A DNA stretch of 64,000 bases from Podarcis melisellensis (lineage: Eukaryota). The DNA is taken from the NCBI GenBank assembly GCA_964234715.1, contig OZ174280.1. One strand, given 5' to 3'. This document shows, piece by piece, positions 1 to 64,000 of this stretch (position 1 is the stretch's first letter; every line of letters begins with the position of its first letter). Both the position numbers and the translations under genes were made by a program. The notes under the pieces were generated by a model. That model searched no databases. It had not been told where the DNA came from and saw only the letters and a list, made by a program, of their open reading frames with translations.

Positions 1-2241
1 TTGTTTTGGTTGCCCTTCTCTGAACCTTTTCCAACTTGACAGTCTCCTCTTGAGGTGGCCATGCTGAACTCCCAAGGTGTTGTTGTTTTTAATACTAATT
101 GGCTACCTAGCTGAATTCTGCATGAGTGATAGGACCACAGAGTTGGAAGTGACCTCAATGATCATATATTGCAATCCCCAGCTGATGCAGGAAATCTGCT
201 GCTACAGCATCCTTGATATTTAGTGGATTTTTAGCCGTGCCCCAGACCCACTCATGTGGGTCACTGCTTTTACGTGCAGCACTTGCACTGGTGTGGGGGG
301 GGATGCCAGGATTCCAGAGTTCAGTGCCCATGAAGAGCAGTGCAAAATTTAGCATCTTTGCAGCTGAAGAGAAAAATTAAACTGTAACAGGCCCATATCT
401 TTGCAGATCTGCAAATTTGGTTGGTGTTGTTTTACCAGTTTAGTTATAATAGCTTCAAAAAAAAAAAAAGAACCATAGTTTTTGTGTGAATGCCGACTGT
501 TCGCCACAGATCTTCCTTGGATTCTACTTTATGTTTGTGGTACTGGTGGGGAGAACAAAGATCAGAGAGATGGAGGTTGAGAGCAAGAAAACGAAGTACC
601 GGTACTCTGGACTCTTGATGCATGTCAACAGTAATGCCAAAGTTGTTGTCGCTTCCATTGCCTGTCTGTGTAATGATGGGTTGCGATGTCACCAGTGTAG
701 GCTGTTACACTTGTAGTGCCAAACATTGCAGATTAAGTTGCATAATGTTGCCTTTCCTGAAACTGGTCCCCCCCTTTTTTTTTCTTTTAAGGGGGACTGC
801 TGGACGGAGGGCGTTAGGTCTAAGCATGCTTGATGGATAATTCTTCATTCCTTTAATGCATTTGCAAGCCAAGATAATTGATGGATGTTTAACAGGATGT
901 ATTTCCGACAGTTGGGCTGGAGAAATGGACTCTCATTACTCTGCAAATGTTTCTTTTTACTATTGAACTCTTTTGTTTCAATTGATCTCTGCATTTCCCA
1001 TCATTCGCTGCTCATTAATAATCCCCTCCTGAAGCAGCTGTTGCCTCCAGCCCTCTCCTCCTTTGCCCAAGCCATCATCAGTCATCTCTGCAGCCTGGCG
1101 GCAAGTCCTGCTAAGGATGCCACATGGCGGGGGGGGGGAGGAGGGAGGGAATCTGTGTGCTCCTGAAGACAGAATCACTAAGAGCTACAAACAGAAGGAA
1201 GGAGACTAATTGCTGTTTATTTTCAAACTGGATGCAGAAGCATGTTAGGCAAGCAGACCCTAACAAGACCAGCTCAACAGCTCATAGTTCTTGCTTGGGC
1301 TTGCAGAAGAGGATGGGCTCACGTATGTGTGAATAGTGTGCCAGTGAGTCTTCAATTCTAGACTCACTAATCTGGAAGCAGCGGCGCTTCTAGGCAGGTA
1401 TTTATTGCGGGACAGGTGTGGCTTATACATGCAAGTTTTTTTGTAGCGTGCACACAACATTGTGGGCATCAAAATGCCATCCCATATTTCCCCCCTCCCC
1501 CTAAGAAAGGAACAACACCCTGCCAAACTGGGGGCAGAATCTGTAAAAGACTCTTCAGGGTGTGCTAAGGTGTTTTCAGAGCATGCATCACTGCTTCTGG
1601 GTGGAATTCAATCATATATCAGCAATTTTAGGTTAGGTCATTACAGTGGCTTGGGAGGTCTTGCACAGCAAACCCACTTCCCCAGAAGACTGGACTTTTT
1701 GCGATAAGGACAGTGAAGGGAATGCACCGGAAGGTGTGAGATGCTTGTTGAATAGCTAAACTTAGTCTCATTTCCCTGTAAACAAATCAGGATGGATGCT
1801 CAATAGCCAGGTTGTCTGGAAGGGCCTCTACTTATAGCAGAACCTTCTGTATTCATCGTGGAGACTGTGGGCTGCATCAGGCTTTGGCTCAGAAGCAAAG
1901 GACCACATCCAGGAGGTCTGGTCACTGTATACACACTGCACAGGTCTCTAATCTATCTGCATGGCAGAAAGACAGAAGGGACCAAGCTCCTGCCACGTGG
2001 GTCAAGTTGTCCAAATGACGCAATGTGTTTGGATAATGCCTCATAAACCTAAGATTGTACCTTCTCCATCATCATTGTGGATGTGTCAGAGAGCCACAGC
2101 TAGATTCCAGTATGGCTCTCTTAAAAGGCATCAAAATGATTCCCATAAAATGCATCCTTTCAAGATGTTGAATGATGTATATCTCTCTAATAATTCCTGG
2201 GACAGGCTCTGCCACTCACCACAAAATTCTGAATATGTGTA

Positions 2242-2483
2242 CAGTGGTACCTCGGGTTAAGTACTTAATTTGTTCCGGAGGTCCGTTCTTAACCTGAAAC
2301 TGTTCTTAACCTGAAGCACCACTATAGCTAATGGGGCCTCCTGCTGCTGCCGCGCCACCGGAGCATGATTTCTGTACTCATCCTGAAGCAAAGTTCTTAA
2401 CCCGAGGTACTATTTCTGGGTTAGCGGAGTCTGTAACCTGAAGCATATGTAACCTGAAGCGTATGTAACCTGAGGTACCACTG
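2242..2483 (+). mobile_element. Tc1/mariner (Tigger/pogo-like) MITE, 242 bp
   Basis: TIRs CAGTGGTACCTC(G/A)GGTTA, TA TSD on both sides, repeated internal TAACCTGAA motifs. Confidence 0.92.
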
Positions 2484-3478
2484 TACTCAAAAGTAACTCC
2501 CACTGCATTCAGTGCGGCTCACTCCCAATGACCAAGCATAAGATTGCAACCTAAAGGCAGTAATTGGCTAATACGACTAGTGAATTTTTAAAGATATTGG
2601 GCAAATAATACCTTAAACCAGCTGGCTTCAACCATTTAAGACCCAGGTCCATTTTTAACCTGAGAATGCATTTGGGGACCTATTTCTTAATATTTTACCA
2701 TATATTTGCATGCTGGCAGTGCTCCTATTGTGATCCACCTTGGATCAGCCCATGATCCACTTGTGTGTCGTGACACACCAGTTGAAAATTAAACAGCCAG
2801 AAGCTTGGAGTGGAAGGAGACGGACTACACTGTTGAAGTTTCCTTAATCTGCCCTCCACGGGAGGAAGAATACTGGGTTTCATGGGTAAGTGAGCCATTT
2901 GTCTAACTATATAGTCTATTCTTCAGAAGATTTGGCTGCTGGCTTCATTTGTGTGATGGTAGAACACGCCTTTAAATGCACTGTGGGCAAGGATTCTGCA
3001 CTCGTCCCCAAGGAATTAGGCATCTTAGCTGACCTTAATGGGCCTTTGATGTATACAGCATTCTGACTGCATAATTACAAGCTACTGCCAAGTGAATAAC
3101 TACTAGGTTTAAAAACAAAACAGCATCAGTGCAGAGCATGGAAACTACATAGTCCCAGAGATGAGCTGGAAATTATCCTGAGAGTTGCCATATAACTATC
3201 AGGAAATTAGACAGGTGGGTGGGTGGAGGAAATCAAAGATCAATTACTGCACTACTTGTCTGCTTGAGGAACCCTTAGTGGTTTGGGCAGAAAGTAACTA
3301 GATAACAGCCTCTGGTTACAAAACACTTTTGTGGTCAATGGGTACCTTGTAATTAAAAGAGTATTCTTGTCCTAAGCGAGTTTCGAAGAAGGCAGCTAGG
3401 GAAATGTTCTCCATTTGGGGGAAACATTTTGACTTCTGAGCATTTGCAATTCCAGTTCCCAAACATGTTAAATGTTGC

Positions 3479-3649
3479 CATGGGCATAGCCGGGATTTAT
3501 TTTGGGGGGGGAGGCTTTATGTTTCAGGGGGCAGAACCGAGTTATCTGCAATGCAATTGGTCAATTAGTTCAGTATTTTTATTTATTTATTTATTTACTT
3601 GATTGGGGGGGGGTAGCTGCCCCCCTGCACCCTGCTGACTACACCCATG
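3479..3649. mobile_element. hAT-type MITE
   Basis: Imperfect TIR CATGGGCATAGCC / GACTACACCCATG; near-perfect 8-bp TSD AATGTTGC / AAAGTTGC. Confidence 0.75.
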
Positions 3650-4252
3650 AAAGTTGCATTTTATTAAATCAAAAGTGAGCAGGGCAGAAGACACCCAAAG
3701 GTGGTGAATGGAAAAAGAAAAGCACAGGTTTTTTCTACTGTGCCACAGCCATTAAGCAAACCTTTTAGAATGAAAGATCACTTTTTGCAACCTTTTGAAA
3801 TGATTCTGTTGCCCATAGAAGGTATCCCCCTAACATTTCTAAAAAAGAACCCGAATCTCTTGTCTCTGCTGCCTCTGCTTATTAATGCTCCCTGCTTGCC
3901 CGTTTCCCCAACTACCACTGGTCTTTCTCCACAAAACTGTACTTTGGCTGGAAAGCTGGAGTGAAGAGCTTGGATGTCTAGTCTGATAATAGCTAATGAC
4001 TTATTATCAGCAGCTGGAATATTAATTGCTGACAAATGGAAGACTGAAAAACAACCAAGTGGGCGGCTAAATAAAATATGACATGCAGCAAAATTAGGCT
4101 GTAATCCTATGCAGGTTTACTTGGATTACCGTAAGTCTCATTGAACTCTGAGTTACTCCTCATGGGGATGGTTTATGTGAGTCTGCAAGCTGCCCCACTG
4201 CAGACATGCACTGTGAATGTGGGCAGCATTGGCGAGGGGCCATTATGGGGTG

Positions 4253-4421
4253 CAGTGGCGTAGCGTGGGGGGTGCAGGGGGGGCCGGCCGCACCGGGCGC
4301 AACATCTGGGGGTTAGGGTTAGGGGGTGCAAATCCACGGGTTAGGGGGTGCAAATCCACGGGTTAGGGGGTGCAAATTACTTGCCTTGCCCCGGGTGCTG
4401 ACAACCCACGCTACGCCACTG
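4253..4421. mobile_element. hAT-type MITE (169 bp) with internal TTAGGG-containing tandem repeat
   Basis: Perfect 17-bp TIR CAGTGGCGTAGCGTGGG; perfect 8-bp TSD ATGGGGTG (4245-4252, 4422-4429). Confidence 0.92.
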
Positions 4422-4469
4422 ATGGGGTGCAACAGTTTGTGTATGTGTGAGCCCCCATTCTCCTTATTC

Positions 4470-4635
4470 ATTCATTGCATTTCGATCCCATCTTTTTCTC
4501 CAAGGTGGCGTATGTGGTTCTCCCCCTCCTCATTTAATCCCCACAACATCCCTACGAGGTAGATTGGGCTGAGAGGCAGTGACTGGCCCAAGGTTAGTGA
4601 GCTTCTGACACTTCAACCACTACACCATCCTGGCT
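4470..4635 (-). mobile_element. MIR-like SINE fragment
   Basis: CCCCACAACATCCCT...GGCCCAAGG...AACCACTACACC is reverse-complement similar to the 45275-45720 family. Confidence 0.65.
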
Positions 4636-5644
4636 ACTTCTTCACATGATTCTCATCATGTTGTTCTGAAGGCCCAAATATGGTTCCTAGTGTGCAGTGT
4701 ACCAACAGTTGGAGACACCTTCAGGCTCCCTGATTCTACTCTGGTACATACACAGCCAGGGTTCAGGTAGCACCAGATATCCATACTATGAGAGTCCTTG
4801 CCTTTTTTGCTTTCATTACAATCAGAGGTAAGTAGGCAGGAAGTCATGATCTACTCTGGGCAGCATGGAACCATAGATTCTGCTGGCTTTGTCAGAAATA
4901 TCACTGTCAACTTCCAGCTTTTTAAAAGGAAAAAAGTTTCTAGACCTCATGGGAGCTGAGAGGGTCATACACAGCTGTACAGATGGGCGTTATCAGTGTC
5001 TGCTCATACGACATAGAGGACGAGGCCTCCAGTGGCTTGTGCGTATATGAGCAAATATGAGGGAAAGGCTTGCCGTCACTGCTCCAGAGTGCGCCCGACA
5101 GAGAGACAGAGCAAGAGGCCTGCCTGCCTTGCGAACTGTGTGTTCTGAAGCAAGGAGGCACTAGGGCAGCTGTCAGGCTCAGATAATCTTCTGAGAATTA
5201 GCAATTGTTCACTTGAATGTCATTTCCATCTTTAATTGGAACATGAGCTGAAACAAAGAAGCATCCAGGGCTCAGCAGTCTGATAAGACACCGCTGGGAA
5301 AAACCTTTTCTCTCCTTTCAAACGTTTTGTGTGAATCTGCAATGAGCTGATTAAGCAGAGAACGTCCTGCCTTCTTGGGGAAATGGCTGTGGCAGACTAA
5401 CACACGGACGCATGCACGCACACACACACACACATACACACACAGCATCCCCCTCTCCTGCCCATCGCTGCCGCCACCGGAGGAGGAGATGGTGGTACAT
5501 TTGCAATGGAAATAACGGGGGAGATGGCAATAGCAACAGCCCAGTTGGTGCACATGGACTAGAAATGGTGTGAAGCAGAACAGCTTCTTTTAAAGAAAGT
5601 GGAAGGTTAGGTTTGCAGGGTCAGATAGGCTACATAACTAATCC

Positions 5645-6312
5645 AAGAGAACGTAAGAGGCTGTTGGAGCAGCCAATGGCCCCTCTAGTTCAACATCCTG
5701 TTCGCATGCCTGTGGGAAACCAGCCAGCAGGATTCAAGTGCACAAGTCCTCTCCTCTCCTGCGGTTGGCAGCAACTATTGCTTGGAAGCATTGCAGCCTT
5801 CAACTGTGGAGCCTAGTCAATATGGCTAACCTGATCCAAAACACCCACTCACACATGAAAACAAAGACCACCACAGCCAACCACAAACGAACAACCACAC
5901 CCTAGGCCAACCCCAACTTCTCTCACCACCAAAGGAACACAAATGAACAGCAGAGAACCTGCACAAGCGATGCTGACACAAAACCCCACATATATTAAGT
6001 AAAGTAGAAACATCGCTACCTAACCCCACCCCCACTCACCTTTTCCCCCTCCACCTCTTTCCCCCCTTTTTTCCTACTGTCTCAACAAAAGAAACTGATC
6101 TGTAAAAAATGTTACTTGGGGAAAAAAAGACATTGCACATACTTTTATAAACAAAGAAAATCTCCAATAAAAATATATTAAAAAACAACAACTGTGGAGC
6201 CTAGTAGCCATCAATAGCCCTCTCCTCCATGAATCTGTCTAATCTACCTTTAAAGCCATCTAAGTTGGTGGTTACACTGCCTCCTGTGGCAGTGAGTTCC
6301 ATAGTTTAACTA
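5645..6312 (-). mobile_element. CR1 LINE 3' fragment, split by the 5818-6188 insertion
   Basis: AAGAGAACGTAAGAGG...AATGGCCCCTCTAGTTCAACATCCTGTT...GGCAGTGAGTTCCATAGTTTAACTA; similar to 26832-27265. Confidence 0.75.
5818..6188 (+). mobile_element. 5'-truncated polyadenylated retroposon (L1-type 3'UTR)
   Basis: 17-bp TSD CAACTGTGGAGCCTAGT (5801-5817, 6189-6205); AATAAA at ~6166 followed by an A-rich tail. Confidence 0.8.
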
Positions 6313-9300
6313 TTTCCAGTTGGAGGCGGTTCCATTAGGGCAAGTGGGACACGACCCCACCAACTTTGATCTGCTCTCAGGCCCAAATGGCCTGCCTTCT
6401 TTCTTACCGCCAGCCCTGGGGGTAGCCTGGCTTCCTCCTTCTTCTCCTCTGTCTCACTTTTGTCCACATCATACTTGGCAGGGAGGAAGTGGGGTAGAGA
6501 CCTAGAATTAAGGGGCTCCCTGTGCCATTGGTTCCAGCTCGCCTTCCACCCAACCAATCTCAAGGGACACCAGCCACCACTGCAAGACGGCGCTTTGGGC
6601 AGCAGTGTGTTTAAGGTACCAGAGAAGCAATCAGTGATCCAAGAGGCACACTTCCTTTGCTATGTCAAAGGAAATCCTAGGGAGCACCTCTTTAGATCAG
6701 GGGTAAGCAACAGGGTGCCTTCCAGATGTTGGAATCCCAATCCCACCATCTCTGGCCAGCGTGATCACTGGCCAAGGATGTTTGGGGAGACAGAGTGCAG
6801 CAACGCCTAGAGGGCACCATGTTTGTGGGCAACAAATGGGCAACAGTGACGGCGAGGAGGAGGAGGAGGAGGTAGACTAACTCGGAGAGGGAACACACTG
6901 AAGCCATCTTGCCAAAATCCTGCTATCCTACCCAAACCTGGAGCTCTGTGTATAGATTGGTGGTATGGAAGTAGCCATTCTTCATAAGGCCAAATGAGAC
7001 TCTATCTGGCATCTATCAAGACAGCAATGTTCCAGCACATAACTCAGTTTCGGTGCTTCATCCAATTATCCAGAAATTGAGCACGTCACTAATATTGATT
7101 GCTAGCATAAGCTAAAAACCTGGACCCCAGTACCTTGGCTCTTCCTTAATCTCAGAAATTAGCTTCTTCACCATCTCTCTCAAGGTTTCCCTCTTCATGA
7201 TTATTTATAAGTTGTAATTGTGCAAATTCAGCATTTATTAATTAAAAGGGCTGGAAACCCCCTTTAGCATTAAAATTTCAAAAGAAGGAAACATGGAATG
7301 CACAGGAAATGTACAAAGAATTCTTCAAGCCACTAAGGGGCTGGAAAGTAAAATTGGTGTGACAGAGCCAAAGAGCCAAACCACACATTACACACAGTTC
7401 CACGTGACTTTCTTTATTTTCATTTATTTGTTTATTTAACAAATTTATTAACCGCCTCATTAAACGAAGCTATCAAAGCAACGTTCAGGAAAAAAATAGA
7501 ATAAACCACACAAACACAAGCACCCTTGGAAATAACAGTCTTTATTAGTGCTTATTTACATATCACCATTTGCAACATTTTTACAACATGCCTGTTCTGA
7601 AACACACCCCCCGAGTTCAATGGGATTAACTCCCCAGGCACACATTCAAAGGACTGCAACCTCTGTTTACAAAGTTTCTTGCACATATTGCATCACAGGT
7701 AGGGACTGAAGCTGAGAGACAAAGCCACTCAGTCAATTCACCACAAAAAGTTCAGCTTTCTGGGTTCCAAGTCTGTCTATCCACCAGGCTGTACAACATG
7801 CACCTTTTGATCTATAGCCACACATCTATGCTTCTATCAGAGCAATAATACAACTTAGAAAAAAGAGGGTGTTAACATACAAGGGGCCGCCTTCTCAAAT
7901 ACACCAGAGATGGGGAACCTGTTGTCCCCCAGATGTTGTTAGTAGTCCAGCATGGCCAGCTGTCAGGAATCTTGGAAGTTATGGTTCAGCAACATCTGGA
8001 AGGCCCACCATCTGATACAGTCAGTCTGGGACATAATCAAGGTCATGGGAGATTCCGTGCAGGGAAATCTTTCCCTGTGGGCCTCTCCAGCTGCTTTTTT
8101 TAAATTGTGTGCCTTCGTGGTGCTCATGATGGCAATGGGGAGGTTATGCACAAACCTGCTTTCAATACTGTTTGAGCTTGCAAAAGTTCCCGGGCAGACA
8201 CGTTGCTTCCTTTCCAATCGGGGCATGTCCTGTAATTTCCTGCTGAAATTCTGTAACTTCTGACACCAGTGTTCTGTAACTTCTCACACTAATGTTCCAG
8301 GTGTGTGTGTGTGTATTGCTTTCGCCACTGCCTGTGGCACAAGAATGCCTACCAGACAGCAATACTGTAATGCGGTATCATTCAGGAAGTGTCACAAAAC
8401 AACCAATAAACCATAAAGTTGTGTGGACAGTCCAGGATAAGTCCACCGCTACTGCATTATTGTAGTGTCAGTGGCACCTGAAAAAAACAAACAAACCACC
8501 CTTCTGACCTGGAAAGGCCTACAATGTTGCCTGCCTATGGAGCACAGCTGAAAATAAAGATCCTGCTCCAGTCTTGTGCACCTCAGCGCCCTTCCATGGA
8601 TGCCTGCCTCTCTTGTGCAACACGAACCTGCATTGTCAGGTATATATTGTGCCAGTTAAGCGAATTCCCCCAGTCTGTGCCTCTTGGAGACTCGTGCTCC
8701 TAACCATCCAGTTCCCCATCCCTTCCGTCTCTCCATCCTGTTTTTTTTTATTTTTATTTTTCCTCTCCCTGTTCGATCTCAAAGGGTCGCCTTGCTTCCC
8801 CCCCCCCCCTTTCCTGTTTCCTCGCAGTGACCTGCTTTCCCGGCAGAGGTCATGTTTCCCACATTGGGCGGGTCGAATTTCCCCAGATTTTCGAAGCGCT
8901 TGCATCTCCTGTCTGCTTTTGTGCCTCACTTTGGGACACGCCCCGAGCAGGGAGAGAGCGAGGCTGGGAAGCAGCGAGAGAAGGGCCTGGCTCTATTGTT
9001 TCTGCCCCATCAGCACATGTATTGCTCACATAAGCAGAGAGCCCCAGCGGGCTGCCACTTGGGATCAGCAGATTGGAATGCTGTGAGCTTGCAGAGTGTG
9101 GTTTCAGCGAGACGTTATCTAATGAAGGAGGGAGGAGGAGGGTGGATTAAGCCAAACCCACAGCACCAGCTTTCAATTAAACCAAGGGAATGTGCTGCCT
9201 CTCAATCTGATACAGTAATCATAAATATATATCTATATCTACCCCCAGTTGGCTCCTGATGGGATCTTGCAAAGGTTCAGATCCTGGTGGGTGCTAAATA

Positions 9301-9691
9301 TTGTTAAAGCACATGCAGAGCCTGTGCTGCTCTTATGCATCTGAATATCTCCTATCAATGCCCCATTTGTTAAAGACAATATCTTTTAGCAAAGCTTTGA
9401 CCACATCTTTATGCAGCACATCTCTGAGTGGTAACAAGGACACACTGAACAATGGTTATTGTTGCCTATTACTAGAGAAAGGTGCAGGCCAGGGTAGAGA
9501 AGCTGTGGGTCTTGGCAGATGTTCTGGGACTACAACTCCCATTATCTTGGGCCACTGTGCTAGCTGGGGCAGATGAGATCTGGAGTCCAATATTATCTGG
9601 AGAGCTACAGTTCCCCAGCCCTGGAGAAATAGTGTCCAGGCAGCATAGATGGATCAGTGGTCTGACTCAGTGTATGATGGCTTCCTGTGTA

Positions 9692-9933
9692 CAGTGGTAC
9701 CTTGGGTTACATATGCTTCAGGTTACAGACACTTCAGGCTACAGACTCCACTAACCCAGAGATAATACCTCAGGTTAAGAACTTTGCTTCAGGATGAGAA
9801 CAGAAATCGCGCTCCGGCGGCGCAGCAGCAGCAGGAGGCCCCATTCGCTAAAGTGGTGCTTCAGGTTAAGAACAGTTTCAGGTTAAGAACGGACCTCCGG
9901 AACGAATTAAGTATTTAACCCGAGGTACCACTG
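9692..9933 (-). mobile_element. Second copy of the 242-bp Tigger-like MITE, opposite orientation
   Basis: Reverse-complement similarity to 2242-2483, same length, TA TSD. Confidence 0.92.
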
Positions 9934-11749
9934 TATCTATACATTCCCATGCCTTTTCCTACTGTTTAGTGAAGAGAAAACTAAGACTCAAAATGGGAGC
10001 CCCCTCCCAACAGGGATCATGTCCCTATAGGTCTATTTTCTTATGCTGTTCCCATATGTATAGGGAACTATAAGTCCTCCCTGTAAGTCCAGCATTTGCA
10101 GGGAAAACAAAGACACAAGGTCGCCTGCGCTGAGAAATATACAAAACAGATACTCAAAAAAGATGTGGAACTCTGGCCAAACGTAGCCCTCCCTAAAAGT
10201 ATCTTGATATAGAGACAACTGATTTATTTGCAACTGGGTGCACTCAGAAGAGGTGGACCGTAAAGAGTATTATCAAATTTACGCCTGACAGGTTATTGGT
10301 TCTAAGCACCTTTTGGAAAAGTAATTATGCATATTGAATCATTCTCTTAGGAGCGCTGCGATGGCTGGAAGAGAGCGAGAGCCAGCTTAGCCTTGCATCC
10401 TGTCTCTGACATAACTCTGTGCAGGAGGCTTTAGAGGAAGTGCAAAGCTTTGATAAAAGCCCATCATTGTGTGCTGAGATCCCGTCAGAAGCAGAGAACT
10501 GCTCCTCTGACTCCCAGATGGCGAGAGATCACCAAATGGCTTGAAGCCTGAAGACCCAGAGCCTTTGCAATGCCCATCCCAACTAATATGAGGGTGCTCA
10601 TCTCACTCACTCTCCTTTGAATCTCACAACCTCCTTGCCTTGACAATAACCTGAGGCTGGGAGTTCCATGGGTTGGTTGTTCTTCATTTGTAGTTATTTG
10701 CCCTGCTTTGTAATTAAGTGTATATGTCAAGATTAGGATCTCTTTTATGTCATTGGTGTCAGTTTCCTTTCTGAATGGTTTATCCAAGAATAGATCTTTT
10801 TCTATTTTCTTCTATGAACAGATAACTTTTCAGCCAACCGCTTAACTCTAATGTGAACTTCCCTTAACAGGGCATTATTCCTGGTTCCCCCTGCCATATA
10901 TTCAGTGCCCATCTAGTCTTGATCTGTACTTTTTATTGCAGGTTTCATTAACATGGTGGTTATATTGGCAGATTCTGGCCTGTCGGGCTTGCCATAAATT
11001 TCCAGGTTGCATACACAGTATGACTGCAACAAAGAAAGTCATTCTCACTCCTGTGTGGTCACATTCTTTCATGGCTAGACAAACCAGACACATATGGAGA
11101 GGCATAAGACAGTGGTTTGCTCCGCTGAATTTAATCTGGGTAGTTTTGACCTAGCAATTCTCCCTCCCCACCACTCTGTTTTGCACACAGTGTGAAAACA
11201 TTTTGTTTAACAATTAGATCATTGTTTCCAAGCGTTTCTGCAGGGAAATGTCATCAGGTCCAGCAGCAAATCTAGGTGAATGAAGAATACCTAGAAGATT
11301 ACAACAGTGAAATAAGCAGATATCTGTGTTTCTAACGGTGGGGGGAGCAACAGAACTTCAGCGACACTTGTGTAAAGTTGCTTCTAGATGGGGGCTTACT
11401 ATTATCACATGCCAATGATGTTGCATGGATTATGCTACTCAAAACCCAGGCATGCATGAGGAGCACCCATCCCACAAACCCAATATCCTATGGGGAGGCC
11501 CGAGATGCATCAACAGGATTGCCCACTATTGTTTTAAGTGCAAGTCTAACCTGTGCAATCTTTTATTTTCTCTGTCCTTGATCCTTCTGGTTCTACATCT
11601 GCTCTGTTTATCCTCCACCCGTTGCTTCCTCTTTGTAGCCAATAAATTCAGGACTCGTGAAAGCAACATTTAGGGGGAAAGGTGCTTTCTGCTGACCATA
11701 ACCCTTACCTAGTCGGATAGAGCATAGGGATTAGGAAATAGGAAAGCAT

Positions 11750-11910
11750 CCATTCAGCTCAGTTGTACATCATCTGCTTTGCATGCAAAATGTCCCAGGC
11801 TCAATCCTAGCATCTCCTGGTAGGACTGGGAATGAAACCCTGCTCAGTATTGATGATACTGAGCTAGATAGATCAGTGACCTGAATTACTATAAGGCAGC
11901 TTCCTATGTT
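11750..11910 (+). mobile_element. tRNA-head SINE with TAAGGCAGCTTCCTATGT tail (related minus-strand copies near 12600-12745, 25845-25925, 37955-38160)
   Basis: AGCTCAGTTG...CTTTGCATGCA...CCCAGGCTCAATCC head; tail shared among the listed copies. Confidence 0.65.
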
Positions 11911-14089
11911 GTTTGGATGCTGCAGGAGGTTTTACATATAGGGACTATTTATTTAGATCTACATACACACAGTTTTTCCGGTAAAATGCCACTAGTGTTG
12001 TTTAATTTTTTTAATCGAGGGCAGCGCTTAATTTCTGAAAGCGGAGGTGCTAGTGCATGACCTTGCCTGGAAGGATGCTTGGGGCTCAGCTGTAATCATG
12101 TTGAGGGGGAAACACTCTGCACATACTTCAAGGCACTCACATTTTATGGATACTTTCCAGCTTTCAGTACGTGGTGCCTAGACTGCAGCATTTGTCTGCT
12201 AAGCAATGCCATCTGTTTTTGCTGTGCACGCCTCACTCCCATTTTAATCGTGCAGGAGTCTGGCTGGGTAACCTTGCTCACCTCTCTAGGCTTGTGAGTT
12301 CCTTGTAGCCCAACGAGATACTGTGTGTGTTTCCTCGGAAATGTCTCACTCAGGCCCTATCGGCACTATACATGTAAAGCACCACGATGCCACGTTAAGC
12401 AGCCATGGCTTCTGCCAAAGAATCATGGGAACTGTAGTTTGTTAAGGGTGCTGAGAATTCATAGGATACCCCTAGTCCCCTCACAGAGCTACAGTTCCCA
12501 GAGTTCCCTAGGAAGCTGGGTGGATTGTTAAAGCACTCTGAGAATTGTAGCTTTTAATTTCAATGGGTTTAGTTTGAGTAGACATTAGTTGGTTATGTCC
12601 CAGAGGAAGCTGACTTATATTGAGCCAGGCTATTGGTCCATCTAGTTCAGTATTGTCTATAGTGACTAGCAATGGCTCTTCTGGCTTTTAGGTCAAGGAT
12701 AGTTTTGGGGCCCAGAGACCCTGGGGTGTGAACCTGGGACCTTGTGCAGAGAGCTTCCCTTGACCCAAATTTGGGGACCTCCTGGCAGATACCAAAAGAG
12801 GACCAGAACCACAGCTTCAGCAATACATGCTGCAGTTTTCTCACTTGTATCCCTGTCACCCAAATGTGCATGTTTGTTTCACTGAAATGTATACAACTGA
12901 GGGAGGAGGAGGAGGAGAAACAGGGATGAGTCACCGTGGAAAAGAGCAGACTTTATGGGAAATCAAGACTGAAGTTCACTGTCGCCATGGCGGGGCGGGG
13001 AAGAGGGTGGAGAAGATGGCGAAAGTCTGTCAGGGCTGTGGGAGGAAGCAGGACTGGAATGGCAAGAGTATTGCAAGGGCAGTAGCGCTTTGGAACACCT
13101 TCAGGGCAGGGTGTAGGGGAGCTGAGTAACTGGAAGACAGTAGTATCTTGGCACATTTGGTTCATAACAATGCACGATGCCGACAAGCCTTTTCTTCCTT
13201 GCAAACCAGCACCTGATTTTAAAAGGAGACTGCAGACCACTACTAGGTGTGAGCACATCAGGGCGAAGGGTGGGAGCCAAGGAGGGTGCGCTAATGTGGC
13301 GGCTGTGGCTGATGGGAATTGTAGTTCAAAACATCCAAAGGGAACCAGCCTGCTCTGGTGAATTTCTTTTTATTACTGCCTGGACCCCTTTCCACTTGGC
13401 AGGGCTTTAAAAAAGCCAGATTGAACTCTGCCATCAAACTCAGCCTTCTCACGCTTGAACCCTCCCCACCCTCCCTGTTGCACCTTATATTGCTGCCACA
13501 GAAACCTCAGTGTTAGCTACTGTGCTCCGCGTTCCACCTGCACCTTGCAGCCACTTCCGGTATCACTAGCAAGGCTGTGTGCGATGGCTAGCAGTTGCAT
13601 TTCTCACATTTGCAAACGTTCGGCCTACTTCCCAGAAGGCAGCACAGGTGAACTGGCAGCATGAGCTTGGCTGACAGGAATCAACTGGGCTCCTTGCCAG
13701 CTTCTGCCCCAGCAGCCTTCAGCTGGAGACATGCAAAGTTCCAAGCTGAGCACCGGCTGGGGAAAGGCTTACAGGGCAGGCCACCCGGTTCAGTGTTGTC
13801 TGGGAGGGACCAAATGGCATCTCCACCAGCTTATTGCAACCAACGCTGCTAGGAGATTTGCATGTCTCCTGGTTGAGCGTCAAGTCAAAAACAGCTGGTT
13901 GGGAGCTGCCTGGTACCCCTCCAGCCTCCCACAGCTGATGCTCAGCTAAGAAACTTATGCACCAGGCAACTGAAACCCCCTTGCAAGCAGCTTGGAGTTT
14001 CAGCTTCATGCATGCAGCTCTAGCTATGCTTCTTCATAATTTGCACCATCTCCCTCATTATTGTATTTATAATAATAATAATACTATAA

Positions 14090-15050
14090 TAATAAATTTG
14101 TTAGTCACATTATCTTGCCCATGGCAACTGAAACTGACTTGCAAACAAATAAACAAAAAAAACCCACACGAAGATGCATTAAAACCTAGGGTGGAGGAAT
14201 ACATTAAAAACATCCTACCCACTTCTAAAAGGCCACAGTTAGAGGCGAAAGGCCAGGTTATAGAGGTAAGTTTTTGCCTGGTGCCAAAAGATATATAATG
14301 ATGGCACCAGGTGAGTATCCCTGGGGATAACATTCCACAAATGGAAGCTACCACTGAATAGGCCCATTCTCAGTTTAAAGGACCCCTGACCATTAGGTCC
14401 AGTCATGACCGACTCTGGGGTTGCGGCGCTCATCTCGCTTTTTTGGCCAAGGGAGCCGGTGTACAGCTTCCAGGTCCTGTGGCCAGCATGACTAAGCCAC
14501 TTCTGGTGAACCAGAGCAGCGCACGGAAACGCCGTTTACTTTCCCACCAGAGTGGTACCTATTTATCTACTTGCACTTTGACGTGCTTTTGAACTGCTAG
14601 GTTGCAGAAATCTCCCATGGGGCGAGCACATGAAGAAGAGCCTCAAATGATGGTCCAGGCTGGTTCATACCCCTCCTTTTCCCAAACTGTGACTCAAGGC
14701 GGCTTATACAAAATAAAACAACACAGATAAAAGACAAAAGCTAAAACCATAAAAAGGTAATTATTAAAAAGAACTCTAAAAGATTCAAACAATAGAATTT
14801 TTTTTAAATACAGATAATAAAAACAGCATGGCATTATTCAAAGCCCTTTCCTCAAAAAGTGGTCATTTCCCAAAGGCCTTTCGGAACAAAACAATCTTCA
14901 GCTGCCGATGAAAGGACAAGGAGGGAGCCAGATTCCTGACATCTAGCTTCTCTAGGAAATCTGGGAGCAGACACTGAGAAGATCCTCTCCCATGTTCCCA
15001 CCAAGCATGCTTTTGAGGGTGGTGGGACTGAAGAAGGGCCTCCCACGAAT
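14090..15050 (-). mobile_element. Cluster of two degenerate L2 3' fragments, one interrupted by a Sauria SINE
   Basis: TTTTGCCTGGTGCCAAAA...ATTCCACAAATGG..CCACTGAATAGGCCC and CTCAAGGCGGCTTA...GGGAGCAGACACTGAGAAG...GGTGGTGGGACTGAAGAAGGGCCTCCC. Confidence 0.7.
14376..14607 (-). mobile_element. Sauria SINE, 5'-truncated, nested in an L2 fragment
   Basis: Closely matches the 3' two-thirds of 26440-26776. Confidence 0.9.
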
Positions 15051-16876
15051 CTAGGCAGGATAGTATGGGAGAATATGGTATTTCAGAAGGCCTAGGCTGA
15101 AACCTGAAAGCCTAATTTCATGCTGGAGTTTTACTATGGTGCTGTGACTGTCACCACTTCCAAATCTTAGGAGTTCCCAGAACCACTTGTGGTTGCCCTT
15201 GAGATCAAGGTTGGCCCAACCACAGAAGCAAGCTAGCCAGATGCCAAATGTCAGGGCTGGATTACCAAATTTTGAAGTAATTCAAGTAAGTGAAGTAACA
15301 TACATTAGCCATCTAGAAAAGCGGGTGGGTTTAAGAGAATTAAGCATCTAATTAAGTGTCTAATTAAGATAATTAAGAGTCTAAAAACTAGGCCTAGGGT
15401 GACAACATTTATGGGGTTTCTGCCTCAGCTAAAGAAATCATAAATGCCTTGGGAAAAGAGCTACTGCCTGCCCTTTTTCCTTTTTCAGGCAAACTTCTGG
15501 AGGAAATGAGAATTATAATCCATGTTAATGATAGCTTGTAGGAATCTGGCAGCCATATTTAGTCTGCCTCTGGGTTGGGGAACCTGTGGCCCTCCAGATG
15601 CTCCTGGACTGAAGCCCCATTGTTCCTGACTCTGCTTGTTGGGACTAATGGGAGATGGAGAGACACGGATTATGCACCCTTGGGCCAAATTAAACTAATG
15701 TGGAGAAGAGTTGCGTATAGCTAATTCCTGAAATGACTGGCACATACTGTTTCCTTATTTTTCATTTTTATTTTGTTGCTGCTCAACATTCAGCAAGACA
15801 CAAGGGAAAGAGGGAGGAAGAAAACTTCAATTTGCTCAGGATAGTGGAAAAACAAACATTTTGTTTGTAAATAAATATACAAACCTTGGATTGGCCCTGC
15901 CTGAGATATTCCTATCAATGCATTTGGCAAATAGATTTAACACCAAACTTCTTTCATTAGGAAGTCAACAGTAAAGGGCTGGTCTGGATACAGTCTCAAA
16001 TGCTAAGCCTTCTCACATTGGTATTATTGTAACTATATCAATTTGGGCAAGGAGAAAGGATTCTTATATTATTATCTTCAGAGCGGGGAAAATGTGCCAC
16101 TTAGAGAAGCAGATAGTCCTGTGTCAAATAGGCAAAGATGTGAACCATCTCCCAAGCTGGGAAGAGATGGTGGTGGTGGTACTGATGATGGGGGATACTA
16201 GGTTATCCAACCTCCCTGTGGTTGAATTGCTTTCATAGCTGGATGTTGTAATCCCAGCTCCTCCAGCTCTGGTGTGCCCCATTACAGGCATGCTGTAGAC
16301 AGGTGTTGTGAAACCTCCACGCCCACTTCAGGCACCTGCAATCATTTCACAGGTGCATCTGAGATCCAAGAGTATCCGACAGGCTATGTAGGGCAGCCTT
16401 TAAGACACCGACAAAGGCTTATACAACACTTCCACTTGGGAGATCCTCATTGGTCCTTAGGGTGATGTCACCATCCTTTATTTCCCATCCTCGCTGTGAT
16501 GTTCCCGATAAAAGAGTCTGTCCCAAAGAATTTACAGTTTGGCAACATTGGACTTAATAATCAGGATCTGCCACAAGGCCTCAGTGCATCCAGCTTATGC
16601 AAGACAGAATGATTCATATATTACCATGTCACAGAGGTTGCATTGATTTCACCTTCTTCCATGCCTGCACATAATAGATGGGGGAGATAATTCCCCCTTC
16701 CCCACAGATTGTAGCCTGGACCTTTGGGGGGAAATCTTTAATATAGAGCTTTTTAACTCTATCTCCTGCCCTAGAGATTAGGGGGTGTTGTTAATAGGAG
16801 GCCCAGAGTTCCCCCCTCTCTCGGGGGGGGGGGTCTGGGCTGAGGCTGCAGCTGCAGAGATGGTTATCTTGTGACT

Positions 16877-17229
16877 AATAATAATAATAATAATAATTTT
16901 ATTATTTATACCCCACCCATCTGGCTGGGTTTCCCCAGCCATTCTGGGTGGCTCCCAACAGAATATTAGAAACACAATAAAACATCAAACATTAAAAACT
17001 TCCCTGAACAGGGCTGCCATCAGATATCTTCTAAAAGTCAGATAGTTGTTTATTTCCTTGACATCTGATGGGAGGGCATTCCACAGAACGGGTGCCACTA
17101 CCAAGAAGGCCCTCTGCCTGGTTCCCTGTAACCTCACTTTTTGCAGTGAAGGAACCACCAGAAGGCCCTTGGCGCTGGACCTCAGTGTCCGGGCTGAACG
17201 ATGGGGATGGAGACACTCCTTCAGGTATA
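16877..17229 (-). mobile_element. L2 LINE 3' end with (AAT)n tail
   Basis: TTTATACCCCACCCATCTGGCTGGGTTTCCCCAGCCA...GGGAGGGCATTCCACAG...GCCACTACCAAGAAGGCCC, typical of lizard L2 3' ends. Confidence 0.85.
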
Positions 17230-19881
17230 CCGAGCAGAGGACATCAGATCATTAGAAAGATGTCCATCTTCACAGAGGCCAAGGAGTATGGTGTATGAGC
17301 TGAAAAGAACTGTTGAGGGGATTCTTAAGAGACCCCACCAGAATAACAAAGACTATACAAGGATGACCAGCTGCTGGATGACAGCAAAACCCTTGGAGAC
17401 CATGGCTTCACCAGCCAGATAGCACAACCTAAGGCTGTGACAGTTGGCTTGGCCTTCAGGCCTAGTGAAGATGTCTCTGGAGCTCCCAGACGTGATGAAG
17501 CCCCAGGACTCTGGCAGCAGCACCAATGAGCAAGCAGTGCTGTGAGAGCCAGAGGGTGAGGGAGTGAGCCGCACAACCCATGGTGCCCTTTCCTCATCAT
17601 CCACCCACTCCCTCCCTCAACTCTCCAGTGTGGAGAGTGACTTGGCACTGTCCCATCCTTCCAATCTAGGTTCCCCTTCAACTCCACCCCTCTCTAAACA
17701 GGACCACACCTCCTTCCAAGCCTCTCTGCACTCATCAAACAGAGCAATGTTCTCATTTTGGGCTTTGGAAACAGTTCAGTTGTTCTTCTTCTTTCTTTTT
17801 TACAGGAGGCCCAGGACCTCCTGCCTCTTCTGCCTCTCCCCTCAGCCTTTTGACACTTAGAAGTTCTCTTGCAACTATACCTAGAGGTGCCAGGAATTGG
17901 ATTTAGAACCTTCCACAAGCAAGCAGATAGTCTGCAACTGAGCTACATCACTCAGTTAGTTGTGCTACAAATCACAGTGCCTGTGAGATCCCAGCCACCC
18001 ACCGACTTAATTTACCAGAGGCAGAAATATATGTATTTATTCAAATTTGTGTTGTGGACCTGTGCCCTGAAGCCTTTAAATACTTGGCAATGCTTCCACG
18101 CTGGTTTCTCCCTGGATGACTAAATGTTTTCAAATGCTGCATTTTGAAGCAAGACAAGGCATCATTGAGCAAGACTAGCTTTTTCCAAAGAACTAATCAA
18201 TAACCAGTTTCAGGAAACCTTCAAAGAGCTTAGCTTGATTCTCTAAGGAGCTGAACATCCCACAACCAAGCTGTTACCTAGATTTTCAGGGGGTGGGGGT
18301 GGGAATCAGCAAATTAATGTTCATTGCAGTCCTATTCATGTTTACACAGAAGGAAGTCCCACTGTATTTATTCCTGGGTTTATTTGCGGATAGTGGAATA
18401 GATTTGCACCTTCAAGCCTGTCACCTTACTGCACAGACTTCTGGCTGAATGTGGATCAGGATGCACAAAAATCCACAAAGCTTTGTAATGTCCCAATCTT
18501 ATACATGATTACTTGGGAGCAAGTTCTTCTTGGCATGTCTAGCTGTCTTAACAGATTTTTGCTCCGGATCCATCTCTGGGAGAGTGGAATAGTCACAGGC
18601 CCCTATAACTGACTTTGCTTAGAGGTCATGGAGAAGCTTCTCCTTACTGGAAGGCAAAACATTGGTTGTCTCCGTCCTGTGGGTCCTCTGAAGACAGCTG
18701 GTGGTGCTGAATGGGTCTTTCCATGAGAGTTTAGCACTTGTCTACCCCCCCAGTTTACTGTTTCTGTCATCTGGCACAACCAGCAAAATCCTCCCCAACA
18801 GCATGTAAAGCAGAGATGGGAATAAATTTGGTTCTGATTCCTGTCATCACAAACTCATGAGCTTTGGCCTGCATAGAATAGCTGTCAGTTCACTGGCGTT
18901 AACAGTCAGAACCAGGTACAGTACAGGAAAACCTGTCCAATGAGCATCAAATGAGTGGCTGATACAGAAGCTGATTTGCATGATTTCCAGGCAGGGCCAA
19001 CCCATTAGGCAAAGTAATGCAGTTGCCTCAGGTGGCAGATGCCAGAGGTGGTGGCAGCCCTCCATGATCCACTGGAGTCCCCTAAAGTAGCCTATTCTGA
19101 ACCCCCTAAACTAACCTGCTCCCAGTCTAGTTGGATTCTGTTTAGGGATTGGCGATGCTGTCATTTCCTTCACCTCAGCCAGCAAAACACACACCTGCCA
19201 AGTGCCCTGGAAAAAACGAGACATCCAATCTTTTCACATGAGAGGGTGGCAGCCATTTTGAATGCCGCAATCTCACATGCTCTAACACTGCACTGTCACC
19301 CAAAAAAAGTGCTTGGGAGTGGGGCCACAATATTGTCCAGTGCCCCAAAACACACATTTTTGGGTGCCATGTGAGATCTCACCATGGTAAAAGCACTTTT
19401 TCAGGGCAAGAGTGAGACACAGGTCATGTGACTCATCTGGGAGCTTGCCTCGGAAGACATGTGTTCCAGTCTTGGGTCTGAAAAAGTTGAACAGTATGCA
19501 AAATATCCTGTACTGACCCTCTTTCCAGGGCCTTGTGCTAACCACTAACTTCACCTCCATTGTCAGCAAATTCCAGGCCTCATGATCATAATATTCCCAC
19601 AGGGTTGAGATCAGAGCCAAATGGATGCTCCTTCTGGTTCCTGCCTGCCAATCACTAACAAACAGAAAGGAAAGTGAAACTAAATGAAAGCGACTGCTTT
19701 ACCCCCAAAAGGGATATCTCAAAACTGCTAAACTAAATTGAATTGTTAGAGAATACTCCTAAATTTCCATAATCAACATAAGCACCAAACAAGTCATTTG
19801 TGAGGGGGATGCTGTGGGTGGGGTAGAGTGGGGCAACCCCAGATCTTTTGTTTGCCTTCTGCCCTTCCTCCCACCCCATTT

Positions 19882-19882
<1 letters not shown>

Positions 19883-19930
<48 letters not shown>
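19883..19930. repeat. (AAT)n microsatellite
   Basis: About 16 units. Confidence 0.97.
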
Positions 19931-19932
<2 letters not shown>

Positions 19933-21529
19933 CCTGTTTTCCTTGCTTATTGGTGAACCAGGCATGCTGCAAAGCACAATGCCAGCGAGACTTCACCAAC
20001 CATCTTCATTTGCTCAGAGGCCTAAATTGGTTTCTATACATATCAATTAGCATATGCAGATGCATGTTGTGGGTCTTTCAAGTGCCTAGCCCAGCTTCTT
20101 GCCAATCTGGCTCCCTCCAGATGATTTGGGCTGGAGTGATGGGAGTTGGTCATCTTTGGAGCACAAGAAGGATTGGTGCTTCCTGCTTCCTGCTATCTAA
20201 AAGGATATTCACCAATGCCAACAAACGCAGCTCTAGATGCTGATTTGACTTACAAATCCCTTTATAAATCTGCCCAGAGCTTTGCCCTTTCACACTTGGA
20301 ATCCCAGAAGCAATGCAGAACCTCTCTGCCTGGCCTGTCGTTCAGTAGCTACAACTGAGCAGCTAGGAGGTTAATTGTGTTTATTTTTGTATGCTTAAAT
20401 GTTGATTTCATATGTATATATTTAATGTATCTGTTATATCATCTAGCCCTTGAGAGAGAGTGAGAGTACAGTATAAAATCAAAATGGAATAGCTAAATAA
20501 TAATGAATAGCTGCAATCTCACAATGCTCTTCTCCTGACTAAACCAAGTGACCAGAGAAATGCATATGCACACACAGCAGGGGAGGGGCAGGGGGGATAT
20601 GACAAATAGAATCAATCCCAGGATGTCCTGGGGTCACATAATTCTGGAGGTCAGATTGTAGCAAACTGACCAGCTGGAAAAAGTGGCCAACGCTGCTCAG
20701 CCTTTCCAGAACTCTCCCACCCCTTGACTGTTTATTATAAACAGCCATTTCACCTCAGAGATTTCCCAGTAGGTTCTAGAGGTCACTGGGAGGCTGCAGG
20801 TCACGGTTAAACAGCTCTCAGTTGTAAGGCCTTTAAGCGAATGGCTCAGGTTAATTATTTTAGACCCTGCCCTGGGAGCCGCTTTATTGCTCCCCGAAGA
20901 GGAGAAAAGGAAAGGCTCCGAATTCTGGGAAATTAGACACTGCGCATGCAGTGTACAATAGAGACCCATCCTTGCAACTCCTTTGGTGCAATCCAGATAA
21001 AAGAGGGTGTCTCGAGGTACCATTAGTAGCAATGGAAATTAAGAGCAGAGCTCCATGTTTCCACCAACTTCAGTGGGGTTTATTTCCAGAGGGGTAGTCA
21101 TGTTCATCTGTTTGAAAGCCAGCATGTAGGTCATATAGCACCTTAATATAGAGCAAAAGCACTTGCAGACTGTTGCTCTTTTTGGGTGGGATTCAGTCAC
21201 ATACCAGCAAATTCAAGTTGCACAATTAAAGTTTATTTGGAACTCTTGCACAACAAACCTACTTCCCCCAAAGATCACATTTTTAAAATGTATTTGTTGC
21301 AATAAGGAAAGTGGTAAGGAAATGCACTAGATAGTGTGGGAAAATGTCCCATAACCTCCCCACAAACCAACCAGAATTCACAATAAAGGGCCATCAGGAT
21401 GAATGCTCAATAAACAGGTAATCTGGAAGCAACCGAAGGCTGTAATCCTAACCCCACTTACCTGGGAGTAAGACCCACTGAGGTCAGTAGTACATACTTC
21501 TGGTAGACATGGTTAGAATTGCATCGCAA

Positions 21530-21845
21530 CACATTTATTACGGCATGAGCTTTCATAGGCTACAGTCCACTTCATCAGATACATGAGGCACTTTCATGAG
21601 TTACAGAATATATACACTTCAGTTGTGGGGCGGGGGATTGTAAACAGTGAGGTCAGAGGGAAGTGTAATGCAGACATTTCAGACAGTGATAATTATGTTG
21701 TGAACAGTACTTATTCACAAAAACGGTAGCTGGTGGTAAAGCAGACATCCTGGCATTAGTAAGCTAATTACCAAATGTAGTGTGGAAAAAAACCCTTTGT
21801 CCTGATTCAAGCCACAGTCAATGCATCCAATTTTCACTTGATCAT
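21530..21845 (-). mobile_element. Neptune-type Penelope-like 3' fragment with degenerate hammerhead motif
   Basis: Minus strand reads KLDAL../GLNQDKGFF..HY-like relics, then CTGATGAA GTGGAC TGTA GCCTAT GAAAGCTC ATG (~21544-21580) and AATAAA. Confidence 0.7.
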
Positions 21846-22745
21846 GCCCCATGTCTGCCAGATCAGCTGCCCCTGCTACTTCATTCTGTGTGGAAAACAC
21901 AGCACTTCCACAACACCACCATCCATTACTCCAGCTGTACCTGACTATTTATTGAGTGTTCCTCCCAATTTGTTTGCAAGAAGATTGGATGACATTGGCT
22001 ATTTAATGTGCATTCATTCTGATTGGTTTGCGGGGAGGTTAGATGATACTGTGCCAAAGCAATCCTGCATTTTCCAGCACATTTTTAGGACACTTTCCTT
22101 GTCAGAGTAATGTCCGATCTTCTGGTAAAGTGGGTTTGCTACACAAGACCTGCCAATCAACTATAATTGCATAGTCTGCATTTGCCAGTATGTGATGAAA
22201 TCCCACCCAAAACCAGCAATGGTCTGGAAGTGCCCAAAGGCTTTATCATACAGATCCAGAGTTTATAATTAAAAGTTCTCTGTGGCAGTCCTTGCATTCA
22301 TGAAAGGGTACTTATCTGATACCAGTATCTTCAAACATCTCCATACACTTTTAGGTGTATTACTTACAAATCTAAGCAGCTTTGGAAAATACAGGAAGCC
22401 ATGTTGGCCTGTTAGAGGCAAGAGGGACTTCTAACAGTAGCCAAATATATTTATGAGGATCAACTGAGAGGTCACAAAGTCATGCATAAGCTTTCAAGTT
22501 CCCTAGAATAGTTTTTCAGGCTGGGTTTAAAAAAACAAACAAACAAGTAGTGAGGAAGGCAGAGAGGAAAGATCCTGCTGGTCACAATGAAAAGCCCTAG
22601 TCTGCAGTTTGCAGAAATCTTAGAATAGAATATACAGGCATTTTCCTGCAGCTGGAAGTTTGATTAGAGCTCAGGTTGCTGCAACACATGATAGGATGAA
22701 GGAGCAATGGCAAATAGATTGCAAATATAAAAGACAGCAGTTAAG

Positions 22746-22900
22746 GGCATAGGAAGAGCCTTGCTAGATCAGACCAAAGGCCCATCTAGCCCAGTAATCT
22801 CTTCTCCCATGGGCCAACCAAATGTCTATGATAAGCAGGACATGAGCACAATAGTCCTCTCCCTCTCATAACTAGAAACTGGTATTACAGACACACAAGA
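22746..22900 (-). mobile_element. CR1 3' fragment
   Basis: CATAGGAAGAGCCTTGCTAGATCAGACCAAAGGCCCATCTAG. Confidence 0.65.
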
Positions 22901-25900
22901 TACAGGAGAGAGGTAACACTAACATGGTACCCTCCAGAAGCTATAGATGACAGCTCCCATCAGCCTCAGGCAGCATGGCCAACAGACAGGGATGGTTCAA
23001 GTTCTAGCCCAACAACTTATGAAGGACACAACATTGGCTACCTGTGAAGCTATTCAGGAGCAGTAGCCATTGTTAGCCTCATCCTTCAAGAGCTTCAAGA
23101 GCATTGCACTTATCTGACCAGCACAATTTACGCTTCGTCTCTGAGGTCAGCAAGGATTGTCCTCTTCTGAATTCTGATTAGAAGAACTGATGGGTTGCCA
23201 AAGCCAATGAGAGGCAGAAGTAGAGCCAATGACTGGCAAAGCCAACTCTTTGCAGTTTTGTAGTTCCACAAGGGACAACACAGAGATGGAGAGAGGAGGA
23301 AACGGACAGGCAGGGCTAGAGTGGTTGTTAATAGGACAGCAGGCAGGTGGGAGCTGGCTGAGTGCAGACCAGTGCTGGTCCTTCTGCTTCACCCTGAACA
23401 GAGGGGAACCACCAAGGAGGTGGCGGTGCGGCCACCCCTCAGCTTCTGCCGCCTGAGGTGGTTGTCTTCCTCCCTCTCTGCCCAATGGTTGTGCCAGGCC
23501 TGGAGAAGGGGAAGGAGAAGAAGAGAGCAGCATGAAATTGCCATGCCAAGTATCACCATTGTGGTGGTGTGTGGAGATCATAATAATAATAATAATAATA
23601 ACAACATTGTTCTGCAAAGCCTCATGTGGGTTAACTAAGAAGAAATCATCCACCCGGAAGGAGCTGATACTCTGTGCAAAGCAAAGCGCTGGAGCTTATT
23701 AATGCTGCTGATGTCCCTGTAGCCCTGGGGGAATGTGGATGGCTAGGGAAGATGGATGTGTCTGGCGCACTTTGGAGACAAGTTGCTCTTAGGGGAGGGA
23801 GAACACTGCAGAGCAGAGCTGCCTGCCCCGTAAGCTGTAGGGCCCTTAACCCTGCACATTTTGTCCTGAGCCGCAGAGGTGCAGTGCCAGCTGGAAGGCA
23901 GGCCACAGCATGTTGTGCTGCTCAGGGAGGGAACTTGCACAAGGCTTTTTACCTGCTCATTATCTGTGATTCACCTGTGACTCTGCCTTCCGCTTCCACA
24001 CTAGGAGATGCTTCAAAGGGATGTGGGTTAAGAGGAAACCTGCGACTCTCTTTCATCCGAAAGTGAGGCCGTCAAGTAAACAGGGAGGCTGGAGTTTCTG
24101 GCTGGGTCTGTGACTCCAGGAAGGGGTGGAGAAAGCAATGAGCTTGATTCACCCGCATGCTGTACCTTAACCCTGTGACAAGCCAGGCACCTGGCGCTCA
24201 ATTGGATGTGCTCTAGGATGGAAAGAATGCAAAGAGCCCTAGAGGATGGGAGGAAGGAAGGAAATGATTCTTTTCTGCTTACAGGTTCAGGGTGGAATTG
24301 AAAATTCCTGCCACAGACTTACTGTGTGATCCTGGGCAGTCACAGATGTTGGCCGTGTAAAAGAATTGCAGACCCATGCAGTTGGGAGCAGTCTTGTCTG
24401 CCAGACTTTGGGCAACAGGTTGGCAGAAGCTTAATTAGGCAAACCCCCTTCTTAGTGGAAATCTAGAGCTGCAGTATCACCTAGCAGACAGCTGCCTGCC
24501 TGAAGACCTCTAGCGAGAGAGAGCCCACCACCCCTCTAAAATGACATATTTTTCTGCCTAATCTCTTGGCAGTATCCTAAAAGGAATGTCATTCACACTA
24601 ATTCTATGTGTTGCTCTCTTAGGCTAAAGTGGGGATAAGAGTTTTCCATGACAAAGCATCAAACATGTGGAGTCTTATTGCCCAAAGGGCTCTGCTCATA
24701 CCATCAATGCACGAACACAGGCTCCCCCAACTTGGTGCCCTCCAGATGTTTCAAACTACAGCTCCCATCAGCCCCAGGTGGTGTAGCCAGAGGGTACCAG
24801 GTGGAGAAGGCTGCCCTGACATCTCACACTGGGGGCCACTGAATCTGGAGGGAACCTTCTAGCCTGTCCCAGCTTAAACTTAGGCCATGACTTTGACGAG
24901 AGATGTGTTAATTAAAAGTGAGCTCCCATTATTTGGCATGCACTTTGCAGGAAATTAGTAGAACAGAGATCATTTAAACATAACTTCTTTAATCCTAAGG
25001 AGTCATAAAACAGGCAACACAGCTTATCCTCAAATGACTCTGCCTGAAATGGAGCTATTAAAATCCCAGAGTGATGAGCTTGAGGGGAAATGCTAGCACA
25101 CCCTGGACTGTATCCATGCAAACATGGTACTGTAATAATAGTTGGTTTTTTTAAAAAAAGCAATAGGAACAATAACGTCACCTTGAGGAGCTTCTATGCG
25201 TGCTTAATTGCCATACACCTGTTGCTGTTTGTTCATGTTCCTGCACTGCAGCCTGAGACAGAAGCTCTAGGAGAATTTCGACATCCTCAACAGAGCTAGT
25301 TTTGTAGATAGAGTAATGATATGTCCCTATCGTGAAAGGTACATGCTATACATTTAAAGCACACTCAAAACACATTCCCCTCTCAAAGAATTCCAGGCCT
25401 TGTACTTTGTCCGTCACAGAGTTACAATTCCTGCAACCCTTAGCACCCGGAATTCTTTTTTGGGGGGGAGAATGTGCTTTGAAGTTATAATGTGTACGCA
25501 AGCCGAAGTGTACCAGTTGCTGGTTAATAATGAATTCATACCTAATACTTGGGCTGTCATGAGATGTCTTTCTTCATTGCAATACATTTTGAACATTTCT
25601 GGATTCTGTGTGGCATGCTTGCAAAAAATGAAGTGAATGATTCTGTATGGCATGCTAAATACATGCACCCACAGTATCAGTTCTAAAGCTTTCTAAACTG
25701 TAGGGTAGGAGTAATCTATGTGGTCCAAAACAGGTAGCCCAGAAGCCGTAGAATCATAGAATAGGAGAGTTGGAAGGGACCCCAAGAGTCATCTAGTCCA
25801 ACCCACTTCAAGTCATTAGGACTCCAACTCCTATCATCATAGGTACCTAGGAAGCTGCCTTATATTGGGTCAGACCTACTGGCTCAGTATTCTCTACCCT

Positions 25901-26439
25901 GATTAGCAGCGATTCTCCGGGGTTCCAAAGCACTTCTGTAGAGAAATAGATATTTTGAAGTTAATTTTTCCAAATTTATTTGATGGGGAATGCAACCGGA
26001 ATTCAAACAAAAGCAGCTTGCATGCTACTGTAGCACCAATCCCTTTGTTTACTTAATATGAAACAAGTGTAGCTTGTTTTCCCTGATCAAAAGCTAGAGG
26101 TTACATGTAGGAAGTGGTTGCAATTGGGTCAAGCTGCCAGGGATTACAACTTGACTCAGCAAGCTATTTTAATTGCTCTCCTCCTACCATCTCGCCTCTT
26201 ATTTCTCAAGAAGGTAGCCACCTATTCTTCTGGGCTGGTTCTTGTGCCATTAACAGCTTTGGGATGGCCTTTGTCCTGCATCCAATAACATTGGGGATGC
26301 TAACTTCTAAGTATGTGTTACCTTGCTTTGAGATACTGAGTGTGCCTAATTGGAATCCCTGCCCTGTTCCTGTGTACTATATGAAATGGGAGGAAAGCTC
26401 CCATTGATGCCAATGGAAGCTTTGTTCCTGTTGTGTCTA

Positions 26440-26776
26440 AAGGGACCCCTGACCATTAGGTCCAGTCGTGGCCAACTCTGGGGTTGCGGCGCTCATCTCG
26501 CTTTATTGGCCGAGGGAGCCGGCATACAGCTCATGTGGCCAGCATGACTAAGCCCCTTCTGGCGAACCAGAGCAGCACACAGAAACGCCGTTTACCTTCC
26601 CACTGGAGCAGTACCTATTTATCTACTTGCACTTTGACGTGCTTTCGAACTGCTAGGTTGGCAGGAGCAGGGATCGAGCAATGGGAGCTCACCCCGTCGT
26701 GGGGATTCGAACCGCCAACCTTCTGATCGGCAAGTCCTAGGCTCTGTGGTTTAACCCACAGCGCCACCCGCGCCCC
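26440..26776 (-). mobile_element. Sauria SINE (Squam1/POM-type), full length
   Basis: Minus strand GGGGCGCGGGTGGCGCTGTGGGTTAAACC...GGTTCGAATCCCC...GGTCAGGGGTCCCTTT; 14-bp TSD TCCTGTTGTGTCTA at 26426-26439 and 26779-26792. Confidence 0.93.
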
Positions 26777-26831
26777 TGTCCTGTTGTGTCTAGCAGGCCA
26801 TGAAAAAACAATTACACACAGCATCACAATG

Positions 26832-27265
26832 TGAGAAGAGTCCTGCTGGATCAGGCCAAAAGCCCATCTAGTCCACTATCCCGTTCACGCAATGGCCAAC
26901 CAGTTGCCTGTGGGAAGACTGCAAGCAGGATCTGAGTTTCCAGAACCAGTTGGAAGAGACTCCAAGCATCATCTAGTCCAGCCCCCTGCAGTGCAACAAT
27001 CTCTCTGCTTGTGATTCCCAGCAACTTGGTTTCAGAGACTTGCTGCCTCCAACAGTGGATGTAAAGCATAGACATCATGGCTACTAGCCGTTGATAACCT
27101 TGTCCTACATGAATTTGTCTAACCCTCTTCTAAAGCTATCCAAGTTAGTGGACACCACTGCTTCCTGTAGCAGTGAGTTCCATAGATAAACAATGTGCTA
27201 TGTGAATAAGTGCTTTCTTTTGTTTGTCCTGACTCCTCCAACTTTCCATTTCATTGGATGGCTCA
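26832..27265 (-). mobile_element. CR1 LINE 3' fragment
   Basis: CCTGCTGGATCAGGCCAAAAGCCCATCTAGTCCA...GCAGTGAGTTCCATAGA...TTCATTGGATG. Confidence 0.75.
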
Positions 27266-28997
27266 GAGGCATGCCTGGTTTAGCCCTGGGTTCATTATAA
27301 GCCTGTTTATACCACCAGTTCTCCTAGGACAGCCAACACTTTCCTTGTTTCAGCTTCTGATTTGTAAGCATATCTGAAGGATGGATCAGATATTGAAATG
27401 GGGAAAAAGGAAATCATCAACTTGGCAATGTATGGCAATATTCTCTGCTCACCCGGATGATAGAAACACTGTTAGTTTAGGATAACAGGAACACAGCGAT
27501 TACCAACTTATCTCTCTAATTGTGTAAGCAAGCATTATGTCAGTCTTCAACATCTGAAAGCTTGTCTCGGATGCTAGCCACTTCCTGAGAAGTACATCAG
27601 AAAAGGCTCTGATAGCTACAAATTTAACTAAGCAGGTCAAGCAGATCTGGACTGAAACCAGCCACCAAAAGTACCATATGAGTTGCTTACATTTAGCTCC
27701 CTTGAGGGTTTCACTTCATTAGGTGCTACAGACCTAGGAAAGACTAAGGACAAGTGAAAGAATAACAGGGCAAGAAGCAATTCATAAGCCCAACAGGGAC
27801 CAACCAAAGTTCAACTCCATCTTAAAAAAAACTCCAGAAGGATCTCTTTCTTTCTCTGACTTCTTGCTTGAACTGTGAGCTCCTTTCCTCCAAAGGCTGG
27901 TTTAGATACAATTGCTGGGTTGCTTATCCTTGACAGTTCTGCGCACAAAAGCAGTAACAAAAGCTCTTCATTGTGTGTGTCATCCAGTTATGTGCAGAGT
28001 GTACTACCTGCCCACATGCTGATGTGCAACAGCCAACATTGCACATGATGGGGTGATGCACGTGGCAAGGGGAGTTGTAAACATCACTCCTTATGGGCAG
28101 ATGGGCTTTTCAACTGCCAAGCCATAATATCTAAATTGACCATTAACTCTTGTTGAGTAGCAAGGCCCCTTCCAGCCACCATCCCAGCAGCTGAGCTTTT
28201 GCAATTGGCTTGAAGAGCCATAGTTACGCACCCCCCCTTTCTGCAGTAGCAAACCACAACCTGTTCCCAGCTAACTGTATCTCTCAGGAGTTGGGCAATG
28301 CCCAAGGCACAGGAAAAGAATCTCAATGCCCCCTCCCTTCTGCCCCCTCCCAAGTCCACTGTTTTCGCTGCCTGTTGTGAAAGAGACTTATCAGAGAAGT
28401 AGCGTAATACTCAGAAAACGCAGCTTCCAGGAAAGGAAGGAAGCATTGGGTCACCACTTACACTCTTTTCCAGCAAACAAGCAAAGCACACAGATAACAA
28501 GGCCAGCGGTATGCGCTGTAGAGGAATGTGTGTCAATAGGGAAAATATGTGACCCAGCATGTGCTACTGAACCTTTCGGTTTTTACTAAAAATACTTTCA
28601 CTCCTGCACAAGCTGGCTGGATCCCCCTGCCTGGTTAATTAACTCATTGCCATTTATGAATGGGAGGGGATGTAAGTGACCCTGTCTCCCCTGACAGTGA
28701 GAAGGAATCTCATTCTATTAAATTAGGAGTAATTCAATTTGGCCTGGTTCTCTGCTCTTTACACCCTCTGCAGATCTGTTGCTTTCCCACTTCTGCTGAA
28801 ATGAGTGGTATTATGACTATACATGAAAGGGAGACTGGGCCTGACCCCCTGGCCTTTGTTATGCACATGTTATCCATCATGCCACCCACTCGATTAGACT
28901 CAGCGAATGGGATACATAGAAAAGTAGGTATGCCTCTGTCCTTTATCTGTATACTTAACATCCACTGATACTCATGGGATCTGGGTGTGCCTATAGC

Positions 28998-29990
28998 TTT
29001 ACCATAACTTCCATTATAGAGCTTCAGTATGCTGATGACAACATAGTGTGTGCACACTCAGAGGATGTCCTCCAAACCATTCTAAATATCTTTGCAGTAG
29101 CTTACAAAAAGCTTGGCCTATCGCTCAACATCCAAAAAAATAAAGTGCTGCACCAACAAGCACAAAACAACCCCTCTGCAGTGCCACAAATCCATCTCAA
29201 TGATATAACGTTGAAAAATGCCAATCACTTCTCCTACCTGGGCAGTTATCTTTCCACAAGGGCCAACACTGATGCTGAAATCCAGCATTGCCTGAGCTCT
29301 GCGAGTGCAGCTTTCTCCCAGTTGAAGTGCAGAGTGTTTGAGGACTGAGAAATTCACAGGGAAATAAAAATGCTCGTTTACATTGCTATTGTACTACCAG
29401 CCTTGCTGTATGCGTGTGAAACATGGACCATTTATAAATGCCATCTCCAACTCCTCAAAAGATTCCATCAATGGTGTCTCCAAAAAAAATTACAAATCAT
29501 TTGGGAAGACAGGTGAACTAATGCCAGTGTACTGGAAGAAGCAAAGATGATCTGTGTCGAAGCAGTGATTCTTCAACATCAGCTTCATTGGACTGGTCAT
29601 GTTGTGTGGATGCCTGATTATTGTCTTCCAAAGCAACTACTCTATTCTGAACTTAAAAATGGAAAGCGTAATGCTGGTGGTCAACAAAATAGGTTTAAAG
29701 ACTCTCTCAAGTCAAATCTAAAATAATGTAGTATAAACACCGACAACTGGGAAACACTTGCCTGTGAGTGCTCCAATTGAAGTACAGCCTTTACCAAAGG
29801 TGTCATGGGCTTTGAAGACGCTTGAACTCAGGACGAAAGGGAGAAACGTGCTAAGAGGAAGGAACACTTGGCAAACCTTCACTGTGATCAACTCCTGCCT
29901 GGAAATTGTGGAAGGAGGTGTGGATCCAGAATTGACCTCCACAGTCACTTATGGACTCACTATGGAAGACACTATTACTCGGCCATGAGT
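28998..29990 (+). mobile_element. RTE-clade LINE, 5'-truncated and degenerate (RT C-terminus to 3' end)
   Basis: ELQYADD RT motif, KLGLSLNIQK, FSYLGS, LLYACETW, QLHWTGHVVWM, terminal CGRRCGSRIDLHSHL. Contains stops and frameshifts. Confidence 0.92.
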
Positions 29991-30125
29991 GATAGTTTTT
30001 CAGAGGGCTCTTTTAGAGGGCAAAGGGCAGCAGTTTGGGCAAGGACTGGACCATGTGTCACATTTTCTGTTATGATCACATCCTAAGCAATTATGTCTGA
30101 ACCAGAACTCCACACACCTTGGCTT

Positions 30126-30620
30126 TGATGTATCAGACCAGGACTGGGTATGATGTGGTCAGTGTGGTTTCCCCCCACCCTGTTCCTCTGTTCCGTTGCT
30201 CCTTCCTCTATTTGGCCATGCACTGTGTGCAACTGTGCCATGTGGCTGCTTGCAAGAATCGTCTGGACCACCATGGAGGTGATGGTTGGTTGGTGAAGGA
30301 CTCTGAGAGGCAGGGAAGGGAAGATCTCCCAGGGAGGGAGGCTGGGAGAAGAAAAAGGAAGCTCCCAGGTGAGAGCTGGGAGGGTCCACCCCCTTCTGTG
30401 TGAGACAAGGATTAAGCTCTATATTGGAGAGAGGAATCTGCATTTTATTTTCTTCTGTCTTTCTCTGTTTTTGTTTCTTTCTAGATGAGTTTCTTTTCTT
30501 TTCTTGCATTACGGAAAATGTTTAATAAAGTCTTATGGTGAAAAAGAAAAGAATCCTCTGGGCTGTGCACTTGCATTTTTTGGAATGCATTCAGAGATCT
30601 TACTCAGTCCCACAGCATCA
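30126..30620 (+). mobile_element. Possible solo-LTR-like element (~495 bp)
   Basis: TGATG...CATCA ends, purine-rich middle, AATAAA ~30524; no TSD. Confidence 0.4.
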
Positions 30621-32789
30621 CCCGTTGCAAAGGGGCAGCATGAATGTATCGGTGATAAAGCTGTGAATACCGTATGTTTCCCACTCAGGAAATTGCAAGC
30701 CTACAAACAGGAAATCGGTCAGGGATGCATAGATGGACTGTGGCGCCAAAGAGCTGCTGAAGAGGCTACGTGTCATCAAGAATGCTGATTTATTGAACAT
30801 TTGCATAGGATTGAATATTTCCATGGCACTCGTAGCACTTACATATTTATGAGTTGACTTCCTGATATCTCATTGCACAGGTACCAAGGTCTGTGCAAAT
30901 GGCCCCCAAACAACCCTTTCATTTTAGGGCTTTTCCAGGGCAGTATGTGAATTTTAGGGTGAAAGGTAAGGGATTCTCACCTGTTCCACTTTTTTTTCAG
31001 CTAAGGATGCCATCCTAAAAGAGAATGGGTATCTTCCTTCTGGAATCGGATCAGTGCTTTTTTGCAGGGATTGTGCAGAAGCTAAGTAATTAATTAGTGA
31101 ACAGGATTTACATGCTGCTCCATCATCAAAACCCCTTAAGAGATATATAGGCTTGTTTCAGGCAGCGTTGCCCCCAGCAAGCATTTCCACGGCGGGAACA
31201 ATGCTTTCGCAACAGCCCAACCACCAAAGTGAACTGAATTGCTGGGAAATGCTGCTTCACCACTTCCTACCTCCACCATCCTTATTAGCGCAACCACTGG
31301 GTTTGGTGACATCTAGATGCCCAACTAGCGAAATGGGAACTCCTCCCCTGTCACCATCACTACCTACAGGCATTTCTGATTGCTTTTGAAAGTAAATTAT
31401 TATTTTTCTAATTGCAATGGGTGAGATTCGCCTAACAAGTCCCATCAGTGCAAGCCCTGTGCCAGCAAAACGGGGCTTTCCCTCCCTCTCCTCCCCCTTC
31501 TGCAGTCCCTGCACCCACCCAAATTGGTTCTGGGGGTCAGGAGAACCCCTCACCCCAAACAGCACATGGTGGGGGGGGGGGGGAGAGAGAAGAGAGGGGA
31601 TTGTTCCATCTGGAAAGCTAAAATGCTTGCACTGAGAGGATGTTCATCCCTGTGTTACACTGAATCATGGTAGGTGGGGTCTCACCATCTGTATGTTTTG
31701 TAGTATACCCGCCTGGCCTGTCAACAAAGTAATATTTTTACAAAGAAGCTATAAGGTTTTTTTTTGGGGGGGAGGGGTGTTGAAGGAAGGGAATGCTGCA
31801 GGAAATCCAGGGCCCAACAGAAAGGCCTTGGCCTTAGGCATCCAGGGCCACACATTAATAACATTCATGGCTATTGGCCCAAGTTCTTTGGGAGCAAAGC
31901 CTGCATGGTTCTGGTACATATTACCTGACTAATACATTCAAGGCCTGGCTCCTGACCTCATCCCTTGTCGTAATAATAACGATGACTGATGTGAAGAGAG
32001 GAAGCAGAAGTCATGAAATGGTTTTCTTCGCACCTTTCTTTCCTATGAACAAATACACAGTGGAATTATTGGCAAGGATTAATCTTTGATCTTATTAGGC
32101 CTTGCTTTTCCATCTGCCTTGAATTTGCAATGGAATTCCTCACAACACCACTTTATTAAGGACATGACACCGCCAATCTGTGGAGAAAAACTGCAAATGT
32201 TTTTTTTGGTGGGGTGTTTTCTCTTTCCCCAATAAATTTCCCCTAAGAGACGAAATTCCCATTGCTAGACATATGCCAACTTCTGTTTGTTAAGTGGGCC
32301 TTGTAACATAAAAGCCTGACGGGGAGGGCTCTCTAATCTTGCATTCTAGCAGGGGTTACAAAGAGAAAGAATCATTTTTCTTTAGTGCTGTCTGATCGCT
32401 GCAATTTACTTGTAAAAAATAATAATAATCTGCAATTGGAACTGCGGAATGAATTTGAAGTTCAATATTAACACTCACGTAGGTTGCGACAAATAAAAAA
32501 TTAGCACAGCAGGATTCACTGAAAAGGAAAGATGCACAAAGCGCCACGTATTTGGGTTAGCAAACTGGTTAAATGTTTGCTCAAAGTGCATCTGGTTTTG
32601 CAGTTACCACTTCCAGTATGGCCTTTGTTGGTAGCAAGGCTTGGATGTGCACTACATATACATCCAGCTCTCCCAAGATACTGTTGTTGAAAGGTAAATA
32701 CAGGTTGCAGCAGTTCTCCTGGGTGTAGCCTCTACAAACTAGTCTGGCTGGGGTGGCTGAATATAAGTCATTATGAAACAGTAGACAGT

Positions 32790-33290
32790 TGTTATCACCT
32801 CGGAAGGAATCCCCCAGGTCTGTGCAAAACAGAAGTTACCAAGGTGACTGGAATGGGTGTGAGGTGATGGGAAGGAGGTTTGGGTTTTTGACCAAGGTGT
32901 GCTGGGAAGAAGAAAGAGGAACAGAGGAGCTGCTGGAGAGGCCAGAACTCCATGGCGGGGCTGGAGGACCAGAACCATCTTGGCTGCTGGTTGGAGAGGC
33001 TACAACCCAGAGCCAAGCATGGCTGGTTGCTCTAGATTCAAACTAGCCGAAGCCATGAGGGAAACAAGAAGAGACCCTTTGGACATGACAACGCTGTAAG
33101 ATTTGCTACTCCCTCCACCTACACACTCAGGTGTATTTAGGCAAATAAACTATATATCTTAAAGTCACTACTGTCTCCACCGTGTCTTGACTCTCAGCAG
33201 AAACGCAACACTGGGATGAGTGCCTCCAACCCCCTGGAATCTTGCTACCGGCCAGCCGAGGTTGGGGGTTGGCGTGCCACATTGGTAACA
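32790..33290 (+). mobile_element. Solo-LTR-like element (~500 bp)
   Basis: TGTTATCA...TGGTAACA ends; AATAAA; 3' half resembles 40840-41341; no TSD seen. Confidence 0.55.
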
Positions 33291-33293
33291 ATA

Positions 33294-33796
33294 CAGTGGT
33301 ACCTTGGTTCTCAAACGCCTTGGTACTCAAACAACCTGGAACCCTAACACTGCAAACCCGGAAGTAAGTGTTCCGGTTTGCGAACTTTTTTGGGAAGCCG
33401 AACATGCTCCGTTTTGAGTGCCACAATTCCATTTTGAGTGCCACATTTCCGTTTTGAGTGTTACGCTGAGGTCTGTCTGTTTTTGCCATTTATTTTGTGT
33501 TTTTGTTTTTGCGGCTTTTTTGTTTTGTTTTTGTGACTGTGTGGAACCCAGTTCAGCTATTGATTGATTGTGTGGCTGCAGTACATTGTTTATTGCTTTG
33601 ATTTTATGGATCAATGGTCTTGTTAGATAGTAAAATTCATGTTCAGTTGCTGTTTTAGGGGTTGTTTTTAAAAGTCTGGAACGGATTAATCCATTTTGCA
33701 TTACTTTCTATGAGAAAGAGCGCCTTGGTTTTGGAACTCTTTGGTTTTGGAACGGACTTCCAGAATGGATTAAGTTTGAAAACCAAGGTATCACTG
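33294..33796. mobile_element. Tigger-like MITE, 503 bp, related TIRs but different interior
   Basis: CAGTGGTACCTTGGTT...AACCAAGGTATCACTG flanked by TA. Confidence 0.9.
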
Positions 33797-36209
33797 TATT
33801 AATTGCTATGATGATGTGTTCCCTACTGTTGCTGTCTATAATTTGATATTGCCCTGACATAACCCTGCCTGATGCTTTCCTCCTATGACCTTCCTTCTCC
33901 CAGTATTAATGCTGACATGGTCTAGGTGGGGCCTTTTCTGTCTACTGCTTCTTCATCGTCTGCAGCTTCCTGGCCTGCAGCAGCCCTGTATTATCTTGAG
34001 ACACGTTCTTTTGGCACAGTTCCTGGTGCTCAGTCCTTGATACACAGCTATGCAGGCCCATCTTCCTAAAGGAAATATTGTCAGAACATTCATTACAGGA
34101 AGAACGATGAAGCGTAGGTAGCCCATTTCCCCAGATCAGTCCCTCTCTTCTCACCTCCTGCTTCTCTGGTTTTCCTTCCATGGTAAACTCTTTAGGGAAG
34201 TACTTTCAAGAAGAAAGAAAGATTGGCTTCAAAGAACAAGATTCTGCTTCTCACTGGCCTTTCAGCACCACCATGCTGTTAACTACTTGCCAGTAACATA
34301 CTTTCTTTTAACAAGTAAATAAAGGGCCGGGTGAACTCCCCTCTGGGGCCACGTGCTATGGAGACCCAACTAGGAAGATCAAGATTGCTGACATTGAGAA
34401 GGCAAGAGCCCTTTACACCCATTGAAATGTGTGTAGTCTAAATACAAGGGAGCATGATCGTATGTGCCACCCCTCTCCTGATCACCTTGCGTTGATCAGT
34501 TTTGCATGTTCCATACTATTGCCTTCTGTGATTGGATGTTGCCCTGATACAACCCTGTCCAATATTCGCCTCCTATTACCTTCCTTCTCCTATGCATAAG
34601 AAGCTAGGTTCTTTTCTGACATAATCTTCATTGTCGATTATTTTCCTGTCCACGGGAATTCAAAGACGAATGCACAAGGTCCCATCCAGGCATTGGCCAA
34701 ACCCTGACTGGCTTAGCTTCAGCAAGGTGGCTGCATCACATGCCCTCAGATTATGTCCTTGGGACATTTGAAAGAGGACAGGGAAGCCACTCTTGCATTG
34801 GGAAGATAAGGATGGTATCACACAGGCATCTCTGGGATTTAGGGCTTGGATGAGCACCACCAGAGGTATATCCACCTCTCTCTTTAAAGCCTTCATGCAG
34901 ACATCCTAGGATGTGTCTTAGAAAGGAGGCTGGAGCATAAGAAATGTGATCATTTTATTAATGTGGCACTAGCATGTTAATATCATTTCTAAGTATACCG
35001 GGGCAGAGAGATGTATCTGTATATACGAAAAAGACAAGGAGTTGCTGTTGTAACCACCAGGGAAGATCAATTGTATAAGCACGGCCCTTTAGGTAGAAAT
35101 ATGCTGGCAAAGTCAGAAGAAGCAAGGATACTAATTGGTACAGGGGACAAGGGACATTGGCAGTGGGGCAAAGGATTGTTCATCAAACTGATATTCATTG
35201 CCAGGCACAGCCATCAGGACGTTTTGGAGCTGCTGCTCACCAGCAGCTGATTCTGCTTCAGTTATGCCTGGACTCTAGCCTGAAACTAGAAGATGTTGGA
35301 GATTTTAGATTGTGCATCTCCACCAAGCTATGTCCACAGGAGGGACCTCCAACATGGCCATCACACCTGTAAAAAGACCCTTGAACATCAGTAATCTAGA
35401 GCAGGTCACAGCTTTTTGGTCTGGCTTCCTCTTTTGTCTGAATGTCAAGGGAACTCAGCTTGCTGCTGTCCCTTGCCACGTCTGGGGTATGGAATGATTT
35501 TATTTATTTATTTTAGAGCATTTGCTCAGTTTCATCTAAAGGTGCCTCCAGACTGTCAGTGGGAGGGATTTAAGCACATCCTGGAGCTTCAGGTTGGTGC
35601 AATTAACGTGGATTAAAGCCCTCTGTCAGCCTAGCGCAACAAGGGACTTTTTGCAGTTTGGAAAGTGATGAGGAAATATATTGAAATGGAAGGATGAACA
35701 AAGGATTGACTCAAAGGCATATGAACACCCCACAAGAAGATCAGGACGAATGCAGAATGATTGCTCATTGTGGCATAACCTCCCCACAAACAGAATAAAG
35801 GCTCAACTCCAGACATGGTAGAACTGCCATGGAAGCTTTGTGTAAGCAAATCAAAATGAATGCGGAATGAATTGGTCATCTGGAGATGCTGTTATTTCTG
35901 TGTCTACTTTTTCAGCCTTGCCTTGCCTTTCACCCTAGGGCTCATTCATCCCCACTGATTGTGTGGGGGAAAGGGTCTGGCAAACTGAGAATGTGTTTGT
36001 GAATGATCCTGGCAAAGTGGAGGTGAGGAGCCTTCTTTTACCAAATGTGTGAGAGCTCACATTAAAGACATGGAGCCTGTTATCACTGCAGAGTGCAAGG
36101 CTCTTGTGAACTACAAGCTTGTGCCCTGAGAGAAGACACTTGCTGCACTGAGAAAGGCAAGGAGCAATGCCCAGTGGATTGCCAGACAATGTGCCAATGA
36201 CTACTGGCT

Positions 36210-37045
36210 AATGCCGCATCAGAGCATTCAACTTGCTGCTGACACTCTGAGGAAGCTCTATAAAGGCTCATCAACTGTTTTGCCCAAGCTTGGGTAGAAT
36301 TTGACCTCATCTTTAGCCTGACAAAGACCAACATATTGGATCAGGATGCCGCCAGCACTACACACATTAGCATTGGTGACCACATGCTTGAGATGGTAGA
36401 TGATATTGAGCATGCTGCTTTGTGGAAGTGAGTCGTGGGCAACTTACACCCGCCAGGAACGATGCCTCAATGCCTTCCATATGAACTGCATGAGGAAGAG
36501 TTTGGCCATCAGGATAGAGTCTCAAACAAAGATGTGCTCTTCCAAGCCCACATTCCCAGCATGTTCTCACTTCTGTCTCAACAGTGTCTGTGCTGGTTGG
36601 GTCATGTACATAGAATGGAAGATGGCAGGCTCCACAAGTATGAGCTCAATGGGGAGCTTGCTTCAGGCACTAGGCCTGCTGGCAGACCAGCTCTGCTACA
36701 AAGATGTCTGCAAACATGACATGAAAGCTGGCAACATTAACCTTGCCATGCGGGAAACCCTTGCAGTCAACCACAGTGCCTGGAGACAAACAGTCAGGCC
36801 ATGTATGCACAGCAATGACCAGAGGAGAAATGACCGCTGGGAGGAGCGCAGAGAGAAGAAACACTATGATGTATCTCCACTAGCAAAACCTGATACCTTT
36901 ATCTGCAGCTCCAGCTGCAATAAAACATGTCTCTCCCATATTGGTCTCTACAGCCACAGCAGGTGCTGTAACTGGCCAATGGTTTGATTTTATCCCCGAT
37001 GGCACACTCTTCCTTTGTCTCTCGAGACAGATGGATGCCAGCAAC
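36210..37045 (+). mobile_element. RTE-clade LINE fragment (second family), degenerate
   Basis: HSEEAL.RLINCFAQA, LLCGSESWATY, WLGHVHRMEDGR, CNKTCLSHIGLYSHSR; internal deletion; ends at (GT)n(GA)n. Confidence 0.88.
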
Positions 37046-37047
37046 AA

Positions 37048-37048
37048 T

Positions 37049-37127
<79 letters not shown>
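37048..37127. repeat. (GT)n(GA)n compound microsatellite
   Basis: Seen directly. Confidence 0.97.
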
Positions 37128-37131
<4 letters not shown>

Positions 37132-37647
37132 TAAAATGGCAGCTTACCCACGCAGAATCTGGAAGACATTCAACAGAGCAGTTGCTCTCACATATTCTGT
37201 CACCACCGCAGATGGGCTCTGCTCACACGAGAGAGAAAGTATATCATTAGCACTGCTGAGTTTATCAGGGAAAGAGGGCCTTCAGCTCTTGTGAGCGGGT
37301 CATAGGAAAGACGAGCACCAGACCAGACAATGTGTCCAGCCCACACGCACTCCAGTCACTTTGTCTGGACATTCAACATTCAACAAGGTTGGGTGCCTCT
37401 CTGGCTGTCAGACTGTGAAAGGCAACAGTGGGAACTGCTTGCACATCAGCATTTGATAGAAATTAAGCCATATGACTACCAGTGTCAGGGTATTCCTTTT
37501 TCTTAGCTCTCAGGCAAAACCAGAGGGACAGATTTTCAGGAGGCCTAATGTTAGAAGCACAGTATCAAAAGCAGTCAATTTTCATCTGAACAGTGAATCA
37601 AAGGTCATGCCCTGGAAACAGAGGTATTGCTAGCCTAGAATGCCCAA

Positions 37648-37821
37648 GGCTGTGTGCATACCATGTGTTCAAAGCACATTTTCTCTCTCTATAAGAATTC
37701 TGGGAACTGTAGTAGACCCCTCACAGAATTATAGTTCCCAGCACTTTTAACAAACCCTTGTTTCCAGGATTCTTGGAGTGAGCTTTGCATGTGCTTTCAA
37801 TGTATTGTGTGTATGCAGCCC
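37648..37821. mobile_element. Palindromic MITE-like repeat (related copies ~12350-12555, ~25340-25500)
   Basis: GGCTG...CAGCC ends with internal GGGAACTGTAGT / ATAGTTCCCAG symmetry. Confidence 0.55.
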
Positions 37822-39885
37822 TGAGTCTTTTGCACTTGGCCCTGAATCTCCCACTCCTTCCCCCTTTTTTAAACTTAAAAAATTCTTAATTCTTAAAGAA
37901 GCTTAAGAATGCCTGAGACTCCACCCACCATCATGTCTGCCCAGAAGAGGACAACATAGGAAGCTGCCTTATCCCAAGTCAGACCAGTGGACCATGTAGC
38001 TCTAGATTGTCCACTCTGACAGGCAGTGACTCTTCAGGGTTTCTGGCAGGGTATGTGCCAAGCTCTACTTATTTATATGCCACATTTTGGGCAAAAAGGC
38101 CCCCAAGGTGGTTCACAAAAAATAACCAGGGACCTTTTGCATGCAGATGATCTTCCAGTGATCTATGGTTTCTCCCTTAGTAAATTTGTATTATGCTGAG
38201 CCTGTGCCCCCAATCATTAAAATACCTAGAAATGCCTTGCTTGTAAATCTCGCAGCTCCCATTTCAGTGATGTGGATGGATGTTGAGGAAGCTGATTTTC
38301 ACGTGCTAATTGCCAGACAACTAGGGTTGCCATATTTCAAAAAGTGAAAATCCAAACACAATGCGAGCTTCTTCTTCTTTTGGCAAATTCTCCAGAAATA
38401 AATGAAGTTTTTACCATTTTGGGGGGAAATCTAAAAAATAAAATAAAAAATCAACACTTAACATATGTGCTACCAGATATTTTAGCCGCTTTCCCAAAAT
38501 TCTGCCCAGACACCATTTTTCAACAGACAAATCCTGTCTATATCTGGGAAATTCCAGACCTGGAAAGACAACCCCTTTCTAAAGGGTAAGTGTGGGTACC
38601 AAATAACTCTGGAGCTGTGCTCAGGAACCCTCAAGGGATTCGTTACCTGGAGTGGCATCTGTACATGTCCCTGGCCTTAATTCTTGATTAGAAGGTCCTT
38701 GATATTTTAAGTTCCCAAAGACAAGGATGGAGCACTGTGCTGCTTCATTAGACTTCTAAAAAATGAGACTGACAAATATCTCCTCTGGCCTTCAGAACCC
38801 TTACTTATGAGTTGAGTTAAACCAGCTTAGGCCCAAGTGGACTGTATTTCCTGCAGACAAGGGATGCCCTTCTGTTGACCCTGGTTTCACAGTGACACTG
38901 AAGGTTGTGAAAGCTGGCCCAGTTGTTCGATGCTTGTTCTGCTACAGCCCCTGTGTGTAACCTTGAGAAAAATGACTCAGTCTCACTGGGTTTGAGGTTC
39001 TGACCTTAAATACTGGATAACACCTCTGCATTGCTGAAGTCTTGAGAGGATATTCACATGCTACTCAGATCACAGTTATCCTAAAAGAATTATCAGTATT
39101 AGTAGATATTATGTGGGCTGTAATCCTATGATTATTTGCTTAATTCAGTATATGTTTTTAGGACTGCAGCCTTATATGGCATCATCAATGTACTGACACC
39201 TTTACTGCAAAGCATTCAAGCAAAGATGGGTCCCTGCCCCGGGGAGCTTACAATAAAAAGTCTGGCAGGACATAGCAGCATCCAATAATAAATTTAGGCT
39301 AAGTCTACATAACCCCGAATAGGCTTTCCGAAAGAAATCAGCTTAGTAATTCTATCAACCACCATCAAAAATTACAGCAAAATAGTTTTCTATACAGATT
39401 GCAGCACAGAAAGGAGAGGACTAATTTTCCGCTTCCCCAGAGATCACTTTTCATTCGTGGATTTCCAAAGGTGATAAGAGCAGCAAAGGGGGACTCAGGA
39501 CAGGATGGTGTTGAAGGCAAGTTTAGAGAGGTGGTTGGTGCCCATTAGGATTAGCAGGGAGCCCACCAGTAGGCAGAGCCAGAGCTAATGAGGGGCGGAG
39601 AGCCAACTCACACCAGTTATGTTCCCCATCCTCCTGCCTGCTGAGTTCTACAAAAGGCAACTCTGAGACGAAGGGGGATGAGGAGGAAGCTGAAAGGAGG
39701 TGCCATTCTCAAGACTGTGGGCAGACTGAGGTGGGGGTGGGGTGCCCCATTTGGCCTAATGAGCCAGCTTCCCCTGTTGTAGGAATGCTCTTCATCTCAG
39801 ACAGAATTTATGGTTTAAAAATTGTAAGGGCATAGTGCCTCTAAGCATGTGAAGAGTGCCTCCTGAAGAGCACAATCATGTGTCT

Positions 39886-39889
<4 letters not shown>

Positions 39890-39942
<53 letters not shown>
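39890..39942. repeat. (TA)n microsatellite, target of the Penelope-like insertion
   Basis: Pure TA run; continues at 40574-40590. Confidence 0.97.
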
Positions 39943-39946
<4 letters not shown>

Positions 39947-39994
39947 GGTTTTGGTGTCCTCGGGTGTCTTCCCGTGTAAAAGTTGGGGTGTCTA

Positions 39995-40036
39995 GGCGAC
40001 GTTTCGACGAGGTCTCACTCGTCATCTTCAGGCTGG
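39995..40036 (-). ncRNA. Minimal hammerhead ribozyme motif, mirror copy in the left arm
   Basis: Reverse complement of 40451-40492. Confidence 0.7.
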
Positions 40037-40450
40037 TGCTTTCGGCTTCTTGTTACTGGAACAGAGCAGGATCTCAGTGTTTGAGTTCCTATAAATACTG
40101 TTGAGGGGGTGTGGTGTATAGCCTCCAATGTTCTGGGCAGAGAGGAAGTTCCCAGGCTAGTGTGCCTTTTCTTCTTTTGTTCCTTAATTACTTGAGGGAT
40201 ATCTTGAGTGATTTCTTGCAACTAATCCACACCTAATGACCCACCTAAGTGGTACTCAGGATATCACTCAAGAAATCACTCAAGATATCCCTCAAGTAAT
40301 TAAGGAACAAAAGAAGAAAAGGCACACTAGCCTGGGAACTTCCTCTCTGCCCAGAACATTGGAGGCTATACACCACACCCCCTCAACAGTATTTATAGGA
40401 ACTCAAACACTGAGATCCTGCTCTGTTCCAGTAACAAGAAGCCGAAAGCA

Positions 40451-40492
40451 CCAGCCTGAAGATGACGAGTGAGACCTCGTCGAAACGTCGCC
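40451..40492 (+). ncRNA. Minimal type I hammerhead ribozyme motif (PLE type)
   Basis: CTGAAGA (40456-62), extra T, stem II GACGAG/TGAGAC/CTCGTC, GAAA, palindromic ACGT stem III, GTC cleavage triplet. Stem I is weak (2 clear bp). Confidence 0.7.
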
Positions 40493-40839
40493 TAGACACC
40501 CCAACTTTTACACGGGAAGACACCCGAGGACACCAAAACCTGCATTCCTGTACCCGTGAAAATCTACGAAAGCATATATATATATATATACACATATACA
40601 TTATGGGAGGTTGAGAAATAACAACAAAAACATAGGGCCAAACATTTTTGTTGCTATTTCCTGACCCTACATTCTGGCTGGGCTGGTAAGATTCTGGCAA
40701 GTGGGCATCAGTAACTCTTGAGCAGAGAGGATTCCTTAATAGTGTTATGAGTTTGTGGTGTTTCAAGACTCCCTTTTTAATTTCTGGACCCCCGCTTCTA
40801 GTTCCTGAATCAGACACTAATCAGACACTGGATTTAGCA

Positions 40840-41341
40840 TGTTAAAATACAGACCAGGAGTCAGCCTGGCAATAGCCTGCTAAATATGAGTCCTTAGTGG
40901 GACAAAGGGACAGACTCTGTGCCATAGGGCAAATGGAAGGGGGCCCTCCCTCACCTCCCTTAGTAAGAAAGACTAAAGCCTTTGGAGTAGTTTTTAGAGT
41001 TTGAAGGAGAGAAGTTCTTTTGAGGACTGCAGTTGGGGTTGATGCGGGCTGGAGGAAAAATAGTTGCACACTGTTAAGCGCGGCAAGCTGAGATGAGGAA
41101 CTGAGGGCCATGGCTGATTTCTGCTTGCATTCAAGACGGTGGCCATTGGAGAAGCCAGAAACTTTGGAGTGTGATGCTGGGAGCCCTTCCACCATAGGCT
41201 CAGGGTGTATATATATGTAAATAAACCATATCTCACAAAGACACCACAGTCTCTGCTGTGCCTCATTTCTAAAAGAATCCCAGGTAAGCACGTGGACCCC
41301 TGGAAGCTTACACCGCTTGGAGATTGGGATGGCTTGTAACA
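40840..41341 (+). mobile_element. Solo-LTR-like element (~500 bp)
   Basis: TGTTA...TAACA ends; AATAAA; shares AAATAAAC.ATAT...AAAG.CAC.AC.GTCTC...CCCCTGGAA with 32790-33290; no TSD seen. Confidence 0.55.
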
Positions 41342-41913
41342 ATATCACTAAGCTTAGAGGACGAGCCTCCCCTCTCCCCAAACTTGGCCTTCAGCATGAT
41401 TAACCTTTACCAAGGGAGACACTAGTCTTAATCAAAACTTAATCAAGAGAAAGACTCCCTGTGGTGAGAGGCTTCATGCCAGGCCTGCCTAACAATAAGA
41501 GGCCCATGCAGGGCATCCTTCTCGCAATGGTTTCTAACCTGCTGTAGGATGGTTTCATCATCAGAACAAAAGAAGCCGCTTCCTGATGCAACAGGTGGGA
41601 GAAGCCTGTGGTGATTACGTTTGTGAGTAGCTGTGGCAGGGAAGGGCTCCCTGGACAGCTTTACTCCCTTAAGGAGAATCCTGAGCACTGCTGCCACATC
41701 CCTTCCATCCCCAAAGAAAGCCTAGCTTGTGAATGACTCCCTTTCCCTCTTACTGAATTGCTAGTATTGAACCAGCAGCACTCGGGTCATTAGACACACA
41801 GCAATATCCACCCTTCCCTGCCCATGGCCAGGGACGGGCTTGACATCTGGGTCCCTTTTCCTTCTCTCTGTCCAGTCACTGTGAGATGCACACCTCCAGG
41901 GTGGGGAAAAGAA

Positions 41914-41915
<2 letters not shown>

Positions 41916-41975
<60 letters not shown>
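41916..41975. repeat. (GA)n microsatellite
   Basis: Seen directly. Confidence 0.97.
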
Positions 41976-41979
<4 letters not shown>

Positions 41980-42441
41980 AAGAGGAGAGGAGAGAGAGTC
42001 TCACTGTCTGTGTATGTAAAGCAACTGTTATAACACTGCCCTGTATCTAGGAAACCAGGCTGGGGAATAATCTTGTTTTGGTCCTAAGAGCCATCGCTGA
42101 GCAAGAGTCATTCTCAGCTAGATCACCTGCATCTCATACAGGTGTCTGTAGCATGCTGAGCATCCAGTTCCCCGCTTAGGGGACAAAGCACTGGTTAGTG
42201 GGCCATGTGACTCCAGGACAAGCTGTACTGTTTTGGTACCGCACAGACATCCCAGAACTGGGACATGCTTCAGCGGCGTAACAATAGCACAGCTGTCACA
42301 TGCACGCAGATACACTCCTCCCTCTCCCTCCCTCTTTCTCCCCCCCCCACTCTCTCTCCCTCTCCCTCCCCCCTTCCCTCCCTCCCTCTCTCCCTCTCGT
42401 TCATAGCCTGAGCCCTGAGACTTCTTTTCCAGATCACTCAC

Positions 42442-42582
42442 CAGGGAACCCACTGTATTTGAGAAATTTCTGTTCAGGGAAGCAGTCAAGAAGGAGGACT
42501 GGTAGCCTGGCAGCAAACCCTGGGATGCCGTTTTGCACATAATCAGCTCTCTCTTGGCTGGCAAAGGCTGTTCTTGTTCCAT
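42442..42582 (-). CDS. Candidate first coding exon of an unidentified minus-strand host gene (47 codons)
   Basis: ATG-initiated MEQEQPLPAKRELIMCKTASQGLLPGYQSSFLTASLNRNFSNTVGSL ends in phase 0 at a consensus donor CTG|GTGAGT, in non-repetitive sequence. No recognised homology. Confidence 0.25.
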
Positions 42583-45274
42583 AGGATCAGATCAGGACAG
42601 CAGAACGGGAGTGCGAGGCAGGTGCAAAGTGTGCCTTGGAGACGTCACAACCCAATGCCAGCAGCATCTGTACCAGATCACAATGTAACTGACTGCAGCG
42701 TGACTATAAAGTGTTGATAGTTACTCTCCAGTTTCAGGACATGGCACCGGTCCGCTTCCTCTCCCAGGCTCACATTCAGCAGCAGGTCAAGCACAAAATG
42801 CCCTTTGCCATTCATTCTGTGGCATTTCCTCTTATGGGAACCTAGAGCTGCACCACTGAATACTTGAAAATAGCAAAAAGGAGCAGAGGGATGGAACAGC
42901 CACCCAGAGTGGCTCGTTGTGGGGGGTGTGTGTGATGGTTTTCTCTCCCCCCCCCCTTTTTCTTTTCTTTTTTGAGGGAGGGTGGGAAGAGAACCCTGGT
43001 GTTACTTTGGATTTCTGATCACTTGCAAACTTTTACTTTGAATCTCTTATTGATTGTGCAGCTAGAAACAAGACAGTGGTTTCTTCAGACCCCCTTTCCG
43101 TTGCACATTTATGATGATTTGTGCTCATTCAAGTATCAGGATGCTTATATGTGATTCTGCTTTCAATACCGTTTGCCCCTGTAAAAGCTTTGGGGCAGTC
43201 ATACTGCCTGTAGCAGCTTCCCATGGAAAACCAGTCACTGTGCATATGCCAAATGTTCTGGATATTTGCTTGCCCTGCTTTGTTGCACTGCAGTGCCTCT
43301 CCAGATGACAATAATGCAGTGACATTGGGCAAGTATCACAGAACAACTAATAAAGTGGACTGGTGTGTGGACAGTCCAATATTATCCCATCATTAATGCA
43401 CTATTATGAGTCAAAGGCATGTTGCAGTGTACACCAAGAAACAAAGAAGCAAACACCCATCTAGGGGTGAGAATCTGGAGGCAGCTGTGGGTTGGGAGAA
43501 TAGCTATAGGGAGCTTAGCAAGAAGGCATGCCATTGTAGGAGGAATGCTTAATCTGAAATAAACACACAAATCCTTCTCCCTTTAGTCTGAGTCTTTCTC
43601 TATCTGGAGTGCCTGCTGTTTACCAACTTTGACATCCTATTATTTAATCTGAATGGCAGATTAAGTAACCTCCCAGGGTAACAAAATGTCTTGAATTGAC
43701 CCTTCCTATCTAAGCATGAACTTTCCGACTTTTGAAAAACACTGTAAAGCTTTCATTCAATTCAGACATACATCTAACAACCAGGGATTAACATGTGTGT
43801 ATGTGCAGACATGTAGCCACAGATGCACATGTGTGTTTGTATTTCTTTGTGGTTTTTCTGGTAGTTTTTATTTCATATTTTAAATGCTGCATACTTGAAT
43901 GTGGGTAGTAGCTGATATGGTGTACGGATTAAATCCTCTGGGCCCGAGAGCTTTTCTCATTGTTCCATAGCTGTGCCTTGAGAAAATCTGATCTTACCTG
44001 CTGAACTGAAGCTTGGTCAAGCAAAATATCCCTTTGGATTTTCCGCACATCTGATAAGACCTGATTCGCAGGTAAGATCAGGTTTTAGCAAGAACACAAA
44101 AAGCTCTCAGACCGGGGGAAATTAATTGGTACACAATACGAGCAAATTATGGATCAAGCAAAAGTGTGGATGAGCCCCTTTTGGAGCTGGGCTAGAAAAC
44201 TGAAAGATACTGATGTCCTGTATGAGAGTTCTTAATGTCAGGCCCTCTTGCATTTCAGAATAGACATCTACAGGCTGCAAATGCATGTTGCAAGATACTT
44301 CACTTGCTGCTTAGACATTCTGAAGCTCAAGAGTTCCCTCCCACCATCACTGCCTTCCCACTTTAGTCAAGACTCTATGATATGCACCAGTCAGGAGGCC
44401 AAGGGGCAGCGCAAAAGCAGCAGGGGAGAGGAAGTATCACACTTTAAACCACATTTCCCATGGGACGGTTGTGCTGCGCTCAGTCCCACCGAGTGGTTTG
44501 GGTCACTAAACCTGGGATGAGTTATAGTTTCCCAAAGGAAAAGCTTTGCTAAGCGGGACCCCAGGCCTCAGCCAACCAATCCCCTTTCCAGAATTGTTGA
44601 GCAAAAGGAATGTGTTCCCCTTGTGTGCTTTGGTTTCATCCATGGGGGCCTCCCAAGTTGCTTGCGCCGCTGGATCCATGTAGCAAGAGAGCATGAAAAG
44701 ATGAAAGACCCCTTTGCTCTTACTTCCTCCTCCCCCTTCTTGATCTCTGGGACCTACAGCTTCCCTACAGCAGAGAGCAAGGCTTTCCCATGGTCAGAGA
44801 GGTCAGCATTCCTGCCTGGGAGCTCACAAAGAGAGGAATGCGGGGAACGCACCTGAGAAATGAGCAATTCCTTTCATTCCGGGAGGCAACATGCAGAGAC
44901 ATATAAAAGCTGTCCAAAGCAAGCTCAGCTCCCCTTTGCGCAAGGTGGGAAGAGCTGCTTCTGCGGAGCACTTTGGAAAACATTTAATAGGAAAAGGAAA
45001 TGCCGTGAGATCCATTCCATCTCAACTCAGAGGGTGAAAATGCCCACAGCTTCTCAGCCGAGTCTGTTGTGTGAATTGATCAGTCCCCACCCATGCTGAG
45101 GGCCTTTCCATATGGCTCTATCAAAGTGTGGTCCAGTTGCATAGCAGTATTTTATTTTTATTTTTTTTGCAAAGCAGTCTTGCAAAGCCCTTTTCAATGA
45201 CTATAGAAGGATCATTTCCAGAAGGGTAGCTGTCTTAGTTTGCATTGCAGCAAAAAGAAATGAAAAAAGGACAG

Positions 45275-45720
45275 TGCTCTGTAGTGGTTAGAGCAGGAGT
45301 CAGCAAACTTTTTCAGCATGGGGCTGGTCCACTATCCCTCAGACATTGTGAGGGGCCGGACTATATTTTGAAAAAATAAATGAACGAATTTCTATGCCCC
45401 ACAAATAACCCAGAGATGCATTTTAAAGAAAAGGACACATTCTACTCATGTAAAAACATGCTGATTCCTGGACTGTCTGTGGGCCGGATTTAGAAGGTGA
45501 TTGGACTGGATCTGGCCCCTGGGCCTTAGTTTGCCTACCCATGGGTTAGAGTGCTGGACTAGGACCCAGGAGCCTAGGGTTCAAATCTCCACTCAGCCAT
45601 GAAGCTCACCAGTCACCTACCTCTCAGGGTTGTTGTGAGCATAAAAGTGGGGGGAGAAGTTTGCATGCCACCTTGAGCTCCTTGGAGGAAAGGTAGGATA
45701 TAAATACATACATACATACA
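45275..45720 (+). mobile_element. MIR-like tRNA-derived SINE, split by the hAT MITE
   Basis: GTAGTGGTTAGAG|TGCTGGACTAGGAC...GGGTTCAAATCTCC (A/B boxes), core GGGTTGTTGTGAG, A-rich (TACA)n tail. Confidence 0.75.
45294..45543. mobile_element. hAT-Charlie-like MITE (250 bp)
   Basis: Ends CAGGAGTCAGCAAACT / AGTTTGCCTACCCATG; perfect 8-bp TSD GGTTAGAG. Confidence 0.88.
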
Positions 45721-46107
45721 TACTACAGAGAATTTTGTGCACCTTAAAGATGTAACAAATGTTATTATAGCACAAGCTTTCAAGGAGTTCCAGCCGATCT
45801 CATAAGATGCATAGAGTGTGATCCTCAGTTGTCAGGTGTAATGGGTGTAAAGGAGTTAAAAATGTAAAGGTTGGTTACAAATGGCAATGAAATGCAAATG
45901 TACAGCCTGAGACCATTCAGTTAGTGTTTAAATATATGCAACATGACTTCTCAATGCCTGTTGCTGAGCCATGATGCTGAACGCTAACCGCCTCTGACAG
46001 CAGTATAGTTGGCTTGTGGTACAACGAGGTGATCTTAGTCACTGATCATAACAGTATCAGTGGTCTTACGGGACCCCACTTTAGATCACTATATCTATCA
46101 CTTCACA

Positions 46108-46464
46108 GGGACACGGGTGGCACTGTGGTCTAAACACAGAGCCTAGGGCTTGCCAATCAGAAGGTCGGTGGTTCGAATCCCCACGATGGGGTGAGCTCCC
46201 GTTGTTCGGTCCCAGCTTTTGCCAACCTAGCAGTTTAAAAGCACGTCAAGTGCACGTAGATAAATAGGTACCGCTCCAGCGGCAAGGTAAACAGCCTTTC
46301 TGTGTGCTGCTCTGGTTCACCAGAAGCGCTTAGTCATACTGGCCACATGACCTGGAAGCTGTCTGCGGACAAACGCCAGCTCCCTCGGCCTATAGAGCAA
46401 GATGAGCGCTGCAATCCCAGAGTCATCCACGACTGGACCTAACAGTCAGGGGTACCTTTACCTT
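46108..46464 (+). mobile_element. Sauria SINE, full length
   Basis: tRNA-like head with A/B boxes and (ACCTTT)n tail; 14-bp TSD TATCTATCACTTCA at 46092-46105 and 46465-46478. Confidence 0.93.
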
Positions 46465-46841
46465 TATCTATCACTTCAACTGTAAACACGCAATTAACAT
46501 TTCTCTCTCTCGCTCCATGCATTATAGCTGCTTCCAAATTCCTGGTATGTTAGAGCAGCAGCAGCAGCAGAGAATTTGTGAATCCTGATGGGAAAAAGGA
46601 GCATCCTGAGCATGTGCACTTTGGCATTTTAAAAAAAAAATGGCTTCAAGCATGGTGCCTTCAATGACAACAGGAATGAAATGGAGTTTGTGTCTCCTGC
46701 ACTGATGCTAAATGCAACCACTTGGGAATAAGTCCCATTCTGTTTTGGAGAAGGATGGTATCCTTAAAAATAATAAAAGGAGCATCTGTAACAATGTACC
46801 TACCGGCATTTGGCTGGTTGACCCCTGACTTAGCCCTGAAA

Positions 46842-46983
46842 CAGGTGTGGGGAATCTGTGGCCCTTCAGATGCTGTCAGATTATGACTCCCATCATCCCT
46901 CATCATTGGCCATACTGGCTGGGGCTGATGGGAGTTGGAGTCCAGATCCATCTGGCGGGCCACAGGTTCCCTCCCCTCCCCTG
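46842..46983. mobile_element. Short palindromic hAT-like MITE (related decayed copies near 6708, 7908, 9500, 15572, 22925, 24718, 50090, 62885)
   Basis: GGGGAATCTGTGGCCC..CAGATG...CTCCCATCA / TGATGGGAG...CATCTG..GGGCCACAGGTTCCC fold-back symmetry. Confidence 0.65.
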
Positions 46984-47202
46984 AAAGCCTGGCTTAAAGC
47001 AGAGCAGCTTCTTATCTTTCTTCCCACCCTAAAGGATAAACAAGGGAGCAGCCCCTGAAATGGGCATTCTCTGGGCCTGCTGGGATTCCTTCTCTGGAGG
47101 GAAGGGATCAAAGCCAAGGCGAGAGGCAAGCACTTACCACCAGTCCTATATGCAAGCTCCTCTAGAGATGCTTTCTAGAGATACTGGTACCTCTTTTATA
47201 AA

Positions 47203-47274
47203 GAGAAGAGGCTGATCTCAGAGTGGGGAAAATGTTTTGAGAAGAGGCTGATCTCAGAGTGGGGAAAATGTTTT
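47203..47274. repeat. Perfect 36-bp tandem duplication
   Basis: GAGAAGAGGCTGATCTCAGAGTGGGGAAAATGTTTT twice. Confidence 0.95.
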
Positions 47275-47318
47275 CCCTATCTCGCACTTGCTGATTGTTC
47301 GACTGCTGAGGTCCAACA

Positions 47319-47320
47319 AG

Positions 47321-47383
<63 letters not shown>
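47319..47383. repeat. (GA)n microsatellite
   Basis: Seen directly. Confidence 0.97.
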
Positions 47384-47387
<4 letters not shown>

Positions 47388-48242
47388 GCAGCCACGGCAG
47401 ATCGCCCCTCCTCTGTCTCCTCCACACACACACACCCTATGCTCTCCACCCCAATTGCTACTGGAGTCTGGGGTTCCTGCACATGACATCATTTCCCACC
47501 AATCACAAAGGGCCATTGCTTCAATGACTGCAAGCTGGGGGCCCCACTTCCCCCTGCTCATATCCAATACAAGTTCAACGGCATGCAGTGAAAACTGACC
47601 CGTCCCTGATCAGAGAGGGGTGGAGGCCGCTGGTGAGCTTCTGGTGCGGAGGGCTGTGTGGCGCGCACAACTGCACAGCCCCAGACAGCTGCCAAGGCCC
47701 CTGAGCAGGAGCAGCAGGAAGACCATCTCTTCCCGCCAGTGATTTGCCCACTCACGCCACCGATCCCCGAGTCCTTGCTGTAGCTCATGCCCTCTAGCCC
47801 ATGAAACAGCAAGCATCCCATAATTGACAACCACTCCATCCCTTCCTTAGGCAGGATGCTAACAGCCACCGAGCAAAATGCCCCTGTACAAATGCACACC
47901 ATTGAGCACAGACGCACATGTAGTGGTGGGGGAACCCACTCCTTTTGCTGTGCTCTTTTCTTATTTTTCTTTTATGCCCATAAACCAAAGCCCAGCTCTT
48001 GCTACATCTGTGCAACCAGCTCTGCTGATACAGGAGAACTGTATCCTAATACATTGGAACACATGGACTTCCTGGGTATCCTTGGTCAAGTCACCTGTCT
48101 GTCTCATATACTCACTGCAAAAAGGGGAAGTTATTGACCAATATTACTGTGTGGGAATCATAGAACCACAAAATTGCAGGGTGGGAATGGTACCCTCAAA
48201 GGCCATCTGATTCAACCCCCTACAATGCAGGAATCTGTTGGC

Positions 48243-48945
48243 ATAAGTCTTTCTTGAGAGACAATGGAGTGAGCCTCTGAGGGTGAAGTCAAACTGCTAC
48301 GTTAGCAGTACTGAAGTGACCTCTTTGGGATGCAAGTCTGGACAGTGTGTATGGAGGTCCTGGGTGGCCCAGACAACAAGACCCCCCACCTCAGCCTTCC
48401 TTATGTGGTCCAAAAGAAAGCAGAGTAATACATTTGACACCAGCTTGACTGCAGGAGTTGCCGGAAGGAGCCATACAAGGCACCATCCAACCATCTTAGG
48501 GACTCCATTCCAGATTTGTGTAGGGTTTACTCCTGAGCCTTTTCTTCTCCAGAAGATATCCTGCAAGGCAGCAGAGATTTAGGATCAGAGTTTTCCTAGA
48601 TGGGCTACCTTCCCAGCTTGACAAGCCCCATGTGCCCCTCATTTCCCTCTACAGCATGTGCTGAAACTGCCTTCTTGACCGCTGGACCCAGTATTGGTCT
48701 TGTCTGCTCAATTCACCAGAGCCTGTCTTTGTATGCAGGGGAAGACCCTAACTCACCAAGGGTTTGAGCCCCACCAGCAACCTTCATCTGGTTTAGTGGG
48801 CCAGTCAAAGCTGTTCCTGGGGTGTGGCCACTGTCATCTACTGACAGCTTCTAGGATCTACAAGTGAGAGCTGAGTGCAGGGTGGGGACCCAAGGTGGAC
48901 AAACTACCCCAGAAGGAGCACAACGTGTCCCCCACCAGGGGTACC
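48243..48945 (-). mobile_element. Probable non-autonomous RTE-derived element (5'UTR-like body plus RTE-like 3' tail)
   Basis: Minus-strand end CACTCCATTGTCTCTCAAGAAAGAC resembles the RTE 3' ends at ~37005-37030 and ~53415-53440. Body has CCATCTAGGAAAACTCTGA, like RTE 5'UTRs. No ORF. Confidence 0.55.
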
Positions 48946-50139
48946 ACCCCTCCCCTAACACCCTATACACCTCAATGCAGGAATCACAGCTAATTAAACC
49001 CTGTTGTAGTGAATCAACAAGTCTACATACATTTTGCATGGTAAAATGTGCTGTGTAAATAAATAAGAATTAAAAAGAGGAAGGTCATTCTGAGATGGGT
49101 GGCGCTCAGGATTTACTGTGCAAATGCAATCTGCATTTTCCTATTGAACTTTCATTTTCAACCACCTGTAGCTTGTTTTAAGTGGATATAATATTCCAGT
49201 TTTCCCTTCTAGAAATATTGATCCAAGCCATGCTTTGTTATGATTTGTTTGGGTGAAATTCCCTGAGATCACAGTTAGTGAGGTGGGGTTTGTGTATGTG
49301 TATCTGTAACTCTAGCATAGCACTTGATGCTGACACTCTGATTTTCTGCATGGGCAGAGTCTAGCCCATTGAAGAAGCTGGCCATATCAACATGCTAGCT
49401 GGCTCTTTCTGAATGAACTCTGTTCCTAGCAATTGAACCACTCCACCGTCTAGTCTCCACTGAACAGGCTGAGCCTGGAGTGGTCGTGTGCTCAAAGGGG
49501 GGGAAATGAATGGGCAGGCAAGGGGAAAGACATCTAGATCCAGAGGCATCTAGGAAATGTGGAGCTCCCTGTGACATTGAAGGGGGAAGATGCTGGAATG
49601 TAGCCGGGAAATGTTGCATGAAATCCAGGCTTAAGGCTTGATGACTGATGATCAAACAGTCGCTATGACTAGATGTAGGAGTCAAAACTGGCTGCTTCCC
49701 TTGGGAATTATCCCAGTGAAACATAATAAAGCATGGTTTGGACCAGTTTTTCATCCAGAGACAATTTTATTTTAAAGTGTCATATATCGTTAAAACAGAA
49801 AAGTGTAAAATAATACGCTTCTTATTTACCTGTAAATCACAGACTTCATCCAGGCAGACTGACAATCCAGCAGATTAAGAGCGAGGAAAGGAGTTCTTCA
49901 CATTGCCATGGAAGGGTTTTCATCTAGAGACTTGTATGGAAAGACTGGGAATTTTTCTGGGAAAGGGTCTGGCACAAGGCAATATTGAGCAAACAGAAGG
50001 CAAAGAGAATGTAGGCTTTCTGAAGCCTCAAACTACTGCTGGTGGCCACTGCAAAGGGGACTCTCAGACATTTGCACACTGTTTGGAGCAGCATTCGCCA
50101 ACCTGGTGCCCTCCAGATGTTTTGGACTACAATTCCTAT

Positions 50140-50822
50140 TGTTATAAGAATTTTAAGGTCATATATATATATAAAATTAAATGTTAATAACTCTATATAT
50201 AAACCACATGTCTGAAACCCCACAGATTAGGTCCTGAAGAAATTGACCTCAAATATTTCTCGCAAAGTCAAAGTGGGAAGCCTCCCCATTGTCTCTTTCC
50301 TCACAAATCCTGTCTTAAGGGCACATTCAAGATATGAACAGGGTGTGATCCTGTCACCTGTGACCTAGATTCAGGAATTAAGTAGTTATCATAACAAAGA
50401 GTGGCCAAAACCCAGATAATGCAATCAGGTAACTTGCCAGACAGGAGATAAACAACACACTCAGATTTCTGTTGTAGACCGCCTTTTCTGTGATGTAGGT
50501 ATGATGTATCTGGGGAATGGTCTTGGGCTACATCCCTTCTGTGGACTTGGGTGGACTTGGACTCCGGGGCGGGCAATTTAAAATGTCTATATAAGGGCGG
50601 GCACACCTTTGTTCTGGGTCCTCCTCTCTCCTGCGTGTGGAGGAGCACCCTGTTGCAACAGCATTAATAAAGATCAGGCTTACTAGCTGTCTTGCTTTCT
50701 CAATATTCTCTGGTTGGCCTCTGTTATTTTCTCCTACCAAGAGAGAACCTAAAAAGAGGACTCTATATGGGCTCTTGGGTACCCCATAAGGGAAAAAGGG
50801 CAGGTTTTTTTTTCTTATATCA
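50140..50822 (+). mobile_element. Solo LTR (ERV- or Gypsy-type), 683 bp
   Basis: 11-bp TIR TGTTATAAGAA / TTCTTATATCA (1 mismatch); 4-bp TSD CTAT; GC boxes, TATA box (CTATATAA ~50587) and AATAAA (~50666); interrupts a short MITE. Confidence 0.85.
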
Positions 50823-51339
50823 CTATCATTTCCAATCTTGATGGCACCTGTGTCGCAAAGTATATGCCTGAACCCACACCTGTGTGCAGCACTCGTATGT
50901 ATTCATTCACACAATACCAAGAAGTCTGGGATTTTTTGCTAGAGTTATGATGCGTGTCCGCTATGAATTTGTGTTTAGCTCCAGTCCCAGGTCCGCAATA
51001 AGTTCTTACACAAAAGATATAAAAAACACTTGGTGTATTGTATGAAATGAAATTGACAGAATGTATAAATGTGTGCGACACATACACACCTTCATCTAAA
51101 GAGCGAAATAATCTCTACTCTCAAACGCCGACAGAAAGTGAGTGTGACAATTTTGCCACAGAATCTACACTAATGGCAAATCAAAAAATGAAAAATGGAG
51201 GGTAGTGGGTATACCTGTCCTTAAGGCAAAGTGTGTGTTGGTTCTTTGAAAGTGCTGAGTAAGTTACTTGTTTGAGCTTGGAGAGCTAACTAACCTTTGA
51301 AAATCTAGGGGTTATGTACTAATTTTAGCCAATGCATAG

Positions 51340-51488
51340 ACAAGTGGCTCAGTTGGTGTACCAAGAGAATCTTAACCTCCGGGTCATGAATTTGAGCCCC
51401 ACATTGGGCAAAAGATTCCTGCATTGCCGGGGGTTAGACTAGATGACCCTCATGGTCCCTTCCAACTCTAAAATTCTATGACTATGAT
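51340..51488 (+). mobile_element. Short tRNA-head SINE with CR1-type tail (Squam3-like)
   Basis: GTGGCTCAGTTGG A-box, TTTGAGCCCC B-box relic, tail GACTAGATGACCCT...CCCTTCCAACTCT...ATTCTATGA. Confidence 0.7.
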
Positions 51489-52387
51489 CTTGACTAATGG
51501 AGAAAGGAGGGAGCCTTTGAGATGAGTAATCCCTATAAATCAGTATTTCTATTGTTTCTTCCCAAAGTTCCCTACCTATTTCCCGTTTTGTTTATTCTGC
51601 TTATTTAAAAGTTGAAAGACTATAATCCTAGTGAGGAAGGACTAAACTGGTTGTCCTCCTTTGCTTCCTGTCTTAAAGTTATTTTGTCTGTATATGCAAC
51701 CATTCTTTAACAGGAGGTGTTGATTAGATTTTACTGGTAACTAGATTACATGTGCTGATCTTTCTACAAGGTATTAGGAACTCAGGATATCTCCTCAGTA
51801 CCTTCCAGGATACGTTTGAGATAAGACTGGTAGCAGGATCAAGAAAGTTCATAATGGGGATCTCCTGTCATATTAAGTTATGCCAACCTTTTTACACATG
51901 CCATTATCTGCAGTGACACGCCCCTATTCACATGTGGTTGATGAAGGCTGGTTTGGAATACATGGGTTGAGTACAGGGATCAAGGGAGCTTTTACTGGAC
52001 ACATGTTAAAAGATAACAGCTGCCCAGACTGGGTCAAACTAATTCTGTGCTTCAGCCTGGAAGCTTTTCTATGGTGTTCCCACATATATTTATTTCTCTG
52101 CTGAACCTCACACTATGAGTGAGCTGACCTAGATTGCTTCTGGGTCAGCTAGAAGGCAATATGATGAATTTACTTTCAGTGCTCAGATATTCTGAAGAGC
52201 ACCAATGAGGGTCAATCTGACCCAAGGCAACGTATTTTTTAAATGAAAATTCACAAGATGCAGTCTGTTAAAACAAAACTAAGAGTCTTGTGACACCTTA
52301 AAGGCTAACAAATGCCATAATGCATAAGTTATTTTAAGATGCCATGAGATCTTTTTTTGGTATATGTGTAAAGGTACTTTTAATTAA

Positions 52388-52693
52388 GGGACGTGGGTGG
52401 CCGATCAGTTCGAATCCCCATAACAGGGTGAGCTCCCGGAGCTCAGTCCCTGCTCCTGCCAACCTAGCAGTTCGAAAGCACGTCAAAGTGCAAGTAGATA
52501 AATAGATATCGCTCCAGCGAGATGGTAAACGGCATTTCCATGCGCTGCTCTGGTTTACCAGAAGTGGCTTAGTCATGCTGGCCACATGACCTGGAAGCTG
52601 TACGCTGGCTCCCTTGGCCAGTAAAGCAAGATGAGCGCCGCAACCCCAGAGTCGTCCACAACTGGACCTAACGGTCAGGGGTCCCTTTACCTT
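52388..52693 (+). mobile_element. Sauria SINE with deletions in the tRNA-like head
   Basis: Body and tail match the other copies; 12-bp TSD TACTTTTAATTA at 52375-52386 and 52694-52705. Confidence 0.92.
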
Positions 52694-52987
52694 TACTTTT
52701 AATTAGGCCTGACACTGAGCACAGTCAGCCCATCCATTAGAAAAATGTGTGCCTCTCAGAATGATGCTCTGCAGCTGGCATCAGTCAAAGAGCTTCTCAA
52801 GTCTCTTAAGCTTTTACCTGTTTCACAATCTCAGCTCCAGCCTAGTTTGATTGGTGCTTTTGTTGAACTTAAGGTAGGAGGAATATTTCTTTTTTTGTAG
52901 GTGTCATCATCAATCTTCATTAAAACAACAGACTCCTGTGGCACTTGAAATTCTAATAATTTCCTCTTTATTTTCTGAACACCATAC

Positions 52988-53205
52988 TGTTGTTGTTGTT
53001 GTTTAATTGATTAGTCATGTCCAACTCTTTGTGACCCCATGGACCAGAGCACGCCAGGCACTCCTGTCTTCCGCCAGGGATCCCTGCCTCCTGCAGTTTG
53101 GTCAAACTCATGTTGGTAGCTTCAAGAACACTGTCCAACCATCTCATCCTCTATCGTCCCCTTCAGCCTAAGCTTCAGGATCTGTCCTTCCAGTGAGCAC
53201 TCAGA
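52988..53205 (-). mobile_element. BovB (RTE) LINE 3' end
   Basis: (TTG)n tail then TAGTCATGTCCAACTCTTTGTGACCCCATGGAC...CCAACCATCTCATCCTCT, the characteristic BovB 3' terminus. Confidence 0.88.
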
Positions 53206-53227
53206 GAGAGGCCTTAGACCTAAAAAC

Positions 53228-53445
53228 TAATGAGGAGGAATGACTGCTGGGAGGAGCACAGAGAGAAGATACGCCATGGAGCATCTGCAGCAGCACAACC
53301 AGATGCCTTTATCTGCCCTAGCTGCAAGAAAACATGTCTCTCCCATATTGGTCTCTACAGCCACAGCAGGCGCTGTAAGCTTCCCACAGTTTGACTTCAC
53401 CACCAAAGGCACACCCCTCCATTGTTTCCCAAGGCAGATGGATAA
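53228..53445 (+). mobile_element. RTE 3'-end fragment, same family as 36210-37045
   Basis: Shares AAAACATGTCTCTCCCATATTGGTCTCTACAGCCACAGCAGG with ~36922-36963. Confidence 0.85.
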
Positions 53446-54064
53446 TGGCAGGTGGATAATGGTCACTGGATGCATTACCTGGCTAGTCTGGACCATTCTT
53501 TTGAAAAGGGAAATACCTTAGTTCTTGAATCCAGGTCACAGGCCTACCCTGCTCATACACTAAATATGCTCATTTGGGGAGGTTTTTCCAAGATATTCCC
53601 TTCTGCAGAGGAATATTTGGGATCATTAAAAGTCAAAATGGTTTCAGGATTGCTCTCCTGTACTATTTCAGACATATACTTATATACTTATGTATGTGTT
53701 TTTACCTTATGGACTTACGAAAATTCATTTCATCACACCCTAGAATTCTTATAAAACACCTATTGCACACCATCAAATATTTATTTCATCCTATCTTGAA
53801 AGATGGCCCATTCCTTCCTTTGTATTGAGGATTTACTGTGATTTGTTTGCAGAGAGGTTATACATTGTTGCATGAAGCAATTGCTATCTAACACTTTCCA
53901 GTGCATTTCCATCCTTATTGCCTAAAGCCCAGTTTTCTGGGGAAGCAAGTTTGTCACACAAGAGGCCCAAATCAATGCTAATGGTACAATGTGAATTTGA
54001 TGTTTGTCCTTGCTAACAGACAAACACCCGCCTCGTCCCATCTGAAGCAACTCCACACCAAAAG

Positions 54065-54682
54065 TGTGGGATGTAAACACAGGAGCAGTCAATGACAACA
54101 TTCCTAGAGTGTACATGTTAGAACATGGGGAGGGATGTCTGTCCAGCAAGCAGGTAAACTTCCTGGGGACGGACTTCCTCCGCATGTGACCAGAGGTGGG
54201 TGTGGCCTCACCTGTGCAGGTAATGATAAAAGCACAGGGCAGGCAGCCATCTCTCTCTCTTGCCTCTTGCCTCTCTCTTGCCTCTCTCTGCCATCTTCCT
54301 TCCATGAGGAACATCTAAGGATGCTCTCTTGGCTCCCAGCCAAGAGAGGAGATAAGGACTATCTTGCTACAAGATAGATTCTAAATGTATTTTACCTTTT
54401 TAAGTCTGTGTGCCTTCTGGGATCATATTGTGAACAGAACGTGAGTAAACTCTTTTATACTTTTATAAAGACTGTGTAGTGTCTTGTATTTTAAGAGGGA
54501 TCAAAGGGGAAATTACCAGAGTAATTATAGAGGTTCTAGCGAACCTGTGCACACGTTACCGTTGCAAACTAAAAAGGGAATGTTTATAAACTCTGCTGAT
54601 ATTTTGGGAACTTGTTAGCACAAGTTGGATAAGGATATAATTAGTCAATATATCCTCTCCTGCACCCCAGAACATTCCCACA
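54065..54682 (+). repeat. 5' LTR of the Copia element (618 bp)
   Basis: Starts TGTGGGA and ends TCCCACA (7-bp terminal inverted repeat). Matches 59007-59624 at a constant 4942-bp offset; the small ORFs in both copies translate identically. Confidence 0.97.
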
Positions 54683-54684
54683 AA

Positions 54685-54699
54685 GGGTTATGGGCCCAG
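54685..54699 (+). promoter_or_regulatory. Primer-binding site complementary to the anticodon arm of initiator tRNA-Met (half-tRNA primer)
   Basis: GGGTTATGGGCCCAG, 2 nt after the 5' LTR, is the reverse complement of CTGGGCCCATAACCC in metazoan tRNAiMet; same PBS type as Drosophila copia. Confidence 0.92.
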
Positions 54700-54959
54700 T
54701 ATTGCATATTTCTGCGTATTTTTGAAGGATTGCTTTGGATTGTGATTTTGAGTTGAGTAGTATTTTTCTGAGTTAACTTCCTGGTAAGCACATGGTCCTT
54801 TGTTCCATTGTGCAGTGGGGATTAAGCACCCCCCCCTTCCCTCAGAGTTCACAGTGACCCAAGGCAGTGAAGAATTATTTTGAGATTTTTGAGATTTTGA
54901 TTTTAAAATTTTGAGAAATTTTGAAATTTTGAAGAATTTTCAAATTTTTGGATTTTAAG

Positions 54960-57900
54960 ATGGCTAGAGCAGCTTTTGATAGTGATGCAAAGCTAGGAAT
55001 GCCTGTGCTGAATGAACACAATTTCATACACTGGAAGCAGCGCTTGATAGCATGTTTAGATTATAAGCACATTTTGGAAGCTTTAAAGCCTCAGCCTACA
55101 GGATCGTCTGAGGAGGATTTAGCCAAGATAAGTGCTTGGAAACGCATGAACAGCGAAGCTAGACACATAATTTTGAGTGGACTTCGTGATGAGCAGCTAT
55201 CATTAATAAATAGTACAGACGATGCATCTCAAATCTTAAGAGATATTGAGCGCGTGTATGGAGAATCTAGCATAAACTGCTTCAGAAACTTGGTGTGTAA
55301 ATTAACCAGATTGAGGATGAATTCAAAAGAGGAATTCACAGAGCACATCAACAAGTTTACTGAGATTATTCAAAGAATTGATTTGACTCCCAAAGCTTTT
55401 GATGAAGATACAAAGATAGCATTTTTGTTATCATCACTTGGACCACGCTTTAGCGCATTTGTAAGTTTGATGGATCATAGACAAGGTCTGACTTTTAAAG
55501 ACTTGATTGGTTATTTAAAAGAAGAATGCAGAGATAGAGCTGAATCTCCAGTGAGAAATGCTAGAAGCAAAGACAGTAGTTATGCATCTAGGCAATTTAC
55601 AAAGTCGAAAGAGATGCCTAAGAAAGTGATTTGTTTCAATTGTAACAAAGAAGGACACATTGCAAAGAATTGCAGGGCTCCTAAAGCAAAGAAACCCCAC
55701 CCCTTTCAGCCAAAAGGAGAAAAGAAGGGGAAATGTGAATGCACATGGCTACTGCAAGAAAGGAATTTAACAGTCCAGAATCGTGAGAATAGACGTAATA
55801 AATGGATTTTAGATTCAGGTGCCAGTTCACATTTTTCATATAAAAAGGACTATTTTAATGAGATAAATGATGAAGAAGGATCTGAAATTGAGATTGCAGA
55901 TGGCAACATTGTTAAAGCAAAAGGTGCAGGTTCCATGAGTCTGAAATGCAATATAAACAATGAATGCATTGAGAACACAATCTCTAGAGTTTTGTATGTT
56001 CCAGAGCTGAGCTGCAATTTAATTAGCGTGTCCACTTTGGACAAGAAAGGTTTCCAGATCACATTTGGAAATGGAGAATGTAAAGTGACTAGAAATGGCA
56101 AAGTGTTTGCTCAAGCAAAGCTAATCAATGGTGTATATGAGCTTGATCTTTCAGAGGATCAGTCTGCAAAAGTGGCACATTCCAGCCAGAAGGATGAAGC
56201 AGATCTGGACCTATGGCACAGAAGGCTTGGACATAGAGACACCAACGTCATTCTGGATCTACAGAAAAGAGATCTTGTAAGAGGTTTGCAGGTAAAGCAG
56301 AGGAACAAAGCTCCAGCAAAATGCATAAGCTGTATTACTGAGAAGGCTGTAAAACCTTCATTTCCACGTTGTGCAGAACAAAGAAGCAACAAAGTGCTTG
56401 ACATAGTGCACACTGACATATGTGGACCCATGAATGTTCCCTCACTGGGAAAGAATAGATATATTTTAATATTTCTGGATGACTTTTCAAGATTTTGTGT
56501 TGTATATTTCCTCAAAGAGAAGAGTGAGACAGTGGACAAGCTCCAGGAATACATTGCCATGGTCAAGAATAAATTCCAAAGAGCTCCAGCTGTGCTAATG
56601 AGTGACAATGGAGGTGAGTACTGCTCAAATGAAACGCAGGCTCTCCTGGCCAAGGAAGGAATTGCACACGTAACCACAATTCCTTACACACCACAGCAGA
56701 ATGCCATAGCTGAGAGAAAGTTTAGGTCCATTATGGACATGACAAGGTGCATGCTAAAGGATGCATGTTTGCCACAGAAGCTGTGGGCCGAAGGAGTGTA
56801 CACGTCGGTCTATTTGCAGAATAGACTGCCAACTAAAGGTGCAGAGCGCACACCATTTGAACTTTGGCATGGGAAAGCTCCCAATCTTTCGCACATACGT
56901 GTGTTTGGAAGTCCGTGTTACTTCCACGTGCCCAAAGAACACAGACACAAGCTTGACTCCAGGGCAAAAGCAGGTATCCTTGTGGGATATGCCTCTGGAG
57001 GCAAAGGATACAGAATTATGGACTTACAAACTGGTAAGACAAATGCATACCATGCGGTTTATTTTGATGAATATGGAAAAGTAGACACTAAGAACACTGT
57101 TGTGGATTCTTCAGATGAGTCAGAAAGGACTCAAGAGTTTGTATATTTCCCTTTTGAGACCCCACAAAGTAATAATCTGCCTTCGAGTGTTACAGCGCCC
57201 CCTACAGGCAACACACTAGAAGACGCAGAGGACCAGAACCCTGGCGGCACCAGAGACGAAGATGAGGACTCAGATGGGGACATGCCTGCGTTGGAGGAGG
57301 ATGAGGAAGCTGATGCGGTTGCAGAACCAGAGGTCAGACGCTCGTCCAGAACCAACAAAGGTGTCCCACCATTACGGTTGTCCTACTTTGCAGGGTCGGC
57401 GTTTCCACAGGAACCTTCCACTTGGGAAGAGATACAGGAGATGCCAGCTGCAGAAGCCAGTCTCTGGAGGAAGGCCGCGCAGGAGGAGATGGATGCACTG
57501 CATCAGAACAAGACCTGGACACTCACTGAGCTGCCTCCCGGTAAGAAGGCCATTGGCAGTAAATGGGTTTTCAAGGTTAAGAAGGGGTCAGAAGGAGAAG
57601 TGCAGCGCTACAAAGCTAGACTTGTAGCACAGGGATTTTCACAGCGTTTTGGTGAAGACTATGATGAAGTTTTTGCACCAACCGTGAGGTACAGCAGTGT
57701 AAGAATGCTTTTAAGCATTGCAGCCTCCAAGAAAATGAGGGTGAAACACATAGACATTGCTACCGCTTTTCTACATGGGCAGATTTCTGAAGAAATTTAT
57801 ATGAAACAGCCCAAAGGTTTTGTGAAACCACATGAGGCACATTTAGTGTACAAACTCCAGAAAGGACTTTATGGACTTAAACAGGCTGCCAGAGCCTGGA

Positions 57901-58961
57901 ATCAGAAGTTGCATAAAATGCTGACGCAACTTGGGTACAAGCAAGGCGACGCTGACAAGTGCTTGTACAGTAAATCAAATAATGGACAATTCTCATATAT
58001 CCTAGCATTTGTTGATGACCTGATTATTGCCACAGCAAGTGAGAAAGACTATATACAGATAGTAAAACACCTTAGCAAAGAGGTGGAGGTCAAGGAGCTA
58101 GGAGATGTCCAGTACTACCTTGGGATCCAGGTGGAAAGAGAAGAGGACGGCTCATTTCTTCTCAGCCAAAGACAGAAGATCCACGAGCTAATTGAGCACA
58201 TGCAGATGCAAGACGCACATCCAGTTGCTACACCGATGGCTACTGACTTCCTGAAGAATCAGCAGGATTCAAAGCAGTTACCAGACAACAATGACTACAG
58301 GTCGGCGATTGGTAAACTTTTGTATTTAGTTACCACATGTAGACCTGACTTAGCTAATGCTGTGGGGATTCTTAGCAGAAAAGTGAATTCTCCCACTGAG
58401 CATGATTGGGCAGGTGTAAAGAGGGTAGTGCGATATTTGAAGGGTACCATGAATTGTAAATTAAGGTTACCAGCCGTCAGAGACCCTAAGTTGGTTGGGT
58501 ATACTGATGCGGATTGGGCTGGGGATAATGCTGATTATAAATCAACAAGTGGTCATGTTTTCATGTTTGGTGATGGACCTGTTTCATGGGGCAGTTATAA
58601 ACAGAGCTGTGTAGCATTATCTTCCACAGAATCAGAATACGTTGCAGCAACAGAAGCCTGCAGAGAGATCGCCTGGCTTGATCAACTCATAAAGGACTTT
58701 GGGTTGGTGAGAAAAGGGCCTGTCAGCTTGCTGGAGGACAATCAAAGTTGCCTGAAGCTGACGCAGAGTGAGAAGTTCCTGGCCAGAACAAAACACATTG
58801 GGGTTAAATACCACTACATACGCCAGATGATCCAGGATGGACTTGTGGAACTATCCTACTGCAGCACCCAAGAGATGACTGCTGACATCCTGACGAAACC
58901 CCTACCAAGAGAGAGTTTCCAGAATCTACGTGTCAAGCTGGGACTCTGGGTGGTTGAATAA
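54960..58961 (+). CDS. gag-pol: Copia Gag-Pol polyprotein (1333 aa from ATG 54960; the ORF track starts at upstream TTG 54948)
   Basis: Zinc knuckle CFNCNKEGHIAKNC; protease WILDSGASSH; integrase HHCC (LWHRRLGH...CISC), catalytic core (VHTDICGP, SDNGGEY, PQQNAIAER) and GKGY; RT (YKARLVAQGFSQ, LYGLKQ, FVDD); RNase H (GYTDADWAG, SSTESEY, ADILTKPL). No stops or frameshifts. Strong Kozak context AAGATGG. Confidence 0.97.
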   Translation: MARAAFDSDAKLGMPVLNEHNFIHWKQRLIACLDYKHILEALKPQPTGSSEEDLAKISAWKRMNSEARHIILSGLRDEQLSLINSTDDASQILRDIERVYGESSINCFRNLVCKLTRLRMNSKEEFTEHINKFTEIIQRIDLTPKAFDEDTKIAFLLSSLGPRFSAFVSLMDHRQGLTFKDLIGYLKEECRDRAESPVRNARSKDSSYASRQFTKSKEMPKKVICFNCNKEGHIAKNCRAPKAKKPHPFQPKGEKKGKCECTWLLQERNLTVQNRENRRNKWILDSGASSHFSYKKDYFNEINDEEGSEIEIADGNIVKAKGAGSMSLKCNINNECIENTISRVLYVPELSCNLISVSTLDKKGFQITFGNGECKVTRNGKVFAQAKLINGVYELDLSEDQSAKVAHSSQKDEADLDLWHRRLGHRDTNVILDLQKRDLVRGLQVKQRNKAPAKCISCITEKAVKPSFPRCAEQRSNKVLDIVHTDICGPMNVPSLGKNRYILIFLDDFSRFCVVYFLKEKSETVDKLQEYIAMVKNKFQRAPAVLMSDNGGEYCSNETQALLAKEGIAHVTTIPYTPQQNAIAERKFRSIMDMTRCMLKDACLPQKLWAEGVYTSVYLQNRLPTKGAERTPFELWHGKAPNLSHIRVFGSPCYFHVPKEHRHKLDSRAKAGILVGYASGGKGYRIMDLQTGKTNAYHAVYFDEYGKVDTKNTVVDSSDESERTQEFVYFPFETPQSNNLPSSVTAPPTGNTLEDAEDQNPGGTRDEDEDSDGDMPALEEDEEADAVAEPEVRRSSRTNKGVPPLRLSYFAGSAFPQEPSTWEEIQEMPAAEASLWRKAAQEEMDALHQNKTWTLTELPPGKKAIGSKWVFKVKKGSEGEVQRYKARLVAQGFSQRFGEDYDEVFAPTVRYSSVRMLLSIAASKKMRVKHIDIATAFLHGQISEEIYMKQPKGFVKPHEAHLVYKLQKGLYGLKQAARAWNQKLHKMLTQLGYKQGDADKCLYSKSNNGQFSYILAFVDDLIIATASEKDYIQIVKHLSKEVEVKELGDVQYYLGIQVEREEDGSFLLSQRQKIHELIEHMQMQDAHPVATPMATDFLKNQQDSKQLPDNNDYRSAIGKLLYLVTTCRPDLANAVGILSRKVNSPTEHDWAGVKRVVRYLKGTMNCKLRLPAVRDPKLVGYTDADWAGDNADYKSTSGHVFMFGDGPVSWGSYKQSCVALSSTESEYVAATEACREIAWLDQLIKDFGLVRKGPVSLLEDNQSCLKLTQSEKFLARTKHIGVKYHYIRQMIQDGLVELSYCSTQEMTADILTKPLPRESFQNLRVKLGLWVVE

Positions 58962-58995
58962 AGTTGTTTATGTTTTGTATAATGTTGTATTGCCT

Positions 58996-59004
58996 GAGAA
59001 GGGG
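58996..59004 (+). promoter_or_regulatory. Polypurine tract of the Copia element
   Basis: GAGAAGGGG ending 2 nt before the TG start of the 3' LTR. Confidence 0.9.
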
Positions 59005-59006
59005 TA

Positions 59007-59624
59007 TGTGGGATGTAAACACAGGAGCAGTCAATGACAACATTCCTAGAGTGTACATGTTAGAACATGGGGAGGGATGTCTGTCCAGCAAGCAGGTAAA
59101 CTTCCTGGGGACGGACTTCCTCCGCATGTGACCAGAGGTGGGTGTGGCCTCACCTGTGCAGGTAATGATAAAAGCACAGGGCAGGCAGCCATCTCTCTCT
59201 CTTGCCTCTTGCCTCTCTCTTGCCTCTCTCTGCCATCTTCCTTCCATGAGGAACATCTAAGGATGCTCTCTTGGCTCCCAGCCAAGAGAGGAGATAAGGA
59301 CTATCTTGCTACAAGATAGATTCTAAATGTATTTTACCTTTTTAAGTCTGTGTGCCTTCTGGGATCATATTGTGAACAGAACGTGAGTAAACTCTTTTAT
59401 ACTTTTATAAAGACTGTGTAGTGTCTTGTATTTTAAGAGGGATCAAAGGGGAAATTACCAGAGTAATTATAGAGGTTCTAGCGAACCTGTGCACACGTTA
59501 CCGTTGCAAACTAAAAAGGGAATGTTTATAAACTCTGCTGATATTTTGGGAACTTGTTAGCACAAGTTGGATAAGGATATAATTAGTCAATATATCCTCT
59601 CCTGCACCCCAGAACATTCCCACA
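59007..59624 (+). repeat. 3' LTR of the Copia element (618 bp)
   Basis: Direct repeat of 54065-54682, followed by the TSD AAAAG. Confidence 0.97.
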
Positions 59625-62600
59625 AAAAGTGGCCCACTTAACAGAGATAGGAAGCTAAAACTCTAGAACCAGCCTCTGCAACAAACTCTGATGCAAACTC
59701 TGAGCGACATATCTATCTGAGTAAGAGCACCATTATGGACCCAAACAACACCAATCATACCATCGAGGGTTCATTTGCCTGCACATCTTCCATTCAAACT
59801 GAACTGCCTCTACACAATGGGCACAAAACAGATGTTAAAATGATAAAATCTTTTCAATCCCCCTAGTCATTCCATAAGAAACAGATTTGCAAGCCACCAT
59901 ACTTCACCATGATGAATGAGATTTCAGTGGGAAACTACCAAGTTGGGATTCATATGCAGATTTGACACTATCGGATCTGGACTGAATAGAAACTGGGAGT
60001 GGCTAGCTCATGATGTGTTTATTCATCTTGCTTTAGCTTTCCCTTATCACTTGGGGGTGGGTCACTCCCACTCTTACTGAACCTTTTCTCTTTTTCAGTT
60101 GATTGCATTTAACTCTGCATCAGAATGGGGCACACCTATCTCTTGTATTGTGGGCCTGGTCTCAGGGATTTATTTCCTAAAACTCTTCACCCTTCTCTTC
60201 TTCTGACTCTGCTCATGTAACCACCACTCATGTATGTATTGTACTGTAAAAGTGACCTGTGAAAGCTAAAGCTACAAAACCAAGGCTACATACACACAAA
60301 AATCTGCTGCAAGTGTCACTCTACATTCTCCATAGGACAAACCTCCCAGTCACTATGGAGGACAATAAACATCTACAAATCTGCCATTAGAAATGACATG
60401 TAGGAAAACATCTCAAGCACTCAGTACCCTGTCCTTCTGATCTGAAGGTGACAACACCTGAGCAAAGGAATGTCAAAGGGAGGCTCCAATGCGAAACTGC
60501 AAGACAGCTCATCAAGATCTTTTAATTCTATTTAATTAGGCCTGAAGAGCAACAATGAGTTTGGATCACACACTATAGATACTAATTAGCACAGCCTTTT
60601 TAAGTTGATTACTCCATCATCTGTCACTTGTTGTCAAAGGTTACTGTGTTTATTTTGTATACATTCCAAGCTTAATTCAATTTTCACTGGATACTTCCTA
60701 CCTTTTATTTTGTTCTTATTTCACTGCTTACTGTCACACACACCCATACCTGTAAACGGAGTACTTCGTGTATCTGATAAAACTGGAAGCTATTACAGAG
60801 TTTAATTTCTGCTAGCTCTCTTTATATTTTTTTTGTAAACCGCTTTTGGGGCTCGCCTGAAAAGCAGCATATAAATATCTCAAATAAATAATAAAGAAAC
60901 AAACCGTGCACTCCTATGCATGCCTTATTCCCAGGCAAGTGAGTATAGGATTGCTGTCAAAGCCTGCAAGTCTAGATGCTTTACTTTGATGCAATTCTTA
61001 TAATTAGCACACAGTTAATAGGATCTGATTGGGTGATACTGAGCTCTGACTGGGCTGATCCAATATTGCACAAGCAGATGTCCACTCATGTCTTGGGACT
61101 TCCCCTTCTTCTCTTGCCACCCCTTGCTCCCCTCAAAACTGCTCTGGACCCCTTGGAGTAGATTCAGAGGACATGCAAGGGGAGGGGAGTGAAAGGGGAA
61201 GTCCCATTGCATGAGTGGACATCTGCTTGTGCAATATTGGACTGCTTGTGCAATCTGTTCTTCTTCTGCATGGACATGACTGGATACAACCCCAAACCTA
61301 TAGTCATTTGGTTAGGGCTGGGGTTGATGGGAGTTGGCACTGAGTTGCCACAGGAGAAATACGTAGATGGAGGGGTGTGTGTGTGTGTGTGTGTGTGTAC
61401 AAACACACGTATATGATACAGATGGGTACGTATGGGTGTAAACACACAGATCCCATTCATTATCATCATATGGGTTTCATGTACAAATCGCACAAGTATG
61501 TGTGCCTCTTCCACACCCAGCCAGACCTCTCTTTCCTCACCAGGCTGCAGGAGGTTTTGCTTGTAAACAGCAGTCACTTAGTAACACTCTTAATCGGTTG
61601 CCGCTGGACGATTATTCATCCCAGGCTAACCTTAAACCCTGCCCCTTCTCCGCAAGGCACCCTTAGAACAGAGGAAATTCCACAGCTCTGAGGTGATGTG
61701 AAACAAAACATGAGCTGCCATCCCAAGTCCCAGCCAAACTCTCTCTCTCCTCCCTGCCCCCCCTCTCTCTGACACTTTCCAATAAAGCAGGGCTCTCCCT
61801 CTGCATATTCCCCCCTTCCCCCCTTCTTCATCCTTTTCTGGTTTAGGCATTGTAACCCGATAGGCTGGAAATGCAGTTTCTTTCATCTTCCATTTCCCAC
61901 ATCCTGAGAGTCTGGAGAGAAGGAGCCCACCCAGAGAAAGGAATTCCAGGCATGTGGCTTCCTTTCCATCCCCCAACCCCCCATGTGGCTCCATTCACAA
62001 AGCAGATTAGCAATGGCAAGAAGGCCTCCATTGAGCCTCTCCCCACAACTCTTCCCTTCCTCCTCCTCCTCCCCCTCCCACTCCCCCAAAAAAGAGGAGA
62101 GGGGAAAAGCACTCTATAGGAAATATCCCAGGTACAAACTATGCCTTTTCTGTGGCACCAGGGCAAAACTTCTCTGTGGTCCTTCTTCCATCCCCCGAAC
62201 AGAAAACTTGGCTCTTAAACTGGGCTTCCCTCTTTTATCACAAGGAATGGAATTCAGAATTCTTCCTTGGTCTGAAAGAAGCCTGAAAGGCAAATAACAA
62301 GCATTCTTACACACCCAACAAATAATATAGTGGTGGCATCATGATCTATGGGAGATCTCAAGGCATGCAAAAGGGTGGACAACTACAAAGAAGTGCAAGT
62401 CCAGAAAGTTCAAACCACAGCAGCAGTACCAGCAGATAATCACTCTCATGAAAATTACATTGGTTTTTAAGAGCTCAAGCTTAATGCTTGCGCCACCCCC
62501 CACCACAAAAGAAAAAAAGTGCTGTGCATCCATAACTCATGCTGGCCATAGGGAGTTGCGTGTTACCAGCACCAAAAGTGAAAATATGTGGTGGAGAATC

Positions 62601-64000
62601 TGTGAGTGATTAAGTACGAAGTCTTTAGCATATCATCTCCTTGATCTCAACGTCCAAACAAACATGTCAGATTGGGAGATGGATATTCATCTTTTCATGT
62701 TCCACAGACAGAAGCTGAGGAGTAATTACATTTAATGGCTTCAAAAAGTTTTACTGGTGGTGTTGGGTTCCTGGTCACTTGCTTTTCTTCCCCTGGGCAA
62801 CCCACATCTCCTTTAGGTCAGTTGCGGATTGGAAGACTGAATTAAAAGTTTAATATAGGGATGAGGAACATGGAAACACTCCAGGTGTGGAGTTACCAAC
62901 TCGCATCAGCCCCGGCCAACATAAGCCGGGGTCAGGGATGAAGAGAGATGAAGTCCAGCAACAACGAGAAGGCAATAGGTCCCTTATGCCTGCTCAAGTC
63001 TGACAATTGCCCATTCATGAACAGAGCTAATTGAAGCAGGAAAGGAACTAGGATGTGGGGGAACTTGGTGTTCTTCCATGCTCTCCTGCAGATGTATTGT
63101 GCCACCTTTAGCCAGCTGCTGCTCAAGAACAGCTCACACATTACTCTTGCATTCACTCCCAGGCAAGTGCATGGTGTTCACTCTGTTCTGACACTGCTCC
63201 AGAACGCCCTGAACACAATCTGTTGACATGAAGGCCGGTTGCTCTAAGTCTAAGGCAGCGATGGCCAGAGTCTGTGGTTTTGAGAGGCTAGTCTACCCAC
63301 CAGAGCATGGTATATTTTGCTGTACCATCTAGTTCTTCTCTGGATGATCAAACTGTATAATAACATTATGTTAACCAAATGTTACATATAAGCCAGCAAC
63401 ACGCAGTGGAAAGAGCTGGGATATGAATGGGGACCTCTAGGGTCAAACTCCCATTTAGCCATGAGGTTCTCTCCATGACCTTGAGCTGGTTGCTCTCTCT
63501 CAGCATAGCAGAGTTGTTTTGAAAGCAAAATAGGAAGGGAGGGAGCCAGACATGCTGTCCTGACTTCTTTGGAGAAGTGGAATAGATAACGAAAATCAAA
63601 CACAAATTTGAAAAACAACTTCCTTTTTTCTGACAGGTTTAAATGGTGGGCAAAACTTTTACCTAGCTTTTGGGTCTACTCAGAGTAACCATTTAATGAA
63701 CCTAAGTTAACCGTGTCCATTAATTTCAGTGGATCTATTCTGAATTTAACTATTGTTGGATACAGTTTGGGAAGTCCGCAGAGGTCTGGATGGCCTTTAT
63801 GTAGCCACCACTGTTCTAGGGCAATAGCAATAATTTGCTTGCCTCTATCTGGCAAAATGACAACCTCCGAGTTAGTACCATTCTAATACCTGAATATATG
63901 GTCTCAGAACAGAGTACAGTGCAGCAATCACCCCACATAAAGGTGCTGTTAAAGCGGCTTCAGACTTTACCTTTGATATTTAGAAACCAGCTACCCAGTT

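What the first reader, a model, noticed from the sequence alone, without database searches (positions are those of the whole stretch)
54065..59624. Intact, probably recently active Ty1/Copia retrotransposon in an amniote genome
Seen: LTRs with no differences I could detect over 618 bp, a perfect 5-bp TSD, an uninterrupted 1333-aa ORF with catalytic motifs, PBS and PPT. Established: Copia elements are essentially absent from mammals and birds and are a minor component in squamates. Inference: a very recent, possibly polymorphic insertion of a replication-competent family, perhaps horizontally acquired.
Basis: partly seen in the sequence, partly recalled or inferred. Interest (0 to 1): 0.8.

Follow-up and report, generated by a model that had tools for sequence, protein, structure and literature searches.

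The report
Young intact Copia retrotransposon in lizard
This is a complete, very recently inserted Ty1/Copia jumping gene in a wall-lizard-type genome, missing from the same site in three related lizards, but such elements are already known to be common and active in lizards and snakes, so it is a good example, not a surprise.

Summary
There are two 618-bp LTRs (TG..CA) with 0 differences and a perfect 5-bp target-site duplication (AAAAG). One open 1333-aa gag-PR-INT-RT-RH frame has all catalytic motifs. A 15-nt primer-binding site is complementary to the anticodon arm of initiator tRNA-Met, and a polypurine tract is present.

New here: contigs from three public DNA runs (two coded organisms, three samples) cross the exact empty site, so the insertion is lineage-specific or polymorphic.

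- **Family:** tens of internal copies and hundreds of LTR-like copies, 90-100% alike.
- **Other host:** an open-frame copy, 95.8% identical, sits in Podarcis lilfordi.
- **Selection:** dN/dS between copies is 0.11-0.18.
- **Depth:** an 80%-identical sublineage exists.

This is a long-resident, vertically maintained, probably still active lacertid family. Horizontal acquisition is not supported: the nearest non-lacertid relatives are only 39% (full length) or 52% (RT-RH) identical.

Published work already shows Copia in 23 of 24 squamate genomes, with record copy numbers, polymorphic insertions in Anolis and expression in sea snakes. The RNA evidence here is weak and only at family level. First readers of this scan noted two other apparently intact Copia elements elsewhere in this genome.

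Verdict: real, young and structurally intact, but a new member of a known kind with low to moderate interest.

The parts
54060..54064 (+). 5' copy of the 5-bp target-site duplication AAAAG
   Evidence: only one copy is present in the empty-site contigs (joint 54059->59625, skips 5565)
54065..54682 (+). 5' LTR, 618 bp, TG...CA, terminal inverted repeat TGTGGGA/TCCCACA; TATA-like ATAAAA at 54226; short CT-rich tandem repeat at 54257-54289
   Evidence: 100% identical to the 3' LTR
54685..54699 (+). Primer-binding site. It is an exact 15-nt complement of bases 26-40 (linear count) of initiator tRNA-Met, that is the anticodon stem-loop ('half-tRNA' type)
   Evidence: tRNA sequence as printed in PMC8216282; conserved position in related copies
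54877..54961 (+). A/T-rich degenerate 8-9-nt tandem array (ATTTTGAG)n in the leader, running up to the start codon; role unknown
54960..58961 (+). Single gag-pol ORF, 1333 aa plus stop
55062..55544 (+). Gag (Retrotran_gag_2)
   Evidence: E = 2.5e-20
55632..55673 (+). CCHC zinc knuckle of the nucleocapsid
55803..56054 (+). Aspartic protease region (Pol_BBD; LDSGAS at 55809-55826)
56130..57071 (+). Integrase: gag_pre-integrs zinc region, rve catalytic core (D486, D549, E585) and C-terminal SH3-like domain
57507..58241 (+). Reverse transcriptase (RVT_2; YGLKQ, FVDD)
   Evidence: E = 6e-72
58242..58958 (+). RNase H region (TDADWAG, STESEY, ADILTK motifs). Assigned by motif and position; there is no separate Pfam hit
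   Evidence: aligned full-length with Copia RT-RH proteins at 99% coverage
58996..59004 (+). Polypurine tract GAGAAGGGG, 2 nt before the 3' LTR
59007..59624 (+). 3' LTR, 618 bp, identical to the 5' LTR
59625..59629 (+). 3' copy of the target-site duplication AAAAG

Best explanation
This is an autonomous Ty1/Copia LTR retrotransposon of a family that has long lived in lacertid (Podarcis-type) lizards. This copy integrated very recently and is absent from the same site in related individuals and species. Inferred life cycle: (1) transcription starts in the 5' LTR; (2) the single gag-PR-INT-RT-RH polyprotein is translated and cut by its own aspartic protease; (3) minus-strand DNA synthesis is primed on the PBS by a fragment of initiator tRNA-Met ending in the anticodon arm, as in Drosophila copia and yeast Ty5; (4) plus-strand synthesis is primed at the polypurine tract; (5) the integrase inserts the DNA, making the 5-bp duplication. 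Shown here: the anatomy, the identical LTRs, the empty allele elsewhere, family copy number and divergence, and purifying selection between copies. Inferred: that this copy or its close siblings still transpose, and the primer-processing step.
For: The structure is complete and uninterrupted. LTRs show 0/618 differences, which puts a 95% upper age bound of about 1-3 Myr for substitution rates of 0.8-2.4e-9 per site per year (the rates are taken from memory). In runs X1, X4 and X5, one single-copy-depth contig of about 1.9 kb joins 54059 to 59625 and skips exactly element plus one TSD. That contig accounts for all the depth in the bin that lies wholly in the flank (the last bin, 3' side), and the flanks differ from the window at 4-8 of 386 positions. 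The family is multi-copy. Internal depth is about 10-70x and LTR depth about 300-1100x the single-copy level. Contigs fall 194/198/451 into the >=99, 95-99 and 90-95% likeness bands in X1. P. lilfordi (GCA_947686815.1) carries a 95.8%-identical full-length copy with its own TSD (ACACA), LTRs 98.5% alike and an open 1342-codon frame. Sibling contig L001 is 96.3% identical with an open 1336-aa ORF. dN/dS is 0.11-0.18 between copies. The PBS is an exact 15-nt complement of the tRNAiMet anticodon arm. Literature: Copia is near-universal and abundant in Squamata (PMC11889832), polymorphic in Anolis (PMC7561263) and expressed in sea snakes (PMC8872380).
Against: No direct evidence shows that this copy is transcribed or has produced daughters. 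In RNA run X23, only 260 of 12.8 million reads examined lay on the stretch. About two thirds of those ran on into unlike sequence, fixed variants show they come from other copies, and no start or end pile-ups were seen. The coded organism names prevent saying whether the empty alleles are from the same species (polymorphism) or sister species (lineage-specific fixation). Contigs show presence, not absence, so a filled allele at low frequency in those samples is not excluded. Depth ratios from summed contig depth are not true copy numbers.
Confidence: 0.85

Rival explanations
1. The family reached lacertid lizards recently by horizontal transfer, for example from an arthropod or a nematode parasite, and this copy is part of the burst that followed.
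For: The nearest named relatives of the RT-RH region are invertebrate: Araneus ventricosus 51% and Trichuris muris 50-52%. They fall with the lizard clade in a supported group. No named vertebrate outside Podarcis appeared in two word searches. PMC11889832 leaves open an ancient horizontal origin of Mtanga-clade Copia in Sarcopterygii.
Against: Identities of 39-52% and a path length of about 1.4 substitutions per site to the nearest outsider name no donor. The family has copies 90-100% alike, hundreds of LTR-like copies, a 75%-identical LTR relative in P. lilfordi and an 80%-identical sublineage. dS between copies (0.09-0.11) exceeds the 1-2% flank divergence between hosts, the opposite of the horizontal-transfer signature. 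Vertebrate transposon proteins are rarely annotated, so their absence from the hit list is weak evidence. Copia occur in 23 of 24 squamates (PMC11889832).
Confidence: 0.07
2. The insertion is older than it looks, or is not real: either the LTRs were homogenised by gene conversion, or the element was placed or polished wrongly during assembly.
For: Identical LTRs can arise by conversion, or by consensus polishing with reads from sibling copies. None of the three DNA runs laid here shows the filled junction.
Against: A perfect 5-bp TSD flanks exact TG...CA ends, and the empty site holds exactly one AAAAG. That is the signature of a true integration, not a mis-join. Empty alleles in genomes only 1-2% diverged in the flanks independently bound the age.
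Confidence: 0.04
3. The copy is structurally intact, but the family is now silenced or no longer transposing. On this reading it is a relic of a burst that has just ended.
For: RNA support is thin and ambiguous in strand. The P. lilfordi copy L004 and contigs L001 and L002 carry one extra base inside the PBS, so not all open-frame copies keep the exact tRNA complement.
Against: The zero LTR divergence, the empty sites elsewhere, a perfect PBS in this copy and strong purifying selection between sublineages all fit ongoing or very recent activity. Small 'RNA?' assemblies of two organisms hold 33-39% of the query's words.
Confidence: 0.3

Closest known systems
Squamate Ty1/Copia elements, reported as Mtanga clade (PMC11889832); Copia families of Anolis carolinensis (PMC7561263) and hydrophiine snakes (PMC8872380)
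   Same: Same superfamily and same host order. These elements are also young and multi-copy, with polymorphic or expressed members.
   Different: This lacertid family is not described at family level in the papers I could read; Podarcis genome papers give only LTR class totals. Mtanga membership could not be tested because no reference sequence was available. In my tree, the mosquito sequences fell in the other half.
Drosophila copia and yeast Ty5 ('half-tRNA' priming; Kikuchi et al. 1986 and Ke et al. 1999, as cited in PMC5371799 and PMC7773854)
   Same: The PBS is complementary to the anticodon stem-loop of initiator tRNA-Met, not to its 3' end. There is a single gag-pol ORF and a 5-bp TSD.
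   Different: Protein identity to invertebrate Copia is only about 35-50%. Cleavage of the tRNA primer was not shown here. Several sibling copies carry an extra base within the PBS.
Podarcis lilfordi copy at OX395145.1:11.81 Mb, annotated as 'Retrovirus-related Pol polyprotein from transposon TNT 1-94'
   Same: Same family: 95.8% nucleotide identity, the same LTR ends, a 5-bp TSD and an open frame.
   Different: It lies at a different locus. Its LTRs differ by 5 mismatches and 3 gaps (98.5% alike), so it is older. Its PBS has one extra base. The public gene model covers only 929 aa.

Membership tests
Ty1/Copia (Pseudoviridae-type) LTR retrotransposon | Domain order gag-PR-INT-RT-RH, with integrase upstream of the reverse transcriptase | tested here: met
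   Order of Pfam hits along one ORF
Ty1/Copia (Pseudoviridae-type) LTR retrotransposon | Copia-type reverse transcriptase (RVT_2) and Copia-type gag | tested here: met
   RVT_2 E = 6e-72, full-length profile match; Retrotran_gag_2 E = 2.5e-20
Ty1/Copia (Pseudoviridae-type) LTR retrotransposon | Direct LTRs ending TG...CA, flanked by a 5-bp target-site duplication | tested here: met
   the empty site has a single AAAAG
Ty1/Copia (Pseudoviridae-type) LTR retrotransposon | PBS next to the 5' LTR and PPT next to the 3' LTR | tested here: met
   15/15 complement of tRNAiMet, 2 nt from the LTR; 9-nt purine run 2 nt from the 3' LTR
Ty1/Copia (Pseudoviridae-type) LTR retrotransposon | No env-like ORF | tested here: met
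   Only 45 nt lie between the stop codon and the 3' LTR. No other sense ORF >=100 aa lies outside the polyprotein frame's span
Mtanga clade of Copia | RT/RNase H groups with the Anopheles gambiae Mtanga reference in a tree with reference clades | not testable with these tools
   No reference sequence was obtainable. [quoted passage not shown] Named mosquito hits did not group with the lizard clade, but their clade is unknown.
Half-tRNA-primed Copia elements (copia/Ty5 type) | PBS complementary to the anticodon stem-loop of tRNAiMet | tested here: met
   The reverse complement of 54685-54699 equals bases 26-40 of the tRNAiMet sequence printed in PMC8216282. It rests on the assumption, from the known conservation of vertebrate tRNAiMet, that the lizard tRNA is the same there.
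Half-tRNA-primed Copia elements (copia/Ty5 type) | The primer is an internally cleaved tRNA fragment | not testable with these tools
   Needs biochemical analysis of minus-strand strong-stop DNA
Currently active (transposing) family | Insertions absent from orthologous sites of close relatives | tested here: met
   Empty-site contigs in X1, X4 and X5
Currently active (transposing) family | Sense transcripts of full length | tested here: inconclusive
   Few, mostly partial reads from other copies; library strandedness unknown
Horizontally transferred transposon | Element divergence between hosts far below host neutral divergence, patchy distribution, and a close relative in a distant taxon | tested here: not met
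   Copy dS is 0.09-0.11 against 1-2% flank divergence. The best non-lacertid relatives are 39% (full length) and 52% (RT-RH) identical

The most novel reading that the evidence does not exclude
This Copia lineage entered lacertid lizards by horizontal transfer from a terrestrial invertebrate, after lacertids split from other squamates. The spider, pseudoscorpion and whipworm sequences that cluster nearest would hint at the donor pool. The lineage would then still be spreading, with this insertion segregating in wild populations.
Probability: 0.07. Interest if true: 0.55.

Novelty: new member of a known kind. Interest (0 to 1): 0.25.

Why it matters
It is a clean, fully annotated example of a structurally intact Copia element in an amniote, with direct evidence of an empty orthologous site. 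That makes it useful in three ways. It can serve as a presence/absence marker for wall-lizard population and introgression studies. It anchors family-level annotation of lacertid LTR elements, which genome papers report only as class totals. It gives a vertebrate case of anticodon-arm tRNAiMet priming. It does not change the current picture, in which squamates are the metazoan group richest in Copia copies.

Tried and rejected
- **Exact-protein look-up:** the window's ORF is not on record, so the source assembly could not be named.
- **Organism names:** they are coded in the run tools, so same-species polymorphism and sister-species absence could not be told apart.
- **tRNA in the window:** no tRNA gene is present to check the PBS against. 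I used the tRNAiMet sequence printed in PMC8216282 instead.
- **Ke et al. 1999 (PMC1369817):** not held.
- **Supplements of PMC11889832:** not held, so I could not see whether Podarcis was among its 24 squamates.
- **Surroundings:** no Rfam family at 50-64 kb. No Pfam domain in ten flanking ORFs of 100 aa or more. The insertion therefore sits in DNA with no recognisable coding sequence, and the host-gene context is undetermined.
- **Flank of the 80% relative L002:** no match to lacertid DNA in hand, so its host stays unknown.
- **Findings search by sequence:** blank.
- **RT-RH tree:** most rows are unlabelled contigs, so host-tree congruence could not be tested (quick tree with SH-aLRT support only; P0003 left out because it covers too little of the RT).
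- **RNA evidence:** too thin to claim expression of this copy.
- **Exhaustive representative-protein search:** not run. The word searches already cover high-identity relatives, and that library carries no taxon labels.
Full report
**Observation**

The repeat finder and a direct comparison show two direct repeats at 54065-54682 and 59007-59624. Each is 618 bp, begins TGTGGGA and ends TCCCACA, and the two have no mismatch or gap. The exact match runs 620 bp only because the two bases after the 5' LTR (AA) equal the start of the 3' flank.

The element is flanked by AAAAG on both sides (54060-54064 and 59625-59629).

One ORF runs from ATG 54960 to the stop at 58959-58961, 1333 aa. Pfam finds, in order: Copia gag, a CCHC knuckle, the Pol beta-barrel (protease), the pre-integrase zinc region, the rve core, the SH3-like integrase C-terminus and RVT_2 (E = 6e-72). 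The DSG, D-D-35-E, YGLKQ/FVDD and DADWAG/ESEY motifs are all present.

Only 45 nt separate the stop codon from the 3' LTR, so there is no room for an env gene. A purine run, GAGAAGGGG, ends 2 nt before the 3' LTR. The window holds no other copy or solo LTR.

**Primer-binding site**

Two bases after the 5' LTR lies GGGTTATGGGCCCAG (54685-54699). Its reverse complement is bases 26-40 (linear count) of the initiator tRNA-Met sequence printed in PMC8216282. That covers the 5' strand of the anticodon stem, the loop with CAT, and three bases of the 3' strand.

This is the 'half-tRNA' arrangement known from Drosophila copia and yeast Ty5 (as cited in PMC5371799 and PMC7773854). It agrees with the separate first-reader note s1-494098.

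Among related copies, one P. lilfordi copy (L005) shares the perfect site. L001, L004 and the distant L002 carry one extra base inside it.

**Host and family**

Earlier notes on this genome list vertebrate genes and call it a lizard. The closest proteins are:

| Protein | Identity to the window ORF | Source |
|---|---|---|
| P0001 | 97%, full length | Logan contig |
| P0002 | 97%, fragment | Podarcis lilfordi gene model |
| P0005 | 88%, fragment | Podarcis lilfordi gene model |
| P0004 | 86% | ENA assembly contig |
| P0003 | 78% | ENA assembly contig |

After these the list drops to 39% or less.

The P. lilfordi locus behind P0002 (OX395145.1) holds a full-length copy 95.8% identical to the window's element. 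It has its own 5-bp duplication (ACACA), LTRs 98.5% alike and an open 1342-codon frame. About 5 kb upstream of it lies a 75%-identical LTR-like sequence.

Between copies, dN/dS is 0.11-0.18. dS is 0.089 to the P. lilfordi copy, 0.106 to L001 and 0.67 to L002. The sublineages therefore diverged while under selection for function, that is, while replicating.

**Empty site and copy number**

I laid Logan contigs of three DNA runs on 53900-59850: two samples of coded organism A and one of organism B.

- **Empty allele.** In each run, one contig of 1.86-1.89 kb at single-copy depth joins 54059 to 59625 and skips 5565 bases, exactly the element plus one AAAAG.
- **Flank depth.** That contig accounts for all the depth in the one bin that lies wholly in the flank, the last bin on the 3' side.
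- **Flank divergence.** The flanks differ from the window at 5, 4 and 8 of 386 positions, so none of the three is the window's own haplotype.
- **Filled junction.** None was listed, though contigs cannot prove absence.

The insertion is therefore absent from at least three related genomes whose flanks are only 1-2% diverged. Together with 0/618 LTR differences, this shows a very young, lineage-specific or polymorphic insertion. The 95% upper age bound is about 1-3 Myr for rates of 0.8-2.4e-9 per site per year (rates taken from memory).

Summed contig depth is about 10-70 times single-copy over the internal region and about 300-1100 times over the LTRs. Contigs spread over the >=99, 95-99 and 90-95% likeness bands (194/198/451 in X1). 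These are not true copy numbers. They do indicate tens of internal copies, many more solo or LTR-sharing copies, and both old and young members.

**Expression**

In a raw RNA-seq run of coded organism H, 260 of 12.8 million reads examined lay on the stretch. About two thirds ran on into unlike sequence. Only 25 were 99% alike or better. Fixed differences, such as 8 of 8 reads at 58427, show that they come from other copies. No start or end pile-ups were seen, and the library's strandedness is unknown.

Small assemblies guessed to be RNA, from organisms G and H, hold 33-39% of the query's words. I conclude only that family-level transcripts probably exist. Expression of this copy is not shown.

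**Horizontal transfer**

In the RT-RH region, the best named relatives are a spider (51%), the whipworm Trichuris muris (50-52%), a pseudoscorpion (46%) and mosquitoes (45%).

In a quick maximum-likelihood tree, the lizard clade sits on a long stem (0.72) inside a supported group with the spider, pseudoscorpion and whipworm sequences and many unlabelled contigs. The nearest outsider lies about 1.4 substitutions per site away. That names no donor.

The absence of other named vertebrates is weak evidence, because vertebrate annotation pipelines mask transposons and most hits carry no taxon.

Positive evidence points the other way. The family is deep and diversified within lacertid-type genomes. 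Divergence between copies also exceeds host flank divergence, the opposite of the usual horizontal-transfer signature. An ancient horizontal origin of the squamate Copia lineage is an open hypothesis in the literature (PMC11889832), and nothing here tests it.

**What is already known**

- They were found in 23 of 24 squamate genomes. Squamates hold about two thirds of all metazoan Copia copies counted, all assigned to the Mtanga clade (PMC11889832).
- 1,962 polymorphic Copia insertions are catalogued in Anolis carolinensis (PMC7561263).
- Expanding, expressed Copia subfamilies are reported in hydrophiine snakes (PMC8872380).
- Podarcis genome papers report LTR elements only as a class, 1.4-3.8% of the genome (16.75% for P. 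raffonei by another method), with no family detail.
- First readers of this scan also noted two other apparently intact Copia elements on other pieces of this genome (s1-501844, s1-489308). I did not check these.

**Surroundings**

No Pfam domain was found in ten ORFs of 100 aa or more within about 10 kb. No Rfam family and no tRNA gene is present. The RNA run gave no depth on the 3' flank. The element sits in DNA with no recognisable coding sequence, and I could not tell whether that is an intron.

**Verdict**

This is a real, complete and very young insertion of an autonomous Ty1/Copia element. It belongs to a long-resident and probably still active lacertid family primed by the anticodon arm of tRNAiMet. 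Recent horizontal acquisition is not supported. It is a new member of a well-known kind. Interest is low to moderate, mainly as a marker and annotation anchor.

Noticed in passing
window 54685-54699; L001, L002, L004, L005 (alignment A1): The PBS varies among copies. The window copy and L005 have the exact 15-nt tRNAiMet complement. L001, L004 and the 80%-identical L002 carry one extra base at the same place inside it. This could be an ancestral imperfect PBS that is copied back from the tRNA primer in some replication cycles.
   Followed up: partly
window 54065-54682 and 59007-59624 (read laying bins): LTR bins are about 300-1100 times single-copy depth, against about 10-70 times for the internal region, in three runs. 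This points to many solo LTRs or non-autonomous elements sharing this LTR.
   Followed up: no
window 54877-54961: The leader just upstream of, and running into, the start codon is a degenerate A/T-rich 8-9-nt tandem array (ATTTTGAG)n of about 10 units. Its function is unknown.
   Followed up: no
L004:745-1369 (P. lilfordi OX395145.1): A 75%-identical LTR-like sequence lies about 5 kb upstream of the full-length P. lilfordi copy. It is an older relative of the same LTR lineage.
   Followed up: no
window 54696-56088 (RNA run X23): The RNA reads over gag and PR have the first mate almost only on the + strand. In the common dUTP library design that would mean antisense RNA. The library type is not on record.
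   Followed up: no
window 54065-54655 vs L004/L005: LTRs differ by about 7-14% from the P. lilfordi copies, while the internal region differs by 1-6%. The regulatory region therefore turns over faster than the coding part.
   Followed up: partly
window 39942-40573: Earlier first-reader notes describe an inverted repeat with twin hammerhead ribozyme motifs in (TA)n, about 14 kb upstream. It is unrelated to this element and I did not examine it.
   Followed up: no

What the first reader, a model, noticed from the sequence alone, without database searches (positions are those of the whole stretch)
54685..54699. Half-tRNA priming: PBS matches the anticodon arm of tRNAiMet, not its 3' end
Seen: GGGTTATGGGCCCAG 2 nt after the LTR, with no canonical TGG(TATCA) PBS. 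Established: Drosophila copia and yeast Ty5 (Hemivirus type) prime with a 5' fragment of initiator tRNA-Met cut near the anticodon stem. Inference: replication here needs a tRNAiMet 5' half with a free 3'-OH, linking the element to host tRNA-fragment biology in a vertebrate.
Basis: partly seen in the sequence, partly recalled or inferred. Interest (0 to 1): 0.72.

Follow-up and report, generated by a model that had tools for sequence, protein, structure and literature searches.

The report
Half-tRNA primer site in lizard Copia
A young, intact Copia-type jumping gene in a wall-lizard-type genome has a primer-binding site that pairs with the anticodon arm of initiator tRNA-Met, the known "half-tRNA" priming of fly copia and yeast Ty5, so it is a sound but largely expected case.

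Summary
GGGTTATGGGCCCAG sits at 54685-54699, 2 nt (AA) after the 5' LTR of an intact Ty1/Copia element (54065-59624). The element has identical 618-bp LTRs, a 5-bp target duplication and a 1333-aa gag-pol ORF.

The 15-mer is the exact reverse complement of canonical nt 27-41 (the anticodon arm) of vertebrate initiator tRNA-Met. No 3'-end-type PBS is present.

At least 16 of 80 distant Copia relatives from metagenomes carry the same core (GGTTATGGG...) right after their LTR. PBS type follows the RT tree, and the lizard element sits on the half-tRNA side. Half-tRNA priming is therefore the best reading (about 0.85), but it is inferred from sequence only.

This is a known kind. Hemivirus-type priming is established, and Mtanga-like Copia are already reported as abundant in squamates.

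One small difference stands out. The relatives abut LTR-CA|GGTTATGGG and PPT|TG directly. This element has a 2-nt spacer at both ends and one extra G, which suggests a 40-nt primer and integrase end-trimming.

The host's own tRNA gene could not be fetched, and who cuts the tRNA is unknown.

The scan has already noted other intact Copia copies in this genome, one with a "bipartite" tRNA-iMet PBS. No significant second site was found here.

The parts
54060..54064 (+). Left copy of the 5-bp target-site duplication (AAAAG)
   Evidence: Direct reading. The same 5 nt follow the 3' LTR.
54065..54682 (+). 5' LTR, 618 bp, with termini TGTGGGA...TCCCACA
   Evidence: 100% identical to 59007-59624.
54683..54684 (+). 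2-nt spacer (AA) between the LTR CA and the PBS. It is not complementary to tRNA-iMet nt 42-43.
   Evidence: Relatives have no spacer here.
54685..54699 (+). Primer-binding site: 15 Watson-Crick pairs with canonical nt 41-27 (the anticodon arm, including the CAT anticodon) of initiator tRNA-Met
54700..54702 (+). Possible 3-bp extension of the primer duplex (G:U, A-U, G:U with tRNA nt 26-24)
   Evidence: Weak and may be chance.
54877..54961 (+). Leader tandem repeat (ATTTTGAG)n, about 10 copies, running into the start codon
   Evidence: Function unknown.
54960..58961 (+). Uninterrupted gag-pol ORF (1333 aa from the ATG): Copia-type gag, CCHC knuckle, protease barrel, integrase, RVT_2 reverse transcriptase / RNase H
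   Evidence: 97% identical to Podarcis lilfordi proteins.
58996..59004 (+). Polypurine tract GAGAAGGGG
   Evidence: Direct reading.
59005..59006 (+). 2-nt spacer (TA) between the PPT and the LTR TG, mirroring the AA spacer at the PBS
   Evidence: In relatives the PPT abuts TG.
59007..59624 (+). 3' LTR, 618 bp
59625..59629 (+). Right copy of the target-site duplication (AAAAG)
   Evidence: An empty-site contig joins 54059 to 59625 in two runs.

Best explanation
Positions 54685-54699 are the minus-strand primer-binding site of a young, intact Ty1/Copia retrotransposon that is probably Mtanga-like. The site pairs with the anticodon stem-loop of initiator tRNA-Met and not with a tRNA 3' CCA end. 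Reverse transcription must therefore start from a 5' fragment of tRNA-iMet whose new 3'-OH lies in the 3' strand of the anticodon stem. This is hemivirus-type 'half-tRNA' priming, as in Drosophila copia, 1731, Ty5 and Osser.

Shown: the complementarity, its position next to the LTR, the Copia architecture, and the same PBS core in related elements.

Inferred: that the tRNA fragment is really used. Also inferred is where it ends. It most likely ends at canonical C41, giving a 40-nt fragment one nucleotide longer than copia's. The duplex begins there, and both LTR ends carry a symmetric 2-nt spacer (PPT-TA-TG...CA-AA-PBS), which predicts 2 extra bp on each cDNA end that integrase trims.

Not known: which nuclease makes the cut (host RNase P-like activity, another host nuclease, or the element's own RNase H acting on the annealed tRNA).
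For: - **Position and chance.** An exact 15-nt match sits 2 nt after the LTR and was never seen in shuffles.
- **Identity of the motif.** It is the reverse complement of the anticodon arm in the printed tRNA-iMet sequence, and the pair-by-pair layout agrees. In 65 of 75 independent contigs holding the 15-mer, it lies antisense in a tRNA-Met(CAT) gene.
- **Element type.** Domain order is gag-PR-IN-RT, with a 5-bp TSD and TG..CA LTRs.
- **Relatives.** Of 80 metagenome relatives, at least 16 have GGTTATGGG(CCCAG) next to the LTR CA. Most of these sites lie upstream of gag-pol; in four contigs the site follows pol and a single collapsed LTR. The LTR-PBS junction was confirmed for L077, L085, L087 and L102. 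About 24 relatives have the 3'-end type TGGTATCAGAGC instead.
- **Tree.** PBS type needs only 2 changes on the RT-RNase H tree against 12.8 for shuffled labels (0 of 500 shuffles as low). The lizard element lies in the half-type part, in a 99%-supported clade with an Anopheles protein and L077, which itself has CA|GGTTATGGG.
- **No other primer.** There is no 3'-end PBS and no LTR sequence complementary to the PBS.
- **Recent use.** Identical LTRs, an open ORF and an empty-site allele in two runs show that this PBS worked in a recent replication cycle.
- **Literature.** Half-tRNA priming is the defining trait of hemiviruses.
Against: - No biochemical evidence exists: no strong-stop cDNA and no primer fragment has been observed.
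- The host's own tRNA-iMet gene was not available. The window has no tRNA, so a human sequence from a paper served as proxy.
- Unlike every relative examined, the PBS does not abut the LTR CA, so the register of priming is uncertain (a 39-nt primer with a 3-nt gap, or a 40-nt primer with a 2-nt gap).
Confidence: 0.85

Rival explanations
1. Same half-tRNA mechanism, but with the classic copia register. The primer is the 39-nt fragment ending at canonical C40, and AAG (54683-54685) is a 3-nt gap copied from the template. The third G would then match C41 only by chance.
For: All relatives examined start their PBS with GG directly after CA, which corresponds to a primer ending at C40. PMC1181622 states that hemivirus cDNA synthesis starts from the 3'-OH of nucleotide 40. 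A single matching base has a 1-in-4 chance.
Against: Complementarity runs through the third G. The spacer would be 3 nt at the PBS side but 2 nt at the PPT side, whereas relatives are symmetric at 0 and 0.
Confidence: 0.25
2. The element is primed by the 3' CCA end of some other host tRNA that pairs with TGGGCCCAGTATTGC... starting at 54690.
For: This is the only TGG within 30 nt of the LTR end.
Against: It lies 7 nt from the LTR. It would need a tRNA ending ...CTGGGC-CCA, which would begin with CCCAG; to my knowledge that is unusual for eukaryotic tRNAs. The same bases are fully explained by the 15-nt tRNA-iMet match shared with related elements.
Confidence: 0.02
3. Self-priming (Tf1 or TAR type), or a relic PBS that no longer functions. 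The match would then be inherited and unused.
For: Self-priming exists in some LTR elements (PMC6317226).
Against: No sequence complementary to the PBS exists in the LTR or anywhere else in the window, even with up to 2 mismatches. The copy is very young (identical LTRs, empty allele) and the match is perfect, as expected for a PBS that is renewed from the primer in each cycle.
Confidence: 0.03

Closest known systems
Drosophila copia, 1731, yeast Ty5 and Volvox Osser (ICTV genus Hemivirus, family Pseudoviridae)
   Same: Gag-PR-IN-RT order, a single gag-pol ORF, a 5-bp TSD, and a PBS complementary to the anticodon stem-loop of initiator tRNA-Met instead of its 3' end.
   Different: The PBS is set off from the LTR by 2 nt and pairs one nucleotide further (canonical C41). 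The PPT is also set off by 2 nt. The host is a lizard.
Mtanga-clade Copia of Anopheles, and the Mtanga-like Copia reported in squamates, tuatara and frogs (PMC11889832, PMC7116210, PMC4131045)
   Same: The host group is the same: Lepidosauria are reported to hold only Mtanga-clade Copia, often in very high copy number. The nearest named relative on my tree is an Anopheles atroparvus protein.
   Different: Those papers classify by RT/RNase H and do not describe the PBS (PBS has 0 occurrences in PMC11889832). The Mtanga reference itself was not in my tree.
GalEa / Zeco1-like Copia of fishes and crustaceans
   Same: They are Copia elements of vertebrates and other animals that also use tRNA-iMet.
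   Different: They use the 3' end of the tRNA (PBS TGGTAGCAGAGC; PMC3587641). No such site is present here.
Plant Osser, Bryco and Gymco-II lineages and fungal Copia with 1/2tRNA-Met PBS
   Same: The PBS is complementary to half tRNA-Met, and PBS type is characteristic of the lineage (PMC6317226, PMC10886601).
   Different: Different kingdoms. The PBS follows the host's own anticodon arm; for example, L127 has GGTTATGAGCCC.

Membership tests
Ty1/Copia (Pseudoviridae) | Polyprotein order gag - protease - integrase - reverse transcriptase/RNase H, with RVT_2-type RT and Copia-type gag | tested here: met
   Pfam hits along the ORF in order: Retrotran_gag_2, zf-CCHC, Pol_BBD, gag_pre-integrs, rve, SH3_retrovirus, RVT_2.
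Ty1/Copia (Pseudoviridae) | LTRs with TG...CA termini, a 5-bp target-site duplication, and a PBS and PPT at the inner LTR borders | tested here: met
   Identical 618-bp LTRs, TGTGGGA...TCCCACA termini, TSD AAAAG, PPT GAGAAGGGG.
Hemivirus-type (half-tRNA priming) elements | PBS complementary to an internal part (anticodon stem-loop) of initiator tRNA-Met and not to the 3' acceptor end | tested here: met
   15 of 15 Watson-Crick pairs with canonical nt 27-41. No 3'-end PBS is present.
Hemivirus-type (half-tRNA priming) elements | A tRNA 5' fragment found as the primer on minus-strand cDNA or in virus-like particles | not testable with these tools
   This needs biochemistry. The RNA-seq reads laid cannot show it.
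Hemivirus-type (half-tRNA priming) elements | PBS directly abutting the LTR CA with the primer ending at nucleotide 40, as in copia and all relatives seen here. This is typical of the group but not formally defining. | tested here: not met
   There is an AA spacer plus an extra G. Relatives show ACA|GGTTATGGG.
Hemivirus-type (half-tRNA priming) elements | Phylogenetic grouping with copia, 1731, Ty5 and Osser | not tested
   The reference sequences were not obtainable. The tree does place the element among relatives with half-type PBS. PMC1181622 notes that half-tRNA and full-tRNA users are not cleanly separated on full-length trees.
Mtanga clade of metazoan Copia | RT/RNase H clusters with the Anopheles gambiae Mtanga reference | tested here: inconclusive
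   The element sits in a 99%-supported clade that includes an Anopheles atroparvus protein. The literature says lepidosaurs hold only Mtanga Copia. The Mtanga reference itself was not in the tree.

The most novel reading that the evidence does not exclude
This lizard Copia family may have shifted the register of both priming events by 2 nt. It would use a 40-nt tRNA-iMet fragment cut between canonical C41 and A42, so its linear cDNA would carry 2 extra bp at each end and need retrovirus-like 3' end-processing by integrase. Its relatives, in contrast, make flush ends. Because the family is active now and present in many copies, it would be a vertebrate system in which the unknown nuclease that makes half-tRNA primers with a 3'-OH can be identified.
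Probability: 0.35. Interest if true: 0.45.

Novelty: new member of a known kind. Interest (0 to 1): 0.3.

Why it matters
Half-tRNA priming has been demonstrated experimentally only in fly copia and yeast Ty5, and how the tRNA is cut to leave a usable 3'-OH is still unsettled. An intact, recently mobile vertebrate element with a perfect anticodon-arm PBS shows that this mechanism operates, or very recently operated, in an amniote. It also offers natural material for mapping the primer end, for example lizard gonad tissue.

Two practical points follow. Small RNAs from the 3' end of tRNAs, which are proposed to restrain mammalian LTR elements (abstracts of PMC7472051 and bioRxiv 10.1101/2025.05.12.650695), would by my inference not pair with this anticodon-arm PBS. 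LTR annotation pipelines that look only for TGG-type PBS will also miss the PBS of squamate Copia.

Apart from that, the finding fits existing knowledge of Copia lineages.

Tried and rejected
- The DNA of the 97%-identical Podarcis-type copies and of the closest protein relatives (P0006-P0013) could not be fetched, so PBS conservation within the family and its nearest clade rests on L077 alone.
- **Host tRNA not available.** The window has no tRNA gene and no tool gives access to the rest of the genome. I used the human sequence printed in PMC8216282 and typed its first 40 nt into one script.
- **Second ('bipartite') pairing site.** I tested tRNA nt 1-26 against the rest of the leader. The duplex energy was -23.2 kcal/mol against -18.8 +/- 2.5 for shuffles, and 5.7% of shuffles were as low. 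This is not significant.
- **L068.** A viral-collection contig with the motif but no tRNA proved not to be an LTR element: it has no LTR repeats.
- **Papers not held.** The original mtanga paper and Ke et al. 1999 on Ty5 could not be read.
- **First tree run.** The run with the mixture model did not finish. The reported tree is LG+G4 with a quick search and SH-aLRT support only.
- **Earlier findings searches.** Searches of the scan's findings by sequence and by the words 'copia pbs trna met anticodon' were blank.
- **RNA reads.** They were too few (205 reads) to define the transcription start, the polyA site or the strand.

Full report
**1. What is there**

The window holds one complete LTR retrotransposon at 54065-59624.
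- Its two LTRs (54065-54682 and 59007-59624) are 618 bp long and 100% identical. They begin TGTGGGA and end TCCCACA.
- They are flanked by a 5-bp target-site duplication, AAAAG.
- Between them lies one uninterrupted ORF of 1333 aa from the ATG at 54960.
- The Pfam hits run in the order Copia-type gag, CCHC knuckle, protease barrel, GAG-pre-integrase, integrase core, SH3-like domain and RVT_2 reverse transcriptase. This is the Ty1/Copia order.
- A polypurine tract, GAGAAGGGG (58996-59004), lies 2 nt (TA) before the 3' LTR.

**2. The observation**

GGGTTATGGGCCCAG is at 54685-54699, exactly as reported, 2 nt (AA) after the last base of the 5' LTR. It occurs once in the window, and no exact match arose in 100 dinucleotide-preserving shuffles. 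No 3'-end-type PBS follows the LTR. The only in-element match to TGGTAGCAGAGC has two mismatches, lies in gag about 350 nt downstream, and is at chance frequency.

**3. What the motif matches**

The initiator tRNA-Met sequence printed in PMC8216282, and again in PMC8274982, contains CTGGGCCCATAACCC, the exact reverse complement of the motif. In canonical tRNA numbering this is nt 27-41: the 5' strand of the anticodon stem, the whole loop with the CAT anticodon, and the first three Cs of the 3' strand.

This tRNA lacks position 17, so canonical C41 is the 40th physical nucleotide.

Pair by pair:
- There are 15 Watson-Crick pairs at 54685-54699.
- A possible G:U, A-U, G:U extension follows at 54700-54702, and then mismatches.
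- On the other side, the spacer AA faces tRNA A42 and G43 and cannot pair. This follows from reading the sequences.

As an independent check I searched the 15-mer in the viral contig collection. In 65 of 75 contigs it lies antisense inside an ARAGORN-called tRNA-Met(CAT) gene. Some giant-virus contigs carry tRNAs whose 5' halves closely resemble the eukaryotic initiator.

The host's own tRNA-iMet gene could not be examined.

**4. Relatives**

The polyprotein is 97% identical to proteins of Podarcis lilfordi and to several assemblies of public runs. Identity then drops to 39% and below. The host is therefore a wall-lizard-type lacertid.

I instead fetched 80 distant Copia loci (28-42% identity) from metagenome contigs.
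- At least 16 carry GGTTATGGG, mostly followed by CCCAG, next to an LTR end. About a dozen of these sites lie upstream of gag-pol. In four contigs (L079, L081, L100, L117) the site follows pol and a single LTR, which I read as the two LTRs collapsed in assembly.
- About 24 carry the 3'-end type TGGTATCAGAGC instead.
- Where LTR pairs could be found (L077, L085, L087, L102), the LTR ends in ...ACA and the PBS begins at the very next base.

On a maximum-likelihood tree of the RT-RNase H region (87 rows, LG+G4, SH-aLRT support), PBS type needs only 2 changes, against 12.8 for shuffled labels (0 of 500 shuffles as low). All half-type loci lie on one side of the tree.

The lizard element lies on that side, in a 99%-supported 12-row clade with an Anopheles atroparvus protein and L077. 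L077 is the only member of that clade with DNA. It has ...CCAACA|GGTTATGGG, a shorter half-tRNA-iMet PBS.

**5. Mechanism**

A PBS that pairs with the inside of a tRNA cannot be extended from the tRNA's natural CCA end. A 5' fragment with a new 3'-OH at the end of the duplex is required. This is the hemivirus mode described for copia, 1731, Ty5 and Osser (PMC1181622, PMC10886601, PMC8515867) and for some plant and fungal Copia lineages (PMC6317226, PMC10886601).

I take it as the working mechanism here with about 0.85 confidence. The copy is very young, so this PBS served in a recent cycle:
- the LTRs are identical and the ORF is open;
- a contig joining 54059 to 59625 without the element (the empty site) is present in runs of two organism labels.

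What is shown is sequence complementarity and its phylogenetic pattern. That the fragment is used, and where it ends, are inferred.

**6. A difference from the relatives**

In the relatives the PBS abuts CA and starts with GG. That corresponds to a primer ending at canonical C40, the 39-nt fragment. The PPT also abuts the LTR TG directly in L077, L102, L087, L079 and L100.

Here both junctions carry 2 extra nt (PPT-TA-TG...CA-AA-PBS), and the PBS has a third G that pairs with C41.

The symmetric reading is a primer ending at C41 (40 nt) and a linear cDNA with 2 extra bp on each end, which integrase removes as in retroviruses. The alternative is the classic 39-nt primer with a 3-nt gap. I put these at roughly 3:1. 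Only sequencing of the RNA-DNA junction can decide.

**7. Who cuts the tRNA**

That is possible but not required.

The cut predicted here lies in the stem (C41/A42 or C40/C41), not in the loop. From my own knowledge, stress-induced tRNA halves are cut in the loop and carry a cyclic phosphate, which is not a 3'-OH. Also from my own knowledge, not from tools, RNase P has been proposed for copia, and the RNase H of Tf1 is known to cut an RNA duplex to make its primer. By analogy the element's own RNase H is a candidate. A search for 39-40-nt fragments in total small-RNA data could therefore be negative even if the mechanism is right.

**8. Comparison with what is known, and novelty**

Copia elements are reported in 23 of 24 squamate genomes studied, often in thousands of copies. 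Lepidosaurs are reported to hold only the Mtanga clade (PMC11889832). The tuatara genome paper notes an abundant Mtanga-like element, and a Copia insertion causes amelanism in corn snakes.

The reads agree with a multi-copy, widely shared family. Twenty runs from nine organism labels and eleven studies hold much of the element. Word depth is high over the interior and 5-10 times higher over the LTRs, although depth is not a copy number.

None of the papers I could read describes the PBS of vertebrate Copia, and fish GalEa/Zeco elements use the tRNA 3' end. The explicit statement that a squamate Copia uses the half-tRNA site is therefore a small addition, and the 2-nt spacer register is a minor variant. 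I class the finding as a new member of a known kind, with interest 0.3.

**9. Earlier notes of this scan**

Other windows of this genome have notes on intact, young and polymorphic Copia copies. One note reports a 'bipartite tRNA-iMet PBS' on another piece. I tested a second pairing site in this element and found nothing significant.

**10. Limits**

- The host tRNA gene and other copies' PBS were not seen.
- The tree used a quick search.
- The RNA reads (205 reads, both orientations, low depth) show only that family members are transcribed at a low level in one organism.

Noticed in passing
window 54059/59625: A contig joins the two flanks without the element (it skips 5565 nt, with 7 nt ambiguous at the joint, which fits the TSD). 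It is present in run X1 (organism A, depth 26.7) and run X5 (organism B, depth 14.6). The insertion is therefore absent or polymorphic in other individuals or species.
   Followed up: partly
window 54065-59624: The family is held by 20 runs from 9 organism labels and 11 studies. Summed word depth is about 1800-2000 over the interior in X1 and 5-10 times higher over the LTRs, which suggests many copies and many solo LTRs. Depth is not a copy number.
   Followed up: partly
window 54877-54961: The leader just upstream of, and running into, the gag start codon is a degenerate tandem repeat (ATTTTGAG)n of about 10 copies. Its function is unknown.
   Followed up: no
window 54000-59700: In RNA run X23 (organism D) only 205 reads were laid. 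Over the LTRs most first mates lie on the - strand, and over the interior most lie on the + strand. This could mean sense LTR-containing transcripts and antisense internal transcripts, or only noise.
   Followed up: no
L062 11778-11849, L067 852-923, L071 9085-9157: These viral contigs, of which L067 is named as a giant-virus MAG, carry tRNA-Met genes whose 5' halves closely resemble the eukaryotic initiator tRNA-Met, including the identical anticodon arm.
   Followed up: no
L077 1-70 and 4290-4472: This is the closest relative with DNA. It has an LTR of only about 183 bp and a short 9-nt half-tRNA PBS (GGTTATGGG) abutting CA, and its PPT GAGGAGGAG abuts TG. The contig is a collapsed single-LTR assembly.
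   Followed up: partly
protein hits P0001-P0006: Identity falls abruptly from 97-78% (Podarcis-type sequences) to 39% for the next relatives, one of which is from a mosquito. This may reflect poor annotation of transposon proteins in vertebrate genomes or a patchy, possibly horizontal, history of the clade, as discussed in PMC11889832.
   Followed up: no
window 39942-40573: Other first-reader notes on this window report a 277-bp inverted repeat with hammerhead-ribozyme motifs. I did not examine it.
   Followed up: no
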